In this document: positions 1 through 64,000 of the stretch, in pieces
How positions within the stretch are numbered: position 1 is the stretch's first letter
How the letters are laid out: each line of letters begins with the position of its first letter
Source: a virus
Lineage: Duplodnaviria; Caudoviricetes
DNA: 64,000 bases
Reading direction: 5' to 3' (one strand)
Virus record (IMG/VR): IMGVR_UViG_2974508059_000001
Location: 32,001-96,000 of that record
The notes under the pieces: generated by a model
Database searches by the model: none
Seen by the model: the letters and a program-made list of their open reading frames with translations, nothing else
What the model was told of the DNA's origin: nothing
Program-made: the position numbers and the translations under genes

Positions 1-1652
1 ACCCAACGGGTTACGACTCGGAAGGTAACGACAAAGTTGAAGATGCCTATCAGATCATCGAAAAGATACTGCTGCTTGATCCGAACCTCTCCATGAACCC
101 GTTGGCGATGTCGGTGAAAGACGGTACTATGAAGATGAACCAGATACTGCAAGCGTATGTGCGTGGTAAGACGTCAGAGATTGACTCGCGTGTCTACACT
201 AATCAGGTTTGGGAAGGTTTCTTCAACGGTCTGCACAAACTGGCTTCACGTCTCAAGGAAGCGGGTGCCACCTCGCGTTCGCATCTGTATAACACGGATA
301 ACATCGCCGAAGCGGAGTACGGTTCACGTAAGCTGCAGCTGGTAGCCAACGTGCTCATGAACTTCAGCTACGACGACTGTGGTACCACAGAGGCACACGA
401 GTTCACCTTCACCGAGCTCGAACATCACAAGCAAGCGTTCAAAGCCATGAAAGGCATGCGCTATCGCTTTGAGAACGAGGGCGGGCCATGGCGTCGGTTT
501 GAACCTGAAGACTTTGAAAAGGTGAAAGACCGTCCGCTGTTGTTCCGCAGTGCGATGACGTGTAAGCATCTGGCCAAGCAAGGGCTCTGTGCGGGTTGTA
601 TGGGTGATCTCATCTTCAACCTGTCCGAAGACACCTCGCCGGGCCACCTTGCTTCGACCTCTATCTCAGAGAAGGGATCGCAGGGTATTCTCTCGACCAA
701 GCACTTAGACTTCCTGCGTGCGTTGCTGAAGTTAATTCTGACGCCACCGATGCAGCAGTATCTGGACAAGTTCGAGAAGGATTCCCAGAAAGGCTTGAAG
801 CTCAAGGGCAAACCGTTGAACGGTGCGTGGAGCGAATACGAGCTGGTGATTTCTGATAAGCTGTATTCTGAGCTGAGTCAGATTGCGTACCACGAGAACA
901 TGGACGATGTCGATGAAACGGCACTGCCGGAAATCAACGACCTCACGTTCCAGCGGTACGACAAAGAAGGCGAGCTGCAGTTTGAAGAGTCTGTGGATGC
1001 ACGTATGGGTGTGTGCGGTAACTTCTCGAAGGCGTTCTTACGTTTCTTCTTGAAGCATCGCGACAGCCTGCGTTTTGTGAAGAAGCTCGTTCACATTCCA
1101 CTGGCCCAGTGGCACACCGCTCAACCCTTGCTTATCTATACCAACCGTTCTGAATCCATGGCAGAGTTCGTAGCCGGTCTTGAGACCAAGCTGCGTTCTG
1201 TTGCTGCCGATAAGAACGACGAAGCCGATGATGTTATCAGCGTCGACAACTCGGTGAAGATGAACAAGAAAGGCAAGGTGAAAACCTTAACGCTGGTTGA
1301 AATGGGTGGCGCGACTGAACGCCAATGTACGTATGCGTTGTTTGATACCTTCCGTTACATCAGTCGTAAGCTTAACGGCGTCCCGATGTGTCACGTGGGT
1401 ATCATGTTAGCGGTCTCGCGTGTTGAATCCCCAACCGATTCTTTCCCGGCGGTGGGCTTTGACCGTGAAGAAGCTAACGAGGTGAGCGGCAAACGTTTCG
1501 TGGATCACAACACCCTCATCGGGATTCGTAGTGGTGCACCGATGTTGCTGTTCCAAGGTCAACAAGACTACCTCAATAACGTCGGCTTCTGGGTAAATGA
1601 GAAACGTCCTGCCAGTCTTTATGATGGGGCGTTTCCTACGCTACCTAAGTAA
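1..1652 (+). CDS. rpoC: Non-virion RNA polymerase beta' subunit, C-terminal half (phiKZ gp74-like); 5'-truncated by the window edge
   Basis: Frame is open from position 3, so the ORF starts upstream. DDCGT motif, zinc site RSAMTC..GLCAGCMG and trigger-loop-like GHLASTSISEKGSQGILSTKH. Followed by an SF2 helicase as in phiKZ gp74-gp75. Confidence 0.9.
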   Translation, partial: PTGYDSEGNDKVEDAYQIIEKILLLDPNLSMNPLAMSVKDGTMKMNQILQAYVRGKTSEIDSRVYTNQVWEGFFNGLHKLASRLKEAGATSRSHLYNTDNIAEAEYGSRKLQLVANVLMNFSYDDCGTTEAHEFTFTELEHHKQAFKAMKGMRYRFENEGGPWRRFEPEDFEKVKDRPLLFRSAMTCKHLAKQGLCAGCMGDLIFNLSEDTSPGHLASTSISEKGSQGILSTKHLDFLRALLKLILTPPMQQYLDKFEKDSQKGLKLKGKPLNGAWSEYELVISDKLYSELSQIAYHENMDDVDETALPEINDLTFQRYDKEGELQFEESVDARMGVCGNFSKAFLRFFLKHRDSLRFVKKLVHIPLAQWHTAQPLLIYTNRSESMAEFVAGLETKLRSVAADKNDEADDVISVDNSVKMNKKGKVKTLTLVEMGGATERQCTYALFDTFRYISRKLNGVPMCHVGIMLAVSRVESPTDSFPAVGFDREEANEVSGKRFVDHNTLIGIRSGAPMLLFQGQQDYLNNVGFWVNEKRPASLYDGAFPTLPK

Positions 1653-1658
1653 ATAGAG

Positions 1659-1684
1659 AGAGGGGCACCCGCCCCTCTTTTTTT
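1659..1684 (+). terminator. Rho-independent terminator
   Basis: AGAGGGGC-accc-GCCCCTCT followed by a T run, just after the stop codon. Confidence 0.75.
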
Positions 1685-1698
1685 CTCAGAGGGGCCTT

Positions 1699-3396
1699 AT
1701 GCGCTATACGATTCACATTACCCACACGAGCATGGGTATACGTGTGGAGGTGCCTGTCCGCCAGATGGAAGTGGCGATACTGGACTGGGCACAGGCGAAT
1801 CTGCACGCCCCGAAGATGGGCAAAGACCATGGAAGGATAGTGACGGAGAAAGGGGATGGCTTTTATGTCCACATGCCAACCATCCACACCTTTATCTTTC
1901 ACAAAACATTCTTGAATCGCATTCAGTCCATCCTCAATCACGTGGGTGTAGAGTATAAGGTTGACTACGAAATCCGGGAACATCATTACCCCCGCGCAGA
2001 ACCGTATCGGTGTGAATTCGCCAACTACGGTTTTGAGATGGTGGTAACGGATGAGACCTCACGTTTCTTTTACCAGAACGAAGTGGTGGAGACAGCCTGT
2101 TCAGACGGGCAGGAACAAACCATCTTCGCGATACAGACCGGAAGGGGCAAGACCAAAACCTTCCAGAAAGTCATGGTGAGAAAAGGTGTCAGGACAGCGT
2201 TGATACACCGAGCCTCTTACGTTGATAAGTGGAAGTTTGACTGTAGCGAAGACCCCACCGGTCTGCAAGAGCCCGCAGAAGGCGTGCACGTTTGTAAAGG
2301 AGTTGAAGGGATATACGAAGCCTACCAGATGGGCCTCAACGGGGAACTGGATGCGAAGGGGATAAAGATAATCATCTTCTCAACCACCTCACTCATGATG
2401 TTCTTGAAAGAGTACATCAATACCGCCCACTCCAACGCCGTGTGCTTAGAGAAGTTCTACGACGTGATGGGTGTCGGGCTGGTTGGGTGTGATGAGGTGC
2501 ACGAACATTTCTATCTGGTGTATCTGGCCGGGATCATGCTGAACCCGCCGGCAACCGTCGAGATGTCCGCAACCTTAACCCCGGGTGCCAGCAAGCAGTT
2601 TATTGGTGAACGCTACTTAGAGCGCTTCCCGATGAATTGTCGTGTGTCGGTGCCGTTTATCCCGGTTGTTGATGTGCGTGCTTTGTACTACAGCATCGAG
2701 AACAAGAAGCTTGTGACATACGGATCGAAGATGACCCCGTATAACCACAAGATGCTTGAGAAGGCGTTTGTTAAGTATAATGCACACGAGTCGTTCGCCG
2801 AGATGGTGTGGGACTTGATGGTTAAAACCTACCTCAAGAACTATGAGGTGGGTCAGAAGGCACTGGTGTTCTTTGCCACTGTTGACATGTGTGCGTTCTT
2901 TACTGAATTCTTGCAACGTAAGCTCGCGGCAACCGAGTGGGACTACTTGCAGGTGTTCAAGTATAATGCGGGGGATTCGTATGATGACTTCATCGCAGCC
3001 GATATCGGAGTGTCGACGCCGGGTAAAGCCGGTACCGCTATCGATATCCCGGGATTAATGCACGCGTACGTGACTATCCCAATTGATGACCAGCAGCTCA
3101 ACGAGCAGATTGCCGGTCGTCCACGCGCAACAACACGCTGGCCGATTGACCCGCGTGTCTGGTTCCTGCACTGCAATGATATCCCTAAACACGGGACGTA
3201 CCTGAGCTCACGCAAGAAGTCGTTGGGTGAGAAAGTCAAGTCGTTCCAAATCGCATTTTCGCCCTACGTTATCAGGAGCAGCAATGCTAGTACCTCCTAC
3301 TCCTTCGCTTCCCAAACCCCCGTACGCCGGATTGAACTTAGCAAGTTTTCTCCAAAACGTTCTAAGGGCGTATCCCGGCGCAGAAGACGTCGCTAA
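1699..3396 (+). CDS. SF2 (DExH) helicase, phiKZ gp75-like
   Basis: Walker A QTGRGKT, DEVH, motif III SAT, motif VI QIAGRPR. Confidence 0.9.
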   Translation: MRYTIHITHTSMGIRVEVPVRQMEVAILDWAQANLHAPKMGKDHGRIVTEKGDGFYVHMPTIHTFIFHKTFLNRIQSILNHVGVEYKVDYEIREHHYPRAEPYRCEFANYGFEMVVTDETSRFFYQNEVVETACSDGQEQTIFAIQTGRGKTKTFQKVMVRKGVRTALIHRASYVDKWKFDCSEDPTGLQEPAEGVHVCKGVEGIYEAYQMGLNGELDAKGIKIIIFSTTSLMMFLKEYINTAHSNAVCLEKFYDVMGVGLVGCDEVHEHFYLVYLAGIMLNPPATVEMSATLTPGASKQFIGERYLERFPMNCRVSVPFIPVVDVRALYYSIENKKLVTYGSKMTPYNHKMLEKAFVKYNAHESFAEMVWDLMVKTYLKNYEVGQKALVFFATVDMCAFFTEFLQRKLAATEWDYLQVFKYNAGDSYDDFIAADIGVSTPGKAGTAIDIPGLMHAYVTIPIDDQQLNEQIAGRPRATTRWPIDPRVWFLHCNDIPKHGTYLSSRKKSLGEKVKSFQIAFSPYVIRSSNASTSYSFASQTPVRRIELSKFSPKRSKGVSRRRRRR

Positions 3397-3664
3397 AGCA
3401 TTATGCACCGATCCGGTGATTGGCCCGGCGTTTCATTACTACATGGTGATGGAACACAAAGCCGGGCTGATGATTCAGCAACGGGGCAAGACGTACTACG
3501 TAACGCGCCAGTCCTCCATTCGGGGGACGGCGTCTTACGAGCTGTATAGCTTTGTGATGTACCGTAACGATCCATCAGGTAATGTGGATCAGAACCCAAA
3601 GGTGGCCTATCGTTTGTACGACAACGAATGGAACACGTGGGTAACGGTACCGCACGATATTTAA
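3284..3664 (+). CDS. Hypothetical protein (126 aa), overlapping the helicase 3' end by 113 nt
   Basis: AGGAG at 3274-3278 before ATG 3284; fills the gap up to the next gene. Confidence 0.6.
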   Translation: MLVPPTPSLPKPPYAGLNLASFLQNVLRAYPGAEDVAKALCTDPVIGPAFHYYMVMEHKAGLMIQQRGKTYYVTRQSSIRGTASYELYSFVMYRNDPSGNVDQNPKVAYRLYDNEWNTWVTVPHDI

Positions 3665-3723
3665 TAAAAACGTTACGGGTATATGGTGTGTAAACCACAC
3701 AACCCCTCGGTAAGGAATTAACA

Positions 3724-4326
3724 ATGTCACAGCGCAAAAAGAAACCCGCTTATAATCCACGTAAACTTGCACGTGAGCGTTTAGAGAAGCTGATGGCGAG
3801 CATCTTCTACGTTCAGGATATGTTCACCGCCGAGTCGGGTAAAATCGCAAAACGTTTGGATATGGACTTAGCCGAAATCACCGGCACCACCGAACTGGAT
3901 GCGTATAAGCGTGAACAGACTGAGCGTTCGAAAGCCGCCTACATCGGCCTTATCAGTCAGGTCAGTAAAGACCTGTCAGCCGTCATCGTCGCTGCCGACA
4001 ATGCTGCGGGTCAGGTTGTTGCTGACTTGAAAGTGCGTCCGTGGAAAGAGATGAAGGATGCGGCGTTTATCGCTGAATTGGCATTGGAGCACCACTCCAC
4101 GGAAGCTGCAATCGCCGGTCAGAAATACACCGGTCTGATTCTGGAAATCATGCAGGACTACTTCCGCAACATCGAATTCGTCTGCCGTGAAGTCAAAGCG
4201 GGCCGTTCGGTTGAAGATGCGAAGAAGACCCTGACTGAAAATATCGCGAAAGAAGCAGAAGTTGCTGCGGCAGCCGCTGCTGAAGTTGCGTCTGCTGAAA
4301 AGGAAACTGTCGATGTCGCAGAATGA
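3724..4326 (+). CDS. Hypothetical helical protein with basic N-terminus
   Basis: TAAGGA SD, 200 aa ORF, typical codon usage. Confidence 0.8.
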   Translation: MSQRKKKPAYNPRKLARERLEKLMASIFYVQDMFTAESGKIAKRLDMDLAEITGTTELDAYKREQTERSKAAYIGLISQVSKDLSAVIVAADNAAGQVVADLKVRPWKEMKDAAFIAELALEHHSTEAAIAGQKYTGLILEIMQDYFRNIEFVCREVKAGRSVEDAKKTLTENIAKEAEVAAAAAAEVASAEKETVDVAE

Positions 4327-6331
4327 AGGGCGTCCGGGCTCCGGTCGCGTTGCGCCGTCAGAGAGCAATGATACTGCTCAACTGATGGCCATCATGGAAG
4401 CTAACCCGTCTCTGGGCATTGCTCAGGCCCGGGTGTTGCTTGACGAACAACGTGGGCTCGCTAAGCTGGAAGAGCAAGAGAACGCTCAGCCAGTAGTCGC
4501 CCCTCCTCAACCTACTGTGCGTGAAGATATCGCTCCGGCAAACATCACACACCAACACGTTCACGTGGAGCCGCCTGAACCACTGCAAGCTGCTCCGCTG
4601 GACGTGAAGCCGCAGGAACAAGCGGTGCAGCCGCTTCATCCCCCTATTCGCTCTACAGCGTTTATGGATGCGGCGGTGGCCGCCGCTGCGCCTGCTGCCC
4701 CTTCTTTTTTGCCTCCGGAAGAGCCACAGCCTGCCCCTGAGCCGTTGACTGCCCAACCGGTAGCCCAACCTGCTCAGACCGCAGAGCCACTCTTGCCAGA
4801 GCAGGAAGAAGAACGTGTGCCGGATTATCAAAAAGCGGGTAAGCCGACCATCCGTCTGGGCAAGTCACTGGCCACCAGTGAAATCAACGCTATCGATTCT
4901 GAAGACCAAGAACTCCTGCTACTCGGCATGGGTGATCTGGTGGGGCCGATGCAATCCCTGCCGGAAATGCAAAAGCACGTGAATCAGTTCTTCTCAAGTT
5001 TGGAACGTGACCCGCGCACCAATGCGCCACTGTTCCGTTCTGAGGAAGAAGAAAGCACGTTCTCACGCCTGCAAGCGGCACTGGCAAATACCCCGCCGAC
5101 TGCCCCGGGTACGCGTAGCGCCAGCTTCGACATGGCAATGGGTCGTGAAGACACGGTGTGGAACCAAGGCATTCAGCCTGACGGTCAACCGTACCGTGGT
5201 GTGGTCAGTGTGAACACCGGCGGTAAAGGTGCTATCGCTGCACTGCGCCGTAAACGTAAGTCAGGTTCGCCGTCTACGGTCTTCCTGCCTGCGTCCGGTT
5301 TCTGCATTAGCTTCCGTGCCCCACACGAACGTGACTTCTGTGACTTCGATATTCGCATGGCGCTGGAAACCGCGAAAGTGGGCATGAGTTCCTACGGGTT
5401 GCTGATGTCTGCCTCGTCCGGTATCTACGTGCGTAACATCGTTGAGTTCTGTCTGCTGTTTGTTGAAGGCTGTTCACTGGAACTCGGCGGGGATGACCTG
5501 AAGACCACCCTTATCGATCGTATCGATAAAGATGACTACTGGTTCATTATCGTCGGCATGTTGGCGGCGAAATTCCCATCGGGTATTCCGTGGGGCTTAA
5601 GCTGCCTGAACCCGGCGTGTGACCACGTGCAGGAAGGGCGTCTGAATCTGGCCCGTGCGATTCGCATGGGAACCAGCTTACTGGCTGATGAGCAGCGCCA
5701 GCTGTATTACCGTCAGCGCAGTGAAGATGCCTCTGAAAACACCATCACGTACGAAGAGCAAACGCAGTACCGCCAGCAGCACAAGTCGGTGGCCGCGTCT
5801 ATCTTTGAGAAAGACGGTGTGACGATTGAGTTCGGTCGTTCTTCGCTGGGTGACTTCTTTGATGTTACCGAAGAGTGGGCGGATGAAATCAACGAAACCA
5901 CTACGCGGGCGTTGACTGACTATGCCACCGAAAAAGACCGTGAGACCCATCTGCGTGTGAACGCGGAGTCTCGTCGTCTGACGCGTTACCTGCACATGGT
6001 GAAATCCATTTCGATTGATGAAGGCGAAGGTCGGGTGTCGAAAGCCACCAACCGGGCTGAAATCAAAACCATGCTGGCAGAGATGTCGTCTGACCGTCTG
6101 TACGTGACCGAGTTCGAAGCGGCGGTAACGAAGTTCACCGAGATGTCTCGCTTGGCGGTGTTTGGCTACATGGGCAAGAAGTGTCCACAGTGCCAGCATT
6201 CGCAGGGTGAGGCCGACGGTGACTTCCGCGGTATCGTGACCATCTCACCGGACAGGGTTTTTTTCGCGCTATCTCGTGCGGTGTCCGCAATGCAGAGGCT
6301 TTGGCTCAGTCAATACGCCGATATTGGCTAG
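4313..6331 (+). CDS. T4 gp26-like baseplate-hub/tail assembly chaperone with Pro-rich N-terminal extension (probable phiKZ gp77-like)
   Basis: AAGGA SD before ATG 4313. LPASGFCISFRAP, DYWFIIVGMLAA..CLNPAC..RLNL, CPQC and near-terminal DRVFF resemble gp26-family motifs. Family call made by eye. Confidence 0.6.
   Translation: MSQNEGRPGSGRVAPSESNDTAQLMAIMEANPSLGIAQARVLLDEQRGLAKLEEQENAQPVVAPPQPTVREDIAPANITHQHVHVEPPEPLQAAPLDVKPQEQAVQPLHPPIRSTAFMDAAVAAAAPAAPSFLPPEEPQPAPEPLTAQPVAQPAQTAEPLLPEQEEERVPDYQKAGKPTIRLGKSLATSEINAIDSEDQELLLLGMGDLVGPMQSLPEMQKHVNQFFSSLERDPRTNAPLFRSEEEESTFSRLQAALANTPPTAPGTRSASFDMAMGREDTVWNQGIQPDGQPYRGVVSVNTGGKGAIAALRRKRKSGSPSTVFLPASGFCISFRAPHERDFCDFDIRMALETAKVGMSSYGLLMSASSGIYVRNIVEFCLLFVEGCSLELGGDDLKTTLIDRIDKDDYWFIIVGMLAAKFPSGIPWGLSCLNPACDHVQEGRLNLARAIRMGTSLLADEQRQLYYRQRSEDASENTITYEEQTQYRQQHKSVAASIFEKDGVTIEFGRSSLGDFFDVTEEWADEINETTTRALTDYATEKDRETHLRVNAESRRLTRYLHMVKSISIDEGEGRVSKATNRAEIKTMLAEMSSDRLYVTEFEAAVTKFTEMSRLAVFGYMGKKCPQCQHSQGEADGDFRGIVTISPDRVFFALSRAVSAMQRLWLSQYADIG
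6256..6297 (+). other. Putative programmed -1 ribosomal frameshift site (T TTT TTC) with downstream hairpin
   Basis: In-frame gtT TTT TTC at 6259-6265; TGCGG-tgt-CCGCA stem at 6277-6289. Confidence 0.6.
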
Positions 6332-6744
6332 ACAGCGAGCACGTTTCAACCGAGACCATCATCACGACCTTAAAGCTTGATGCCACGTCACTCTTTAAAA
6401 GTCGTAAAGGCAAACCCATCACGTATCAGGAAGCACACGACACGTTGTTGGGGGCGTTCGACGATGCCATTGAACATGACACCGGGCCAAACTCGGTGTT
6501 CTTCTCTGACTTCGACGACCCGCTGACCGGTTCTCTGTTGGACATCTGGTTGGACACGTACATCCGTGAGCGAATCGGTGAACGGTTCAACCTGTCGTTT
6601 GATGAATTCCTTGACCGTCCCCGTTATGAAATCATGCGCATGATAAGTGTCGTTGGGCGTTATAACGCGGTGGTCAATCGGGAAATCAACAAAGCAGGGA
6701 AAGATGTTGACTCGTTGGAACAACAGTTGCACGGGAAAACGTAG
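6265..6744 (+). CDS. gp51/gpT-like ORF, probably expressed as a -1 frameshift extension of 4313..6331 (ORF track start TTG 6301)
   Basis: -1 frame is open from 6223 to 6744; no well-spaced SD or early ATG; FNLSFDEFLDRPRYE motif; followed by a terminator. Confidence 0.65.
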   Translation, partial: RAISCGVRNAEALAQSIRRYWLDSEHVSTETIITTLKLDATSLFKSRKGKPITYQEAHDTLLGAFDDAIEHDTGPNSVFFSDFDDPLTGSLLDIWLDTYIRERIGERFNLSFDEFLDRPRYEIMRMISVVGRYNAVVNREINKAGKDVDSLEQQLHGKT

Positions 6745-6750
6745 CATCGT

Positions 6751-6777
6751 GGGGGCTTCGGCCCCCTTTCTTTTTTT
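6751..6777 (+). terminator. Rho-independent terminator (UUCG loop)
   Basis: GGGGGC-ttcg-GCCCCC then T-rich run. Confidence 0.9.
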
Positions 6778-6816
6778 GTCAGGGCGATGTTATGAACCCT
6801 TTGAAGGACACACACC

Positions 6817-7662
6817 ATGAATATCTACGACGATGTCGCTGACCAGCTCATCGCCCATCGGCATGAGACCCGCGCCGCGGCAATGTTAGACCTGACCACT
6901 ATCTTGATTGACAACGGCTATGAGCCGGCGTTGACTGAGATTTACCATCAGCCGATTCCTGACCCTAACGAAGAAACCGTTCGTTACGAAGAGATTATCA
7001 TTCGCTGTGCTAAAAACTTTGGGTCGAAATGCGGCATCGCGTTTAACCCACAGGTAGCATGGCACAAACCCAAAGAGACGGGGTTGATTCTCCATGGTCT
7101 CTTGGAAGGCTTTGAGGCCAACGAAGATGTGGACACCCTGTACGGTATCGTGCTCTCGGGTGAGCCGCCTATCTTTGTACTGGAAAACCTGATTCGCTAC
7201 GTCTTCGGTGATGACAACCTGCATGTTGAGGATTTAATCATCAACGTCGAGAACCGGGTGATGACGGTACTTCAAAACTTCCTCTCTGCGGCGACCATTG
7301 AGAAGAACAATCTCAACACCAACGATCGCATGGCACACATCGCAGCCTACCTGCGCTACTACCCGCAGAACCCCAGTGCATGGGTCTTTATGAACCTGCC
7401 ACCGGAAGTCGAGGAGAAAGTCCTTATTCAGCAGCTTGACTTCGGGGAAGACAACGGGGTAAGTGCCCTGGAATTACTGGCCATCTACAGCGTGGGCTTG
7501 TGTGTTGCCCAGTGTGATGATTTTGACAGCGCTTACACGCAGCTGGAGAAGTCTTTTGAAGCATTGAATACAGATGGGTACCCTGCGACCCCAACGCTTC
7601 AGGAAGGCTTACAGGCGCTTAAAACCATATACGGGGTAACAGTGGAACATGAACAAGCTTGA
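6817..7662 (+). CDS. Conserved jumbo-phage protein, probable virion protein (phiKZ gp79-like position)
   Basis: 281 aa ORF with AAGGA SD, directly upstream of the virion RNAP subunit. Confidence 0.7.
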   Translation: MNIYDDVADQLIAHRHETRAAAMLDLTTILIDNGYEPALTEIYHQPIPDPNEETVRYEEIIIRCAKNFGSKCGIAFNPQVAWHKPKETGLILHGLLEGFEANEDVDTLYGIVLSGEPPIFVLENLIRYVFGDDNLHVEDLIINVENRVMTVLQNFLSAATIEKNNLNTNDRMAHIAAYLRYYPQNPSAWVFMNLPPEVEEKVLIQQLDFGEDNGVSALELLAIYSVGLCVAQCDDFDSAYTQLEKSFEALNTDGYPATPTLQEGLQALKTIYGVTVEHEQA

Positions 7663-8953
7663 TTACCTGATTGCCGCCTGTAAAAGTGGGGCGTGGCGCA
7701 GACTGGTCTGGCGGTTGAGTATCTTCAACGTCTGCCAGTTTCCGGCCAATGAAGTACCCGAGCAGTATGACCTGAATTACATCGACGGCTACCCGCATTA
7801 CTGGGAAGCGGCGGATGAAGACAGCCCGGGCGAGTGGATTAAAATCGAGGGAGCGGATAAGGACAAGGAGTTGTTCTACGCAGAAGACCGCTTCACCCTG
7901 ATACCTGACCACTATCCGGGTTTCGAAGGGAAAGTTGAGACGGGTGTGGGACGCTACGTCTTTAACTGGATTGTCATCTATTACGCCTTTGGGACACGCA
8001 TGCCGTATCTGGCTGATGCGCCGACGGCAATGGTTTACCAGTCAGAGATTTACAAACGCTGTCTGGACACCGAAGATGAAGACCCAGAGAACGAAGAGGC
8101 GATTCGTCCGAGCATGGTTGGGAAGTTTATTCAGGGCTTGAGCGAGATTGCCCCGATGACCATTGCCATTGCCCCGACCGGTACGCTGCGTTCGCTCTCG
8201 GTTCACCCTGACACGTACAAAATGCGTGATGCGCTCCTGCTCAAGCACAAAGACGAGCTGGATAACCCGGCGGTTATCGTTGAGATTGAGAAGGCGCTGG
8301 ATGCACTGGATACCGAGTGGTTATCCGGTGACCAATCCATTCAGTTCTACGCCTCCAAGAAATCGCGTATGCGTCGCCGTAAACTGTTCCTGATGTACGG
8401 CATCGAAACCGCCTTTAAAGAAGGTGCGGACTTTACCCTGATTCCAACTTCCCTGATGGAAGTGGATAAAACGGGTATGGAGTATCTGGTTGACAAGTAC
8501 AACTCGACGCGTGAAGGCTCGTTCATGCGCGGTGCAGAAACCGCCAAAGGTGGTGAACAGGTACGTATCATCCAGATGATTTTCCAGAACCACCGTATCG
8601 TCGAAGGTGACTGCGGGACGAAGTTAACCCACGCGGTTCAAATCACACCGGCCAACCAATTCATGTACGTCGGCATGAACTCCGTGGAGAACGGCAAGTA
8701 CGTGCTCCTGAGTAAAGACGCACTGAAAGGCATGATCGGTAAAACTGTTCGTATTCGTCGACCTATTTTATGCCAACGGGGGCACGTGGACTGCTGCGCG
8801 GCTTGTGCGTCTCCTGACAAAGCAAAAGAAGAACGCGCGATTGCCGCCGATATTGCAACCGGGATGTCCAACATCATGTTGAACGCCATGGGTGCGATGC
8901 ACGGCCGTGAAACCGTCGTTGAAGAATACGATCCCCTAATCCACATTACGTAA
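7649..8953 (+). CDS. rpoC: Virion RNA polymerase beta' subunit, C-terminal part (phiKZ gp80-like)
   Basis: Bridge-helix-like REGSFMRGAETAKGG, GDCGT, RRPILC..CCAAC zinc site, NAMGAMH. Confidence 0.88.
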   Translation: MNKLDYLIAACKSGAWRRLVWRLSIFNVCQFPANEVPEQYDLNYIDGYPHYWEAADEDSPGEWIKIEGADKDKELFYAEDRFTLIPDHYPGFEGKVETGVGRYVFNWIVIYYAFGTRMPYLADAPTAMVYQSEIYKRCLDTEDEDPENEEAIRPSMVGKFIQGLSEIAPMTIAIAPTGTLRSLSVHPDTYKMRDALLLKHKDELDNPAVIVEIEKALDALDTEWLSGDQSIQFYASKKSRMRRRKLFLMYGIETAFKEGADFTLIPTSLMEVDKTGMEYLVDKYNSTREGSFMRGAETAKGGEQVRIIQMIFQNHRIVEGDCGTKLTHAVQITPANQFMYVGMNSVENGKYVLLSKDALKGMIGKTVRIRRPILCQRGHVDCCAACASPDKAKEERAIAADIATGMSNIMLNAMGAMHGRETVVEEYDPLIHIT

Positions 8954-8963
8954 GGACTGAATC

Positions 8964-9485
8964 ATGGGTTCTGCTACCAACGATACCAATACCAACGCTG
9001 TACGCGTTGATACACCAAAGCGCGACAACGATGTTGTCTCCACTGCGGGTTATACGCAGGATGAAAAGTACGCAGTGAAGTTAATCACTGAGCTGTTGGA
9101 TGAAGCCGGCAAAGCCACTGCGCCGGGCAAACCAACCGGTACGCAGGAAGAGAAGCAAGCTATCGCCAAAGTGCAACAGGCGTGGCGTAAGCTGTGGGAA
9201 CTGCGCGGTGATGCGTTTATGGACGCCTTCGGTGTGTTTGTGACCTCGGCCACGAAATACAGCAAAGGTCTGTTCAGCCTGACCACCATTAACCGCTTTA
9301 TGGAAAGCTTCCCGGACCAGTCTGAGCGTGAAGTGTACCTTATCTTCATTAACAACGTGGCCCGGTTTGCGAAGTCCCAGAACAAAGCGGATTACGGTCA
9401 GCGTAACAACATCGACCGCCTGATTCGCCGTCTGGTGGATAATGACCTGAAGCAGTTGGTTGCCCACGCCTTCAACGTCATTTAA
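8964..9485 (+). CDS. Hypothetical protein
   Basis: TAAGGA SD; 173 aa; ends at a terminator. Confidence 0.8.
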   Translation: MGSATNDTNTNAVRVDTPKRDNDVVSTAGYTQDEKYAVKLITELLDEAGKATAPGKPTGTQEEKQAIAKVQQAWRKLWELRGDAFMDAFGVFVTSATKYSKGLFSLTTINRFMESFPDQSEREVYLIFINNVARFAKSQNKADYGQRNNIDRLIRRLVDNDLKQLVAHAFNVI

Positions 9486-9529
9486 AAAGTAAAGGCCCTA
9501 CTACTCGAAGGAGTAGTAGGGTTTCTTTT
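9486..9529. terminator. Bidirectional terminator between convergent genes
   Basis: CCCTACTACTC-gaag-GAGTAGTAGGG flanked by A-rich and T-rich runs. Confidence 0.85.
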
Positions 9530-9728
9530 ATTTGCGGCTTAGTCGTCCGATGAGGAACGCTGCGGTAAGTTGGACTTCTTGGCTCGGGCCCGTCTCCTCC
9601 TCTTCCTCGCAGACCTCTCTTCGCGTCTCTTCTCGCACATGCGTGCTAGGTCGTGATGGGGTACGCCGCGCCAATTGCGGATTAATTGTCTGAGCCAAGC
9701 CCAGCGTGGTTTCAAAGATAGCAAACAT
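9528..9728 (-). CDS. Small hypothetical protein (66 aa)
   Basis: GGAGGAG SD before ATG 9728 on the minus strand; directly downstream of the polymerase gene; ends at the terminator. Confidence 0.6.
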   Translation of the reverse strand: MFAIFETTLGLAQTINPQLARRTPSRPSTHVREETRREVCEEEEETGPSQEVQLTAAFLIGRLSRK

Positions 9729-9740
9729 ATCTCCTCCCGA

Positions 9741-11513
9741 TTAATGGGTTGTGTGTTCAGCGTTGTCGGCCATGCGCTTCATAAAGGTTTCGAGTACAGT
9801 GTCTTTGTCCGGCAGCAAGAAGAAGTCCGTGGCAATCTCCATGGCATTGATACGTCCCGCAGTCAGGTTCACCCCGACACGACGACGCACCTCTTCGGTT
9901 ACCCCGTCAACGTAGATAAGCTCAATCAACGTTGTCTCACGCGATTGGTTTAACATATTCGTTGCCGATGGGTAGGCCTGCGTTAAGTCGGCATCCGCGG
10001 TTTGACCACGGAAGGCAGAATGGAAATCGCTAATCTCTGCCAGTATGTTACGCAAACCGTTCTCTTGGTTCATGTGTGCGGGCAGGGTAACAATCCATCC
10101 GTCGGTGCCGATAACCTCCTCATCCTTCTCGTTACGCATCTCCTTACCGGTTGCTCCGATGACCAGCCCTTGGTCGTACAGGTAAAAGGTGTAGGCATTA
10201 CAGATACGTTTGGGTAGGGAAGGGAAGATATCGAACATCGACACACCGGCCAGCACCGAGAACGCCGAGGCCAAGTCTTTGGTCTTGTGGTCCAACAGGA
10301 TAATCAACAGGTTATCCATGATGTTGTAGACCGCATACTCCGCCGGGAAGTCTCGCTGGGCTTTATCGTGCCAGCTCAGTTTGTCTTCGTAGTCCAGACC
10401 CGGAATGCTTAACTTGCCGACACCGATTTCGGTTTCCAGAATCGAACTGAGTTTGTAGTTCGGACGGTTACCTTCGTGCGTACGGATTTTCTTAAACAAG
10501 CACATGGCATCAACACAATAGAACGACGCCATGCAGTACATCACATGCCACTGGTCAGCTGGGGATTTGGTCAGTGACTTAGACTCGGTCTTTTTGTTGG
10601 CTTGGTCTTCTTTAAACCAGCAACGGCGATACTTAACCGGGACATCAGGATGGCAGTAAACATCCTCAGCAGGAATACCCTCAGCCGCCAACTGATTAAC
10701 GATGCAGTTGTGGTCGAACTGGTGGTTCCATGCCACAACCAAGTCCGGCAGACGTTCGTGAATTTTCTGGAACATCGAGACGATACACGCCCCCGGTGTC
10801 GCACAGGTGTAAACAAAGAGTTGGTAATCGCCGAGCACATCTCTCTCGACCCACTTCTCTTCCCCGGTGGCTTTGTCCTTTTCCAAGAACGGCACCCGGG
10901 TTAAGAGCTCTTTGGCTTTCTTGGCAATAATCTGGTCGGCGTCTTTACCGATGCGATCCATATACGGCTTGTCACCAAAGAAGTGAATCTCATCATCCAG
11001 CACAAAGCTCATGATGTTCGGTTCACGGTCACGTCCTTCCCGCACGTTGGTTTCCACGTCGATAACGCAGATGCGGTTTTCAGAAACGAACTGTGACCAC
11101 TTCTTGAGGTACTGGTTCTTGATATACGTGGGCAGGGTTAAGTCCGCCCAATAAACAAACGGGCTGCTGCACACCTGACGCAGGCTTTTCTTTTTGTCAA
11201 CGAAACGATAACCCAGACCGAGTTGAATGGTCGCTGCCATGTTCACATCGGTGGTCATGAGTTCCTGACACTTGCCGCGCTCTTCGTACTCTTTCTTTTC
11301 TTGGTGATTCCGGTGTTGTGGCAGAGTAATGTAGATGGGGCGTTTAACGTTCTCTGCAATGCGGATAGCCGGTATCTGCCGACCATCATTAGTATGGATG
11401 ACCTCTTTCACGAGGACACAGTCATTCTCTTTTTCTTCGTCTGTGGCGTACGTAATGTTTTTACATTCGCGTCCCGCGATATCAGAGGGACTGTAATACT
11501 GATTCTGTTCCAT
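9741..11513 (-). CDS. Split family-B DNA polymerase, N-terminal subunit with 3'-5' exonuclease and motif A (phiKZ gp82-like)
   Basis: ExoI IDVET, ExoII AWNHQFD, YKLSSI, ExoIII YNIMD, PolB motif A DLTQAYPS; no motif B or C before the stop. Confidence 0.88.
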   Translation of the reverse strand: MEQNQYYSPSDIAGRECKNITYATDEEKENDCVLVKEVIHTNDGRQIPAIRIAENVKRPIYITLPQHRNHQEKKEYEERGKCQELMTTDVNMAATIQLGLGYRFVDKKKSLRQVCSSPFVYWADLTLPTYIKNQYLKKWSQFVSENRICVIDVETNVREGRDREPNIMSFVLDDEIHFFGDKPYMDRIGKDADQIIAKKAKELLTRVPFLEKDKATGEEKWVERDVLGDYQLFVYTCATPGACIVSMFQKIHERLPDLVVAWNHQFDHNCIVNQLAAEGIPAEDVYCHPDVPVKYRRCWFKEDQANKKTESKSLTKSPADQWHVMYCMASFYCVDAMCLFKKIRTHEGNRPNYKLSSILETEIGVGKLSIPGLDYEDKLSWHDKAQRDFPAEYAVYNIMDNLLIILLDHKTKDLASAFSVLAGVSMFDIFPSLPKRICNAYTFYLYDQGLVIGATGKEMRNEKDEEVIGTDGWIVTLPAHMNQENGLRNILAEISDFHSAFRGQTADADLTQAYPSATNMLNQSRETTLIELIYVDGVTEEVRRRVGVNLTAGRINAMEIATDFFLLPDKDTVLETFMKRMADNAEHTTH

Positions 11514-11585
11514 GGGTGTCTCTCAAGCTATATAGGGCTTCTATAGTTATCCAGCGGAGACGTAATTTTCTTAGAAGGAAAGATA

Positions 11586-12941
11586 ATGAAAGGTTACTGG
11601 GCTAAACGCGCCAAGACGGTGGCTGAGCATAAGCTCGTTGCCGCGGAGTCAATTCGATTCCAAGATAAAAAGAAGCTTGCGGCATTAGCGGAATTGGTTG
11701 AAGCCTTTCGGCGTGCCGGTGACTTCTCTCCTGCCGGGTATGAAAACTCCGGCATTGAAAAGTGGGTATTAGAAAACTGTGGTATCACCATCTTCTTTCG
11801 CAACGGCTCTGAAATCGGCTTAGCCGCTTATGCCTTTGCCGGTGTTGAGCCACCTAAGCTCGATGCCAACAACCCAATTGTCTCCAACCTCCATCGCCAG
11901 TATTACCGTGGCAACAATGACTTGGATGCCTACACCAAGTTCATTAAAGAGAACGAACTGGCAGGTTCGTTTGATGACAGCAACGCCAAAATCTCCGGTG
12001 ACCTGAGCAAGGTCTCAAGCCCGCTGTATGTGACGCCTGTCCTGATGGACGGTCTGAAGATGACGGACTACGAGATTGCCGCCATCATCCTGCATGAAGT
12101 GGGCCACGTTTATTACTACTTCCGCAGTCTGATGCGTGGGGTGGTGGTGAACCTGATTGCTGACGCCGCCGCGAACCGCATGATGGGCATGGAGTCGGAT
12201 GTGGAGAAGCTGCGCGTTATCAAAGACGTTGAGCGCATGCTGAACACCAAAATCGACCAACCGGAAACCATCTGCAAAGAGTTCAAGAAAGAGAACATCT
12301 ATATCCACTTGGTGACCGCGACCCTCTTAGAGCGTCCGAACATCACCGGGGGTGAAGGGTTTGGTAACCGTTCGTGGGAACGTGCGGCCGATGACTACGC
12401 TGCCCGCTTCGGCGCAGCCCCGCATCTGGCAACCGGTCTGTACAAACTGGAAACCGCGCCGATGTATCTGCTGCGCAGCAGCTCGTACATGAACATGGGT
12501 GTGCACCTGACGCTGGAGCTCGGCCGGGTTTCCCTGTTGGTGTTGTGGTCAACCACCCCAATGGGTCTGCTGCTGGCCACCGCGTCCATCGCCTTTGGCC
12601 TGCTGGCCAATGACCCGTCAGCCACTATCTACGATCCACCGCAAGAGCGCTTTGAAACCATGCGTCGTGCATTGGTTGAAGAACTCAAGACACTGGAAGG
12701 GGCGAACACCAAAGCGGCGAACGCACACCGCCAGCGTATCTTGGAAGGTATCTCGCAGATTGATGATTTGCTCAAAGTCGTGAAAGACAAAGACAATCTC
12801 TATGCGTTTATCTACAAGAACCTCATCCCGTCCGGTCGCCGTGAACGTGATGCGGTGGACTACCAGCGCGATGTGGAATCGTATCTGTCTAACGACCTGA
12901 CTGTTGCCATGAACAAACTGAAGGCGTCTTCCGCAAAGTAG
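11586..12941 (+). CDS. Virion head protein with zincin (M48-like) metalloprotease motif and hydrophobic segment
   Basis: AAIILHEVGH, ERAADDYAARFG; N-terminal VAAES processing site; first gene of the head-protein cluster. Confidence 0.7.
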   Translation: MKGYWAKRAKTVAEHKLVAAESIRFQDKKKLAALAELVEAFRRAGDFSPAGYENSGIEKWVLENCGITIFFRNGSEIGLAAYAFAGVEPPKLDANNPIVSNLHRQYYRGNNDLDAYTKFIKENELAGSFDDSNAKISGDLSKVSSPLYVTPVLMDGLKMTDYEIAAIILHEVGHVYYYFRSLMRGVVVNLIADAAANRMMGMESDVEKLRVIKDVERMLNTKIDQPETICKEFKKENIYIHLVTATLLERPNITGGEGFGNRSWERAADDYAARFGAAPHLATGLYKLETAPMYLLRSSSYMNMGVHLTLELGRVSLLVLWSTTPMGLLLATASIAFGLLANDPSATIYDPPQERFETMRRALVEELKTLEGANTKAANAHRQRILEGISQIDDLLKVVKDKDNLYAFIYKNLIPSGRRERDAVDYQRDVESYLSNDLTVAMNKLKASSAK

Positions 12942-12952
12942 CAACCGAGTCT

Positions 12953-13420
12953 GTGGGCCGCGGGCAATCCCTCTGGATGGTATTACCCTTCCATTGGAGC
13001 CCGCTCTCACCCGTGCAGATAGACCATGACCTCAACGGTATGCGTTACGGCGTGGAGACTCCGCCGTTAATTGCGTACAGCAGTAAAGTTGAGGCCATCA
13101 AGGCCGGAATTGAATGGGCGTCATTTAAAAATCGGTCAGCTGATTCAGAAAATTCCGTGGGGTCTTCTTCTGCACCAATGAAGGTAGAACAGCGTGGAAA
13201 CACGTTATACTTGAAGGCACTGGGTTCGAGTAACACCCTCGTCAGTCAAGACACCATCTATCTTTATCGGCTTGACCCGAATGCCGCCTCTGAAGCGTGG
13301 CAACAGTCTTACGAAGGGTCCTTGCAATACTTCACGCACGGCGTAACCCCGTACGCGGAAGTCACGCACGACTCACTTCTTAATCTTATCAAAGACGCCG
13401 GTCTCACCGTCGCTTACTGA
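12953..13420 (+). CDS. Hypothetical protein (start uncertain)
   Basis: Fills the gap between co-directional genes; no clear SD. Confidence 0.55.
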   Translation: MGRGQSLWMVLPFHWSPLSPVQIDHDLNGMRYGVETPPLIAYSSKVEAIKAGIEWASFKNRSADSENSVGSSSAPMKVEQRGNTLYLKALGSSNTLVSQDTIYLYRLDPNAASEAWQQSYEGSLQYFTHGVTPYAEVTHDSLLNLIKDAGLTVAY

Positions 13421-13431
13421 AAGGTATTATC

Positions 13432-13875
13432 ATGACACACAAAGTTTCTTTAGGCGGACTCGTCTACGATTTCAAACGTGCGAACGAAGGTCAGGGTGTG
13501 CAGGCCACACGTGCCCTGACGGCACTGGTAGCATTCTCCATCGCGTTCTCCACACCGGTTCCGGACAACGGCATCAACGGCTCACTGGAAGCGGCTAACC
13601 AGTTGCTGCGCCCACTGATGAGTTCGGTTATCTCTGATGTCAACGAAATCATGCAGGTTGACTTAGGGTCGATTCAAGACCTGACGTCGGGTCTGTACCT
13701 GAACCGTTACGACTCCGCATGGGGGCGCTACAAAGCACTGGAAGCGTTCACCATCAAACAAATCTTTGATGACGCGGTCGGTAGCGATGTCTGGGCAACC
13801 GTGACCCTGTGGGCAGAGCGCTTCTTGGAAGCGGTTGGTTTCTACATGCAGGAACTGAAAGGACAGGCAGCATGA
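13432..13875 (+). CDS. Hypothetical, probable virion protein
   Basis: AAGGT SD; ATGA overlap with the next gene. Confidence 0.75.
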   Translation: MTHKVSLGGLVYDFKRANEGQGVQATRALTALVAFSIAFSTPVPDNGINGSLEAANQLLRPLMSSVISDVNEIMQVDLGSIQDLTSGLYLNRYDSAWGRYKALEAFTIKQIFDDAVGSDVWATVTLWAERFLEAVGFYMQELKGQAA

Positions 13876-15569
13876 CTTCAATGACTGGGCCTTCGGGCAC
13901 CGTCAGTGTTCACCCGAAATGGCGTCTGGGTGAGATTGGCGCTTTGTTAAAAGACCGCATGGACGAGAAGGTTGATTCCGTTGACCAGCTTTCTTTGTAC
14001 ATGCAACGCAACGATGCTGACTTGGTGTACGGTGCGCGTCTGATGACGCAGATTGAAGCCGTTATCGAGCAGGTCAAACGTCAGGGGTTAAGCCGCGACC
14101 AAGCCGTGGCGGTGGAGTCGGTTCGCCCGGGGACTATCCCAAGCAACGTGCAAAAGTTGCTGACCTCCAACTACAGCCGTACGCACCAGAAAGAAACACT
14201 GGTGGCGCTGGAGTCGTGGGCCAAAGCCGGTCGCATGGGACTTATCGTATTGGCCATCACTGCCCTGTTGAAAGTGGTGTCGTGGATTATCGAGAACGGA
14301 AAACCGTTTGGGGGGAAAGGCGATGCGGATGCAAGCGGGTATGCTTCGAAAGTCAAAGAGAAAGTTGATGCGGTTGAAGTGGGCGGACGGAGTGTGCTCG
14401 GTTCTCTGACTGTCACCACGGTGAAAGATGCGTATCTGGCGTATGCCAAAGATGCGTCGTCAGTTGACCACTACAACCTCTCTGTGGCCCAGCTGGACAA
14501 AGTGCTGGCTGACCTCAAAGCTGAAGACTTCCTGAACAAGGTTGCTGCTGCCAATGGCGGTAAGTCCCCGTTCATGGCAATGTTTTCTGAATATGCCAAA
14601 GGTGGCAAGAAAGCTGAAAACGAAGTGCTGTTTGACGCCATCGATGCCCTGCTGGGTCTGTGCGTCACCTCGGCTGTGTTCGATGCCCGTACCTCTAAAG
14701 CGGCGTACGACCGTTTACCAAAAACGGTTCAGGCCACAGGCATGAAGTTTGCGTGTGACTTGGTGTACAAACGCTACGGCGGAACAGTGAAAGACCTTAT
14801 CGACTACTTCAACGTGATGATGCGTGGCTTTGCCGCCATGGATCGTAAAACCCTGTTGGACAACTACCGCGACCCACGCGGGGTGTTCACCAAAGGCCAA
14901 CGTTCAGTATTCCCGGCAGGTGATATCGCCGTAGGGTTGTTTGCAGAAGGTCTGGAGCAGCTGAACAACGCCTCAATGGGGATTGTTGACGACGCCACCC
15001 GTGGCTTCTCGTTTGACATGGGCCCTGCGGTGTTAATCGGTCCTGCGCAGTCCCGTGACTTGGTCGGTTACGACGAAGGGATTGACATGGTGAACGGCAT
15101 TCGCCTGCACACCACGCAAGAAGGCGCGTACTTTACCCGCAGCTCGTTCCAAACCCTGCGTGAGAAAATCAAACTCACCGCAACCGATGCGCGTGGTATC
15201 TTAGCGGCCCTCGTGTGTTTGAATCCAGAAGGCTACACCAAGGATGCGAACCGTGGGGCACTGAGTAACTACACGGCATTGCGTCAGCAGATTGACCAGT
15301 TCATGAAAGTGTTTGAAGCGTGGGCCGAGGGTGTGAATAAACTCGAGCCTGACTTCTTCAAATACCTCGCGGATGCAATCCAGCGTGACGTCGGGCAGGG
15401 TAAACGCGGGAGCGGTGACGGTCGTGAGTTGTCACTGGTGTACATGAAGTCCGATGACTTCGTGACAGGTCTGCGTGCGAACATGGATGTGGTGCGCCGC
15501 ATCTGTATTGCCGGTGCGTCGTTACAAGCGGTGGCGAACACCTCCACGCGTAACAAGATGGCAAAATAA
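13872..15569 (+). CDS. Internal head (ejection) protein, proteolytically processed (SPN3US gp47-like position)
   Basis: ATG 13872 overlaps the upstream stop; AVES and ALES sites followed by hydrophobic helix MGLIVLAITALLKVVSWII. Confidence 0.7.
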   Translation: MTSMTGPSGTVSVHPKWRLGEIGALLKDRMDEKVDSVDQLSLYMQRNDADLVYGARLMTQIEAVIEQVKRQGLSRDQAVAVESVRPGTIPSNVQKLLTSNYSRTHQKETLVALESWAKAGRMGLIVLAITALLKVVSWIIENGKPFGGKGDADASGYASKVKEKVDAVEVGGRSVLGSLTVTTVKDAYLAYAKDASSVDHYNLSVAQLDKVLADLKAEDFLNKVAAANGGKSPFMAMFSEYAKGGKKAENEVLFDAIDALLGLCVTSAVFDARTSKAAYDRLPKTVQATGMKFACDLVYKRYGGTVKDLIDYFNVMMRGFAAMDRKTLLDNYRDPRGVFTKGQRSVFPAGDIAVGLFAEGLEQLNNASMGIVDDATRGFSFDMGPAVLIGPAQSRDLVGYDEGIDMVNGIRLHTTQEGAYFTRSSFQTLREKIKLTATDARGILAALVCLNPEGYTKDANRGALSNYTALRQQIDQFMKVFEAWAEGVNKLEPDFFKYLADAIQRDVGQGKRGSGDGRELSLVYMKSDDFVTGLRANMDVVRRICIAGASLQAVANTSTRNKMAK

Positions 15570-15610
15570 AGAAAAGTCCCACCTCCCGTAAAGGAGGTGG
15601 GTACTTCATT
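15570..15610. terminator. Bidirectional terminator
   Basis: CCCACCTCC-cgtaaa-GGAGGTGGG between convergent stop codons. Confidence 0.8.
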
Positions 15611-18565
15611 TTATTTGGCGTCGGTGTCGTGGCGGTTAAAGGCCAAGACGATGTCGTCCTTGAGTTTCATGGTGCCGTCCACGTCGAGCGTCAGTACCTT
15701 ACCAATGGTGGCTTGTGAGGCATCGCCGACCACGGTGAAGATACGCCAGTCGCTGTCTGGTCCCATGCCACCCATCTCAACCGCAATCACGGATTCCAGC
15801 AACTCTGACTTCAGTGCCTCGCCCAGCTTGGTGGCTGAGACGGTTTTGTTGGCAATGAGGTAATCGTTGATGACCTTCGAGGTTTTGGTGCGGATGATTT
15901 TCAGCAGGTCGGTGTTCTGACGGTTTGCTGCGGTCAAGTAGTAACTCACCGTGAAACGGTTCTCTGCCTGAATCGGAGTAACGGTACCGTCCTCGGTACG
16001 GGCTTGGATGTAACCCATGGTGGTGACCGGCACAAAGTACGCTTCGGTCTGGTCTAACAGGCTACCCGCAATCGCAGGAATCTTAACCGTTACCACACCC
16101 ACAATGTAGTCAATCACCGAACGCAGGTACGCCTGCACTGTGGGGTCAGTGGCAAACATGTACCGGGCATCGTAGACTGACATCTCACTGCGGAAGATAA
16201 GGCTACGCGGTTTATCAATAATCGGTTGGTTATTGTTGTCGCGCATCAGGTCACCTTTGGTGTAGCGGATTTCCTGATTGCCGTTCTCATCCAACACCGG
16301 GTCACCTTTGCGGTGCAGGTAGACGAACTCGATGGTGTTGGTGTCTTTGTCGTACGTGTACTCGGGAATGGAGTCCGAGCCTTCCTTGTACTTGATGACA
16401 TCCGATTCGTAGAACGCCAGCACATCCTCTTGGTAGTATTTGTAGTTAATCCCATCCGTCTGAGGACGGGCCTTACGCCAATACGCCGAGAGGGCCTTAC
16501 CGAGTTGCAGGGTATAAATCTCCTGCGTAACACCGATAGCATCACGGGTCGGTGGGACAATAATCGCATCCATGGAGGCACGCTCGTAGTTGCCCGGGTA
16601 GTAACCAGTGACACCAAAGAACACGTTGAACTCCGATTCAAGGGCAACCGGTACTGGTGTGGCATTGGCCGAGGCTAAACGGGTGTTGGTCAGAATCAGC
16701 TCATCGTTACGGTCAACGTCGAGGTTCGTTTCCAGTGGGAACTCCCACACACGTTCATCATCACGGTAGCCAATTAAGGTGCCGTTGATATACGCGTACT
16801 GGTCGGTGTAGCCGCGAGGCACGTACGAGATTTGGGCAAAGCATTGCTCATCCGCGATAGCCTTGTAGGAGGCTTCTGACTTCGTTACAACGCGCAATGC
16901 AAACCCTTTCTCGGTGGCCACCAGTTCGTAGTTACCCGACACCACACTCAACGCGGTTGACACGTTGGTGGAGACAAAGCGTTTGCCGGTAACCTGCGGG
17001 CTGTCCAGCTGATAGATACGCACGTCAATGGCGGTGTTGTTGATGTCCACAACGTAATGGAACGGGGTGAACATGTACGGCACCGCATTGGCGAGGTTAA
17101 TCAGTTGGTCGGGTGCAAGGTTCTTGGCAAGCTCCGTCATCTGCGCATCCACGGTAATCGACCCGTTGGTGTAGCGGTAGATAGTCGAGGGCAGAATGGT
17201 CAGGCGGTTATCGTTAACGCGCACGGTCGACAGGTTCGCCAACTCATCCCAGCTAAACAGCAGCGGGGCCGTCAGGGCACCGATCGGGGAACTCACCCCT
17301 TTCACCGTCGAGGCAGGTAACGGCGAGGACAGGTGGAACGTGCGGCCGGTCACGTAGTCAATCGGTACCGACAGGTCCAAGCCGTAATCGTTCGCGGTTG
17401 ATTTCACCTGTGCCAAGGTCACCGGTAGCTGGCGTTGACCAACGGCGTTGTTCACCACCCGGTCACGCAGCTCTGCAAAGGTCAGTGGCAGTCGACCCCC
17501 GGTGGTTACTGAACCGGACTCCGCGGTGAGCTGACGAATGGAGAAGTCTTTAATCGGGTTCGAGTAAGTCTCATCCACTTCGCCATTGAAATCCCGCAGA
17601 CCAAAGGTAAACTGGTCACCGGTGTACGAGGAGATGTCCACACTCAGCGGGCCTAAGGTGGTGTAGATGTCAAGGCGAATCTCACCCGACACCAATCCCG
17701 TTTGCAGATAGATAGACGGAATCGTCATCCGTACGTTCTGCCCGTTCACCTGAATCAACGCCGTGGCCACCTGTGGGTCGTACACGTCACGGGAGTGGGT
17801 ATGTTTAATCTCAACCCACGTCCGGCTACCTGATGCTTTCATCCACACACGGGCGTAGAAGAAGTTGTTGGTAAACGGACGCTCCATGACGTACTGACTG
17901 TTACCGGCCACGGTGTCGTGGTTGTTATCCGAGGAGACCGAATACTGCAGCATTGGGATACGGATACCCAGCAGCATCGAGGTGGTGTTCGGCGCACTGG
18001 TCAGAATCCAATCCAGTGCATTGGTGGAGACCGGGGTAATCGGTGATTGGTTCTCGGTTAACCACACCACCTGAAACGCCGGTTGGTCCACGGTGCCGTA
18101 GGGCAGCACACGAATCTCAAGTGGGTACTGAATAGCAAACTCGTAACCGGCCACCTTAAACACCGTGTCACGCGGGAAGGTCACGCGGCGCACACCGTCT
18201 GAAATCAGCGGCATGGCTTTTGACATCACCGAGTCCACATCCAAGACCAACAGCATCTGCACACTGGATGGCTGGGCAAACACATCCACGTAATCCACAT
18301 CCGACATGTGACGGAACAGGTCATCGTAGTCGTTGGCCATCGATGGGTACACTTTGGGCAGCATCTCACGCTGGCCTTGGATACTGGCGTGGGCTAACAT
18401 CACCCCCATCTCTGCCACAAACACCACGGGGTCAGTGGGGTCCATCAAAACGACTTGGTTGTTCTCTTCTACCGCCGCCAGCTGGTTTAACATCAACGTC
18501 TGCATGGCAGCCGGATTGTGTGCCATTAGCAGCATGTTCTTTTTAAGCGTGTTGTAAGTATCCAT
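15611..18565 (-). CDS. Large virion structural protein, probable baseplate wedge (phiKZ gp87-like)
   Basis: 984 aa, beta-rich. TGGRLPLTFAELRDRV resembles gp6/J-type wedge motifs. Start is in a TGATG overlap with the upstream stop. Confidence 0.7.
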   Translation of the reverse strand: MDTYNTLKKNMLLMAHNPAAMQTLMLNQLAAVEENNQVVLMDPTDPVVFVAEMGVMLAHASIQGQREMLPKVYPSMANDYDDLFRHMSDVDYVDVFAQPSSVQMLLVLDVDSVMSKAMPLISDGVRRVTFPRDTVFKVAGYEFAIQYPLEIRVLPYGTVDQPAFQVVWLTENQSPITPVSTNALDWILTSAPNTTSMLLGIRIPMLQYSVSSDNNHDTVAGNSQYVMERPFTNNFFYARVWMKASGSRTWVEIKHTHSRDVYDPQVATALIQVNGQNVRMTIPSIYLQTGLVSGEIRLDIYTTLGPLSVDISSYTGDQFTFGLRDFNGEVDETYSNPIKDFSIRQLTAESGSVTTGGRLPLTFAELRDRVVNNAVGQRQLPVTLAQVKSTANDYGLDLSVPIDYVTGRTFHLSSPLPASTVKGVSSPIGALTAPLLFSWDELANLSTVRVNDNRLTILPSTIYRYTNGSITVDAQMTELAKNLAPDQLINLANAVPYMFTPFHYVVDINNTAIDVRIYQLDSPQVTGKRFVSTNVSTALSVVSGNYELVATEKGFALRVVTKSEASYKAIADEQCFAQISYVPRGYTDQYAYINGTLIGYRDDERVWEFPLETNLDVDRNDELILTNTRLASANATPVPVALESEFNVFFGVTGYYPGNYERASMDAIIVPPTRDAIGVTQEIYTLQLGKALSAYWRKARPQTDGINYKYYQEDVLAFYESDVIKYKEGSDSIPEYTYDKDTNTIEFVYLHRKGDPVLDENGNQEIRYTKGDLMRDNNNQPIIDKPRSLIFRSEMSVYDARYMFATDPTVQAYLRSVIDYIVGVVTVKIPAIAGSLLDQTEAYFVPVTTMGYIQARTEDGTVTPIQAENRFTVSYYLTAANRQNTDLLKIIRTKTSKVINDYLIANKTVSATKLGEALKSELLESVIAVEMGGMGPDSDWRIFTVVGDASQATIGKVLTLDVDGTMKLKDDIVLAFNRHDTDAK

Positions 18566-19818
18566 CAGCGTAGTATTCCTGCTTTGGTCAGCACAGTACG
18601 GTAGTCGGCTTGGTAAACGTACCAAGTGATGCGACGGCGCACTGAGTCAAGATAAGGATAGCCGTAGTAGTTAAACAGCGGCAGCAGTTCAGCCGGGATA
18701 GGCACCAGTGAGTTGCCCCCCATCGGTGTGAACGTTTCCTGTCGAGGGTCAGGCGTCATGTCCGGGTTAAAGATGGCCACAGTGCGGTTAAACATTTCCA
18801 TGTACAGCGGGTCATTGTAACGCGCCCCAAACATCTGCCAGTTGATGGTCACCGTGGTGTCATCATCCAGTGAGGGTTTGGAGTTGTCGACCTGTGCCAT
18901 GGAACCGGCGTTGTTGTTCGTTGGGAAACCCACACACATCGTCCAGAAACGGGAGATGTTGCCAAGGGCGTCGTAGCGAATCCCGTAGATGCGACTGAAG
19001 TAGTCCATGCGCCGTTGAATGGAGTTGCGAATCTTGGGCTTGAACTTGCCCATCTTTACCCCAGCCATGTATTCCAGCCACACCGACATCATCCTCATGA
19101 TGGGGTCACCGTACGGGTTATTCAACGACGCAGACACCGTGTAGCCGTTGTTGACCTCGTTGGTGGAATCCACCATACCCCACTGTTCACGCATCAAGCC
19201 TTCCTGCGAAGTCCACACGTCCACCGACTCATCTGGCGGGGCGGAGAGGCTCATCAGCTGCGTGCTGAGTAATGGTATGAAAGCCTGTAGGTTATCGAAC
19301 GGAATGTCTGGGTGGAAAGGTGTCCCCAGACGGTTTTTTCGCTGACCATTAGCATTGCGTGGTGAATCCGAAAACCCGAGCTCAAAGTCCGGGTCCAGTG
19401 CCGCCAGAATCGAGTAATCGAGCGACCCCTTCGGTTGTGCCGCCATGTTCGAGAAACGCCGCGAGTTGGCTAAATTGTCGAACTCGAGGTTAAAGTCTGG
19501 ACGGGTAAAGAATGTCAGTCCCCCGTATTCCTTATTAATAGGAACCGGGCTGGAGGCCATTCTATGGTTGAAACCCATGAGGGGGTTTGTCATGCGTTGT
19601 GCAGCCAAACCTTGGCCGCTAAGCAAACGTAAGCGGGACGTCCATGCTGTTAACTCGTCACCGAAATTAAACGCAGTGTTCGGGTTAGCGGTAGACCGGC
19701 GTGCATCAATGTATCCCGCGACTGAGGGCACGGCGTCCGCGTTGTTCGGATTGCTATAGCCGGAGTCCTCCGGGGTATTGGGATCATATCCCGGATCGTT
19801 TTCAGTCTCGTTACTCAT
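18565..19818 (-). CDS. Virion structural protein, probable baseplate/tube-fold protein (phiKZ gp88-like)
   Basis: 417 aa; GLTFFTRPDFNL, MDYFSRIY, GFPTN motifs; synteny. Confidence 0.65.
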   Translation of the reverse strand: MSNETENDPGYDPNTPEDSGYSNPNNADAVPSVAGYIDARRSTANPNTAFNFGDELTAWTSRLRLLSGQGLAAQRMTNPLMGFNHRMASSPVPINKEYGGLTFFTRPDFNLEFDNLANSRRFSNMAAQPKGSLDYSILAALDPDFELGFSDSPRNANGQRKNRLGTPFHPDIPFDNLQAFIPLLSTQLMSLSAPPDESVDVWTSQEGLMREQWGMVDSTNEVNNGYTVSASLNNPYGDPIMRMMSVWLEYMAGVKMGKFKPKIRNSIQRRMDYFSRIYGIRYDALGNISRFWTMCVGFPTNNNAGSMAQVDNSKPSLDDDTTVTINWQMFGARYNDPLYMEMFNRTVAIFNPDMTPDPRQETFTPMGGNSLVPIPAELLPLFNYYGYPYLDSVRRRITWYVYQADYRTVLTKAGILR

Positions 19819-19821
19819 TAT

Positions 19822-19835
19822 TAACTCCGGAGTTA
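19822..19835. promoter_or_regulatory. Perfect 14-bp palindrome providing a GGAG SD on both strands
   Basis: TAACTCCGGAGTTA between divergent ATGs at 19818(-) and 19844(+). Confidence 0.6.
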
Positions 19836-19843
19836 GAAAAAAG

Positions 19844-21007
19844 ATGATACAGAGAACCGTAGAGTCAAGCGTAATTACGTTCTTAGCTGCCTTCCCCTCG
19901 CTGTTTCGTCAGCGGGCGGACTCGCTGGAGGAGTTCAACTCCGTTCTACAGAATGACTACACTACGCTGGTCGAAGATAGCTTGCTGGGTCTGGACTACC
20001 TGCCCGGCATTATGGAAAAGATGCAGTTACTGTTGGCAGGGCAAACCCTGACCGCCATTTCACTGCTGACCGGTGTTCCAGAAGTTGACGTTATCGGCAC
20101 GCTGGACAAAATCTCCACCAAACGTAGCGCATTGGATGCTGCGGTTCGTACCGGGAGTGCACTGGGTGCATTGGCAATCGGCGAGTCGTCACGTCCGGGT
20201 CGCTTTGCGCTGCCGTCATACGATAACCTCGCTTTGGCAGTTGGTGAATCTTCTCGTCGTAAAGTGGCGCGTGAATCGCGTGATGACAAGAGCAAAGAGC
20301 GCACCGGCGTGGCCCTGCAAAGTGATTTCGCTAAGCGTCTGAGCGAGCAGGAAAGCCTGTCCAGCGGTAAGCAGTTCAGCGTGACCTTTGAGCGTAATGG
20401 TAACAAGCTCGAAGTGCCAATGCGCGTGCGTCTGGAAGTCAGCTCCACCGATACCGGGTCTATCGAAAACATCATCCTGCTGGGCGAAGAGAACCGTAGC
20501 CTGTGGGAACGTTGGATTCGCCGCTCTACCGGTAAAAACGGTGGCTCGTCTGCCGTGGATAAAATCCGCGCGACGAAAGACATCGCCTTCTCCAACGACC
20601 TTATCGATGAGTACCGTAAGAATCGCTTCCGCGACAAATCGGGCTACTACTCGAAGATGATGGAGAAGAGAAACGGCAACTGGCTGTCAGGTATGCTGAC
20701 GCTGTCACCGTCCATCAACAACGCCTCCGCGCTGATGATTGTCTCGCAGGAAACCATCGACGGCTTAGAAGCGCGTCTGGGTGGTGACTTCGATGACTTC
20801 AACGTGCGCAAACGTGTGTTCGAAAACACACTGACCATGTACTACGTCGTGGTTGACCAGACGTGGGGCCGTGTCACTATTTACACTCGCGGTCAGAACG
20901 GTTCACAGCAGCTGGATAAGAACGATTTCAGCAAGGCTAAAGCTGGCTCTGCCGACGTGAACAAAATCATCGAAGCGTATCGCTCCGGTGCTCAACCGGT
21001 GCTTTAA
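19844..21007 (+). CDS. Virion head protein (phiKZ gp89-like)
   Basis: ATG 19844; internal AIGES, AVGES and VARES cluster; synteny. Confidence 0.7.
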   Translation: MIQRTVESSVITFLAAFPSLFRQRADSLEEFNSVLQNDYTTLVEDSLLGLDYLPGIMEKMQLLLAGQTLTAISLLTGVPEVDVIGTLDKISTKRSALDAAVRTGSALGALAIGESSRPGRFALPSYDNLALAVGESSRRKVARESRDDKSKERTGVALQSDFAKRLSEQESLSSGKQFSVTFERNGNKLEVPMRVRLEVSSTDTGSIENIILLGEENRSLWERWIRRSTGKNGGSSAVDKIRATKDIAFSNDLIDEYRKNRFRDKSGYYSKMMEKRNGNWLSGMLTLSPSINNASALMIVSQETIDGLEARLGGDFDDFNVRKRVFENTLTMYYVVVDQTWGRVTIYTRGQNGSQQLDKNDFSKAKAGSADVNKIIEAYRSGAQPVL

Positions 21008-21017
21008 GGGGTCTTTC

Positions 21018-21953
21018 ATGCCTATTCCGAACATGCTGGCAATGTTACTGCCAAGCTTTGAGTCCATTAACCTGAAGAACCAGCTCTCGTCCAACTGTGA
21101 CGCGATTGGGGAAGCCCTGCTGCCGCGTTTCCAAACGTTGCAGGAAGTGGTGGGTACCCAAGAGGGCAAACACTTCAAGAACAGCACCGTGCAAGAGATG
21201 AGCGAAGACATCGTCTCTAGCCTGCGTAGCAGTTCCCTGAACGTGAAAGGCCTGCGTGTTGCCTCGATGCTGGAGTATATCATTCCATCATTAGAGAACG
21301 TGCTGACCCTGCGCAGCTTCTTAGAGCAGCACATCACCAAAGACATCGGTAAGTCACTGGTGACCTCGGCGCTGACCTTTAACAAGCAGACCCTGCTGCA
21401 GATGCTGGACATCATTGACTTCGCCACCAAGTACAGCAGTGTTCTGCTGAACTACGTCACAGCCGTTGAGCTGAACGCGGTGGAAGGGTCAAACATTGAT
21501 GGCGGCGCTATCGCACCAAACGACCTGCAATACCTGAAGACGCAGAGCACGGTCTTCTGTATCGCCCTGCGGGTGCTGGGGACGCCTATCAATAAACTGA
21601 AAGCGGACTACGCTGAGATTCCAGAGGCTATCTTCGATGAAGACACCTACAACGATCTCGTCGCCTCTTTCGGTTCTGGCACCACCGACCCACTCGGCAT
21701 GCGTTCGGTTCCATTCCCACTGACGATTGTCTATCGCGTTCGTCTGAACTTCGCTGAATGGCAGATGGATCGCTACGACGAATGTGTGGCTGCCGGTAAA
21801 GCGGCAGAGCTACGTATTCTGCTGTGGAAAAAGCAGCAGGCAGAAGGCAGTGGTGATGCGGCTATTGAGCGTCTGATTAAAGACCAGGAAAAACGCTTGA
21901 TGGACCTCAAGTACAAGCGTGAAAAACTGGAGAAGAAGTATGGACTTCAATAA
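21018..21953 (+). CDS. Virion head protein (phiKZ gp90-like)
   Basis: AAGGGG SD before ATG 21018; helical with C-terminal coiled coil; synteny. Confidence 0.7.
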   Translation: MPIPNMLAMLLPSFESINLKNQLSSNCDAIGEALLPRFQTLQEVVGTQEGKHFKNSTVQEMSEDIVSSLRSSSLNVKGLRVASMLEYIIPSLENVLTLRSFLEQHITKDIGKSLVTSALTFNKQTLLQMLDIIDFATKYSSVLLNYVTAVELNAVEGSNIDGGAIAPNDLQYLKTQSTVFCIALRVLGTPINKLKADYAEIPEAIFDEDTYNDLVASFGSGTTDPLGMRSVPFPLTIVYRVRLNFAEWQMDRYDECVAAGKAAELRILLWKKQQAEGSGDAAIERLIKDQEKRLMDLKYKREKLEKKYGLQ

Positions 21954-22482
21954 CGCCGAACAGGCCATCAAAGAGTACATGGACTTGCTCAGCCAAAACG
22001 CTGTGCTGGTTCACGATGACAAAGTCATTCACGGTGTCCTGCCGGCCTGTGCGGTGGTTCTGGCGCGTTTTCGTCTGTGTGCCCTGTCAAGTGTGCAGGA
22101 AGTATTATATGACGAATACCCGCAAATCGGGTTTACTTTCAATACGTTTTATAATGAAACGGTTAAGTTCATTCTCGATGGAAAGCGTCGCGATATCTCA
22201 GTTGGGCAATACTCAGTTCTGATGCAACAGTATATGAACGATGTTCATGGTACTAAGTACGTGCGTCAGACCGGTAGCCTCGGTAGTCGAATGATGGCTG
22301 CTTCGTTCGGAGACTCCGGACAAGTGCGTAATCTGGGCGCTTCGCATCAAACGCAGCAACCGGACACCCGTCTGCTATCTTATGCAGACCACGAACTGCT
22401 GGCGCAGTGGCTTACGCGTGTCAATGGATTGTCAGACATGGTATCCTCGCTTGCAGTATTTTTAAAGATCGCACGTCCCTGA
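21940..22482 (+). CDS. Hypothetical virion protein
   Basis: GGAG SD before ATG 21940; within the head operon. Confidence 0.7.
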   Translation: MDFNNAEQAIKEYMDLLSQNAVLVHDDKVIHGVLPACAVVLARFRLCALSSVQEVLYDEYPQIGFTFNTFYNETVKFILDGKRRDISVGQYSVLMQQYMNDVHGTKYVRQTGSLGSRMMAASFGDSGQVRNLGASHQTQQPDTRLLSYADHELLAQWLTRVNGLSDMVSSLAVFLKIARP

Positions 22483-22540
22483 GGGGGCCCCTTAATCAGG
22501 GGCGTGTGGGTATTTGGTTATAACCAATAGGAACTGAAGC

Positions 22541-23809
22541 ATGAACTTTATCCAACAGCGCATCGCGCGTGAGTCAGTTGAATCTGATCCAAGCGCAATT
22601 GACGGCCTGAGCAACGTTGAGACTTCTGAAGATAACCTCGACGTGCAACTGACCGAAGTGGCTTCCATCGATGGTCAGCTGGACCGTCTGGACAATGACC
22701 AGGAAACGCTGGCCATTGACGCCGTTCGTACTGATGATGCAATCGACCAGGCCAGCGAAGCTGTCGAAAACGGCGAAGAGCTGCCTGAAGAAACCATCGC
22801 CAAAACTGAAGTGGCGCAGGAATCTATCCGTCGCCGCTGGGCTCTGGATACACCTAAGCTGGCGCGTGAAAGCTACCGTCGTGGCCGTGGCATGACCATC
22901 GCTGCGCAGGAAGGCTGGAAAGAAACCTTCAAAGACCTGATGAAGCGTTTCATCGACTTCTGCAACATGGTCATTGATAAGATCAAAGATGCCAAGCTGA
23001 AATACCTGAACGTGGGTAAAACCGCACAGGCGCGTGCCAAGAAATATCAGGCTGCGATTAAAACGCTGGGCAAAAAGAACAAAGAGCAGATCTCTGGCGG
23101 CTTCATCAGCAAGCTGGCTATTGAAGGTCAGTTCAATCTGGAACAGTCTATCGCCGCGGCGAAAGAAGTGGCCGGCGGCAAAGCGAAATCTGCCATCAGC
23201 CATCTGCAAGGCCAGGCCTCTGCAGCTGAAACCGTTGTGACCAAAGCGTCTAAGTCCGATGCTGCTGTAGCGACCTCTGGTTTCTACGACACCATCGAGC
23301 TGTTCGGTTCTGCTGCTAAGAAGATGAAGAACCTGCCGCAGTTTGACAACGAAGAAGCACAGCGTCTGTACGCACTGCCGGGCAATGCCTATATCCAGTG
23401 TGGTAAGAAAGCTGTTAACGGCGTTGACTTCACTGCTGTTGGCTTCCTGTCAACTGGCGATCGCAGCGACACCAAAGAAGTCCCAACTCCGGACATCGCG
23501 AAACTGAACTCTTCTGCTCAGGCGCTGGATGCTATCGGTAAAGGCTTCGAAGGCACGCTGAAAGATTTCCGCAGCTACGATGACGAAATCGGCAAACTGC
23601 GTTCAGCAGCACAGGCAGCGGTTCAGGCGATCGATAAAGCAGCGGATAACGCTGAGCACAAAACTCTGAGCGCAGCACGTTCTGCAGCTGACCAAGCGGT
23701 CCGTAACTACCAGACTCTGCATCGCGCAGTGTCTTACGTAGCGAACACCGTTATCAGCGGCCTGAATGGCTACATCGGTGCGGGCATCGGCGCTTACGCT
23801 AAAGGCTAA
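22541..23809 (+). CDS. phiKZ-type internal head protein (SPN3US gp53/phiKZ gp93 family), paralogue 1
   Basis: Acidic propeptide with IARES, VAQES, LARES, AAQEG sites; strong codon bias; paralogue of the next gene. Confidence 0.85.
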   Translation: MNFIQQRIARESVESDPSAIDGLSNVETSEDNLDVQLTEVASIDGQLDRLDNDQETLAIDAVRTDDAIDQASEAVENGEELPEETIAKTEVAQESIRRRWALDTPKLARESYRRGRGMTIAAQEGWKETFKDLMKRFIDFCNMVIDKIKDAKLKYLNVGKTAQARAKKYQAAIKTLGKKNKEQISGGFISKLAIEGQFNLEQSIAAAKEVAGGKAKSAISHLQGQASAAETVVTKASKSDAAVATSGFYDTIELFGSAAKKMKNLPQFDNEEAQRLYALPGNAYIQCGKKAVNGVDFTAVGFLSTGDRSDTKEVPTPDIAKLNSSAQALDAIGKGFEGTLKDFRSYDDEIGKLRSAAQAAVQAIDKAADNAEHKTLSAARSAADQAVRNYQTLHRAVSYVANTVISGLNGYIGAGIGAYAKG

Positions 23810-23886
23810 TCCCCCTTAGCGTCGCAAGGCTTTCCAGTTTCTAAATTAAAGGGGGTGGCGTTGTCCACCCCAGAGGAAAAGAGAAC

Positions 23887-25158
23887 ATGAACTTTATTCA
23901 ACAGAAACTCGCGCGTGAGTCCATCGAAGGAACCGGCACCGTCGTTCCAGACGGTCTGGAACTGCCAGCTGAGTCGGTAGAGGGTATCCTCGCTGACCTG
24001 GCCCACGACGACCGCGTAATCGACAGTAACGACGCTGATGCTGCTGTACTGGCTGCTGATGCTGACGAAACTGATGCGCAGCTGGACGACGTTGACGCTG
24101 CTGTCGACGCTGCTGACCCGGATAGCGAAACGCCGGCTGACGAAAAGATGGAAGCCGAAGAAGACATGCCTGACTCCGCTGCGGAAGCACTGGACGTTGC
24201 GCAGGAGTCTATCCGTCGTCGTTGGGGTCTGGATGCTCGTCAGTCAGTCGCCCGCGAAAGCTATGGCTCGTCTAACCGCCGTCAGGTTGCTCGTGAATCC
24301 CTGTGGACCGATATCAAAGGTTTCCTGCAGCGTATCCTCGAGTGGCTGCAAGAGCAGGGTCGTAAGCTGAAAGACCGTTGGCTGAAATTCAGCAACGTCG
24401 GCAAGTCCATTCAGGGGCGTGCGGCTAAGTACGAAGCGCAGATCCGTGCACTGGGCAAGCAGAACAAAGACACCATCTCTGGTCCATTCGTTAAGCAACT
24501 GTCTATCAATGGCAAGTTCATCGGTAACGACAGCGCTAAACTGAACGAGCAGCTGGCGGTTTGTACTGGTCTGGTTGACCTGCTGGCGGAAGTGACTGGC
24601 GTGGGTGAAGAGATGGTATCGGCACTGGAAGGCGCAGGCAATCCAGAAACTGCAACCACCGCGAATGCCAAGAAGCTGATTACGATGATCCGTACCCGTG
24701 TGGACGGTGAAGAAGAAATGCTGGGCGGCAACAAAATGGTTATCAAAACCGAAGGCGAAGGCGACGACACCACGGCAACTCTGTCGTATGTTGCTTCCGA
24801 AGCTGAAGGCGAAGCCTCTGTCCCTACTCCTAATGCCGGTCAGCTGGCCTCTGCTAACACCTTCTACAAGAAAGTGGGCGTGGAGCTGGAGAAACAGGTT
24901 CAGAACTACCGCAAAGTCGACGCAGCCCGTAGCAAGTTCGAAAGCGAACTGCAGAAGCTGGTTAAGCGTGTTGACGGCGTTAAGATCGATGAGAAACCGG
25001 GTCTGGCTCGCGCCGTCCGTGTTATCCGTCGTGGCGTAACTGGCATCAATGCGACCGTGTCCTCTTCTGAGCGCGCGATTGCCATGATCCAGAAAAACCT
25101 GACCGCTGGCCTGAACGGCTACATCGCGTCTGGTATTGCTGCACACGCCAAAGGTTAA
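23887..25158 (+). CDS. phiKZ-type internal head protein (SPN3US gp54-like), paralogue 2
   Basis: Shares MNFIQQ..ARES, VAQESIRRRW, NVGK, ISG.F and GLNGYI..GI.A.AKG with the upstream paralogue. Confidence 0.85.
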   Translation: MNFIQQKLARESIEGTGTVVPDGLELPAESVEGILADLAHDDRVIDSNDADAAVLAADADETDAQLDDVDAAVDAADPDSETPADEKMEAEEDMPDSAAEALDVAQESIRRRWGLDARQSVARESYGSSNRRQVARESLWTDIKGFLQRILEWLQEQGRKLKDRWLKFSNVGKSIQGRAAKYEAQIRALGKQNKDTISGPFVKQLSINGKFIGNDSAKLNEQLAVCTGLVDLLAEVTGVGEEMVSALEGAGNPETATTANAKKLITMIRTRVDGEEEMLGGNKMVIKTEGEGDDTTATLSYVASEAEGEASVPTPNAGQLASANTFYKKVGVELEKQVQNYRKVDAARSKFESELQKLVKRVDGVKIDEKPGLARAVRVIRRGVTGINATVSSSERAIAMIQKNLTAGLNGYIASGIAAHAKG

Positions 25159-25178
25159 TTCCTTTACGTGTCGGGAAA

Positions 25179-25210
25179 CCCCACTCTTCGGAGTGGGGAT
25201 TCTTTCTTTT
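25179..25210 (+). terminator. Rho-independent terminator (UUCG)
   Basis: CCCCACTC-ttcg-GAGTGGGG plus T-rich tail. Confidence 0.9.
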
Positions 25211-25225
25211 ATTCGACCGAATCTG

Positions 25226-25246
25226 AGATAGATATCATTTAGGTGA
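25226..25246 (+). promoter_or_regulatory. Putative phage early promoter, copy 1
   Basis: AGATAGATATCATTTAGGTGA; one of four similar intergenic copies. Confidence 0.7.
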
Positions 25247-25311
25247 GGTTACGCTATGACCTTTTTTACACGAGACCCATTCAATTATGTAATCGTAAGG
25301 AGAATTTACCC

Positions 25312-25932
25312 ATGAACTATAACCTGCTCTCTGTAATCGACGTAACGGGCAACACTGCAAACCTGAGTGATGCTAAAGTCTTTGAGTTGCATTTCGAACA
25401 TCAAGCACCATTACGTGTACCGCGTCCGGTTATGCTTGGCATCGCTTCCTTCGTACAAGCCTGCTACGCTCGCAACACGGAGCACGCTACCCTCCACTAC
25501 AACAGCCGTACCTTCACACTGGGCCAGAAGTGTGACTTCGATACATACAAGCGCCTACAGCCGCTTTACAAGTGGGCTATCGCCGCCGGTATGGAATACA
25601 TGCACAAAACCGCCAGCCGTGACTACAGTAAGTTTGAACACTTCTACCGTAAACACGTTGCCCGTGTGCCGGAAGTCATGGACGGTTATCTGACCGTCGT
25701 AACCGAAGTGTGCTTTGATAAAGCCGACATGCAAATGGTGTTGGATATCGAGCAGCGCATGATGAACGAACATCTGCTGGATGATGCCAACGGTGCCGTC
25801 GAGTCTGAGCAGATTACTCATGCGCGGGTTACGCATTTGTCCAGTGCGAAGGAACGACTGATTACGGCTCAACCGCTGACAATGCCACAGCTGGTGATTC
25901 ACCGTAAAAGCTCGGTTCAGTCGCAGTTCTAA
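25312..25932 (+). CDS. Hypothetical protein (probable early gene)
   Basis: TAAGGAG SD before ATG 25312. Confidence 0.8.
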   Translation: MNYNLLSVIDVTGNTANLSDAKVFELHFEHQAPLRVPRPVMLGIASFVQACYARNTEHATLHYNSRTFTLGQKCDFDTYKRLQPLYKWAIAAGMEYMHKTASRDYSKFEHFYRKHVARVPEVMDGYLTVVTEVCFDKADMQMVLDIEQRMMNEHLLDDANGAVESEQITHARVTHLSSAKERLITAQPLTMPQLVIHRKSSVQSQF

Positions 25933-25939
25933 TTAACAC

Positions 25940-25967
25940 GCCCCACTTCGGTGGGGTTAGTTTTTTT
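25940..25967 (+). terminator. Rho-independent terminator (UUCG)
   Basis: GCCCCAC-ttcg-GTGGGGT plus T run. Confidence 0.8.
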
Positions 25968-25980
25968 GTAAGGAGTAATC

Positions 25981-26325
25981 ATGCCACACGTCATGTTAGA
26001 CTTTCCAGATGAAGCTTTGCATCAATCACACGGCTTACTGTTTAGACTCGGGGACATCACCTACGATTTACAAATCGAGTCTGTCAAAGAAGCGATTGAG
26101 CAGCTCGCCGACAAAGATTTCCAGGGTCAGATTACCGTGAAGTTGCACCGTAGTGTTCACGGCCTGGGTCGCCTCATCCACATTGAGGTCCATGCACTGA
26201 GCCTTGAGGTTGAGCCGCGTTATGTTCAACTCATTGATTTTAGCGATACCGTGCAGGTGCACAAATTCGAACGTCGTATTATCCTCGCCGCCTTGCGCGG
26301 TACTTTAGAGAAACTCCGCAAATGA
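25981..26325 (+). CDS. Hypothetical protein
   Basis: TAAGGAG SD; ATGA overlap with DHFR. Confidence 0.8.
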   Translation: MPHVMLDFPDEALHQSHGLLFRLGDITYDLQIESVKEAIEQLADKDFQGQITVKLHRSVHGLGRLIHIEVHALSLEVEPRYVQLIDFSDTVQVHKFERRIILAALRGTLEKLRK

Positions 26326-26840
26326 AAATCACCGTCATCGCTGCTGTAGACAACCAATGGGGTCTGGGCAAAGACAATAAACTGGCATGGCGTTTACCGC
26401 GCGACTTCCAATGGTTTAAAGAACAGACCATGGGTAAGATGGTGGTCATGGGGCGTAAGACCTTTGAGTCTATCGGTTCCAAGCCATTGCCGAATCGCCG
26501 TAACTGGGTGATTACCCGCGACAGCCGTAACGTCGTTCCAGCCCAAGGCACTGAATACGGTGTGGGGATTATCACCAAGCCCGATGAGCTTCTGCTGATT
26601 GCCGATAGCTGGAAAGAGAAAGAGGTGGTTATCATCGGTGGTGCTGAGGTGTACGAGATGTTTCTCGAGCACGCTGACCGTATTCTGATTACCCACGTGG
26701 ATACGGAGATTGAAGGCGGGGCAGATGCGGTCTTCCCGCAGTTCGACCGTAACCTGTACAACCAGCGTAGCCTGCTGCACGTCCCAGCCGACGATAAACA
26801 CGCGCACGACTTCACCGTTGTGGAGTACACCAAGAAGTAG
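26322..26840 (+). CDS. folA: Dihydrofolate reductase
   Basis: IAAVDNQWGLGKDNKLAWRLPRDFQWFK, VMGRKTFESIG, PLPNRRNWVITR, IIGGAEVY, DAVFP. Confidence 0.97.
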   Translation: MKITVIAAVDNQWGLGKDNKLAWRLPRDFQWFKEQTMGKMVVMGRKTFESIGSKPLPNRRNWVITRDSRNVVPAQGTEYGVGIITKPDELLLIADSWKEKEVVIIGGAEVYEMFLEHADRILITHVDTEIEGGADAVFPQFDRNLYNQRSLLHVPADDKHAHDFTVVEYTKK

Positions 26841-26892
26841 ACAGTTACGTGCAAAGGGTTGATACTATGTCACTGGTCACGAGGACAAACAC

Positions 26893-27330
26893 ATGTATCG
26901 GCCCGAAGAAGGTTTAGGCACGTCGTTGAATCACCTGATAATCGAGGTGGGGTTGGGTACCGATTTGATTCGGCACTTTAACTCGCTGCCGCAGGTGCAT
27001 TTCTCTGAAGCGCAATACCTGAGCATCGCCCTCTGGTTTCGACTGGTGTACGAGGGCAAGACTGCGAAGCCACTTGCCATTCCCCGTAAAGGGCCAACCG
27101 TCACGGTCGGTGTCCCGATGAACCTCAACAAGTTTATCTGGCTGTACGACTTCGTGAAGGCAGGTACCGTGGTCTCGACCTCGGTAGACCGTCACGCGGA
27201 ATACGGACGGGGCGAGAACTGGCATCTTTTGGATGCACAGGGTGTGAAGTGGCGCAAGCAGAACCAGTTGGTACAGCTTTGGCACTATCCGAATCTGGAC
27301 CACGTGCTGCTGTTGGGTGTTGACAACTAA
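26893..27330 (+). CDS. Hypothetical protein
   Basis: GAGGA SD; ends at a terminator. Confidence 0.75.
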   Translation: MYRPEEGLGTSLNHLIIEVGLGTDLIRHFNSLPQVHFSEAQYLSIALWFRLVYEGKTAKPLAIPRKGPTVTVGVPMNLNKFIWLYDFVKAGTVVSTSVDRHAEYGRGENWHLLDAQGVKWRKQNQLVQLWHYPNLDHVLLLGVDN

Positions 27331-27333
27331 CAC

Positions 27334-27356
27334 GGGGGACTTCGGTCCCCTTTTTT
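27334..27356 (+). terminator. Rho-independent terminator (UUCG)
   Basis: GGGGAC-ttcg-GTCCCC plus T run. Confidence 0.85.
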
Positions 27357-27370
27357 ATTTGCAAGGATTA

Positions 27371-27997
27371 ATGATGAAGAAGATGTTAAAGCGTAAAGAC
27401 TTTATTGAACACCTCCGTAAGTTCGAGGGGATTGACCTTGACATTGTGGGCAACCCAGAAGACGAATTCAAAGAGTACGACGGCGGGTGTAACATTGGCA
27501 AGCTCAGCCTGAATGCCCGCGTGGTGAAGCTCCTAGAGCGTTTGCAGCTACACCAAGAGATTAGCCCGTCGACAGTCTACATCGAGATGCCCGGCGGTGC
27601 AACCCGCGGGGATGTGCTGATTACCTGCGAGAGCGATATTCGCATGGGGGCATTGCGTAAACTCCGAGCCGATGCTCAAGAAGTATCGCGCTACAACGTC
27701 AAAGGGCAGGAGATTTATATCTCCCAAGCCGTGCGGGATGAAATGAAAGACATCGCGGCACGCTTTAAATCGATGTTCCTGTTTCCCGATGCCCTCGTCA
27801 TCGTCATGCTAGACCGCCAGACCGACGCTGACGTGTTTGACCTGCAGCGTAATATGATTCCAGTGGTGAGCTCATTAACCTCGGTTAAAGGTGAGATTGT
27901 CTTCTTGGGTGAGGTCGCGGCCAAACTCACCGAGGAGTTGTTCACCATCAATGGGAGCGTCTACAAGCGGACCCGTAGCTTCTTCAAACAGGATTAA
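27371..27997 (+). CDS. Hypothetical protein
   Basis: AAGGA SD before ATG 27371/27374. Confidence 0.75.
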   Translation: MMKKMLKRKDFIEHLRKFEGIDLDIVGNPEDEFKEYDGGCNIGKLSLNARVVKLLERLQLHQEISPSTVYIEMPGGATRGDVLITCESDIRMGALRKLRADAQEVSRYNVKGQEIYISQAVRDEMKDIAARFKSMFLFPDALVIVMLDRQTDADVFDLQRNMIPVVSSLTSVKGEIVFLGEVAAKLTEELFTINGSVYKRTRSFFKQD

Positions 27998-28000
27998 TAA

Positions 28001-28031
28001 GAGAGGGCCTTCGGGCTCTCTGTTTTTTTTT
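28001..28031 (+). terminator. Rho-independent terminator (UUCG)
   Basis: GAGAGGGCC-ttcg-GGCTCTCT plus T run. Confidence 0.85.
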
Positions 28032-28073
28032 GCGTTACCAGCCAGTTTTATGAGCTAATGAGGAGACACCCCA

Positions 28074-29576
28074 ATGCAACAGTATTTTGAGATTCCTTCA
28101 TTAGACCAGACCATTCGAAAAGCCATCGTGGACGGTATTGTTCATCGAGCGTTAAATGAATCGGGAATCGCGAAAGCAGAAATCATCTATAACGATGAAC
28201 GCTTCAAGACAACCCATCAGGTCGGGTCTACCGAAGGCGAGGAAACCACCGCCGCCTATGCAGGCACCGACCGTGTCTACATCGGTGTGGTGGAAGAGCG
28301 TGACGAGTACGCACGTATCAATCGCCAAATCGGCATGAACGTCAATATCCCGTTCTTTGCAAACGACGATGATCAAGTACACGCGGTGGCCGGTACCTGC
28401 GGTTATGATGTAACCATCACCCTAACGCGCCACAATCAATCAGAAGACGAGTTACACCGTTGGGTGAACCGTCTCAACGCTTTGCAGGATATGGGCCGCT
28501 ACAGCCTGATGGCGGAGTCTGAGGCCTACTACATTATCCCTAAGCCTGCCCTGCAATTGCTGAACGCGTGCTACGTGGCTGCGAATACCCGGGTACCGAA
28601 GCATGAAAGCTTCCCGGAATACCTGCGGGCGTACTTTGGTAAAGAAGTCACCCGCGTCTCGAACGTGGCCGGTGGACAGGAGTCACTGGCGGTGCGCTTT
28701 GCACCAACCCGTGTGGAGCTTGTGTATTCAACTGAACCCCCAACGTGGGATAAGGATGAAAATCACTATGAAGCCGCTTTTAACATCAAGTTCTTTTACC
28801 AGCCGCCAGAAGAGGTGGTGGTCTCGTGCCCGTACATTATTAATCAAACGCCACTACCGGACGAATGGTGGCCGGACATTGACGGACCGTGGGTAAGCAA
28901 CGAGGAGTTCGTGCGTCGCTCCCAGCAGCAACAGAACCTCGATGGAACGTGGTGGGTCAATGAGAAACGCCCCCTGATTCAACTGCCGTACCTGCTGGCA
29001 CCCAAAGAGCAGTTCCTGCGTCTGCACTACCCAGCGAAGCACGCCCCGTTACCTATCTTCGGTACCGATGTCGCCTTTGAAGAAGACAACATGGTTGACC
29101 CGGTTGTCTTCAACGTTGCTGACCTGCCCTACCGGTGGAACGATGCGCTGCTGCCCTACATCGAGCACTGTCGCCGTATTGACCGCACCGGGATGACCGG
29201 GATGTTCCGCTTCCTTGCGTTTGAGGAAGGAGCACTTATCGAGCCGCGTCTCTACCATTGGGATAACGGTAACTTCCAGTTGCTGCGTCGTCAAAACGTC
29301 ACCAAGAACTATTTCGTGCTGGAGACGGTACTCTCTGATTGGCGGGATCTGGACTTGTGGCCGTTGCACCTGTACCCCAAAGCGGCAGAGGTGTTAATCA
29401 AGTGGTTGTTCCCGGATTGGGATACCCCGGATTGGTGGTGGGACTTACCGCGCTTACCGCCGTCAGTGATTGATAAAATCCCACGGGATAAATACAGAGA
29501 CCGGGACTATTACCTGACCATCTTTAACACGGGCATCCTGACTGTCGAAGGAGTAGAAGATGCTGAAGTCGAGTAA
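28074..29576 (+). CDS. Virion structural protein, probable neck/tail-terminator component (phiKZ gp98-like position)
   Basis: GAGGAG SD; first gene of a tightly coupled operon; synteny only. Confidence 0.6.
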   Translation: MQQYFEIPSLDQTIRKAIVDGIVHRALNESGIAKAEIIYNDERFKTTHQVGSTEGEETTAAYAGTDRVYIGVVEERDEYARINRQIGMNVNIPFFANDDDQVHAVAGTCGYDVTITLTRHNQSEDELHRWVNRLNALQDMGRYSLMAESEAYYIIPKPALQLLNACYVAANTRVPKHESFPEYLRAYFGKEVTRVSNVAGGQESLAVRFAPTRVELVYSTEPPTWDKDENHYEAAFNIKFFYQPPEEVVVSCPYIINQTPLPDEWWPDIDGPWVSNEEFVRRSQQQQNLDGTWWVNEKRPLIQLPYLLAPKEQFLRLHYPAKHAPLPIFGTDVAFEEDNMVDPVVFNVADLPYRWNDALLPYIEHCRRIDRTGMTGMFRFLAFEEGALIEPRLYHWDNGNFQLLRRQNVTKNYFVLETVLSDWRDLDLWPLHLYPKAAEVLIKWLFPDWDTPDWWWDLPRLPPSVIDKIPRDKYRDRDYYLTIFNTGILTVEGVEDAEVE

Positions 29577-30885
29577 GTCGGGTGCCGAATGGCAACCTAT
29601 CAAACAGCCTACCCCGGAATTGGCACAAGCCCAAGACGGGATAAAGGAAGCCTCGAACATTGTGACCGAGCCATTACGCACCACGGTAATGGACTTGCAG
29701 CGTGTGTCGAAGCAGCACCTGTTACAGTACGTAACCGGTTCCTCGTGGTCGGTGACGTTCTACCACTTCCTGCGGGGCAAGAATGACCCGTTGAAAATTA
29801 TCGACCCCAAGGTTGATAACTCCACCCAACAGCTGGAGAAAATCCACAATCTCGAGCTGCGTGTCACCACCGCTTTGCAGCGTAGTCAGCAGTCCGACAA
29901 CCGCACCTTTGAAATCACCGGGGCTGCGACGGTAGTCAACTCGATTCCGCCGAACGTTACCGACTGCTTTGTGGCAGAGATGGATGGCGGTCGACTGGGC
30001 CTGTTTAACATCACGTCTTCAATCCGTGGGTCCGACAACAAAATCGCCACCTACGAGATTGAGTACGCGATGCTCTACGAGGTCACGCCGGATATTGCGA
30101 ACATCCTGAAAGCGTGTACGGTGCGTGAGTATTACTACGTCCGGGAACGTGCGTGGTGGGGCGAAGACACCCTCTTACAGCCGGACGAGTGGAATGAGTT
30201 TCTGCGGGTAGAACGTTTACTGCTGGATATCGAGCAGACGTATGTCAAACGCTTCTACGATCACGAAACCCAAACGCTGAAGTTCCCCGAGGATGAGTAC
30301 CGGGTGTACGATGTGTTCTTGGCACGGTTTGTTCGGGCAATTGGCTTGACCATGCCGGGGCACGATATCCGTATCTACCCGCACCCACCCAAACAGGTGA
30401 ACGATGTCGAAACCTTCTGGGACGCTATCATTAACCAAAGCGGAACCTTCCTTGAGGACTTCAACCGCCGTTGTGCGTGTTTCTCTGTGAAGACGTTCCG
30501 GGTATTGCAGATGATGAACACCATTGGCTGGTCAAAGTTCCATGCCACGTTGTTCTTCACTGCGGATAACAAGTACGCGACCTACCCGTACAACTTCCCG
30601 GGCTTTGCTGGTTTTGTACCAGAGAGCATTAACTACCGCGGCAACGTAGGGGAAACCTTACCGGCCTTCGGTGTTCCAACTCTCACGCCGTATATCCTGA
30701 GTGAAGAGTTTTACAAGGGCAGTTACACCAACGTGCTTGAGTGGGCGTTGCACCTCTTTATCAAACAGCAGCCGATTTCTCCCCAGCCGATCATTATCTT
30801 GGCTGAGATGTTACGTACGCTGCCGAAGACGGCGCAGTTCTACTACACCCCGCTGGTTTACGTGCTCCTCCGTTACGTGAGGTAG
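29560..30885 (+). CDS. Virion structural protein, probable head-tail connector (phiKZ gp99-like position)
   Basis: GSSWSVTFY and PNVTDCFVAEMDGGRLGLFNIT pattern; synteny. Confidence 0.6.
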   Translation: MLKSSKSGAEWQPIKQPTPELAQAQDGIKEASNIVTEPLRTTVMDLQRVSKQHLLQYVTGSSWSVTFYHFLRGKNDPLKIIDPKVDNSTQQLEKIHNLELRVTTALQRSQQSDNRTFEITGAATVVNSIPPNVTDCFVAEMDGGRLGLFNITSSIRGSDNKIATYEIEYAMLYEVTPDIANILKACTVREYYYVRERAWWGEDTLLQPDEWNEFLRVERLLLDIEQTYVKRFYDHETQTLKFPEDEYRVYDVFLARFVRAIGLTMPGHDIRIYPHPPKQVNDVETFWDAIINQSGTFLEDFNRRCACFSVKTFRVLQMMNTIGWSKFHATLFFTADNKYATYPYNFPGFAGFVPESINYRGNVGETLPAFGVPTLTPYILSEEFYKGSYTNVLEWALHLFIKQQPISPQPIIILAEMLRTLPKTAQFYYTPLVYVLLRYVR

Positions 30886-30887
30886 TA

Positions 30888-31433
30888 ATGAGCAAGAAGT
30901 TTACCCCCGCCTTCCATTTGTTTCACAGCTGGGTAAGCTGGCGTGTGCCGGCTTATGCAACGTTGACCGAGTACGCCTTGCAAGAGCACGGTGTCTTTTT
31001 GCCGGAAGACAAGAAGAAGGCCAACGCCATCCTGCACGACCGTAAGATGATAATGGCTCGTCCGTTTGAAATTGCGGAGTATCTGTCGCAGGGTATGCCA
31101 CTGGACATCAATGACCCCAACGATGCTATCAAGGTATACGGTTGGATAATGGAACACATGGCCAACTGGTTGAACTTTTCCAGTAACCCGTCCCTTATCA
31201 AACGGCATATCCCGATAGAAGGAATGCGTGAGTTTAATAACCTTGCGAACAAGCTCTTTCCGGTCGCCCACCGTTACGGGTATTTCCGTAAGGCGGAAAT
31301 CACGATGTCAGACTCGTTGCAGTCGTTCTTCGGTCAGGAGGTGAAAGCCACCAAAGACGAACACCGCTTTAACGACACCCTGATACGGCGACTGGAAGTG
31401 GCAGCGCGTTATCAATCCCGAGGAGCGAGATAA
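30888..31433 (+). CDS. Conserved hypothetical protein
   Basis: GAGGT SD; coupled to both neighbours. Confidence 0.75.
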   Translation: MSKKFTPAFHLFHSWVSWRVPAYATLTEYALQEHGVFLPEDKKKANAILHDRKMIMARPFEIAEYLSQGMPLDINDPNDAIKVYGWIMEHMANWLNFSSNPSLIKRHIPIEGMREFNNLANKLFPVAHRYGYFRKAEITMSDSLQSFFGQEVKATKDEHRFNDTLIRRLEVAARYQSRGAR

Positions 31434-32737
31434 TGTTCGATAGGTTCCAGACAATTGTCAATAGCCACATCAGCCGGGCAATTGCGGCACCTGCCATCAA
31501 CTACAGCGCTATCGTCACCATCAAGGGCATCACGCTCAAAGTGTTGAAGGTGCGGGACGTTATCCACAGCAGTAACTTCGTGGGGGCGGTCTCAACGATA
31601 ACGCACATCACGATGGCAGTCCCGACCTCCCAGATGCGACTACTGACCACCCGTGCCAACGGAAACATGAATGTCAAACTCCTTACCTTGGCCGGTGAGA
31701 AGATTTTGAACACCGTGAACTACAATGGCGTGGTGGTCGGTACCCGTGACCCGGACATGGAATCCCCGACGATGTTCTTGGGGGAGTCTGATGATAAGTC
31801 GGTGGCCATGGTAACGCTTGAGCTGATGCCAGCCTCACTGTGGTACCAGCGTCTGAAGAACGTGGGCGGGACGTATCACGGGACGGATGGTCTCACGCTA
31901 CTGCGTAAACTGTTGGTTGATACCCTGCCCAATCAGCAGGCCGAAGCCGGCATTGTGCACTCGATTCAGTACGAGACGGAAGAGCAGCAACTTTATCGGG
32001 ATCTGGTGATTCCCGATTCCATTACCTTCTTGGAGGTGTTTGATTACATTCAGGAAAAGTATGGGGTGTATTCGAAAGGGCTAGGCGTGTTCCAGTATTT
32101 CAATAACTGGTTCTTGTTTAGACCTTACGATGAAACCAAGTTTAACAAGGCCGGATTGAAACTGGTGGTGATGAACCTGCCGCGTGAACGCTCGGCGAAC
32201 ATTGACCGGACGTTACACAGCGAAGCCAGTGTGCGGTATATCATCACCGGCGGTGATACGCTCTCAGAGGACGTGCAAGACCAGAACGCTCTGAATCAGG
32301 GCACCGGTTATCGGGTGGGGTCGCTAAGGGCCTTAGACGGCCGTACAAGCTCGTTTACGCCGGGTGAGGTATCGAAGACTACACCGGACAAGTTCGTGTC
32401 GCAGGCTGCCCCTAATAAGCACGCCTCCGGCATGGTTAACGCTCCGGTACTCAAGAAGCATTACGCTGACCACGACAAAGACATTCGCTCCAAGCTTGCT
32501 ATGCAGGATGGGCGGATTGTGAAGGTGACGTGGAACCAGTCAATGCCGAACATTGTGTACCCGGGCATGCCGGTGAAGTTTATGTATGCCAACGACGTGG
32601 GAATGTACACCCGCTTTGGCACCGTATTGGGTGAGGTCTATCACGCCTCGGTGGATGGGCAGACGTTAGCGTCCGGTCGCTTTAACAGTCAGACCGAACT
32701 GACGCTGTGGCTCTCCAACTCAAAAATAACAAACTGA
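31433..32737 (+). CDS. Tail/baseplate protein, probable baseplate hub (phiKZ gp101-like)
   Basis: Beta-rich; YIQEKYGVYSKG and IVYPGMPVKF resemble gp27/VgrG-type hubs; synteny. Confidence 0.6.
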   Translation: MFDRFQTIVNSHISRAIAAPAINYSAIVTIKGITLKVLKVRDVIHSSNFVGAVSTITHITMAVPTSQMRLLTTRANGNMNVKLLTLAGEKILNTVNYNGVVVGTRDPDMESPTMFLGESDDKSVAMVTLELMPASLWYQRLKNVGGTYHGTDGLTLLRKLLVDTLPNQQAEAGIVHSIQYETEEQQLYRDLVIPDSITFLEVFDYIQEKYGVYSKGLGVFQYFNNWFLFRPYDETKFNKAGLKLVVMNLPRERSANIDRTLHSEASVRYIITGGDTLSEDVQDQNALNQGTGYRVGSLRALDGRTSSFTPGEVSKTTPDKFVSQAAPNKHASGMVNAPVLKKHYADHDKDIRSKLAMQDGRIVKVTWNQSMPNIVYPGMPVKFMYANDVGMYTRFGTVLGEVYHASVDGQTLASGRFNSQTELTLWLSNSKITN

Positions 32738-32779
32738 TGTTCTACTATGACACTAACACCCCTTAAGGATTGATAAACC

Positions 32780-33580
32780 ATGAGTAACAACAACGTTTAT
32801 TCCATGCGCATGTCTGGCCAAGTGATTCAGGCTATCGATAACTACGAAGCGAATCATTTCTCTAAACCGTCTAAGCTGTTCCCACGCATCAGTAAAGTCC
32901 TGCCGCAAACTGGCGAAGTGGCGTTGATGTATGTGATGGCCACCTCCATCGATAAACGTGTGGTGATTGTCTATACCCACGACGGTGTTGAAAGCGGCAA
33001 AGAGCTGACCATTGATGAACCGGGTTCACTGGGTAACCTGCTGTTCTTACATGCCATGACGACGGCCACCTGTGCACAGGCGCTGTCGCTGCAATACGGT
33101 TTCGGCTACGCGTATGCGTTTGCGCAGAAACTGGCAGAGGGATTAGTGGCGGGCGATACCACCACCTACCCACGTTACGTTGACCGCATCACCCCGAACA
33201 TGCTGACGGACGATCTGCAGTTTGATATGTTCCGCTTTACCATGGTCGGTGCCGCCCGCGATGAAGAGTACACCGGTGCCCTGCGTGCGGTGGTGCGTTA
33301 CACCGCGCTGCCGTGTGCGTCAGATGTCTCTACCAACTTCCGTGAAGTGTGGCCGGTTATCCGTCTGGGGCACTACGTGACCTTCAACTCGTACATTCCG
33401 TTCGATGCACAGATTCTGGGCCCGTTCGATAATGCCTCGATTCTGCCGGCAGCGAAGCGTTACGGTCTGACCTGCGACGAAGCCGTGGAAGTGATTGATG
33501 AAAACGACCGCATCAACATCTCCATCAAAAACGGCCTCGACCAGAACCCTGAGTTCGAAACGCTGACGTTTGGCGGCTAA
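32780..33580 (+). CDS. Hypothetical protein
   Basis: TAAGGA SD; strong codon bias; ends at a terminator. Confidence 0.8.
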   Translation: MSNNNVYSMRMSGQVIQAIDNYEANHFSKPSKLFPRISKVLPQTGEVALMYVMATSIDKRVVIVYTHDGVESGKELTIDEPGSLGNLLFLHAMTTATCAQALSLQYGFGYAYAFAQKLAEGLVAGDTTTYPRYVDRITPNMLTDDLQFDMFRFTMVGAARDEEYTGALRAVVRYTALPCASDVSTNFREVWPVIRLGHYVTFNSYIPFDAQILGPFDNASILPAAKRYGLTCDEAVEVIDENDRINISIKNGLDQNPEFETLTFGG

Positions 33581-33586
33581 GGTTTA

Positions 33587-33624
33587 CCTCCTTTCCTTCG
33601 GGAAGGGAGGATTCCTTCTTTTTT
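33587..33624 (+). terminator. Rho-independent terminator (UUCG)
   Basis: CCTCCTTTCC-ttcg-GGAAGGGAGG plus T-rich tail. Confidence 0.85.
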
Positions 33625-33748
33625 ACGCCTAGGCGTTATTCTACGAGTATAACCTGTGCGAATCGAATCATCATAGCCGTTAACCACAAAACGCCTTAGA
33701 ACGCGTTACAGAGCGTCTATGGGCCTTACTTCGAACGCATGAAATTTC

Positions 33749-33769
33749 AGATAGATATTACTAAGGTGA
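33749..33769 (+). promoter_or_regulatory. Putative phage early promoter, copy 2
   Basis: AGATAGATATTACTAAGGTGA. Confidence 0.72.
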
Positions 33770-33819
33770 ACGAATACATTAATCGTTCTACATCGACTAT
33801 CTAACTGTAAGGAATAATC

Positions 33820-34200
33820 ATGTCTAAAGTAATCTCTACTGAAATGAAAGCTCTGGTTAAGTCTTCCCCGTTCTATCTGATGATGCTGCTTTGCGCTAAA
33901 GATTCTGGTGTGGAAGAAACCATCGATGCCATCAAAGCTTGGGAAGAGCAGAACATGCCTAAGCTGCTTGACGTGATGAACCTGCCAGATGCTGAGGTAC
34001 CACACGAAGCCAAGCTGATTGCGTTAGTTTATAATTCAAAGTTCAGTCGCCCGTTTGAAGCAGACGACCTGCACGGCATGATTGACGAGTTCTTGGCACG
34101 CGTTGATGCCACGCCGGAACTGGCTGAAGAAGAGCTGAAGCCGTATGGTTCAGCCCGTGCTTATTACACCGCGAAGAAAGCAGAGTTCGCTAACGTCTAA
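33820..34200 (+). CDS. Hypothetical acidic protein (probable early gene)
   Basis: TAAGGA SD; first gene after the promoter motif. Confidence 0.8.
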   Translation: MSKVISTEMKALVKSSPFYLMMLLCAKDSGVEETIDAIKAWEEQNMPKLLDVMNLPDAEVPHEAKLIALVYNSKFSRPFEADDLHGMIDEFLARVDATPELAEEELKPYGSARAYYTAKKAEFANV

Positions 34201-34209
34201 GGAAACGCT

Positions 34210-34392
34210 ATGACAATCTCAGGAGTAGGCTCAAGCTATGGTTACGAATCGAAGCGTGTCACTCCTGAGGAGCGTCATGCACGTATCCAAGCCCGTATCA
34301 ACATGCTGACCATTGAACTGGCAGCGGCTAAGACCCGTGGTGATATGGCAGAAGTGTCCCGTATCGCTGCACTCATTGCTGAACTAAAATAA
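34210..34392 (+). CDS. Small helical-hairpin protein
   Basis: TAAGGA SD; 60 aa. Confidence 0.7.
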   Translation: MTISGVGSSYGYESKRVTPEERHARIQARINMLTIELAAAKTRGDMAEVSRIAALIAELK

Positions 34393-34415
34393 TCGACTAT
34401 TCAAAGAGGCCCATT

Positions 34416-34559
34416 ATGTTAACTCGTAACCACCTGAAAGCTATCGCCGGCATCGTTCTGTTTGTCGCTGTTGCGTGCTCTATCATCACTGTCAATAACG
34501 ATTACAACCATTGTGTTGACTTAGGCAACTCTGCAGCCCAGTGCACAGGACGTGGCTAA
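34416..34559 (+). CDS. Small single-TM membrane peptide (47 aa; not in the ORF track)
   Basis: AGAGG SD; MLTRNHLKAIAGIVLFVAVACSIITVNNDYNHCVDLGNSAAQCTGRG. Confidence 0.65.
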   Translation: MLTRNHLKAIAGIVLFVAVACSIITVNNDYNHCVDLGNSAAQCTGRG

Positions 34560-34560
34560 G

Positions 34561-34746
34561 ATGACTTTCTCTGACGCACAGTTCAACGAGTTCTTAACTA
34601 ACCCACGCATCAAACGTGAGTGGGATAACCTGTCCAACGGTGCAACGCATCGTCAGCAGGATGAGCAGGCAGTCCGTGTGACTGCCCAAGTATTCGCCGT
34701 AGACATGATGGGCAACGTAAGCCCACTGGAGCAATATAATGACTGA
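34561..34746 (+). CDS. Small hypothetical protein
   Basis: ATG one base after the previous stop; AGGA upstream. Confidence 0.65.
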   Translation: MTFSDAQFNEFLTNPRIKREWDNLSNGATHRQQDEQAVRVTAQVFAVDMMGNVSPLEQYND

Positions 34747-35080
34747 AGAAAACAAAGGCACTATTGAGACCCGTGGCCTTGAAAGCGAGTCCGACCCACA
34801 ATGGTGGAAAGGTGGCGATGTTGAGGGAACACACAAACCCAGCCCGGAGCTGGAGAAGCTGTTAAAGGATGAAGGTCCGATTACCCTCGGGCCAACTGCG
34901 CGGTTCCTTTCGCAGATTCAGAACAGTGAAGGCACGGAAGCGGCAGCAGCCCTTCTGAAAGCCTTCGACCACCATGACGGTACCCGCATGCTCCTGAACC
35001 CGAAAAAGCGCAAGGAGAGTCCGGCTACCCGGAAGTATCGTAATGTCATGAGCGGCCTTATCGCTCGTGCTGCTAAGTAA
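34739..35080 (+). CDS. Hypothetical protein, acidic N-terminus and basic C-terminus
   Basis: GGAG SD; ends at a terminator. Confidence 0.75.
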   Translation: MTEENKGTIETRGLESESDPQWWKGGDVEGTHKPSPELEKLLKDEGPITLGPTARFLSQIQNSEGTEAAAALLKAFDHHDGTRMLLNPKKRKESPATRKYRNVMSGLIARAAK

Positions 35081-35088
35081 CAACCAAC

Positions 35089-35115
35089 GGCCACCTTCGG
35101 GTGGCTTTCTTTTTT
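35089..35115 (+). terminator. Rho-independent terminator (UUCG)
   Basis: GGCCACC-ttcg-GGTGGCT plus T run. Confidence 0.85.
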
Positions 35116-35132
35116 CTCGTAAGGAGTATTAC

Positions 35133-36155
35133 ATGTCAACTATCGAAAACGCATTCCCGGGCTTTATTCTCGTCTCTCCTGAACACACCCTGTTGGCAGG
35201 GGCTAACTACGAAACTCTCGCCAAAGTCGAACCCGACCTGTGGGAAGTCAAACGCGCGTTCCACAACGGTAAAGAAGCCGTCTCTGTCTACCATCGCGGT
35301 GACCTGTTCCATCACCAGTATAACTACGAGCAGTCTGGTGTGAAGACCATGCCCATCAGTGCGATTATCCACGCACAGGCGTATGTCATCACTGCCGGTG
35401 GTGACGTGCAAACCATCCGCAACGATGTAGAAGCCCTGAACGTGCTGGCCCGTAAGGTTATCCCAGATCTCGACCTCCAAGACCAGGGTCGTGCGCAGGA
35501 ATGGGCAAAGAAAGAATTCAATGACCCCATTACCGCGGCTGATGAATTCTATCACACTTGCATGGGCTTCATGATGGACAACCTGCGTAAGTGGAAACAC
35601 AAAGACGGCCTGGTTATCACACAGCGCATGTTGTGGGGCATCCAGTCCACCGGCTTCACTATCTCAATGAAGCACGAAGATGACAAGATTGAATTCAATC
35701 GTAAATACGAGTTCTTGTCTGACTTCACCGGGTCGATGCAAGAAGAGGTGAAAGCCTTCACCGAGCTGCTACTGACCATGGGCTGGATTAGCGCCAGCCC
35801 AGACCCGATTGACATTGAGCGTCTGCGCAAAGAACGTATTGCCCGTAACTTCGTCAACCACCACCACAACGTTGAGCAGAGCCTCAAGCACAAGACACTG
35901 ACTTCTGAGTGTCGTACTGCAGAGTCATTCGCTAACCTGCCACCGGCCATGCGCGAAGAGGCGATGGAAGCCGCCCGTAACGTGAACGTTGAAGACGCTT
36001 ACCCCTCCATACCCGAGCAAGAACGGTTACAGCTGCGCCGTAATATTCTCGGGCGTATCGCTGAGTTAGAAGCCGCACCTGCGGATACGGAAAATGAAAA
36101 GACCTTGCGCGATGCAGCAATCCGCGAGCTGAACGACGCGCTTACTCGCGTGTAA
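35133..36155 (+). CDS. Hypothetical protein
   Basis: TAAGGAG SD before ATG 35133. Confidence 0.8.
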   Translation: MSTIENAFPGFILVSPEHTLLAGANYETLAKVEPDLWEVKRAFHNGKEAVSVYHRGDLFHHQYNYEQSGVKTMPISAIIHAQAYVITAGGDVQTIRNDVEALNVLARKVIPDLDLQDQGRAQEWAKKEFNDPITAADEFYHTCMGFMMDNLRKWKHKDGLVITQRMLWGIQSTGFTISMKHEDDKIEFNRKYEFLSDFTGSMQEEVKAFTELLLTMGWISASPDPIDIERLRKERIARNFVNHHHNVEQSLKHKTLTSECRTAESFANLPPAMREEAMEAARNVNVEDAYPSIPEQERLQLRRNILGRIAELEAAPADTENEKTLRDAAIRELNDALTRV

Positions 36156-36170
36156 GCAAATAAAATAACC

Positions 36171-36205
36171 ACCCCTACCCGAAAGAGTAGGGGTTCTTTC
36201 TTTTT
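36171..36205 (+). terminator. Rho-independent terminator (GAAA loop)
   Basis: ACCCCTACCC-gaaa-GAGTAGGGGT plus T-rich tail. Confidence 0.8.
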
Positions 36206-36220
36206 GTAAGGAGCAATAGA

Positions 36221-36913
36221 ATGAGCGAGTTTAACCTCGGTAAGTTTTGGAACACGGTTCAAGCTAAATACTACGTTGACGAAACTGACAACCTGTTCGT
36301 CTCAGAGAGTCAGCTCTATGAGCTGGCGGGTCGCTACGTGGAGGAGCATGACTTAACGGCACTGGTCGTGACCTTTGAAGGCACAACGGTTTACGAGCGC
36401 GTAATCCACGGCGGTCCCCTCAGCACTCCAGAGATGATGGAGGCCTGCTATTCAACCGTGGCAGCTGCGATGCACAGTGCATTGTTGAGCACGTGGGACG
36501 CCAAAGCCCGCGATAACTACCTGCGTGACCTGTTCACTATCGTGCGCCAGATTAACGTCAATGCGCCAGACGAAGAAGTACAGGAACTGTTGCGCCGCAT
36601 TAAGCCTGAGAGCGATAGCGTTGATTGCGCACCCGACGGCATTTACTGGAACAGCGCGCACTATATCCGTAAGTTCTTCCCGGACAACGATTCGCTCCCA
36701 CCGGTACAATTCTCCAACGGGGAGATGTTATTCCTGATTCGTCCGATGTACGACGAGCATCAGGTCGAAGTCCTGACCATGGCCTTCCGCAACGATTTAA
36801 GCCTGCAAGGGCGCAAGCTTATGGCTTGGTACATGCATTACGAAGAAGACCTTCAGCAGCTCATTGATGAGTTCAAAGAGAGCGTTGATAAGCTCGGCTG
36901 GAAGTTGGTCTAA
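36221..36913 (+). CDS. Hypothetical protein
   Basis: TAAGGAG SD. Confidence 0.8.
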   Translation: MSEFNLGKFWNTVQAKYYVDETDNLFVSESQLYELAGRYVEEHDLTALVVTFEGTTVYERVIHGGPLSTPEMMEACYSTVAAAMHSALLSTWDAKARDNYLRDLFTIVRQINVNAPDEEVQELLRRIKPESDSVDCAPDGIYWNSAHYIRKFFPDNDSLPPVQFSNGEMLFLIRPMYDEHQVEVLTMAFRNDLSLQGRKLMAWYMHYEEDLQQLIDEFKESVDKLGWKLV

Positions 36914-36920
36914 TTAATAA

Positions 36921-36965
36921 GCAGTGTCCTTCGGGGCACTGTTTTTTTTTGTTTATTTTTTTTTT
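36921..36965 (+). terminator. Rho-independent terminator with very long T tail
   Basis: GCAGTGTCC-ttcg-GGGCACTGT followed by more than 20 nt of nearly pure T. Confidence 0.9.
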
Positions 36966-36970
36966 GCATG

Positions 36971-37006
36971 AAAAAGAAAAAGCACCCCCACCGATTGGCA
37001 GGGGTG
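36971..37006 (-). terminator. Probable minus-strand terminator
   Basis: A-run then CACCCC..ccgattgg..GGGGTG hairpin, which reads hairpin plus U tail on the minus strand. Confidence 0.55.
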
Positions 37007-37115
37007 AATATCCGAGCAAGACAAGATCGATTTTCATGTTGTGGATTACCGGATAGTAACCCATATAATCGCCCAGACAAATTAGTATGCATTCCCTACA
37101 GCCATGGAGTTTCAA

Positions 37116-37568
37116 ATGATCCCGTCTATTTTATTACACGCTTCCGCCTATCACTCATCGGATCTTGCACCAGGTTTTAAGCGCACCCATGAGCTTGTCA
37201 AATGGGATGATACGGAAAGCAACGAATGGCTATATGCAGGCGTTGATAGACTTGACGTGTTGCTACAGGGGTATGGTGGCTATATGGAGCGGGCGTATAA
37301 CTCCACACGTTTACAAGTGAACGGTAGGCGGGTCACCGTGTGGTTTGACGAGCTACCCGAGGATGTCGCACCACCGACCATTTATCTTTATACCGTCAGT
37401 CCCGATGAATCAGACGGGTGGGTGCCGGTGGGGAATAAAATAAATACCCATTTCAAAGAATACAAAACGAAGAATACGGTGCACTATAAAAAGGTGGAGG
37501 AGGTACGTATGGACGCGAGGTGGTTTACAAATCAGGGCTTCCGACTTACACACAAACAAAACAAATAA
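37116..37568 (+). CDS. Hypothetical protein
   Basis: GGAG SD before ATG 37116; solitary gene convergent with the helicase. Confidence 0.7.
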   Translation: MIPSILLHASAYHSSDLAPGFKRTHELVKWDDTESNEWLYAGVDRLDVLLQGYGGYMERAYNSTRLQVNGRRVTVWFDELPEDVAPPTIYLYTVSPDESDGWVPVGNKINTHFKEYKTKNTVHYKKVEEVRMDARWFTNQGFRLTHKQNK

Positions 37569-37622
37569 GTTATCAGGGCGGCACATCTAAACCACCCGAG
37601 AGCCTTGGCTCTCGGGCAGCTG

Positions 37623-39194
37623 TTAGAACAAATCGTCGCCCATGCCACCGGTAAAGTGGTTGATTGAGGAGGCGGAGACTTTGTTTTCTTTATCTACATC
37701 CCAAGGAAGGATGCCTACGTCATGGAATGGCAACACACAGTAGTGATGCTTTTCATGGGTATCGATAATGGTGCGGTGTTTCCCTCGTTGCACCTCGAGG
37801 TAGCTGCGTCCGTTGACGACACGCTTGTTGAAGAACATTTCGCCGTCAGCCTCGTTATCAAGGCTGGTACAGTTGTCGTAGAGACCACGACCTGGAAGAC
37901 TCTTACAGAATCCTACTGGGTCAAGCGCTTTCGCTTGTTTACCCGCTGGTGAAATTTGGTGCGGTGCTAATGCAAAGCCTTTCTGACGGATAACCATGAT
38001 GTTACGCACGATACGGTAAATCTCTTTGATGTCCGTACCGGCAATGCCGTTACCGTGGCCAGCTTTGTTAATCGTGCCGAAGTAATCGCCACGCAACCCA
38101 ACGACGTGGAACCCGCGTGTTTTCAGGTCCGAGATAATGTCATTGAGGTAATGAACTTTGAAGTCAGTGTTGGTGTGTTTCTGGAACACGTAGTCCCAAC
38201 CGTTCTGACGAATCTTGCCACACAGGTAATCAGACATGCCCTGCGTGTGTGCTTCTTTCTCGAGGTCTGTTGCAGTCTCCGGCATAATCAGCGACGGGGC
38301 AACACCTTCGTAGTGACCATACACTGCCTGATAACCGTAGGCAATGTTAACGTCGAGTTCGTTTTCAAACGACAAGTCTAAGATAACCGGCGTTAATGTT
38401 CCCGGTACGTCAAGCATCACTGAACCCGGGTCATTGAAGATAGGGATAGACAGTGAGGTCAACAGACTGAACAGTGACTTACAGTTAAAGGGCAGGGCCG
38501 GCTGTAACCACAGCTCTTCGGTAATCCCTTTGTTACAACCCAGCATGTTGTTGATATCTTGCCAACCGGTACGCAGACCGTTACCTGCTGCTTTACGGTT
38601 GATGCTACCAAAAACTTTTACGAACGGTGCGGTGTTATTTGTGACGAGCTCATTGACTAGGCTTGGAATCTTATTATGAGCGCGTTCACCGAACGCTGAT
38701 AGCGAGTTCTTAAGTTCGCTCAGTGCTGTGGTGACATCAATACGGGTTTCTGTTCCATTAACAGCGCCCCAAGCACGACCCAGTTGTTGCTTAAGTGCAA
38801 CACCTTGGATAACTTGACGCATCTGGAAGTAATAGGAGGCGACAAGCTTACGACGGTACTCTTGTAGCGCTTCTTCTTCGGCAGGCACGTCCTCACCTTC
38901 TTCTTTCAGGAAGTCGGTTATCGTATCGTATAGAGGACGCATTTGTGTTGTGGCCAGTCGAAGACGCTTCATGACAACGTGGTGGTCGTACTCGACACCG
39001 CTGTCAATGATAGATGTGATGATATCCTTGATTTCGATTAGGGCAGACCTTTCGTCCCCCTCTTCGACATAGTCAGGTAACCTAGCTTCTAGCAGTATTC
39101 TTCTTATGACGTCGTGGTCAATGACCGGGTCGTTAAGAAGGCTCTCCGCATGTAGCGTCGCTAAGGCTGTTATCAACATCATTTTACTATTCAT
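37623..39194 (-). CDS. dnaB: DnaB-like replicative helicase (phiKZ gp118-like)
   Basis: GLRTGWQDINNMLG, divergent Walker A ALPFNCKS, SFEN, GDY, PHQ, LDNEAD, RGKHR; divergent from the capsid operon. Confidence 0.85.
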   Translation of the reverse strand: MNSKMMLITALATLHAESLLNDPVIDHDVIRRILLEARLPDYVEEGDERSALIEIKDIITSIIDSGVEYDHHVVMKRLRLATTQMRPLYDTITDFLKEEGEDVPAEEEALQEYRRKLVASYYFQMRQVIQGVALKQQLGRAWGAVNGTETRIDVTTALSELKNSLSAFGERAHNKIPSLVNELVTNNTAPFVKVFGSINRKAAGNGLRTGWQDINNMLGCNKGITEELWLQPALPFNCKSLFSLLTSLSIPIFNDPGSVMLDVPGTLTPVILDLSFENELDVNIAYGYQAVYGHYEGVAPSLIMPETATDLEKEAHTQGMSDYLCGKIRQNGWDYVFQKHTNTDFKVHYLNDIISDLKTRGFHVVGLRGDYFGTINKAGHGNGIAGTDIKEIYRIVRNIMVIRQKGFALAPHQISPAGKQAKALDPVGFCKSLPGRGLYDNCTSLDNEADGEMFFNKRVVNGRSYLEVQRGKHRTIIDTHEKHHYCVLPFHDVGILPWDVDKENKVSASSINHFTGGMGDDLF

Positions 39195-39207
39195 GGAGCA
39201 TCCTTCA

Positions 39208-39741
39208 ATGCGAATTCGTTTTTACCCATCGTGGGTGGATCAACCTAACATAGATAATGCGGCCGCCAGTAAAAAGTTAGAAGAGCTACAAGCGGAGTTC
39301 TTTAACTGGTTATATGACTGCCCGCAGGGGTTTAGTTCCAAGCTGTTACCGGAACAGTCTCCTGTCGCATTGTTTAAATCGTTTATGGCAGCAGACCCTG
39401 CTCCCATTAAATATTATGACCAAGTGCTTAACTTGGTTGAGAAAGGTACGGAAAGCTCGCTCGCCGATTTATATGGGCTAACGAGTTCCGCTGAGTTACG
39501 CTGGGTCTTCTCCCAACGTAATGATATGATTGTCGCCACGTTGTCAGAAGCGAAACCCCACCACTCACATGTGAGTTTTTCGATTGACGACGACAAGGCA
39601 GCAAAGAAGACGTTCTGCGCAGAACTTTTTAAATATGTGCGTACCAAGACTCGCGTCGTGGATGATTCGTTCAGCACTTCAACGCAGTTTGCTACACATC
39701 AGGTGCTGACGCAAATTTACGCATGTCATTTATTCAACTAG
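39208..39741 (+). CDS. Virion protein upstream of the capsid gene (phiKZ gp119-like)
   Basis: GGAG SD before ATG 39208; synteny. Confidence 0.7.
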   Translation: MRIRFYPSWVDQPNIDNAAASKKLEELQAEFFNWLYDCPQGFSSKLLPEQSPVALFKSFMAADPAPIKYYDQVLNLVEKGTESSLADLYGLTSSAELRWVFSQRNDMIVATLSEAKPHHSHVSFSIDDDKAAKKTFCAELFKYVRTKTRVVDDSFSTSTQFATHQVLTQIYACHLFN

Positions 39742-39753
39742 AGAATTGTGAAG

Positions 39754-42063
39754 ATGATTAAAGATACTCGAATCACCCAGCTGGAGCAGCTTATCGACGC
39801 AGGCAATGCTCTGGTAATGTCGCACAAAGGCACTACTGCCGCCACTGACATGTGGAACCAGGTCGTTGCAGGCGAGTCAATCCGCCGTGCTAATAACGAT
39901 GCTTTCACCGTTACCCGCGATTCTGCACAGGTTAAATATAACTCTGTTAGCGGCAAGAAAATGGGCTTCGCAGCTCAGGTTGCATCAAACATGATTCTGG
40001 CAGCGTCGTCTGACCCAGAAGAGTTCGCAACCAAAGTTGCTACCGAATCAAGCAATGCCAAATACAACAGCTATATGGACGTTGCTTACCCGGGTAGCGC
40101 TGCTGGCGACGACTACGGCAAAAATCCATTCGTTGGTACCGAGTATTACACCAACAAAGATCTGGATAAAAACCTCGGTCTGACCTGGACTCTGAACGTT
40201 CGTGCACTGGAAACCCAGTCCAAGTTCGCAGAAACCCTGTTCCCAACCATCACCGTTGAAAGCAACGATGTTGGTATCACCGTGCGTACTAAAGTAACCA
40301 CGGTAACTCGCGGTGTTCTGAACGCCCTGCTGGCGAAAGACAGCGTGATCGATGACCGTCAGCCGCTGCATAACGCTCTGTCTAACCACAAAGTGCTGCA
40401 GGATGACGCAATCCGTATCGTTCCTTACGTAATGGAAGATGGCTCTAACGCCGAATTCTTCGTACCGGAAGATGTGATTGCCAACGAAACCGTTCGTCTG
40501 GGCCGCGTACCTGCGTACCCAACTAACTACCTGAGCTTCGACAAGCAACAGCTGAACCTGTTCCGCCTTGCCGCGCATCCGGGTATCGTTGCTGAAGGCT
40601 ACGACGAAACTGACGAAATCGCGCCGGGTGCTGCACTGGGCCAGATTCTGCTGTCAGTTCGTAAAGCTGGTGAAGATGTTAAAGACGGCTCACTGTTCAA
40701 ACTGACCACGCGCGACATGCAGTTCGCCAGCTTCCAGCGTCCTGCTGAAGGTGAAGGTCGTGAACTGATCCTGAACTTCCGTCACACCCTGTTCGCAATG
40801 AACGGCGAAACTCTGGATTGGCAGGGCAAAGCAATGCCTGCGCTGGAATCGCTGAAGCAGAACGACTACACCCTGCGTTACGTTGTTAACGTCACCATGA
40901 GCCTGTTCACTAACGGACAGCGTTCTGGCTGGGTAGAAATCACTGGTAAAACGCTGCGCGTTGATTCTGTGGTTGATGGTACCGGCATGTCTCTGCCTAT
41001 CGACAGCGGCTCTGTTAAAACCATCCTCGACAACATCAAAATCGATCTGGTCGGCTGGCGCTTCGATGGTACTCGTACCAACGAAAACCGGAGAACCCAG
41101 GGCTTGCTGCTGGACCCAGTTTGGGAACAGGAGAACTACAAGCTGCAGTACGGTTCACCAATCCTGACCAAATCACCGGTCGGTGTTGAGTACGACGACG
41201 CTGAGCGTCTGGATGACCTCGTTTCTGCGGTAAACATCCGTAACGAAATGCTGGCCATCACCCAGACCCTGAACTACACCGAAGCTGTTCGCGATGTGTT
41301 CAAAACCATGGTAACACAGTGGGATAAACCTGCTATCCGTGGTCTGGGTCGTCACTGGGTTGGCGCATGGTACAACGAAAGCGATTACGACGTCTCTAAA
41401 GTTATCCAGTCTCTGGATACTAAAGATGCGCTGATCAACGCCCGTCAGGGTCTGATGCAGCGTCTGGGTGACCAGGTGACCCGTGCGATTCAGGACAGCC
41501 GCTACATGCCGGCTCTGCGCCTGCTGACCGCTGATCCGAACGCCCTGCCAAAAGTTATCATCGCAACCGATGAACCAACTGCGGCAATGATGCTGCTGAG
41601 CACCGGTGAAACCCGTCTGCTGGGCGACCGCTACGACTTCGAAGTTATCACCACCAACGATGACCGCTGGCGTGTGAAGAACCAAGAAGACGGTAGCTGG
41701 ACTCGTCGTCTGCAGTGGATGCTGAAGGTTGCTAACGTTGAGGACGGTTCTTACTGCGTCCTGAACTGGGGTAACCACTTCTGGTCACCAATCATGGTTA
41801 CCAACATCAACATCCAGCGTAACGGTTCAACGTCTAAAGAACTGGCTGTGCAGCCGCGCAACGCGCACATCTGCCACTGCCCGATCACTGGCGTTATCTG
41901 GGTTAAAGGTATCACCAAATTCGTTGAAGAGCGTCTGGCGTACTTCGTCAACGTTATCGACGATGGCACCACCAACACCGGCGGCACTAACGCTGGTGAT
42001 GTTGGCGCAGGTACCACTGCTCCGGCTACCGGTAGCACCACTGCTCCAGCCACTGGTTCTTAA
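39754..42063 (+). CDS. Major capsid protein (phiKZ gp120/SPN3US gp75-like); alternative start GTG 39748
   Basis: About 770 aa with very strong codon bias; AGES/ATES/GTE propeptide sites; QSKFAETLFPTITV, RTNENRRTQG, VQPRNAHICHCPI; strong terminator; synteny with DnaB. Confidence 0.9.
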   Translation: MIKDTRITQLEQLIDAGNALVMSHKGTTAATDMWNQVVAGESIRRANNDAFTVTRDSAQVKYNSVSGKKMGFAAQVASNMILAASSDPEEFATKVATESSNAKYNSYMDVAYPGSAAGDDYGKNPFVGTEYYTNKDLDKNLGLTWTLNVRALETQSKFAETLFPTITVESNDVGITVRTKVTTVTRGVLNALLAKDSVIDDRQPLHNALSNHKVLQDDAIRIVPYVMEDGSNAEFFVPEDVIANETVRLGRVPAYPTNYLSFDKQQLNLFRLAAHPGIVAEGYDETDEIAPGAALGQILLSVRKAGEDVKDGSLFKLTTRDMQFASFQRPAEGEGRELILNFRHTLFAMNGETLDWQGKAMPALESLKQNDYTLRYVVNVTMSLFTNGQRSGWVEITGKTLRVDSVVDGTGMSLPIDSGSVKTILDNIKIDLVGWRFDGTRTNENRRTQGLLLDPVWEQENYKLQYGSPILTKSPVGVEYDDAERLDDLVSAVNIRNEMLAITQTLNYTEAVRDVFKTMVTQWDKPAIRGLGRHWVGAWYNESDYDVSKVIQSLDTKDALINARQGLMQRLGDQVTRAIQDSRYMPALRLLTADPNALPKVIIATDEPTAAMMLLSTGETRLLGDRYDFEVITTNDDRWRVKNQEDGSWTRRLQWMLKVANVEDGSYCVLNWGNHFWSPIMVTNINIQRNGSTSKELAVQPRNAHICHCPITGVIWVKGITKFVEERLAYFVNVIDDGTTNTGGTNAGDVGAGTTAPATGSTTAPATGS

Positions 42064-42087
42064 TCAGTAGCTAAGCTGTGAAAAGAG

Positions 42088-42135
42088 ACCTACCTCCTTC
42101 GGGAGGTAGGTTTATCTTTTTTATTTTATTTTTTT
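42088..42135 (+). terminator. Strong terminator after the capsid gene (UUCG)
   Basis: ACCTACCTCC-ttcg-GGAGGTAGGT plus long T-rich tail. Confidence 0.92.
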
Positions 42136-42137
42136 AG

Positions 42138-42158
42138 AGATAGATATTATCAATGTGC
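42138..42158 (+). promoter_or_regulatory. Putative phage early promoter, copy 3
   Basis: AGATAGATATTATCAATGTGC. Confidence 0.65.
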
Positions 42159-42187
42159 ATACCTCACATTTTCTAAGGATCTATTTC

Positions 42188-42880
42188 ATGAAACACGAAC
42201 GCCCTTATCTTCGTTTCCAACTTAACGATAAGATCGTCATCCGGCCACTGTGTGGCGGACGCGTATTCGAACTTGCTGGGAGTGTCGACCCCATCGACTA
42301 TCTCGACCAAAGAGAACGCAAGCACTGGCAGCCTGAAGTACGGTTGCGCCCGGTTGAAGTAGAGGCGCTAAAAGCATGGCTCTCGCTATATACCCCGTAC
42401 GAGAGTAAAACGCGCGGGCCAGATTCATTGACACTGTCAGGCGTTATCTTCGAAATAGATGGGGACAGTTATGAGCGCAAGTCGCTTAGTACCAATGCCA
42501 TTGAAGCGATGGAGGCGCTTGGGTTCAATAACGATAACCCATTCGAGTACGTCCCCAACCGGGGCTATTTCTACCATCGCGATCTCGGAATAAAGATAAT
42601 CAAATCCTCGGAAGGGGATGGGTGTTATCTGGTAGACGTTTTGCTGGACATAGAGCAGCGCTGGATTGGTAAAACAACGCTTAGTCAGTCTCAGGCATAC
42701 CTTCCGCTATCACATGCCGCTGTGACGCTTGCAGACCGCCTGATGGGCATCATTAGCATGCAGACTGCACCCGACAAAGGTTACGACGTGGTTTTACGCA
42801 ACGGTATCGGTGAACTGAGCCTGCTCCAAAGCACTGACCGTTTGGCCCTGTCCCAAATCGTAGAAGACTTAATTCGATAA
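42188..42880 (+). CDS. Hypothetical protein, paralogue A of a tandem triplet
   Basis: TAAGGA SD before ATG 42188; shares motifs with the next two ORFs. Confidence 0.75.
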   Translation: MKHERPYLRFQLNDKIVIRPLCGGRVFELAGSVDPIDYLDQRERKHWQPEVRLRPVEVEALKAWLSLYTPYESKTRGPDSLTLSGVIFEIDGDSYERKSLSTNAIEAMEALGFNNDNPFEYVPNRGYFYHRDLGIKIIKSSEGDGCYLVDVLLDIEQRWIGKTTLSQSQAYLPLSHAAVTLADRLMGIISMQTAPDKGYDVVLRNGIGELSLLQSTDRLALSQIVEDLIR

Positions 42881-42891
42881 GGAGTATTTAA

Positions 42892-43554
42892 ATGAAAGAG
42901 TTGTTTGATACCAATGCACACGCCATTCGTGAAATCGGCTACGACACAAAGACAAATGAACACTTTATTGAAATTGATGTTATCCGCATCGCCACCCCAG
43001 CACAGCATCGTATCGTCATTAGCGAGCCTGAGTACATCGCCCTCTGCGGCTGGATACAGCTCGCTTTAACGGCCGACCCGTACGTTTTGATTCAGGATTT
43101 TCCTATCACGCAACTCATCCTGCGTACGGTGTCCATTCGTATCCTTGATATCCGCCAAGACGCGAAGCGGATGCGTGAGGTCATTAGCGACACCTACGTA
43201 CAGCAAGAACGCTGGGAACGGTATTGCGTGGAAGAGCTGAACAAAGAAAAGCAGTTCTTCTGGGAACCGCCATACAAGCGTTTCGGCTTCCAGTACAACA
43301 ACGCCGGCAGCTTCATCTACTACACGCTGGAACGCGTTGCGGCTTGTCCACAGGTTGATACGGGCCATTTGCCTGACGTGGCAGAGAAGCTCGTTGACAT
43401 CGCACAATCGTCATTGTTCCCACGGGTGGACTACGAGTTGCAGTTACGCTGGCGTAACGGACAGACCGGTATTGATGCTGGCTATGCCACGGTTGCCCGT
43501 ATTGATAAGAATGCCATTCTGGCGATGGGCCGTTTATTAGGAGGTAAGAAATGA
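42892..43554 (+). CDS. Hypothetical protein, paralogue B
   Basis: TAAGGAG SD. Confidence 0.8.
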   Translation: MKELFDTNAHAIREIGYDTKTNEHFIEIDVIRIATPAQHRIVISEPEYIALCGWIQLALTADPYVLIQDFPITQLILRTVSIRILDIRQDAKRMREVISDTYVQQERWERYCVEELNKEKQFFWEPPYKRFGFQYNNAGSFIYYTLERVAACPQVDTGHLPDVAEKLVDIAQSSLFPRVDYELQLRWRNGQTGIDAGYATVARIDKNAILAMGRLLGGKK

Positions 43555-44195
43555 GAAAGATAGCACTCTCAGAGATTGACAGTTTCGGTAAAAGTGAACA
43601 ACGGATGTCCTACTGCATCTTTCTTAATTCGAAAGGGCCGGACAGTGCGAACGGTAACAATGAGTTCATCAAAGTCACACCGGCTCAAGCCGATGCTCTG
43701 CACACCTTCCTAAAGGCCATGAACAATCCAGACGTCATTGTCAAGTTCCCAGAGTGGCGTACCCTTACCCTCGGCGATGTCCAGATCAGTGCAGTGGGTG
43801 ACCGCCATCCGATGGTGCAACCAATGAAGGAGCAGGACATCACCGTGGAGCACTATCGTCAATGGGCAAAGGAGATTATCCGCCGCTCGATGAATATCAG
43901 CTTCATGGAAGTCATCCGTTTGCCGAATGCTGGCTTTTTATCGGTAACCGGCGACTGGGCACTGTATCCCCGCGCCAACGACTTCGTACTCGCCTACCTG
44001 CGACCTGAGATGTCAGATGCTGCACCGCCCACTAACGTTGTGGCGTTGGGTGAAAGACTGCGGAAGATCGCTAAATCTGAGCTGGTAAAAGATGGGGAGC
44101 TCGTCCTCAAGAGTGATGGTTTCCATTGCGATCTGGGCCCCATTACCAACGCCGAACTTATCTACATCGCAGAAAGTATTCTCCCGCGTCAGTAG
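43551..44195 (+). CDS. Hypothetical protein, paralogue C
   Basis: AGGAGGT SD; ATGA overlap. Confidence 0.8.
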   Translation: MRKIALSEIDSFGKSEQRMSYCIFLNSKGPDSANGNNEFIKVTPAQADALHTFLKAMNNPDVIVKFPEWRTLTLGDVQISAVGDRHPMVQPMKEQDITVEHYRQWAKEIIRRSMNISFMEVIRLPNAGFLSVTGDWALYPRANDFVLAYLRPEMSDAAPPTNVVALGERLRKIAKSELVKDGELVLKSDGFHCDLGPITNAELIYIAESILPRQ

Positions 44196-44201
44196 ATTTA
44201 C

Positions 44202-44238
44202 CCCCTAACCCTTGCGGTTAGGGGTTCTTCTCTTTTTT
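44202..44238 (+). terminator. Rho-independent terminator
   Basis: CCCCTAACC-cttgc-GGTTAGGGG plus T-rich tail. Confidence 0.85.
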
Positions 44239-44283
44239 ACATCAGCCGCACACTGTATGTGCGCTCACGTTGTAAAGAAAATG

Positions 44284-44304
44284 AGATAGATGTTATCTAG
44301 GTGA
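44284..44304 (+). promoter_or_regulatory. Putative phage early promoter, copy 4
   Basis: AGATAGATGTTATCTAGGTGA upstream of the operon containing the nvRNAP beta subunit. Confidence 0.72.
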
Positions 44305-44333
44305 TACTGTTGCACTATTTAACTGGATAGCCG

Positions 44334-45338
44334 ATGAATCGAATCGATTTAGACGTAGAGCCGAGCGTCGTGCCGACCCCTGTCAACGTCGGGGGCTTAG
44401 TGAAGTCCATGACCGTCATTAACAACACAGGCTTACCCATCTTCATGACTGACCCCACAGGCAGTCACGTGGTGATACATCCGAATCATGATGTCATCTC
44501 AATGGATTCCGTTGTGGTGTATGTCACGCATCGGGTGAGGAATGGGGGCGGTAACTTATCGGGCTTGCTCGATGATGTGCCACCAAAGCTTGCGGCGCAA
44601 ATGGTTGAGGATTTCAAACGTCGGGGCGAGTGTACTGTAATGTACACCATTGGTGAGATTGATGCACTGCTGCGGGGTGAGTTGTTGCTGATAAAGAAAC
44701 TCGGTGTGGGTTTCTCTATCAAACCTGTGGATGTCGATAAGACACCAGTGCGAACATCAATGCGAAACAAAGCAAGTTTGGTGTTGGGGGTAGTGGTGGT
44801 ACAAAAGCATGGCGATCCGAGAATCATTCGGCACGTGCGGTACTACACCACTGTCATCGCCGTTGAACCTATGCGCTCACGCTTCTTTGAAGAGGGCGTG
44901 TATCTGACCATCTCAGGTGGGGAATGTGTCGAAGAAGGCAGCATGCTACGCTTTGGGTTTGATGAGGCCATCTCACCGTTTCGGTGTTTTGAGACTCGTG
45001 AAGAAGCCAAGGCCTTCCGTTGGGAAGATGCACTGCCGGATATCCGTGATGCGAAGCGACAGCTGGAAACTCAGTTGTTGGAAAGTCAATCGCAGATGGA
45101 TGAACGTAAACAAGCCATGGAGCTTGAACACAAAACCCGCATGAATGATCTCGCTATCGAAAAAGAGAGGGTGGCTGCGTACTATCGCGACCGAGAACTA
45201 GAAACCAAACAGAAACAAGAAGAGCGCAAAGACCATTACGAGAGCAGGTCCCTAGTTCGCAAGGACGGCTCCGAAACTTTGAAAATGATACCAGCATTCC
45301 TTGCCGCCGGGCTTACGGTAGTGGGGTTGCTATTATAG
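44334..45338 (+). CDS. Conserved protein with C-terminal coiled coil and hydrophobic tail (phiKZ gp122-like position)
   Basis: Coiled coil of about 80 aa ending MIPAFLAAGLTVVGLLL. Confidence 0.75.
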   Translation: MNRIDLDVEPSVVPTPVNVGGLVKSMTVINNTGLPIFMTDPTGSHVVIHPNHDVISMDSVVVYVTHRVRNGGGNLSGLLDDVPPKLAAQMVEDFKRRGECTVMYTIGEIDALLRGELLLIKKLGVGFSIKPVDVDKTPVRTSMRNKASLVLGVVVVQKHGDPRIIRHVRYYTTVIAVEPMRSRFFEEGVYLTISGGECVEEGSMLRFGFDEAISPFRCFETREEAKAFRWEDALPDIRDAKRQLETQLLESQSQMDERKQAMELEHKTRMNDLAIEKERVAAYYRDRELETKQKQEERKDHYESRSLVRKDGSETLKMIPAFLAAGLTVVGLLL

Positions 45339-45349
45339 CGAGGTGACGC

Positions 45350-47119
45350 GTGTTTAAAGATGCCATACGACGACTTCAGGAGGATAAACGCATTGCTACG
45401 TTTAACCGTGCAGTTGCAGAAGGTGTAGGTTACACCCAAGCAAAGGACGGGATACACGAGCGTGTCAACACAATCCTTCGACGGGAACTAACCTACGACC
45501 GGGATAATAACCCACGTCTGCCAGAAGGGTTAGGTTATGTTGGCTATCGCTTTATGTCGCCTTTTGAATCATTCATCTTTAAAATCAGTCGACAAGACAG
45601 CCGCAGTGGCCGTGGTAAAGCACCGATTACAATTGCTGAAACCGATACGTACATGATTGGCGCTCGCTTCCGTATTCCGGGAGAAAGTAAAGTCTTGACT
45701 CGTCCGATGTATCTGCCGTTTATCCGTCGCGGTGGGTTGATGAATTACTGGGGCACAAGCTACCATGTTGCACCGGTTATCCACCAACCCGGGATCTGCC
45801 AAGAGCATAACGGCCTGTTTGTAAACTTCGACTTCACCCGCAAGGTGTCCCTGAAGTTTGGCAAGCACCCTGTGAAGATACTGGTGAATGGTCGCAAGGA
45901 AGAGTTGTACATTCCGGGCACATCGAACCTGTATACACCGAAGAACCCAACCGGGCACGACGCGGATGAAAAGCCGTTGGTGTACTGGCTGTTCGGTAAG
46001 TACGGTTTCACCGATGCTATCAAACGGTATACCGGCGTGGATGTGAAAATCATTCCAGCTTACACCATCCCGGAAGTGGACTTAGAAGAGAACGTCATTA
46101 TCTCTTCGGGTGCTGACCCGCGTGTGTCTCGTACGATTCAATACGCGCTTCAGTTGCCAGTGTCTGCTTTCCCGAACATGGATAAGCCACGTTGGGAGCA
46201 AGACGAGCACACCTTGCTGGTGATGTGTGGTGCCTTCTTTAAAGCAGCGCACTATTACGCCAGTAAGCAGAACAGTCGCAGTGGCTTGAGCCAACTGACC
46301 CCACTGTTCACCAAGCTCGATGAATTCTCGCAAGAAGAGGATGTGGCGAACCTGAACTCACCCGGCGTCTGGAAAGAAGTCTTGGGTCGCAGTATCATGG
46401 GAACCAAAACCTCGGATGTGGAATTGCATCGCAGTATGGCGACACACTTCGGCGAGTGTCCGCGTTACTTAAGCGACACGTTCCGCGGTGAGTTGATGGT
46501 GTCAGACCCGGATATCGATCCGGACATGGATACCTTCGACTTTTTAATGTACGCCACCAAGCTCATGATTCGTACCCGCCTGACTCGCCAAGACGACATC
46601 CCGTCGATGTTTGGCAAGCGTCTGACGGTGGTGGATTATCTGTTGCTTGGCACGCAGGGCTTTACCAGTACGGTATCCCGTATTCGTTGGAAGCTGGAAG
46701 GCTTGGATGATAAGTCATCTGAGAGTTGCGGCACCACGGTGAAAGGACACCTGAACAAAGACATCAACCACAATCTCGTTACGCGCAGTATCACCAGTAA
46801 CGGGGCCATCAGTTTCTTCAACGCGTCTACCGAATCCATGGTACTGGCTGTGTCAACGCATGCCATCAGCCAGACGGAAACGGATAACAAGAAGAAGAAA
46901 GGTGGTAAGACAGTTAACCTGAACGACCGTACGAAACACGCCAGTGCTTCCCATGCGGTGTGTGGTAACATCTACTACGTTCCGAAGTCAAGCCCGTACA
47001 AATACGGTATCCTCAACCAGTACATGCAGACATCACGTAATCTCGTGATGGGCTACAACCCGAAACTCGAAACCGTTGTCCGTGAAACACAGGACGATAT
47101 CTCGAAGATCGGTCGATAA
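45350..47119 (+). CDS. rpoB: Non-virion RNA polymerase beta subunit, N-terminal part (phiKZ gp123-like)
   Basis: MYLPFIRRGGLMNYWGTSYHVAPVIHQPG, MFGKRL, HASHAVCG..PKSSP..GILN correspond to beta N-terminal regions; synteny. Confidence 0.8.
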   Translation: MFKDAIRRLQEDKRIATFNRAVAEGVGYTQAKDGIHERVNTILRRELTYDRDNNPRLPEGLGYVGYRFMSPFESFIFKISRQDSRSGRGKAPITIAETDTYMIGARFRIPGESKVLTRPMYLPFIRRGGLMNYWGTSYHVAPVIHQPGICQEHNGLFVNFDFTRKVSLKFGKHPVKILVNGRKEELYIPGTSNLYTPKNPTGHDADEKPLVYWLFGKYGFTDAIKRYTGVDVKIIPAYTIPEVDLEENVIISSGADPRVSRTIQYALQLPVSAFPNMDKPRWEQDEHTLLVMCGAFFKAAHYYASKQNSRSGLSQLTPLFTKLDEFSQEEDVANLNSPGVWKEVLGRSIMGTKTSDVELHRSMATHFGECPRYLSDTFRGELMVSDPDIDPDMDTFDFLMYATKLMIRTRLTRQDDIPSMFGKRLTVVDYLLLGTQGFTSTVSRIRWKLEGLDDKSSESCGTTVKGHLNKDINHNLVTRSITSNGAISFFNASTESMVLAVSTHAISQTETDNKKKKGGKTVNLNDRTKHASASHAVCGNIYYVPKSSPYKYGILNQYMQTSRNLVMGYNPKLETVVRETQDDISKIGR

Positions 47120-47153
47120 ATAAAAACCTAATTTAAACCGCAAGGAGTAACAG

Positions 47154-48764
47154 ATGTCGAACGTAACTATGGAACAAATTCAGAATATCCTGCGTCAAGC
47201 AAAAGGCAATGATGCGGTGCTGGCAAAACTGCTGGAAGCGGCTACTGCCAAAAACATGCAACTGGGTGATGCTGCAAAGATCGCACATGCTATCGCACAG
47301 ATTGCACTGGCGAAAGGTGTGGATCAGAGCACGGCTATCAACTCGCTGGTTGATGCATTTAAGGCAGCGGTGTATCAGGGTCTGGTACAACGTGGCGAGC
47401 GTTTCCCGGATGCCAACCTGCACAACAGCTTAACCACCACGTTCAACAATGCCGTTGCGCTGATTAAGTCGCATCAGCAGAACAACGGTGGCGGTCTGTT
47501 AGGCGGTGGTAACACCGGTACCAGCATTCTGGGCGCACCGAACGGTGGTGGTGTGAGCGTGGCATTGGGCGGTGGCGGTGGTATCCCACTGACTGTTGAA
47601 CCTTCTGCTCCGTCCAACCCGAACTCGGAAGCAGGCTTGTCTGTGTTGACGTCTGGCAGTGTTCCTGCACCGACCCCAGCGCCAGTACAGCAGCCTACGG
47701 GTCACGACCTGCTGGCCACAGCACAGGTTGCCCCTTCTACGCAAAACGGCGCACAGTTGACGGTCCTGACCGGACAGTCTGACAACCGTGAGTTAAACGA
47801 CAGTGTCTTCAACGTGATGGACGATAACATGGAAAACTACGCAGCGCATGAATTAGAAGTGAAAGTTGAGCAGGTATCTAAACCCGCTAAACAAGCGAAC
47901 GCTGATGTGAAGTTGTTCACTGACGGCGGTAGCTGGCGTAAAGAGCTTGCTGACATCACTGAGAAAGATGCAAGCGCTGTGTACTTCGAAGATGCTGACA
48001 TTCTGGTGCGTCTGGATGAAGATGTGCGTACCTATTACGTGGGTCATGAAGATTCCGATCGCGATATGATTCGCAGCTTCTACGAAACACATCGTAATCT
48101 GATGTCGAATCTGTGCAAAGCACAGACCACTGACGATATCGATAAGCTCATTGCGCTGGTGCAGGGTGTGATTGCTACCCTGCGCAAGAATGCCGTCGAG
48201 CTGCATCAGAAAGTGAACGAAGGCAAGTTCAGCACCGTCACCACCGCCGGTGAAGTGCGTCGCTTTGTTAACAGCTATCTGTATCTGGTCGATATCCACG
48301 TTCACAATGCGCTGTCGATCATGACGCAGGGCGGCACTAAACTGCCAAACGGTCGTATCGTATCGCTGGAACGTAAAGCAGAAGATCTCGAATACTTCAC
48401 CACGAACGTATACGAATCCACTGTGGCGGAAAACGGTACCAGCACGGAAGAAGATTGGTTCCGTGAACTGCTGGAAATGGTTGCGGTGTCGCTGGGCAAA
48501 CACAGCGTGCGTTGTGAAGGCGAAGGCACAGTGCTGCTGTTGTCCCACACCATTGCAACCGTGGTTATTCCGGGCATGTATGCAGCGGTGGATAAGGATC
48601 ACACCATCGGCTCACACACACTGGCCTCAACGGCGGATGCTATCTCTGATATCTACGAAGAGCTCTACAAGCATAAGCCGGGTATGAACGTGGTGCTGGA
48701 AACGCCAACCTCGCGTCACCTGCTGCTGAGCAGTGGTGGTGTGGGCGCTGCCATCCGTTACTAA
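47154..48764 (+). CDS. Hypothetical protein with Gly/Pro-rich linker
   Basis: AAGGAG SD; 536 aa. Confidence 0.8.
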   Translation: MSNVTMEQIQNILRQAKGNDAVLAKLLEAATAKNMQLGDAAKIAHAIAQIALAKGVDQSTAINSLVDAFKAAVYQGLVQRGERFPDANLHNSLTTTFNNAVALIKSHQQNNGGGLLGGGNTGTSILGAPNGGGVSVALGGGGGIPLTVEPSAPSNPNSEAGLSVLTSGSVPAPTPAPVQQPTGHDLLATAQVAPSTQNGAQLTVLTGQSDNRELNDSVFNVMDDNMENYAAHELEVKVEQVSKPAKQANADVKLFTDGGSWRKELADITEKDASAVYFEDADILVRLDEDVRTYYVGHEDSDRDMIRSFYETHRNLMSNLCKAQTTDDIDKLIALVQGVIATLRKNAVELHQKVNEGKFSTVTTAGEVRRFVNSYLYLVDIHVHNALSIMTQGGTKLPNGRIVSLERKAEDLEYFTTNVYESTVAENGTSTEEDWFRELLEMVAVSLGKHSVRCEGEGTVLLLSHTIATVVIPGMYAAVDKDHTIGSHTLASTADAISDIYEELYKHKPGMNVVLETPTSRHLLLSSGGVGAAIRY

Positions 48765-48771
48765 GTTAAAC

Positions 48772-48799
48772 AGGGAGACTTCGGTCTCCCTTTTCTTTT
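48772..48799 (+). terminator. Rho-independent terminator (UUCG)
   Basis: AGGGAGAC-ttcg-GTCTCCCT plus T run. Confidence 0.9.
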
Positions 48800-48822
48800 A
48801 TTTAATAGCAAGGAGTAATAAA

Positions 48823-49263
48823 ATGAACGAACTGCAGAAAGAGTTAATGAATGTGAATCCACTGTCAGCAACCTTTGGTGAGGCTGCGGGTGGTGTACGT
48901 ACCGCTATGATTCCTGATGAGAAACTTGCCGAGATGCTTGTCGATACAGACGGCAGCACCGACCGCGCAGAGAAGTTTGTGGAAGAACTGGTTCAGGACG
49001 GTCAGATGTTAACCCGCGAAGCCGCTGACAAAATGGCTGAAGGTTATCGCGAAGCTGCTCGCAATACTATACCGGGTCAGACACTGATGGTGGACAGCAT
49101 GGGTAGCCTGATTAGCCATGAGCAGGCAGCACAGATTGTCCAGGATGGTCGCTTCATTCCACCTGCCAAGACACTCAAGCAGAAACGCGCTGAGAAGGCC
49201 GCTAAGAAGCGCCAAGCGAAATACATGCGTAGCCAATACCGTCGCGAGATGGGCATGCTGTGA
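48823..49263 (+). CDS. Hypothetical protein with basic C-terminal helix
   Basis: AAGGAG SD before ATG 48823. Confidence 0.75.
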   Translation: MNELQKELMNVNPLSATFGEAAGGVRTAMIPDEKLAEMLVDTDGSTDRAEKFVEELVQDGQMLTREAADKMAEGYREAARNTIPGQTLMVDSMGSLISHEQAAQIVQDGRFIPPAKTLKQKRAEKAAKKRQAKYMRSQYRREMGML

Positions 49264-49311
49264 ACGCCCCAGCCCTGTTTAAATGAACAGATACGACGTA
49301 AGGAGTAATGT

Positions 49312-49446
49312 GTGGACCCGGTAACGAAGTTCTTTTTGATTGTTTTCTGCGTGCTTTGTGCATTGGCAGGCTGTGTGTGGATCTGGCAGGAACATGGCTG
49401 GATGAAACGTATGGACAAACTCGTCCACGGGGATAAGAAGAGATGA
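49312..49446 (+). CDS. Small membrane or lipoprotein-like peptide (44 aa; not in the ORF track)
   Basis: TAAGGAG SD, GTG start; MDPVTKFFLIVFCVLCALAGCVWIWQEHGWMKRMDKLVHGDKKR. Confidence 0.65.
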   Translation: MDPVTKFFLIVFCVLCALAGCVWIWQEHGWMKRMDKLVHGDKKR

Positions 49447-49607
49447 TAACACTCTTCTGTTGGTTCTACGGTCTTCTCACTGCCGCCACGCTTGTGGCCT
49501 GCTGTGTTGCGTTCATCAATGAACTCGAAGCAGAAATCCATAAGATGACCGACTTCGAGATCCGAATGGCGCGTCTGGGTTTTGTGCGTATTAAGGATAA
49601 GAAATGA
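49443..49607 (+). CDS. Small membrane peptide (54 aa; not in the ORF track)
   Basis: ATGA overlaps at both ends; MITLFCWFYGLLTAATLVACCVAFINELEAEIHK... Confidence 0.65.
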   Translation: MITLFCWFYGLLTAATLVACCVAFINELEAEIHKMTDFEIRMARLGFVRIKDKK

Positions 49608-49861
49608 AACGTCCACAATGGCGCGGCAAACGCCACGCGTATCTGAAGTTCCAACGTAAACAAGGTCTGCGTACCACTAAGAAGTATCTAACGTCGCCTT
49701 ACATTGTTCGGGGTAAGCATCGCGGCTCGATATCCGTTGACCCATCGGTGGTTCACGTGGTCGAGACAAGTAATACGCTCCACTTCGAAAGCGAAGTGGA
49801 TTTGCCGATCACAGTTAAGAGAATAGGACACCTGAATGAAAAAGGCTCAGTGGCGTGGTAA
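49604..49861 (+). CDS. Small basic protein, QWRGKRHAY family copy 1
   Basis: TAAGGA SD; ATGA overlap. Confidence 0.7.
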   Translation: MKRPQWRGKRHAYLKFQRKQGLRTTKKYLTSPYIVRGKHRGSISVDPSVVHVVETSNTLHFESEVDLPITVKRIGHLNEKGSVAW

Positions 49862-50039
49862 GCGACATGCTTACGAACAGTTCCAGTTAAAGCAAATCCA
49901 ACGGGTCTGGGTAGATTTCGTCGGGGGTGATTTTCACGAGGATACACCCGCCGAACAAATCTTGAGCAACGTGGGTATTCGGCTGGTTAAATCTGCTGAC
50001 GTGAAACTGTGTTCTGATCAGCACATCGGCAACAAATAA
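49836..50039 (+). CDS. Small protein, QWRGKRHAY family copy 2
   Basis: AGGA SD; shared N-terminus with copy 1. Confidence 0.7.
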   Translation: MKKAQWRGKRHAYEQFQLKQIQRVWVDFVGGDFHEDTPAEQILSNVGIRLVKSADVKLCSDQHIGNK

Positions 50040-50093
50040 AATAAAGTAACCCACCCCGAGGGGTGGGTACTTGCCACTGCTTTCTTTTTTTTT
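50040..50093. terminator. Bidirectional terminator
   Basis: ACCCACCC-cgag-GGGTGGGT between convergent genes, A-rich left flank and T-rich right flank. Confidence 0.75.
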
Positions 50094-50095
50094 GT

Positions 50096-52849
50096 TTACG
50101 CAGGCGGTTGAGTTGGGTCGTCTGCGTTCACTGTCGGTGCAGCGCCCGGTTCGCCCTCGGCATTGTCGTCTTCATCATTCTCATCATTGGCATTTTCATC
50201 CGTTGACTCGTCTGATTCATCACCCATGTCGAAGTCGTCTTCATCGCCGCCTTCAGAGAACATGTCATCATCCCCTCCAGCGTCACCACCGCCGGTGTCG
50301 TCATCACCAAATGACGAGGTACCGAAACCACCACCCGCCGCATCCGGGTCACCAGACTGTTTTGCAACGGTGTCCAGTTTACCTTTCACACGGGATGCCA
50401 ACTGCATCAGCATCTTGGTAGCAGACTGCTCTTCATCCGAGATAGTCTTGATAACGTCTTGACGTTTATCGTCGTCGTACACCAAGTCAAACATCTCGTT
50501 CTCAATGCCCTGTTGACGCAACCACTGGCGGGCGTAGAACGTCTTAACCATGTTCTTCACATCGTTAGCGTCCATCGCAATACCGGCGTTGTTCAGCGCA
50601 TTCACACGGTCTTCGGTCACCACCAAGTCAGCCAGTTTATCCCAGAACTCCATACGCTTATCAAACAGATCCATCTGCGATGCTGCAGCAGAGGTATCCG
50701 GTGGCGGCAGACGGGTCTGCATGCCGTTGATAAAGGCGCGCATGTATTCACTGATACGGGTCACCAGCTCAGTTCCGGTCTTACGTTCTGAATCGCTCAG
50801 GTAGTTCGCAATGATTTCAATCATCTTCGCTTGCAGGCGAGGTGAAGACTGAATGCCGTTGGTCACGTATCGGTTCAGTGGCTTTTCCAGAATCTCTTGC
50901 TTCTTCACAATCTGCTGGGTCACAATCAGTGACTTCGAGTAAATCTGTGAAGCGAACTCAAGGTTCTCTGGTGTCAACACGAGGTCTGGGTCAACACCGG
51001 CCAAGTGACAGGTACGACGCAGCAACTCTTGGTCAAACTCCATGTCCGGTTCTTTATAGTCCGGCGTGGTGTCGGAAACCGAGATTTTGTGTGACGAGTA
51101 GTGGTCGTTACCCTCAACGTTAAAGGCAATACCGGAGTTGGTTGCCATTGACCAGACATCCGACATATTCCCCCACATCGGCATACGGCGGTTGGTACCG
51201 TTCAGGATGTCTGACTTGATACGGTCAACGGCTTCTTTACCGTTCATCGCATCCGGTGACAGCGTGATGTCGTATTGCAGGTGACGGGCTGAGTTCAGAA
51301 CCGCCGCGTTCATCCCCGCGAACAACAACGCCATACGGATGGTCGAGATAACGAACGAGCGCTCAGTAATAGAAATACCGATACCGTTGTCATCAAAGTC
51401 GGTAGCGAAGTAACACAAGTTCTCAGCCGGGATATACACCACTTGGGTATAACGTTTCGCCAAGTGACGGGTTAACACCACACGACCAAACATTTCCGTG
51501 ATACCGATATCGAGCTCTACGCCACCTAGAGCCGGTGACAGCGCTTCAGCCAACTGACCCTCAGCTAACTCGCCAAAACGTGCTGTGAGGCGATTAGAGA
51601 TGTCTGGCGTCACTAACTGACCGTTACCCATGCCGAGGTTGGCACGGTTAATGATAGAATCGGTGGCACCGTCATTGTTGAGGTAGTTCATGAAGCTTGC
51701 ATCGCCATACATCGACGACTTCTCGTTCACAAAGTTACCGAGCTCATCGATGATGGTCAGGTAGCCGATTGGGTTCGCCGTGTCCCCTGCAATGATGACC
51801 GGCAACGTCGAGGCCGCTGGCAACTCACGCTCGATAAACTCAAGGTGGTTGTTGTCAGCCATGCTGATACGCGGAACCTCTGCGTACATCTGCTGCTCAG
51901 GGGTTTTATTGTACGTCTCATTTAAGTCACCGAGATTGAGCCAATTCTTCTTTTGCTCATTCGCATCCTTAAACTGATCCGCATCAAAGCGACCATTAAG
52001 ACCCCCGTTGACCTGTTCATATGCGGTCTGTTCTAACTGACCGTACAAGCTGCTACGGCTGTCTTCACGGGCTGCACGCTGGATAGTTTCGTGTGCCACC
52101 AAGATACGATCGTTGTCGGTAATCCCGATTTCGATGCTGGTACGCCCGCCCTTGATATCGGCTTCTTTCATGCCGAGCTCAGTGAACAACGGCTTCAGGT
52201 CAATGGTGATTTTCTGTGGGCCGTCTGGCACTTTGTTACGACGACTGAGGATACTCTCCAAACCGACTTTCTGCTCGCCTTCCGGTTTCAGACTGCCTAA
52301 GTGACCCTGTTGCTTTTCAAAGACTTCTTTGTACGTCTTGGTCGCTTTGGTGGACTCGGTACCTACACGGGCATCGGTGCCCTTGAGGTTGAACAACTCA
52401 TCAAAGCCGGCATCTGAAATAAACAGTACCGGGGTAGCCCCTTGGTCACGGTTGGCGTTGTAAAGCCACTTGTAGAGCTTCTTCGGTAACTGACGCTCAC
52501 GGTCGTTAAAGTCACGCACCACTTCAATCAAGTCCGCACGCAAGTCCAACGGGATGTCTGCGTCGTTGTCGTAAATGATGGTGGTGTTAATCAAGTCTTT
52601 TGTGGACAGGACAGACGAGGTTGCGATTGTAACAATCGTTTCCAACTCCGGTAACGCCTGAAAGATTTGTTTTGAGTTACGAACACTACGGAGACGTGAA
52701 GACGCGAATCCCATGAGTTCTGCACGGGTAGGTGTTGTACCACCCTCTTCACGCTTGCCACGCTGCTGGCCTTGGCTAGGGCTCGTTGTTTTACGCAGTA
52801 GCGCTTCAACGGCCGGGTCGCGTTCTACCAACTTCTTATTCTCGCTCAT
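50096..52849 (-). CDS. Portal protein (phiKZ gp129/SPN3US gp81-like)
   Basis: GGAG SD before ATG 52849; about 917 aa; IFQALPELE, YIPAENLCYFATDFDDNGIGIS, GVDPDLV, acidic C-tail; divergent-pair synteny. Confidence 0.75.
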   Translation of the reverse strand: MSENKKLVERDPAVEALLRKTTSPSQGQQRGKREEGGTTPTRAELMGFASSRLRSVRNSKQIFQALPELETIVTIATSSVLSTKDLINTTIIYDNDADIPLDLRADLIEVVRDFNDRERQLPKKLYKWLYNANRDQGATPVLFISDAGFDELFNLKGTDARVGTESTKATKTYKEVFEKQQGHLGSLKPEGEQKVGLESILSRRNKVPDGPQKITIDLKPLFTELGMKEADIKGGRTSIEIGITDNDRILVAHETIQRAAREDSRSSLYGQLEQTAYEQVNGGLNGRFDADQFKDANEQKKNWLNLGDLNETYNKTPEQQMYAEVPRISMADNNHLEFIERELPAASTLPVIIAGDTANPIGYLTIIDELGNFVNEKSSMYGDASFMNYLNNDGATDSIINRANLGMGNGQLVTPDISNRLTARFGELAEGQLAEALSPALGGVELDIGITEMFGRVVLTRHLAKRYTQVVYIPAENLCYFATDFDDNGIGISITERSFVISTIRMALLFAGMNAAVLNSARHLQYDITLSPDAMNGKEAVDRIKSDILNGTNRRMPMWGNMSDVWSMATNSGIAFNVEGNDHYSSHKISVSDTTPDYKEPDMEFDQELLRRTCHLAGVDPDLVLTPENLEFASQIYSKSLIVTQQIVKKQEILEKPLNRYVTNGIQSSPRLQAKMIEIIANYLSDSERKTGTELVTRISEYMRAFINGMQTRLPPPDTSAAASQMDLFDKRMEFWDKLADLVVTEDRVNALNNAGIAMDANDVKNMVKTFYARQWLRQQGIENEMFDLVYDDDKRQDVIKTISDEEQSATKMLMQLASRVKGKLDTVAKQSGDPDAAGGGFGTSSFGDDDTGGGDAGGDDDMFSEGGDEDDFDMGDESDESTDENANDENDEDDNAEGEPGAAPTVNADDPTQPPA

Positions 52850-52861
52850 CGGGGTCTCCGG

Positions 52862-55042
52862 ATGCAAAGGTTCAATATATTTCGTGACCAGAATATCGCA
52901 CTGGCGAAGTCGTTGATTTTCAAATCCGACATCATCGCCCAGCAGATGAATCTGGCTATTACAGAGAATGGCGGCACGGTCTTAAGCGACCGTTTCACAT
53001 GGCGTTATTACCAACACCTTGCAGGTATTCGTCATGAAACAGACAAGCCGTTGTTAATAAGGTCACTGGATACGAAAAAGGACATCGAGTTAACGCCGGC
53101 TAACATGGCGTTACATAAGAAAACCTCGAATGCTTATCGGGGTGACCCTGACACGTATATCGATGGTTTGATTGGCACCTACCCGGATTACGCTGTGTAT
53201 ATTCGTGGGGTGTTTAATCCCGTTCCTCTTTCTGTGTCGGTGCCCGCACGCGAATGCACTATCCTTTATTACAACAAGTCATTGGTGGAGCCGCAAGAAA
53301 CCTCGCTTATCACCCGAATGGAAGAATGGATTTATGCCGTTCACGTTCGCTGGATGGCCGAAGGGTGGCGGGTACACAATGATGCTTTTGTGCTGGCCTT
53401 TTACCTGAAACTGTTCCCACGCTTAGGGGCGGAGTTAATGGACCGCCGGTTGGAGAAAATCCACACCGTTGAAACCCATTCATTCCACGTCACCGAGTTC
53501 TTGGCCTCGCATCAGGAGCTGCACGAGTTTGTGCCCTACCTGACGAACAAGATGAAGTTTACGTTGTATCGCAACATCCGCTTCTGGGAACGCAACTCCG
53601 GGAAAAGCACCATCTTTGATTGGATGGTCGACACCCTGTTCACTGGCTGGTCAATGCCTGCGGTGTCCTACACCGTGAGTCAGAAGATTCACGACCCTAC
53701 CACAGGTAGTGACGATGATGTAAACCCACTTCCGATCGCCTATTCGAAGTCACTGAACTACGAAGAGCGTGACTCCGGTCGTGACTTGAATCTGTTGTCC
53801 ACGAACGATGTGATTCAGAAAGAGTACGGGCTGGCGTATGACAACGCCGAGTACCAGCAGGAGTACCAAGACGACCTCGACAGTCGTTTAGGCCTCACGC
53901 TGTATGCTGCGCAACCGACCAAGCTCGTGGAAGTGACCTCGATTGACCCGGAAGCTATCGAGCGCTGGGAGTTCACGCACCTGCTGTTCAACGAGTGGCT
54001 GCACTACACCGCGCGGGGCACGTACAACATCATGCACGAGGTGTTGAACCCGACTACCGGGGACACCATCAAAATCTCCACTAAAGAACTGCTGGCCTTG
54101 TATCTGTACGCCGGCTTCAAAGGCTTTAGTGGGGTGGCGCTGGAGAAGATTCCTGACTTCAATGCCATGGGGGTGCTGATTAAGCGCTGGGTGTCGGTCG
54201 AGGAAATGCACAACTACCTTATCCCAAGCTGGCCCGGTCGTTACGATCGCATGGTTTCTTACTTCGCAGACACACACTACGAGCAACTCACGCCAATTGA
54301 GAATGCCGAAGAGATGTATTCTGTGGCACAGACCATCATGCAGAACAAACGCCGTCGTTGGGTCTTTGCCGGTAACCGCAAAGTCTTAACGGAGAACGCT
54401 GCCGGTAAGCTGTTGTTCCAATACTTCTACCGCGACTACAAGTGTCCCCTGAATCTGAGTTACAAGTCTTACGACGAGTTCTTCAAGATTTACAATATCG
54501 ACTATACGTTGATATCGCAGGAGACATGGCAGGATATCGCGAAGGACGCCTTCAACCTCGGTACCGCGTTTGAATCCAGTGCGAGTATTTCGCAGGCTGA
54601 AATCCAACGGGCCATGGTGAAACTGATATCGAAGCTTGCCTCCTATACCGTGCACTTTGCGGCGAGGATGTCAAGTGATACCTTCGACGTCACCGACCCT
54701 ATCACCCCACTGATTGATGACATGTTACTGGCCGGTTCCGGCACGATTGATGTTGACCACACCCCGGCAACCGTTGTCAGTGTGAAGTCGAAGTCCCGTG
54801 CACACTGCGACACCGTGCTGGATGTGACCCCGTCAATCAAGACGTCTGTGCCAACGCGTATTCGTGCCACGATGAACGTGTTCATGGGCATTCAGGTCTC
54901 TACGAAGTCCAGCATCCGTGTCAACATCGAACAGCCACCGCTGGAGGTGACCGATGCTGAGTGGGAAAGCGGCGAGAAGACACTGACCCGTCGTGTCCGC
55001 CATCGTGACCTGCCCGGATTCACCACCGACAACTTAGAGTGA
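52862..55042 (+). CDS. Virion structural protein, probable baseplate component (phiKZ gp128-like)
   Basis: TWRYYQHLAG, HSFHVTEFLASH, LYRNIRFWERNSGK; divergent from the portal gene. Confidence 0.7.
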   Translation: MQRFNIFRDQNIALAKSLIFKSDIIAQQMNLAITENGGTVLSDRFTWRYYQHLAGIRHETDKPLLIRSLDTKKDIELTPANMALHKKTSNAYRGDPDTYIDGLIGTYPDYAVYIRGVFNPVPLSVSVPARECTILYYNKSLVEPQETSLITRMEEWIYAVHVRWMAEGWRVHNDAFVLAFYLKLFPRLGAELMDRRLEKIHTVETHSFHVTEFLASHQELHEFVPYLTNKMKFTLYRNIRFWERNSGKSTIFDWMVDTLFTGWSMPAVSYTVSQKIHDPTTGSDDDVNPLPIAYSKSLNYEERDSGRDLNLLSTNDVIQKEYGLAYDNAEYQQEYQDDLDSRLGLTLYAAQPTKLVEVTSIDPEAIERWEFTHLLFNEWLHYTARGTYNIMHEVLNPTTGDTIKISTKELLALYLYAGFKGFSGVALEKIPDFNAMGVLIKRWVSVEEMHNYLIPSWPGRYDRMVSYFADTHYEQLTPIENAEEMYSVAQTIMQNKRRRWVFAGNRKVLTENAAGKLLFQYFYRDYKCPLNLSYKSYDEFFKIYNIDYTLISQETWQDIAKDAFNLGTAFESSASISQAEIQRAMVKLISKLASYTVHFAARMSSDTFDVTDPITPLIDDMLLAGSGTIDVDHTPATVVSVKSKSRAHCDTVLDVTPSIKTSVPTRIRATMNVFMGIQVSTKSSIRVNIEQPPLEVTDAEWESGEKTLTRRVRHRDLPGFTTDNLE

Positions 55043-55049
55043 GAGGCTT

Positions 55050-55577
55050 ATGACGTACCGTGTGGATTTATCTAAAACCGCACCTGAGATTCTAATTAAC
55101 CGCATCAATTACGTGTTCGGCACATCTTATACTCCCGACCAACTCACCTTTGATTCGCGTGGTGCAGTGCCGCTGAGTATAGAAGAAGCCCGCCGTGAAG
55201 GTGTGGAATCGAAAGCAGCGGCGTACTATCGCAACGGGTACTCAGGTTCGCAGAACTTTGTCTTTACCCGCGGTGATTTGAACAAACTGTTGCGGGGTGT
55301 TGTGGTGCCGGTGCCTTTGGGTGCGGTAAAGTCCAGCGAAGAGTTGGCCCCCTACATCTTTGATGAGTTAGGTGTGAACCTCAACCCGCATCAAATCTTG
55401 ATTGAACCTATCCCTGAGGATGCAACCGACTTTACGGTGCGTCTGATACCACGTCATCTGTCGTTGAAGGGTACCATTGCTATTGAGTTCGTCGACCCTA
55501 CGCCGCGCAAGCTCAAAGTGCTTGTGTCCAAAACCGAACTTGATGGTTTTAGCTTTCCAGGAGAATTAAATGGCTAA
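55050..55577 (+). CDS. Virion structural protein of a jumbo-phage paralogue family (one domain)
   Basis: LINRIN..F.R.DL pattern and C-terminal LVSKTELDGF motif shared with 59869..60954. Confidence 0.7.
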   Translation: MTYRVDLSKTAPEILINRINYVFGTSYTPDQLTFDSRGAVPLSIEEARREGVESKAAAYYRNGYSGSQNFVFTRGDLNKLLRGVVVPVPLGAVKSSEELAPYIFDELGVNLNPHQILIEPIPEDATDFTVRLIPRHLSLKGTIAIEFVDPTPRKLKVLVSKTELDGFSFPGELNG

Positions 55578-56457
55578 CAGTAAAGTCTATGACGGCAAGA
55601 TTAACACGGTGACGCTGAGCGCCATGCGCTTGACGTCTGCACTGCTTTGTGGTGCACCGGTTAAGTACCCGCAGAAGTCCACGTTGAATGAACACCTCAA
55701 CCTGATGACGGCGAAAATACCTGACCCAACAGCCCGTCCGACCATCAAGTACATGTGTATCGGTATCAAAGGCCACACGGCTGAACTGGCAGATGACGAC
55801 ATCTACGACTTCGTCCCGCTTGGGAAGAAAGCCTCGTACTCGGGCATGTACAAAGCCATGCCGTTTGTGCTGCGCCGCATGGACAACGACCTTTCGGATG
55901 CCCAGCGTGCCAACTACGCTTTCCGTACCAAGCTCACCCTCGGTGGCGTAGACTACTGGGCGTACTACCTGAAACGTATCGACATGCGTTCGGTGGAAAC
56001 CACCGACTACGATATCCGTCGTGAGAACGGTGAAGAGCGCGTTGACCTGTTTAACTACACCGACAACGAGCTGTACCCAACGCCGGGGACCCTGCCGGAG
56101 TTCAACTACGACGATGACACCACCGTTGAGTTGCCGGATGGCCGTTACGCGAAATCCAACGTGGAACTGCGTATCGGCTGGAACGACTTCGATGTGCAGG
56201 AATACATGAACGTCTGTGCTATCATGCGCGGCAGTTCACAGTCTTCTATCGTGTCCGAAATCGCGGTGTGCTCAGGCCTTGACGCTGTTGAGTCAGGTGA
56301 GTCTGCTACCGGGTCGAAGTTCAGTTATGACGAAGCGATTGGTGTGCAGGTGATGTACTACATCGACCTCTATGCCAACCTTGCCGTAACCAACGACAAC
56401 CTTGAGCTGACCATCAACATCGGCCAGACCGTGCCATTCTGGTTAGGCCCGAACTGA
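55570..56457 (+). CDS. Virion structural protein, probable baseplate wedge subunit
   Basis: STLNEH, YMCIGIKGH, MPFVLRRMDNDLS, YWAYYLKRID, IVSEIAVCSGLD motifs typical of a phiKZ-like core structural gene. Confidence 0.7.
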   Translation: MANSKVYDGKINTVTLSAMRLTSALLCGAPVKYPQKSTLNEHLNLMTAKIPDPTARPTIKYMCIGIKGHTAELADDDIYDFVPLGKKASYSGMYKAMPFVLRRMDNDLSDAQRANYAFRTKLTLGGVDYWAYYLKRIDMRSVETTDYDIRRENGEERVDLFNYTDNELYPTPGTLPEFNYDDDTTVELPDGRYAKSNVELRIGWNDFDVQEYMNVCAIMRGSSQSSIVSEIAVCSGLDAVESGESATGSKFSYDEAIGVQVMYYIDLYANLAVTNDNLELTINIGQTVPFWLGPN

Positions 56458-57110
56458 TGCTGATACCCGAACCGCGGTTTCCCGATAACTCGGTTCGAAT
56501 CTGTGCTGTTGACCCCGGTACCTCGTATCTGGGTCTGGCGGTGTTGGACTGGGTGTACGGTGAGCCACAGGCAGAAGTGGTCTGGGCAGGTACCTTGCAC
56601 GCAGTTGACCCGACGCATCAAAACAGCCATTCTGAGGTGTGCGGTAAACGTGACGCCCGAATGGCAAAGTTGCAACAGGGTTACGCAGAGTTCCTGCGTA
56701 TCTCACGGCCAACCTTCTGTTGTACTGAAACACCGTTCATGCAGCGACTGAAACTCTCGGCTTACGAGTCGGGGGTTGAGCTTCAACAGATGCTGCGGAC
56801 AACGTTGTTTGAGATCTTCCCGGAAAAGTGGCTCCATGGGTTCAATCCCATTATTGTGAAGTCCTACGTAGGTGTTGAAGCGAAGGGTACGGATAAAACG
56901 CACATGTTTAATGCCGTGACCAAGCTTTACGCTAACCACACGTTAATCGACCTGACGGCTCTTGATGAGCACTCAATCGATGCCGTCGCGGTTGGCAACA
57001 TCTTTGTCCGCACTTCACTCTTATCACTAAACAGTCTGCTCCCGCCTCGTGAGAAGAAGCCTAAAGCGCCGAAGGGCTCACGGCGGAGAAGTAGACGCCG
57101 GAGGAAGTGA
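56457..57110 (+). CDS. ruvC: RuvC-like Holliday junction resolvase
   Basis: ICAVDPGTSYLGLAV, ETPF, VKSYVG...DK, EHSIDAVAVG. Confidence 0.88.
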   Translation: MLIPEPRFPDNSVRICAVDPGTSYLGLAVLDWVYGEPQAEVVWAGTLHAVDPTHQNSHSEVCGKRDARMAKLQQGYAEFLRISRPTFCCTETPFMQRLKLSAYESGVELQQMLRTTLFEIFPEKWLHGFNPIIVKSYVGVEAKGTDKTHMFNAVTKLYANHTLIDLTALDEHSIDAVAVGNIFVRTSLLSLNSLLPPREKKPKAPKGSRRRSRRRRK

Positions 57111-57112
57111 CC

Positions 57113-57655
57113 ATGACCCAATCCTTGCAAACCGCAGCGCCTGCATTACTGGATACCCTGATTCAAGCCGGTGACCGTGTGTTATCACCGGATGAAGCCT
57201 CGCGTGTTCAGGATGCTGCACTGGCCATTGGTGCCGCTGCTGTTAACACCGCGCTTCCTGCGAACTCTATCCTTGCTTCACTGCGTCCGCTGTTAGTGGA
57301 CAAAGTCGGGGTGATGGCAGAAGCGTTTGAAAAGCTGGCGGTGGACTCCTTAGAGGGGATGGATACAAAGTACAGCAAGGAAACCGTGATGACCTTATAC
57401 CCAACGCTCCTGTCGGGTCAGAAACTGTTGATTTGGTTTCTGGCGTTGGCACTGGTGGCCTTCACAGGCGTTGCGCTTTGGGATGTACTACAGCAGCCAC
57501 AGGTTGACCGAACGGATGTGCTTCTGACGGTGCTCGTACCACTCGGCGGGTTGATTGCTTTTGCAGCGGTGCCAATTAAAACATTGGCGTACAGCTCACT
57601 GGCGATTACGGCTAAAGTGGTGGAACACAAGATGAACAAAGCGTCCACCAAGTAA
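57113..57655 (+). CDS. Membrane protein with two C-terminal TM helices
   Basis: GGAGG SD; LLIWFLALALVAFTGVALW and VLLTVLVPLGGLIAFAAV. Confidence 0.75.
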   Translation: MTQSLQTAAPALLDTLIQAGDRVLSPDEASRVQDAALAIGAAAVNTALPANSILASLRPLLVDKVGVMAEAFEKLAVDSLEGMDTKYSKETVMTLYPTLLSGQKLLIWFLALALVAFTGVALWDVLQQPQVDRTDVLLTVLVPLGGLIAFAAVPIKTLAYSSLAITAKVVEHKMNKASTK

Positions 57656-57659
57656 GACC

Positions 57660-57690
57660 GTCGAGTCCTTCGGGACTCGACTTCTTTTAT
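57660..57690 (+). terminator. Rho-independent terminator (UUCG)
   Basis: GTCGAGTCC-ttcg-GGACTCGAC plus T-rich tail. Confidence 0.9.
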
Positions 57691-57744
57691 TTCTTTTTAC
57701 ATTTTGACGTCTTTATGTGTATTTTCACCTCAAGGGCAGCTCCC

Positions 57745-58437
57745 ATGGATTTAAAATTTGACAGACGTGCGATACTGATACCGGTGGCCGGACTCGCCGC
57801 AGGCATCGCAAACGGCGACACGTACCGCTACCGTGAAGACCAACGCAAGGCCATGGTCGAGTGCCTGCTGCGTGACGTATTAGAAGAGAGCGGGGGTCGG
57901 GAAGATGCGCACACTCTTTCGACGCCCCGTGGTAAACTGGGTCGGCATTACTTTGAACTCAGCCGCTACTACGAAGAAGACAACCCGTCTTCCGAGGTCT
58001 GCAACGCCTACAACCGCTCGGTGATTAAAGCCCGCATCAAAGCACTGCTCGCCAAACACAGTCTCTATGAGGCGTGTGTTGCCGAAGACCAGTCTGTTGT
58101 GAATAGCATCAGTGCTGGCTACACCGTGACATGGTTCGGGAAAAAGGGGAAACACCTGCCGTTGCAACACAAACACATTGTGGTGACGTGGGTGAGACCA
58201 AGGCTGGATTACCAGTCTATGGATGTGACGACTTTTATTGAACGTGTTATTACAGCGCTCGGAAAGAAATATCCACGCGAGCAGGTAAAGCAGACAGTAC
58301 ATGCGATACCGCTTGGCGTCTTACTCAGTTCTTATCCACACGGTGCGATGGCGGAAGACCTTCGCGAACATCCGTACCAAACGTGGGATGGACTATTACA
58401 GTTCGTGACTTCACGACTGAAAGGGGGTTTAAAATGA
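57745..58437 (+). CDS. Hypothetical protein
   Basis: AAGG upstream of ATG 57745; ATGA overlap with the GNAT gene. Confidence 0.7.
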   Translation: MDLKFDRRAILIPVAGLAAGIANGDTYRYREDQRKAMVECLLRDVLEESGGREDAHTLSTPRGKLGRHYFELSRYYEEDNPSSEVCNAYNRSVIKARIKALLAKHSLYEACVAEDQSVVNSISAGYTVTWFGKKGKHLPLQHKHIVVTWVRPRLDYQSMDVTTFIERVITALGKKYPREQVKQTVHAIPLGVLLSSYPHGAMAEDLREHPYQTWDGLLQFVTSRLKGGLK

Positions 58438-58913
58438 TTGTGATGTCTATCGAGATTGACAAAATCTCACCCGACGTGTATCCGGAGCTGGCTGAGTTCC
58501 TTGCCGATGCCAACAGCATTCGCAAAGAACCCTTGCAGGTCTTGATGGCCGTCGAAGATGACATCGTGCACGGGATGGTGATTTACGAACCGGGTAACAT
58601 CGTTTACCTGTACGTGGTCCCGGAATCCCGTCGCAGTGGTGTGGCGCGTTTCCTTGTGAAGCACGTTGCCTCACAGTCGCCGGGTAAGCAGATGACGGCG
58701 ATAGTCAATCCCGACGCGGTCGATGCCCAGTGTTTCTTTTTGCAGAACGGTTGGCGAATAGAGAATTGGTTCAAAGGCCTCGATGATAAGTGGTATTTCC
58801 GTATGACGACTAAGGCGACACAACCGGCTCAGTCCCCGCCGGTTGAAGTAGGATTGGCCCGGTTTGCGAAGACGGTTCCAATCTTTATTTCGGTGGGTAA
58901 CAAAATAATATAA
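58434..58913 (+). CDS. GNAT-family acetyltransferase
   Basis: Motif A YLYVVPESRRSGVARFLV and motif B AQCFFLQNGW. Confidence 0.85.
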   Translation: MIVMSIEIDKISPDVYPELAEFLADANSIRKEPLQVLMAVEDDIVHGMVIYEPGNIVYLYVVPESRRSGVARFLVKHVASQSPGKQMTAIVNPDAVDAQCFFLQNGWRIENWFKGLDDKWYFRMTTKATQPAQSPPVEVGLARFAKTVPIFISVGNKII

Positions 58914-58927
58914 AACTCACGGGAAGT

Positions 58928-59422
58928 ATGAAAATGCAGCGTGTCGTCTATGAAACACGTCAACAGTGTGATAGCGGTGTGGAAGTTATCTGCGTTACTG
59001 AAAAGATAGCCGATTGTGACCTTGACCTTATTCGGTCGACCGTCCGCGGTCAGCCTGTCAAGATAATCCAAAGCACCGCCCTTAAAATTGCTTTACCTAA
59101 ATCTACACCAGCAATACGACCTAGTCGAAAGGCAGACTACCAAGCCCTGAGACAGCACTTCCTTAAACACTATCGCCGCTCGCTCTGGAAGGACGTGGTG
59201 ATGATGTTGGTGGATGAGTTTATCAAGGACTTGGAATGGGAAGTGATTTTAGCCGGTTCCGGCTTTAAGAGCAAACCGCCTGCCTATCACTGGGAACGTT
59301 TCAAAAAACAGTACCTCAAAACGATGCCAAACTGCCGCTACACGTGGAGCACCCGTAACATGCTCCCCCGACTAGAGGAGCAGCCTTGGCTTCAAGCTTA
59401 CCTGAAAGAGGATAAAAATTGA
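58928..59422 (+). CDS. Hypothetical basic protein
   Basis: 164 aa; coupled to the next gene. Confidence 0.7.
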   Translation: MKMQRVVYETRQQCDSGVEVICVTEKIADCDLDLIRSTVRGQPVKIIQSTALKIALPKSTPAIRPSRKADYQALRQHFLKHYRRSLWKDVVMMLVDEFIKDLEWEVILAGSGFKSKPPAYHWERFKKQYLKTMPNCRYTWSTRNMLPRLEEQPWLQAYLKEDKN

Positions 59423-59814
59423 TGCGTTCTGTATTGGCTGTTTTGCTGTTATTGGTATTTTCTCAGACTGCACATGCGGACTTCAATCCAAGTGAGATGC
59501 TGGGATACCAGCCTAACAGTCCCGACGAACCGAAAGTCAAATTCGAAGCGACCGACCGTGCGCGTACGGTAGCGGAAGGCGGGGATTTTGCCGTTGTCAA
59601 CTTCGGAAAAACAGACACCTGCCCGGGCGGTGGCTTTTACTTGGTAAACACCAAACGTAAAATCTACCAGTTCATCGACGCGGGGAGTTGTTATGAGAAC
59701 GTACGTGCAGACCTCTCGACGCCGCCGACTTCAATGAAGACGATTGCGACGCAAGTTCTCACGTTCTATATTGGCAAAACCATTATAGCCCGCTACCCGC
59801 TCTACGGGTACTGA
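59422..59814 (+). CDS. Predicted exported (periplasmic) protein
   Basis: Sec signal MRSVLAVLLLLVFSQTAHA-D with AxA cleavage site; two Cys in the mature part. Confidence 0.75.
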   Translation: MRSVLAVLLLLVFSQTAHADFNPSEMLGYQPNSPDEPKVKFEATDRARTVAEGGDFAVVNFGKTDTCPGGGFYLVNTKRKIYQFIDAGSCYENVRADLSTPPTSMKTIATQVLTFYIGKTIIARYPLYGY

Positions 59815-59820
59815 CCGTCT

Positions 59821-59856
59821 CCCTGCTTACTTCGGTAGGCAGGGGGCTTTTCTTTT
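59821..59856 (+). terminator. Rho-independent terminator (UUCG)
   Basis: CCCTGCTTAC-ttcg-GTAGGCAGGG plus T-rich tail. Confidence 0.85.
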
Positions 59857-59868
59857 CGGAGCCGGACT

Positions 59869-60954
59869 ATGACTTTTATCATTACCCGCACCCGAACACA
59901 CCAACAGTCGCTATTGGATTTGGTGAACTATGCCAATGACGATACGATCGATACGCCTTTGACGGTAGCGAACACCGGTATCACAAAGCGTGGGGAACTC
60001 TACCCGGGTGTTTACGGGCTGCGACTCACTAACCTGTCGAAGGAAGACGACACGGTCGATGTGCAACACACCAAGATTCAACTCGGTGATATCCTCCTCT
60101 TTAGCAAGGCAGACTTAAGTTGGTTCAACCCGCTTAACGTTCCGTCAAGCAACCGGGTGTGGGACAATGCTGCACAGGCGATGGTTGAGAATGCCATTGC
60201 CAAAATGGGCTTTAACATCAGTAAAATCTTTACCCCACCGAATGCGTGTTTCGTCACGTACAACACGGATGAAAGCGGGTGGTTCATTACGTTTCGTTGT
60301 GACTCGTTCGTGTTTGAAGAAGTATTTCTCTATCGCCTGCCGCACTACTTCGGCGAGTTTGTAACGAACAAAGATTTGGTGGGTTTTCAGTTCAATCCAG
60401 TGGGGAGCACGGAGCCACCCATTCCAGATGCGTATCCTGTGGTGTTTACGAAAGCGCCGTGGGATTTATTGATTGGGCTGGTTAACTTTGAGAACGGTTT
60501 CACGTTTGATAAGAACCAGTTTGCATGGAAGGACTTAACAGTCCTGAGCACGCCATCAGTGAAAGGCGGGGATACCGGCATCGATTTAGATTTGCTGGCT
60601 GAGCCTTCGGAGGTAATAGAAGACTGGGTGACCTTTACGTACAAACGTATGGCCCTGTCTGCGGTGTGGCCAAAGACACCGGTGTTAACCACGGCAGAGG
60701 TGGGGTTCAATCGCAATGACCGCACCATCGATGTCCCGACGTTAATCGCCACACTGGCAGGCCGCTTCTACCTCGACCAAAGCAACTATGGATTCACGTT
60801 TGATTACCTCAAACGTCGGGTAACGATTACCGCACTCAGCACCAACGTCGCCTTTACGGGGAGCGTACAGCTTACTGTTGCTATCACGATAGGGTTGGCC
60901 GAACTGGTGACGGTGCGGATGTTAAACGGCTTTGAGCCGGGCAAGTTTTACTGA
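59869..60954 (+). CDS. Virion structural protein of the same paralogue family, two tandem domains
   Basis: Two copies of LL.LVN..N and of the V....L.GF end motif. Confidence 0.7.
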   Translation: MTFIITRTRTHQQSLLDLVNYANDDTIDTPLTVANTGITKRGELYPGVYGLRLTNLSKEDDTVDVQHTKIQLGDILLFSKADLSWFNPLNVPSSNRVWDNAAQAMVENAIAKMGFNISKIFTPPNACFVTYNTDESGWFITFRCDSFVFEEVFLYRLPHYFGEFVTNKDLVGFQFNPVGSTEPPIPDAYPVVFTKAPWDLLIGLVNFENGFTFDKNQFAWKDLTVLSTPSVKGGDTGIDLDLLAEPSEVIEDWVTFTYKRMALSAVWPKTPVLTTAEVGFNRNDRTIDVPTLIATLAGRFYLDQSNYGFTFDYLKRRVTITALSTNVAFTGSVQLTVAITIGLAELVTVRMLNGFEPGKFY

Positions 60955-60962
60955 CGTGCCCC

Positions 60963-61000
60963 TACCCTCTCTTCGGAGGGGGTAAAACCTCTTATTTTTT
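60963..61000 (+). terminator. Rho-independent terminator (UUCG)
   Basis: TACCCTCTC-ttcg-GAGGGGGTA then T-rich. Confidence 0.7.
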
Positions 61001-61035
61001 GCGTCACCCGCGTTGGTTATAGGAGGTACGCAACC

Positions 61036-61602
61036 ATGAAAAAATATAAACTGGCTATTATTGGCTCACGTGAGACCGATCAAGAAACCATGCAAGAAAT
61101 GTATGCCCAATTACTGGCCGGTATTAATATCCTGTTGGAGAAAGGGTACGACCTTGAAATCACAAGCGGCGGCTGCTGGAAAGGTCCCGACCAGTTGCAG
61201 TTTATGCTGGCCCGGTACTTTAAAGGCGACCCCCGCCTGACCTTTATTTGTTATCTCCCCGATGACAAGAAGCTGTGGCTGAAAGAAAAGAACCCGTTTG
61301 TGGACTTCCGGGTAATTGAGCAAACTCCGCTGTATCAGGAGATTGTACGTTCGCTGCACCCGGCACCCGATTACCTGAATGACTGGGCGCACAAACTGCA
61401 CGGACGTAACTTGAATATCATTATGGGTGATGATTTGCACACGCCATCGGATGCTGTGTACTACTCAGCACCGATCAATAAGCAAGGCAACCCAACTGGC
61501 GGTACGTTTATGGGCGTACAATACGCGAAGTCCGTCAACGTCCCAACCTTCCATCACGCAAACCAAGGCCAAGACTGGCTGGCGTCCTTGCGTTTATTAT
61601 GA
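61036..61602 (+). CDS. SLOG/DprA-like Rossmann-fold protein
   Basis: LAIIGSRET, ITSGGCWKGPD, HGRN..I.G, TGGT..GV.YA. Confidence 0.75.
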   Translation: MKKYKLAIIGSRETDQETMQEMYAQLLAGINILLEKGYDLEITSGGCWKGPDQLQFMLARYFKGDPRLTFICYLPDDKKLWLKEKNPFVDFRVIEQTPLYQEIVRSLHPAPDYLNDWAHKLHGRNLNIIMGDDLHTPSDAVYYSAPINKQGNPTGGTFMGVQYAKSVNVPTFHHANQGQDWLASLRLL

Positions 61603-61618
61603 TTCCTCTGAGGCACAC

Positions 61619-61882
61619 ATGCAATCAACATCTCTGCTGCAAAGATTGAAGGAGGCGTTCTGTCCGCCCCCGCCTAAACCTGCGCCGATTCAACAGCCGG
61701 TCGAATGGCAAGGGACGGAGAAGGAGTTCTTCGAGTATCTGGATAAACGTGACTTCCTGTCCGTGCCGGATAATGCAGAACGTCCACGCGTGATTAACTA
61801 CGTAGACGGGAAGACCAACGAGCTGTTCGCCGTTGCCGTCCGCTGGCCAAATCGTTATTACTACTATTTAATCGAAACCTGA
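61619..61882 (+). CDS. Small hypothetical protein
   Basis: GAGG SD before ATG 61619. Confidence 0.7.
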   Translation: MQSTSLLQRLKEAFCPPPPKPAPIQQPVEWQGTEKEFFEYLDKRDFLSVPDNAERPRVINYVDGKTNELFAVAVRWPNRYYYYLIET

Positions 61883-61903
61883 TAACGGTTCGAGGGTAGA
61901 CTC

Positions 61904-62902
61904 ATGTCATTAGAACAAGATTTTGAAACGTTGTGGGAGAACTACGATACCGTGGTCGCACTCGAGTCTATCGGTGTGGGTATTGACAACCCTGCAATCC
62001 AGTCTATCGCCAAGCGCTGGGGGTTAGATGATGTGGTGTTAGTGGCGGGCGAATCTGCTCGTGATAAAACACCTAAGAAAACCTCTTCTCTGTTGGCGCA
62101 AGTCTTCAATGACTTTGCTGGCTTCTTCGGTACCCGTTATGTGGAACTCCTGAAGAAGATGAACAACCAAGCAGACCTGTTGGAGAAGCACGCCACTGAC
62201 ATGGAATCGCGCCTGAATAAAATCAGTGCGTTGCATGCCCATGAAGTGCCAAGCGGTAGTTGGACATCCAAAGTCTGTTTTGAAGACCTGCCCAATTTCA
62301 AAGAGTGCATTAAGCTTGCGAACTCTGCTGATGGGTTAGAAGCCGTGGTGAAGCAGTACACGGTTCTGACCCGCCAGATTGTGTTCTCGCCGGTGATTGA
62401 CCGCCGTAAGATGGAGAACGGGGAGCTGACCAAAATTGGTTACAGTTCCAACGCCGCTATCCATCGTGCGTCAGGGTATTTAGGTCGCCTTGGTGAGGCA
62501 GATGTTCAAGCCCGTCCACTGGCTGGCAATGTGATTGTTGTCACCCGGGGTGAAGGCGAGAAGGGCAAGGTGCAGTTTGCCGTGGCGCACGGTGGCGATT
62601 ACAAAGGTGAGATTCCCTCGCTGGAGCTGTCCGAGTGTAAGAAGGCACTGGGCGCAGTTCGTACCATCGCTAAAACGCTGCGTAATCGCGGTGCGAAGAA
62701 TGGCGTGTTTGGTTACAGCGGCATCTACGAAGAAATCGAGAAGATGAAAGCGGGGCTCAAACAGCACGAAGGTGCCGAGCTGCGTCTGGCCACCCTGCGT
62801 TACAAAAACGCACTGGAACTCGAGAATGCATTCACTACCGCACTTGACCGTGTCGGTGATGGTTTAATTAACTGGGTAGCCGCAAGTATTAAAGCCGGTT
62901 AG
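61904..62902 (+). CDS. Internal head protein, processed (paralogue 1 of a second tandem pair)
   Basis: VALES, KRWGL and VAGES propeptide; WTSKVCFED shared with the next ORF. Confidence 0.7.
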   Translation: MSLEQDFETLWENYDTVVALESIGVGIDNPAIQSIAKRWGLDDVVLVAGESARDKTPKKTSSLLAQVFNDFAGFFGTRYVELLKKMNNQADLLEKHATDMESRLNKISALHAHEVPSGSWTSKVCFEDLPNFKECIKLANSADGLEAVVKQYTVLTRQIVFSPVIDRRKMENGELTKIGYSSNAAIHRASGYLGRLGEADVQARPLAGNVIVVTRGEGEKGKVQFAVAHGGDYKGEIPSLELSECKKALGAVRTIAKTLRNRGAKNGVFGYSGIYEEIEKMKAGLKQHEGAELRLATLRYKNALELENAFTTALDRVGDGLINWVAASIKAG

Positions 62903-62914
62903 TAGGAGACGACG

Positions 62915-64000
62915 ATGTCAGCGCTCGAGAAAGATTTGGAAATCCTGAACGACGATTGGGATCGTTTAGTGGCATTAGAAGCACTGGGCGCTGGCCCCGA
63001 CTATCCTGCGATTGCGGCGATTCGTCAACGGTGGTGTTTGTCAGACGACACAGGCCACTTTGTTGCCGGTGAATCTAACGCCATGGAACGGGCCCAAGTC
63101 TTACACGACGAGGCCCGGTTCGGCAGTATCCGTAACGTCTATACCCGTAAAGCCGCAGGGGCGGTTGGTAAAGGCGTGGCAAACGTCGCCGGTGCTGCCG
63201 GACGGGTTGCTGGGAAAGGTGTGAAAGCGGCCGGTGTTGCAGCGGGTCGCACATCCCATCAGCTGGCCATGCGTTTTGTGGACTTCGCCGATGAGCTGGC
63301 CAAAGATACCACGAAGAAAATCAAACACGTGGTGAACAAGGCAACCCTTTTAGAAAACCAATTGCACAAGCTCCGCAAGGCCCTCAGTGAGGCAGGCGAG
63401 TTAGGCAAGGGGACGGTGGAAGCCGGTAAGTGGACTTCGAAGGTGTGCGTTGAGGATAAAGTCGACCTCGACAAGACCATTGAGTTTACCAACCACACCA
63501 AGGCGATTGAAGCCCGTGTCGATGAGTTCACGGTGCATGTCCGTAGCGTGATGAAAGGCAAGAAGGAAATGGAGGACGGGACGGTTGCTAAACTGGGTCG
63601 GTCAACCAACTGGGCGGTCAAGCGCGCATCGGGTATCATTGGTATCGTGAGCCCTGCGAAAGAAATCACCGCAACCTGTTTCGGTGGGAACGTGATTATC
63701 GTTGAGCGCATTAACGGTAACATTACCTACGCGGTCGCCAAAGACGGTGACTACGGGCACACCATGCCTGCCCTGTCTAAGGCAGATTGCGAACGGGCGT
63801 TGGACGGTGCTGAGAAAGCCATTGAAACATTACGGGCACTCGGCGTGAAACGCAAAATCACCGGCTTTACGGCCGTGGATGAAGAAGCAGAAGCGCTGAA
63901 GGCTGACCTCAAGAACGTGGCCCTGAAAGACCTGCGGCGTGCCACGGGCTACTACAAGTCCGCCATGGCACTGAACGACGGGTTTGTCACCGCGATGGTT
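62915..64000 (+). CDS. Internal head protein, paralogue 2; 3'-truncated by the window edge (not in the ORF track)
   Basis: AGGAG SD; MSALEKDLEILNDDWDRLVALEALG..RQRW..VAGES..WTSKVCVED aligns with 61904..62902. Confidence 0.75.
   Translation, partial: MSALEKDLEILNDDWDRLVALEALGAGPDYPAIAAIRQRWCLSDDTGHFVAGESNAMERAQVLHDEARFGSIRNVYTRKAAGAVGKGVANVAGAAGRVAGKGVKAAGVAAGRTSHQLAMRFVDFADELAKDTTKKIKHVVNKATLLENQLHKLRKALSEAGELGKGTVEAGKWTSKVCVEDKVDLDKTIEFTNHTKAIEARVDEFTVHVRSVMKGKKEMEDGTVAKLGRSTNWAVKRASGIIGIVSPAKEITATCFGGNVIIVERINGNITYAVAKDGDYGHTMPALSKADCERALDGAEKAIETLRALGVKRKITGFTAVDEEAEALKADLKNVALKDLRRATGYYKSAMALNDGFVTAMV

Follow-up and report, generated by a model that had tools for sequence, protein, structure and literature searches.

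A probable programmed −1 ribosomal frameshift in the Chimalliviridae core gene cg18 (phiKZ gp77 family) giving a short and an extended protein

In the analysed 64,000-nucleotide stretch of phage DNA (hereafter the window), cg18 (phiKZ gp77 family), shared by the nucleus-forming jumbo phages as a core gene, probably undergoes a programmed −1 ribosomal frameshift, thereby yielding proteins of 672 and 810 amino acids (aa); we place the probability of this reading at roughly 0.78. Ribosomes on the cg18 mRNA would reach GUU UUU UUC, which specifies Val649-Phe650-Phe651, and in a minority of passages tRNA-Phe would re-pair one base back on the U-run, after which CGC (6265) would be the next codon read, now in the −1 frame. 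The short and long proteins would have residues 1–651 in common, and a 159-aa extension would take the place of the 21-residue tail in the long form. The slip is presumably made by the ribosome and not by RNA polymerase, with an efficiency of perhaps 10–15%. This reading is based on the −1 overlap in all compared loci, the retention of the T-run, the lack of an own start for the downstream ORF, the constraint on the overlap and the occurrence of both parts in Goslar virions. The features of the locus are as follows (window coordinates).

4313–6331 (+): zero-frame ORF of the short form, from ATG 4313 to TAG 6329–6331, 672 aa
4484–4852 (+): Pro/Gln/Ala-rich N-terminal segment, predicted disordered, approximately residues 58–180, pLDDT <50
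5603–5620 (+): Cys431 and Cys436 (C-x4-C), first half of a putative zinc site, at least 90% conserved among 103 homologues
6182–6193 (+): Cys624 and Cys627 (CPxC), second half of the putative zinc site, same motif in T4 gp26
6258–6265 (+): slippery run TTTTTTTC, with the heptamer T_TTT_TTC at 6259–6265, in the 0 frame at Val649-Phe650-Phe651
6265–6744 (+): −1 frame extension, 159 codons plus stop, joined to Phe651 in the predicted 810-aa long form
6266–6331 (+): dual-coding overlap, read in the 0 frame as the tail of the C-terminal helix and in the −1 frame as the first part of the extension
6273–6297 (+): small hairpin CTC-G-TGCGG-TGT-CCGCA-ATGCA-GAG, stem TGCGG 6277–6281 / CCGCA 6285–6289 with a CTC/GAG extension
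6751–6777 (+): intrinsic terminator, 6751–6766 plus T tail, closing both reading frames

The codons at the slip site are GAC AGG GTT TTT TTC, in which seven T's occupy 6258–6264 and the C lies at 6265, and T_TTT_TTC at 6259–6265 is the single slippery heptamer (X_XXY_YYZ) in the overlap. In the −1 frame no stop occurs from 6223 until 6742–6744; products of 672 aa and 810 aa (651 + 159) are predicted, with SPDRVFF joined to RAISCGVR at the junction. The initial annotation had described this in-frame heptamer, the −1 frame, the sizes and junction of the products and one terminator for both ORFs, and all of these were confirmed in the sequence. The slip site exceeds chance expectation, since 31 of the 32 Phe-Phe pairs in the long ORFs of the window start with TTC, the sole TTT-TTC being the slip site itself, and since the slip-site run, alone among nine homopolymer runs of at least 7 nt in the 64 kb, lies deep within a long gene. 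The avoidance of TTT-TTY at 31 of 32 pairs suggests that U-runs are costly in these phages.

The comparison took in 39 related loci, among them those of phiKZ, SPN3US and Goslar, and spanned at least 20 genus-level lineages. The downstream ORF lay in the −1 frame and overlapped the upstream gene in 39/39 loci, with an overlap of 49–259 nt in the 20 loci where it was measured. A T-run was likewise present at the homologous Phe-Phe codons in 39/39, with 7–8 T's in 29 loci, 6 in three and 5 in seven. The conservation of run and frame relation had been set beforehand as a check on the proposal of a programmed shift with short and long forms, and the orthologues bear the proposal out. T_TTT_TTN occurs in 30 of the 39 loci, and the other nine (5 T's, or 6 T's after A) offer just U_UUY; at loci with 5 T's, such as CTT TTT ATT or GAG TTT TTC, the canonical X_XXY_YYZ is not formed and slippage would involve a single tRNA on U_UUY. 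Phe-Leu variants are encoded GTT TTT TTG with the T7 kept, which indicates that the run and not the residues is under conservation. The −1 frame opens 5–13 nt 5′ of the run in JM-2012, pVa-21, phiKZ, Centimanus, SPLA10 and Psa21, and two codons 5′ of TTT in a marine clade; this opening just upstream of the run pins the shift site. Column entropy in the overlap was 0.38–0.68 at all three codon positions, against 1.33–1.37 at third positions of the flanks, and the comparison thus shows that the overlap is under dual-coding constraint. Judged from the aligned orthologues, in which TTT encodes the first Phe or the run is maintained in another way, the slip site and the frame relation are conserved beyond protein-coding need.

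A wider survey covered 103 diverse representatives of 969 homologue clusters. The 0-frame tail after Phe-Phe was always 8–21 aa in these representatives, and no fused long form was found among them. Rare representatives (P0037, P0099, P0126 and P0129) are without FF, and single-protein scans of viral contigs gave no further loci. These data bear on the notion of an artefact or pseudogene, in which a recent mutation or a sequencing error in the homopolymer makes one continuous ORF look shifted. Homopolymers are error-prone, and the SEGD1 record carries one fused 795-aa CDS; however, the same split recurs in 39 independently sequenced loci on different platforms, with runs of 5–8 and frames always preserved, and the 103 homologues all stop 8–21 aa past Phe-Phe. 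The SEGD1 fusion is due to an unusual 18-nt patch that adds a net 1 nt and lies 5′ of an intact T7C in a sequence otherwise identical, and this anomalous patch led us to reject the fused CDS as the true form. An artefact is therefore scarcely credible.

The extension was homologous in all clades (149–181 aa). Its conservation starts at the first −1 codon, an Arg (CGN) with only synonymous variation in the −1 frame, and the 0-frame residue at this position may be A, G, V or E; in other clades the extension opens with Tyr-Pro. Start candidates for the −1 ORF are TTG 6301, located 2 nt 3′ of GAGG (6295–6298), and a first in-frame ATG at 6634 only. No start codon of the downstream ORF was conserved in position or type among the relatives, and a Shine-Dalgarno sequence was nearly always absent, in agreement with the initial annotation that this ORF has no usable start. 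In phiKZ the earliest possible start is codon 86 of the extension, and gene callers report downstream products of 89–136 aa with inconsistent starts.

Two separate overlapping genes would require internal initiation or termination-reinitiation at the downstream ORF, giving a free protein of approximately 90–147 aa and no fusion. Every GenBank record examined except SEGD1 is annotated in this way, and TTG 6301 is present in the window. Nevertheless, the starts vary in position and type and nearly all are without Shine-Dalgarno, GAGG stands just 2 nt from TTG 6301, and protein conservation begins at the T-run, 5′ of every candidate start. The −1 relative frame in 39/39 loci would not be needed by independent genes, and in many clades the −1 frame opens just 5′ of the run. 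We consider two genes very improbable.

The extension was predicted to form a small helical domain after a flexible linker of approximately 55–90 aa, and the AlphaFold2 (AF2) model of the extension by itself was of low confidence (pLDDT 57). It matched no Pfam family. A likeness of the extension to gp51/gpT had also been proposed, and it was not borne out: hhalign gave a probability of 0.1% for the extension against T4 gp51 and 0.5% for the upstream profile against gp51. The tryptic junction peptide predicted for Goslar is YYDLIALDVPQLFFYPK, and the predicted −1 peptides of phiKZ lie in YFGGLEVKPDGVVNDLR.

The stem-loop noted earlier is present at 6277–6289 with its CTC/GAG extension, and its supposed role as a stimulator did not hold. 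The 60 nt 3′ of the site folded at −16.1 kcal/mol, with z = −0.26 against shuffles. Across 31 loci no conserved fold was detected in the 60 nt 3′ of the site (z between −2.75 and +1.08, mostly close to 0), and the hairpin pairings differ or vanish in other clades. The hairpin was rejected as a stimulator because its stability is no better than that of shuffled sequence and it is not conserved among the 31 loci. No Rfam match for an RNA structure was obtained, and no conserved Shine-Dalgarno-like stimulator was seen in the 8 nt 5′ of the run.

The want of an RNA stimulator for ribosomal shifting is one point in favour of programmed transcriptional slippage, in which the host RNA polymerase or the phage non-virion enzyme would stutter on T7–T8 and add one extra U to some mRNAs, thereby also encoding 810 aa. 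A single added U gives exactly the −1 frame, 29 of the 39 loci carry 7–8 T's, and avoidance of in-frame T-runs is equally expected under polymerase stuttering. Known polymerase slippage typically needs runs of 8–9 or more, whereas the arrangement is kept with 5 T's (seven loci) and 6 T's (three loci), which are too short for it. Moreover, the run keeps its place relative to the codon frame, a feature on which tRNA re-pairing depends and polymerase stuttering does not. We regard polymerase slippage as unlikely and retain ribosomal frameshifting as the preferred reading.

The 672-aa ORF is the orthologue of phiKZ gp77, SPN3US gp39 and Goslar gp081, i.e. Chimalliviridae core gene cg18. It matched phrog_8054 (E = 1e-272), and PHROGs labels both the upstream and the downstream part as "unknown function". 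The AF2 model of the 672-aa protein had a pLDDT of 82.7, and residues 180–672 formed the ordered domain; the disordered N-terminal segment is absent or shorter in phiKZ-type orthologues, as seen from gaps in the alignment. The four-Cys putative zinc site was near-invariant among the 103 homologues, and the last 21 residues of the short form complete a confidently predicted C-terminal helix. No meaningful relative of solved structure was found for the 672-aa protein by Foldseek against PDB, VIA-align wide or a PDB profile search.

The proposal that the upstream protein is gp26-like was partly supported, and fold and language-model similarity point to a distant relationship with T4 gp26. Foldseek against BFVD, whose targets are predicted structures, returned entries annotated as hub subunit or "T4-like baseplate hub assembly protein" (probability 0.9–1.0, target-normalised TM approximately 0.5, E between 1e-4 and 3e-2), and a protein-atlas language-model search returned clusters bearing PF12322 (score 0.90). 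Among relatives, PF12322 (T4_baseplate) ranked first of the weakly matching Pfam families (2/73 matching, best E 0.0011). These traces lie below the Pfam threshold; the 672-aa window protein itself matched no Pfam family at E up to 0.1, PF12322 included, and hhalign against T4 gp26 gave a probability of 14–18%. The 672-aa protein is probably a distant T4 gp26-like, zinc-binding and virion-associated protein.

LC-MS/MS of Goslar virions lists gp081 with 24 peptides and approximately 22 copies per virion, and gp082, the annotated piece of the extension, with one peptide and approximately three copies (Table S4 of bioRxiv 10.64898/2026.04.21.720040). The ratio of upstream part to extension part is thus approximately 7:1, with the extension resting on one peptide. 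The extension may act as a second binding module on a sub-stoichiometric fraction of copies. A more speculative proposal, to which we give little credence, is that the phage non-canonical multisubunit RNA polymerase adds the U on the T-run, as transcriptional recoding in nucleus-forming phages, and, separately, that the long isoform is a fixed-number adaptor (approximately three per virion) that links another module of the virion to a hub or ejection protein of gp26-like type, thereby setting the stoichiometry of an unmodelled internal complex.

Programmed −1 frameshifting as such is known, and its occurrence in Chimalliviridae cg18 would be a new instance. Literature searches on phiKZ, SPN3US and Chimalliviridae or jumbo phages with frameshift, gp77 and ribosome profiling found no description, as the initial annotation had expected for phiKZ-like phages, and the Grad-seq supplements held no entry for gp77. 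cg18 (phiKZ gp77, Goslar gp081, RAY gp267) is among the 68 core genes defining Chimalliviridae and is "hypothetical" in the core-genome paper; databases annotate the locus as two unrelated hypothetical genes, and in the phiKZ record the annotated part of the extension is the last 80 codons only. If the frameshift is real, nearly every Chimalliviridae genome record mis-annotates the locus, the extension being entered either as a small gene of its own, with arbitrarily placed starts, or in truncated form, and the family has a previously unrecognised sub-stoichiometric protein of the 810-aa class. The site would provide a handle on an uncharacterised virion-associated, gp26-like putative zinc protein, and a natural example of a bare U-run that, with no obvious stimulator, suffices for −1 slippage of adequate efficiency in bacteria.

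Several known systems invite comparison with cg18. The T4 protein gp26 has the same C-terminal layout (CPxC ... FF ... end), and T4 gene 26 also gives two products, 26 and 26′ (RefSeq annotation). Unlike the 672-aa protein, T4 gp26 has 208 aa; 26′ is made from an internal in-frame start and not by frameshifting, and the homologous FF is encoded by the non-slippery TTC TTT with the −1 ORF absent.

Tail assembly chaperone pairs are made by −1 frameshifting in lambda (gpG/gpGT), P2 (E/E+E′) and Mu (gp41/gp42). cg18 resembles G/GT in a conserved −1 slip, indicated by comparative evidence, towards the 3′ end of a gene related to phage morphogenesis, and in what would be an abundant short form plus a rarer C-terminally extended form with a common N-terminal part, the extension ORF being without its own start. 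In contrast to G/GT, cg18 is not between or near the tail tube and tape-measure genes; it adjoins a helicase and virion RNA polymerase subunits, and its neighbours in the window (the helicase, a phiKZ gp78-like protein, a gp79-like protein and a virion RNA polymerase subunit) agree with the earlier remark that the pair does not sit beside a tape-measure gene. The cg18 upstream product is 530–700 aa versus approximately 140 (4–5 times larger), and its slippery site is a U-run versus G_GGA_AAG. To our knowledge G and GT are absent from virions, whereas the Goslar cg18 orthologue was found in purified virions at approximately 22 copies. Neither part nor its relatives matched a TAC domain or family in Pfam. 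The suggested tail-chaperone identity was therefore rejected on the missing TAC domain, size, gene location and presence in Goslar virions.

In E. coli dnaX, a homopolymeric heptamer causes −1 slippage, so that the two isoforms tau and gamma are made in fixed proportion; the shift shortens the protein and relies on an upstream Shine-Dalgarno-like element and a strong downstream hairpin. In contrast, the cg18 shift would lengthen the protein, with neither stimulator evident, but, as in dnaX, two isoforms in fixed proportion would arise when a bacterial-type −1 shift takes place at a homopolymeric heptamer. In the HIV-1 gag-pol site (U_UUU_UUA), tRNA-Phe slips on a U-run in a eukaryotic setting with a downstream structure. 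The cg18 system is bacterial and its run is down to 5 U's in some clades, yet, as in gag-pol, it would be tRNA-Phe that slips on a run of U's.

The window derives from an Erwinia-type jumbo phage, and the closest record, Erwinia phage pEa_SNUABM_11 (Wellingtonvirus), has 76.6% nucleotide identity across the cg18 gene. This gene is listed as cg18, 'hypothetical protein', in the Chimalliviridae core genome (bioRxiv 10.1101/2023.02.24.529968, supplementary Table 3), and its orthologues are SPN3US gp39, phiKZ gp77 and Goslar gp081. An SF2 helicase and a phiKZ gp78-like protein are encoded next to it, and a gp79-like protein followed by a virion RNA polymerase subunit lie beyond the terminator. The features are as follows:

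4313-6331, + strand: cg18 ORF, 672 aa
5603-5620: cysteine pair C-x4-C
6182-6193: cysteine pair C-P-x-C, ~190 residues from C-x4-C
6751-6777, + strand: single intrinsic terminator downstream of both frames

Recoding at a T-run near the end of this ORF, by ribosomal and transcriptional slippage taken jointly, is very likely (probability about 0.9). Codons 647-651 read GAC AGG GTT TTT TTC, in which seven T's (6258-6264) and a C place the heptamer T_TTT_TTC (6259-6265) in the 0 frame. The -1 frame opens only at 6223 and stays open to TAG 6742-6744; TTG 6301, with GAGG 2 nt upstream, is its sole early start-like codon, and its first ATG is at 6634. A -1 slip would join 651 and 159 residues into an 810-aa product, with SPDRVFF followed directly by RAISCGVR at the junction. 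The coordinates of the initial annotation all agreed with the window sequence, ORF list and translations. Among homopolymer runs of at least 7 nt in the window, the slip site alone sits deep within a long gene. TTT accounts for 37% of Phe codons in 50 kb of long ORFs, and 31 of the 32 Phe-Phe pairs in the long ORFs start with TTC, the lone TTT-TTC being the slip site. This strong avoidance of in-frame TTT-TTY suggests that in this phage U-runs as a rule are slippery or carry a cost.

The 39 loci compared were the window, GenBank phages (at least 12 named genera and unclassified phages) and contigs from IMG/VR, two marine or environmental clades among them. A downstream ORF in the -1 frame overlaps the upstream gene in all 39 (overlap length 49-259 nt across 20 tabulated loci), and a T-run occupies the codons homologous to Phe650-Phe651 in every locus, so the proposed layout of slippery run and -1 overlap is kept in orthologues. 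The run has 7-8 T's in 29 loci, 6 in three and 5 in seven; one clade has Val-Phe-Leu here, encoded by GTT TTT TTG, so that the run was kept although the residue changed. The -1 frame opens just 5-13 nt ahead of the run in JM-2012, pVa-21, phiKZ, Centimanus, SPLA10 and Psa21, and two codons ahead of TTT in a marine clade, so close that the T-run is the only plausible entry point. Measured from the run, the extension spans 149-181 aa in all loci and is alignable family-wide; that of the window is 92% identical to one IMG/VR contig.

The extension of Pseudomonas phage RVTF4 carries a further interruption, through a second frameshift or else an error in sequencing; in this locus (L028, 2640-2840) it is open from the T-run to a stop at ~2817, while the gene annotated downstream runs on in a different frame. 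Enterobacteria phage SEGD1 (L003, 2958-2976) is otherwise identical to SPN3US (L002) over 400 nt aligned; an anomalous 18-nt patch (net +1 nt) just upstream of its intact T7C run joins both ORFs into one 795-aa CDS, and may reflect either misassembly or a natural mutant making only the long form.

Translation of the -1 frame from the run was examined in 14 distinct SPN3US-like sequences. Third-position column entropy was 1.33 upstream and 1.37 downstream of the 64-nt overlap, within which entropy was 0.38-0.68 at all three codon positions, as would be expected for dual coding. The first -1 codon past the run is CGN, varying at the third base alone and thereby preserving Arg while the 0-frame residue becomes A, G, V or E. 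Most other clades begin the extension with Tyr-Pro or a similar pair, and phiKZ-type phages carry the motif GGPExQP...N.D.R.SRL...NGHV...FG directly after the run, far upstream of the first possible start in phiKZ (codon 86). Candidate starts of the extension have no conserved position and nearly all lack a Shine-Dalgarno sequence; public gene-caller products are 89-136 aa with inconsistent starts. The RefSeq gene PHIKZ076.4 (80 aa; L015, the phiKZ locus, 4407-4649) takes in just the last half of the 165-aa extension, which is conserved; nothing is annotated over the first half.

An exhaustive HMMER search with the cg18 protein yielded 969 clusters at 50% identity, from which 103 diverse representatives were aligned. 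Phe650 and Phe651 are at least 90% conserved, and Cys 431, 436, 624 and 627 are near-invariant, which suggests a putative structural zinc site. The 0-frame tail past FF is always 8-21 aa, and no fusion with the extension was found among longer proteins; hence selection appears to maintain the two products, or at any rate the split between them.

The hairpin noted initially is present downstream of the slip site, but a stimulatory role was not borne out, the 60 nt past the site being no stabler than shuffles (z = -0.26). The same segment in 30 other loci gave z from -2.75 to +1.08, mostly near 0; the folded loci shared no common RNA structure, an Rfam search returned no match, and no conserved Shine-Dalgarno-like element occurred in the 8 nt upstream of the run. 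As no stimulator was found, the shift seems to depend mainly on the U-run. The arrangement is retained where the run has just 5-6 T's, which makes ribosomal -1 frameshifting the mechanism that fits best on its own; in the 5-T clades, the sole option would be a single tRNA-Phe slip on U_UUY. No published description of this frameshift was found, in line with the initial annotation, and cg18 recoding would be of interest for jumbo-phage biology and annotation.

The AlphaFold2 model of the cg18 protein (103 sequences; pLDDT 82.7) comprises a disordered region (~60-170) and an ordered domain (180-672). Its C-terminal helix (646-669) holds FF and the entire 0-frame tail, so the long form would lose most of this helix. 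A Pro/Gln/Ala-rich disordered N-terminal insert of ~120 aa (4484-4852 in the window) occurs in SPN3US/Wellingtonvirus-type proteins and is absent or shorter in phiKZ-type orthologues. The extension model (pLDDT 57 overall) is flexible over its first 55-90 residues and helical over the last 60-70; no Pfam family was found in it, and the suggested likeness to gp51 was not detected.

In Goslar virions, gp081 was recovered with 24 peptides (49% coverage; median estimate ~22 copies/virion) and gp082 with 1 peptide (~3 copies/virion) (Table S4 of the virion structure preprint, 10.64898/2026.04.21.720040). As annotated, gp082 corresponds to the 3' part of the gp081 -1 extension, behind CAG CTT TTT TTT ACC. 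The mass-normalised gp082/gp081 ratio of ~0.14, from one non-junction gp082 peptide, is compatible with about one copy in seven being the long form. One core block (L043, the Goslar locus, 28078-32918) holds cg18 (gp081), cg19 (gp079) and the vRNAP subunit cg20 (gp078), with similar estimated copies per virion (~22, ~15 and ~21, respectively; same table). The shared block and similar copy numbers hint that cg18 may be one of the packaged or ejected proteins and not part of the baseplate.

Classical tail-assembly-chaperone proteins are not known to occur in virions, and the virion presence of gp081 and gp082 therefore argues against the G/GT chaperone pair originally proposed. The cg18 model matched no solved structure; besides orthologues, its BFVD matches were predicted models labelled 'baseplate hub assembly protein, T4-like' or 'baseplate hub subunit', at a probability of 0.9-1.0 (E 1e-4 to 3e-2; target-normalised TM ~0.5). 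PF12322 (T4_baseplate, gp26 family) was the top but weak Pfam family (2/73 relatives, best E 0.0011), language-model neighbours included PF12322-bearing clusters (score 0.90), and direct hhalign against T4 gp26 was weak (14-18% probability). Together, these results distantly support a gp26-like protein, as initially suggested, outside PF12322 itself. Unlike cg18, T4 gp26 (ending ...KCPECGKTHAHVIRGLKEFFELL) uses TTC TTT for its FF and lacks a -1 ORF; like the cg18 protein, it has the CPxC half of the cysteine set.
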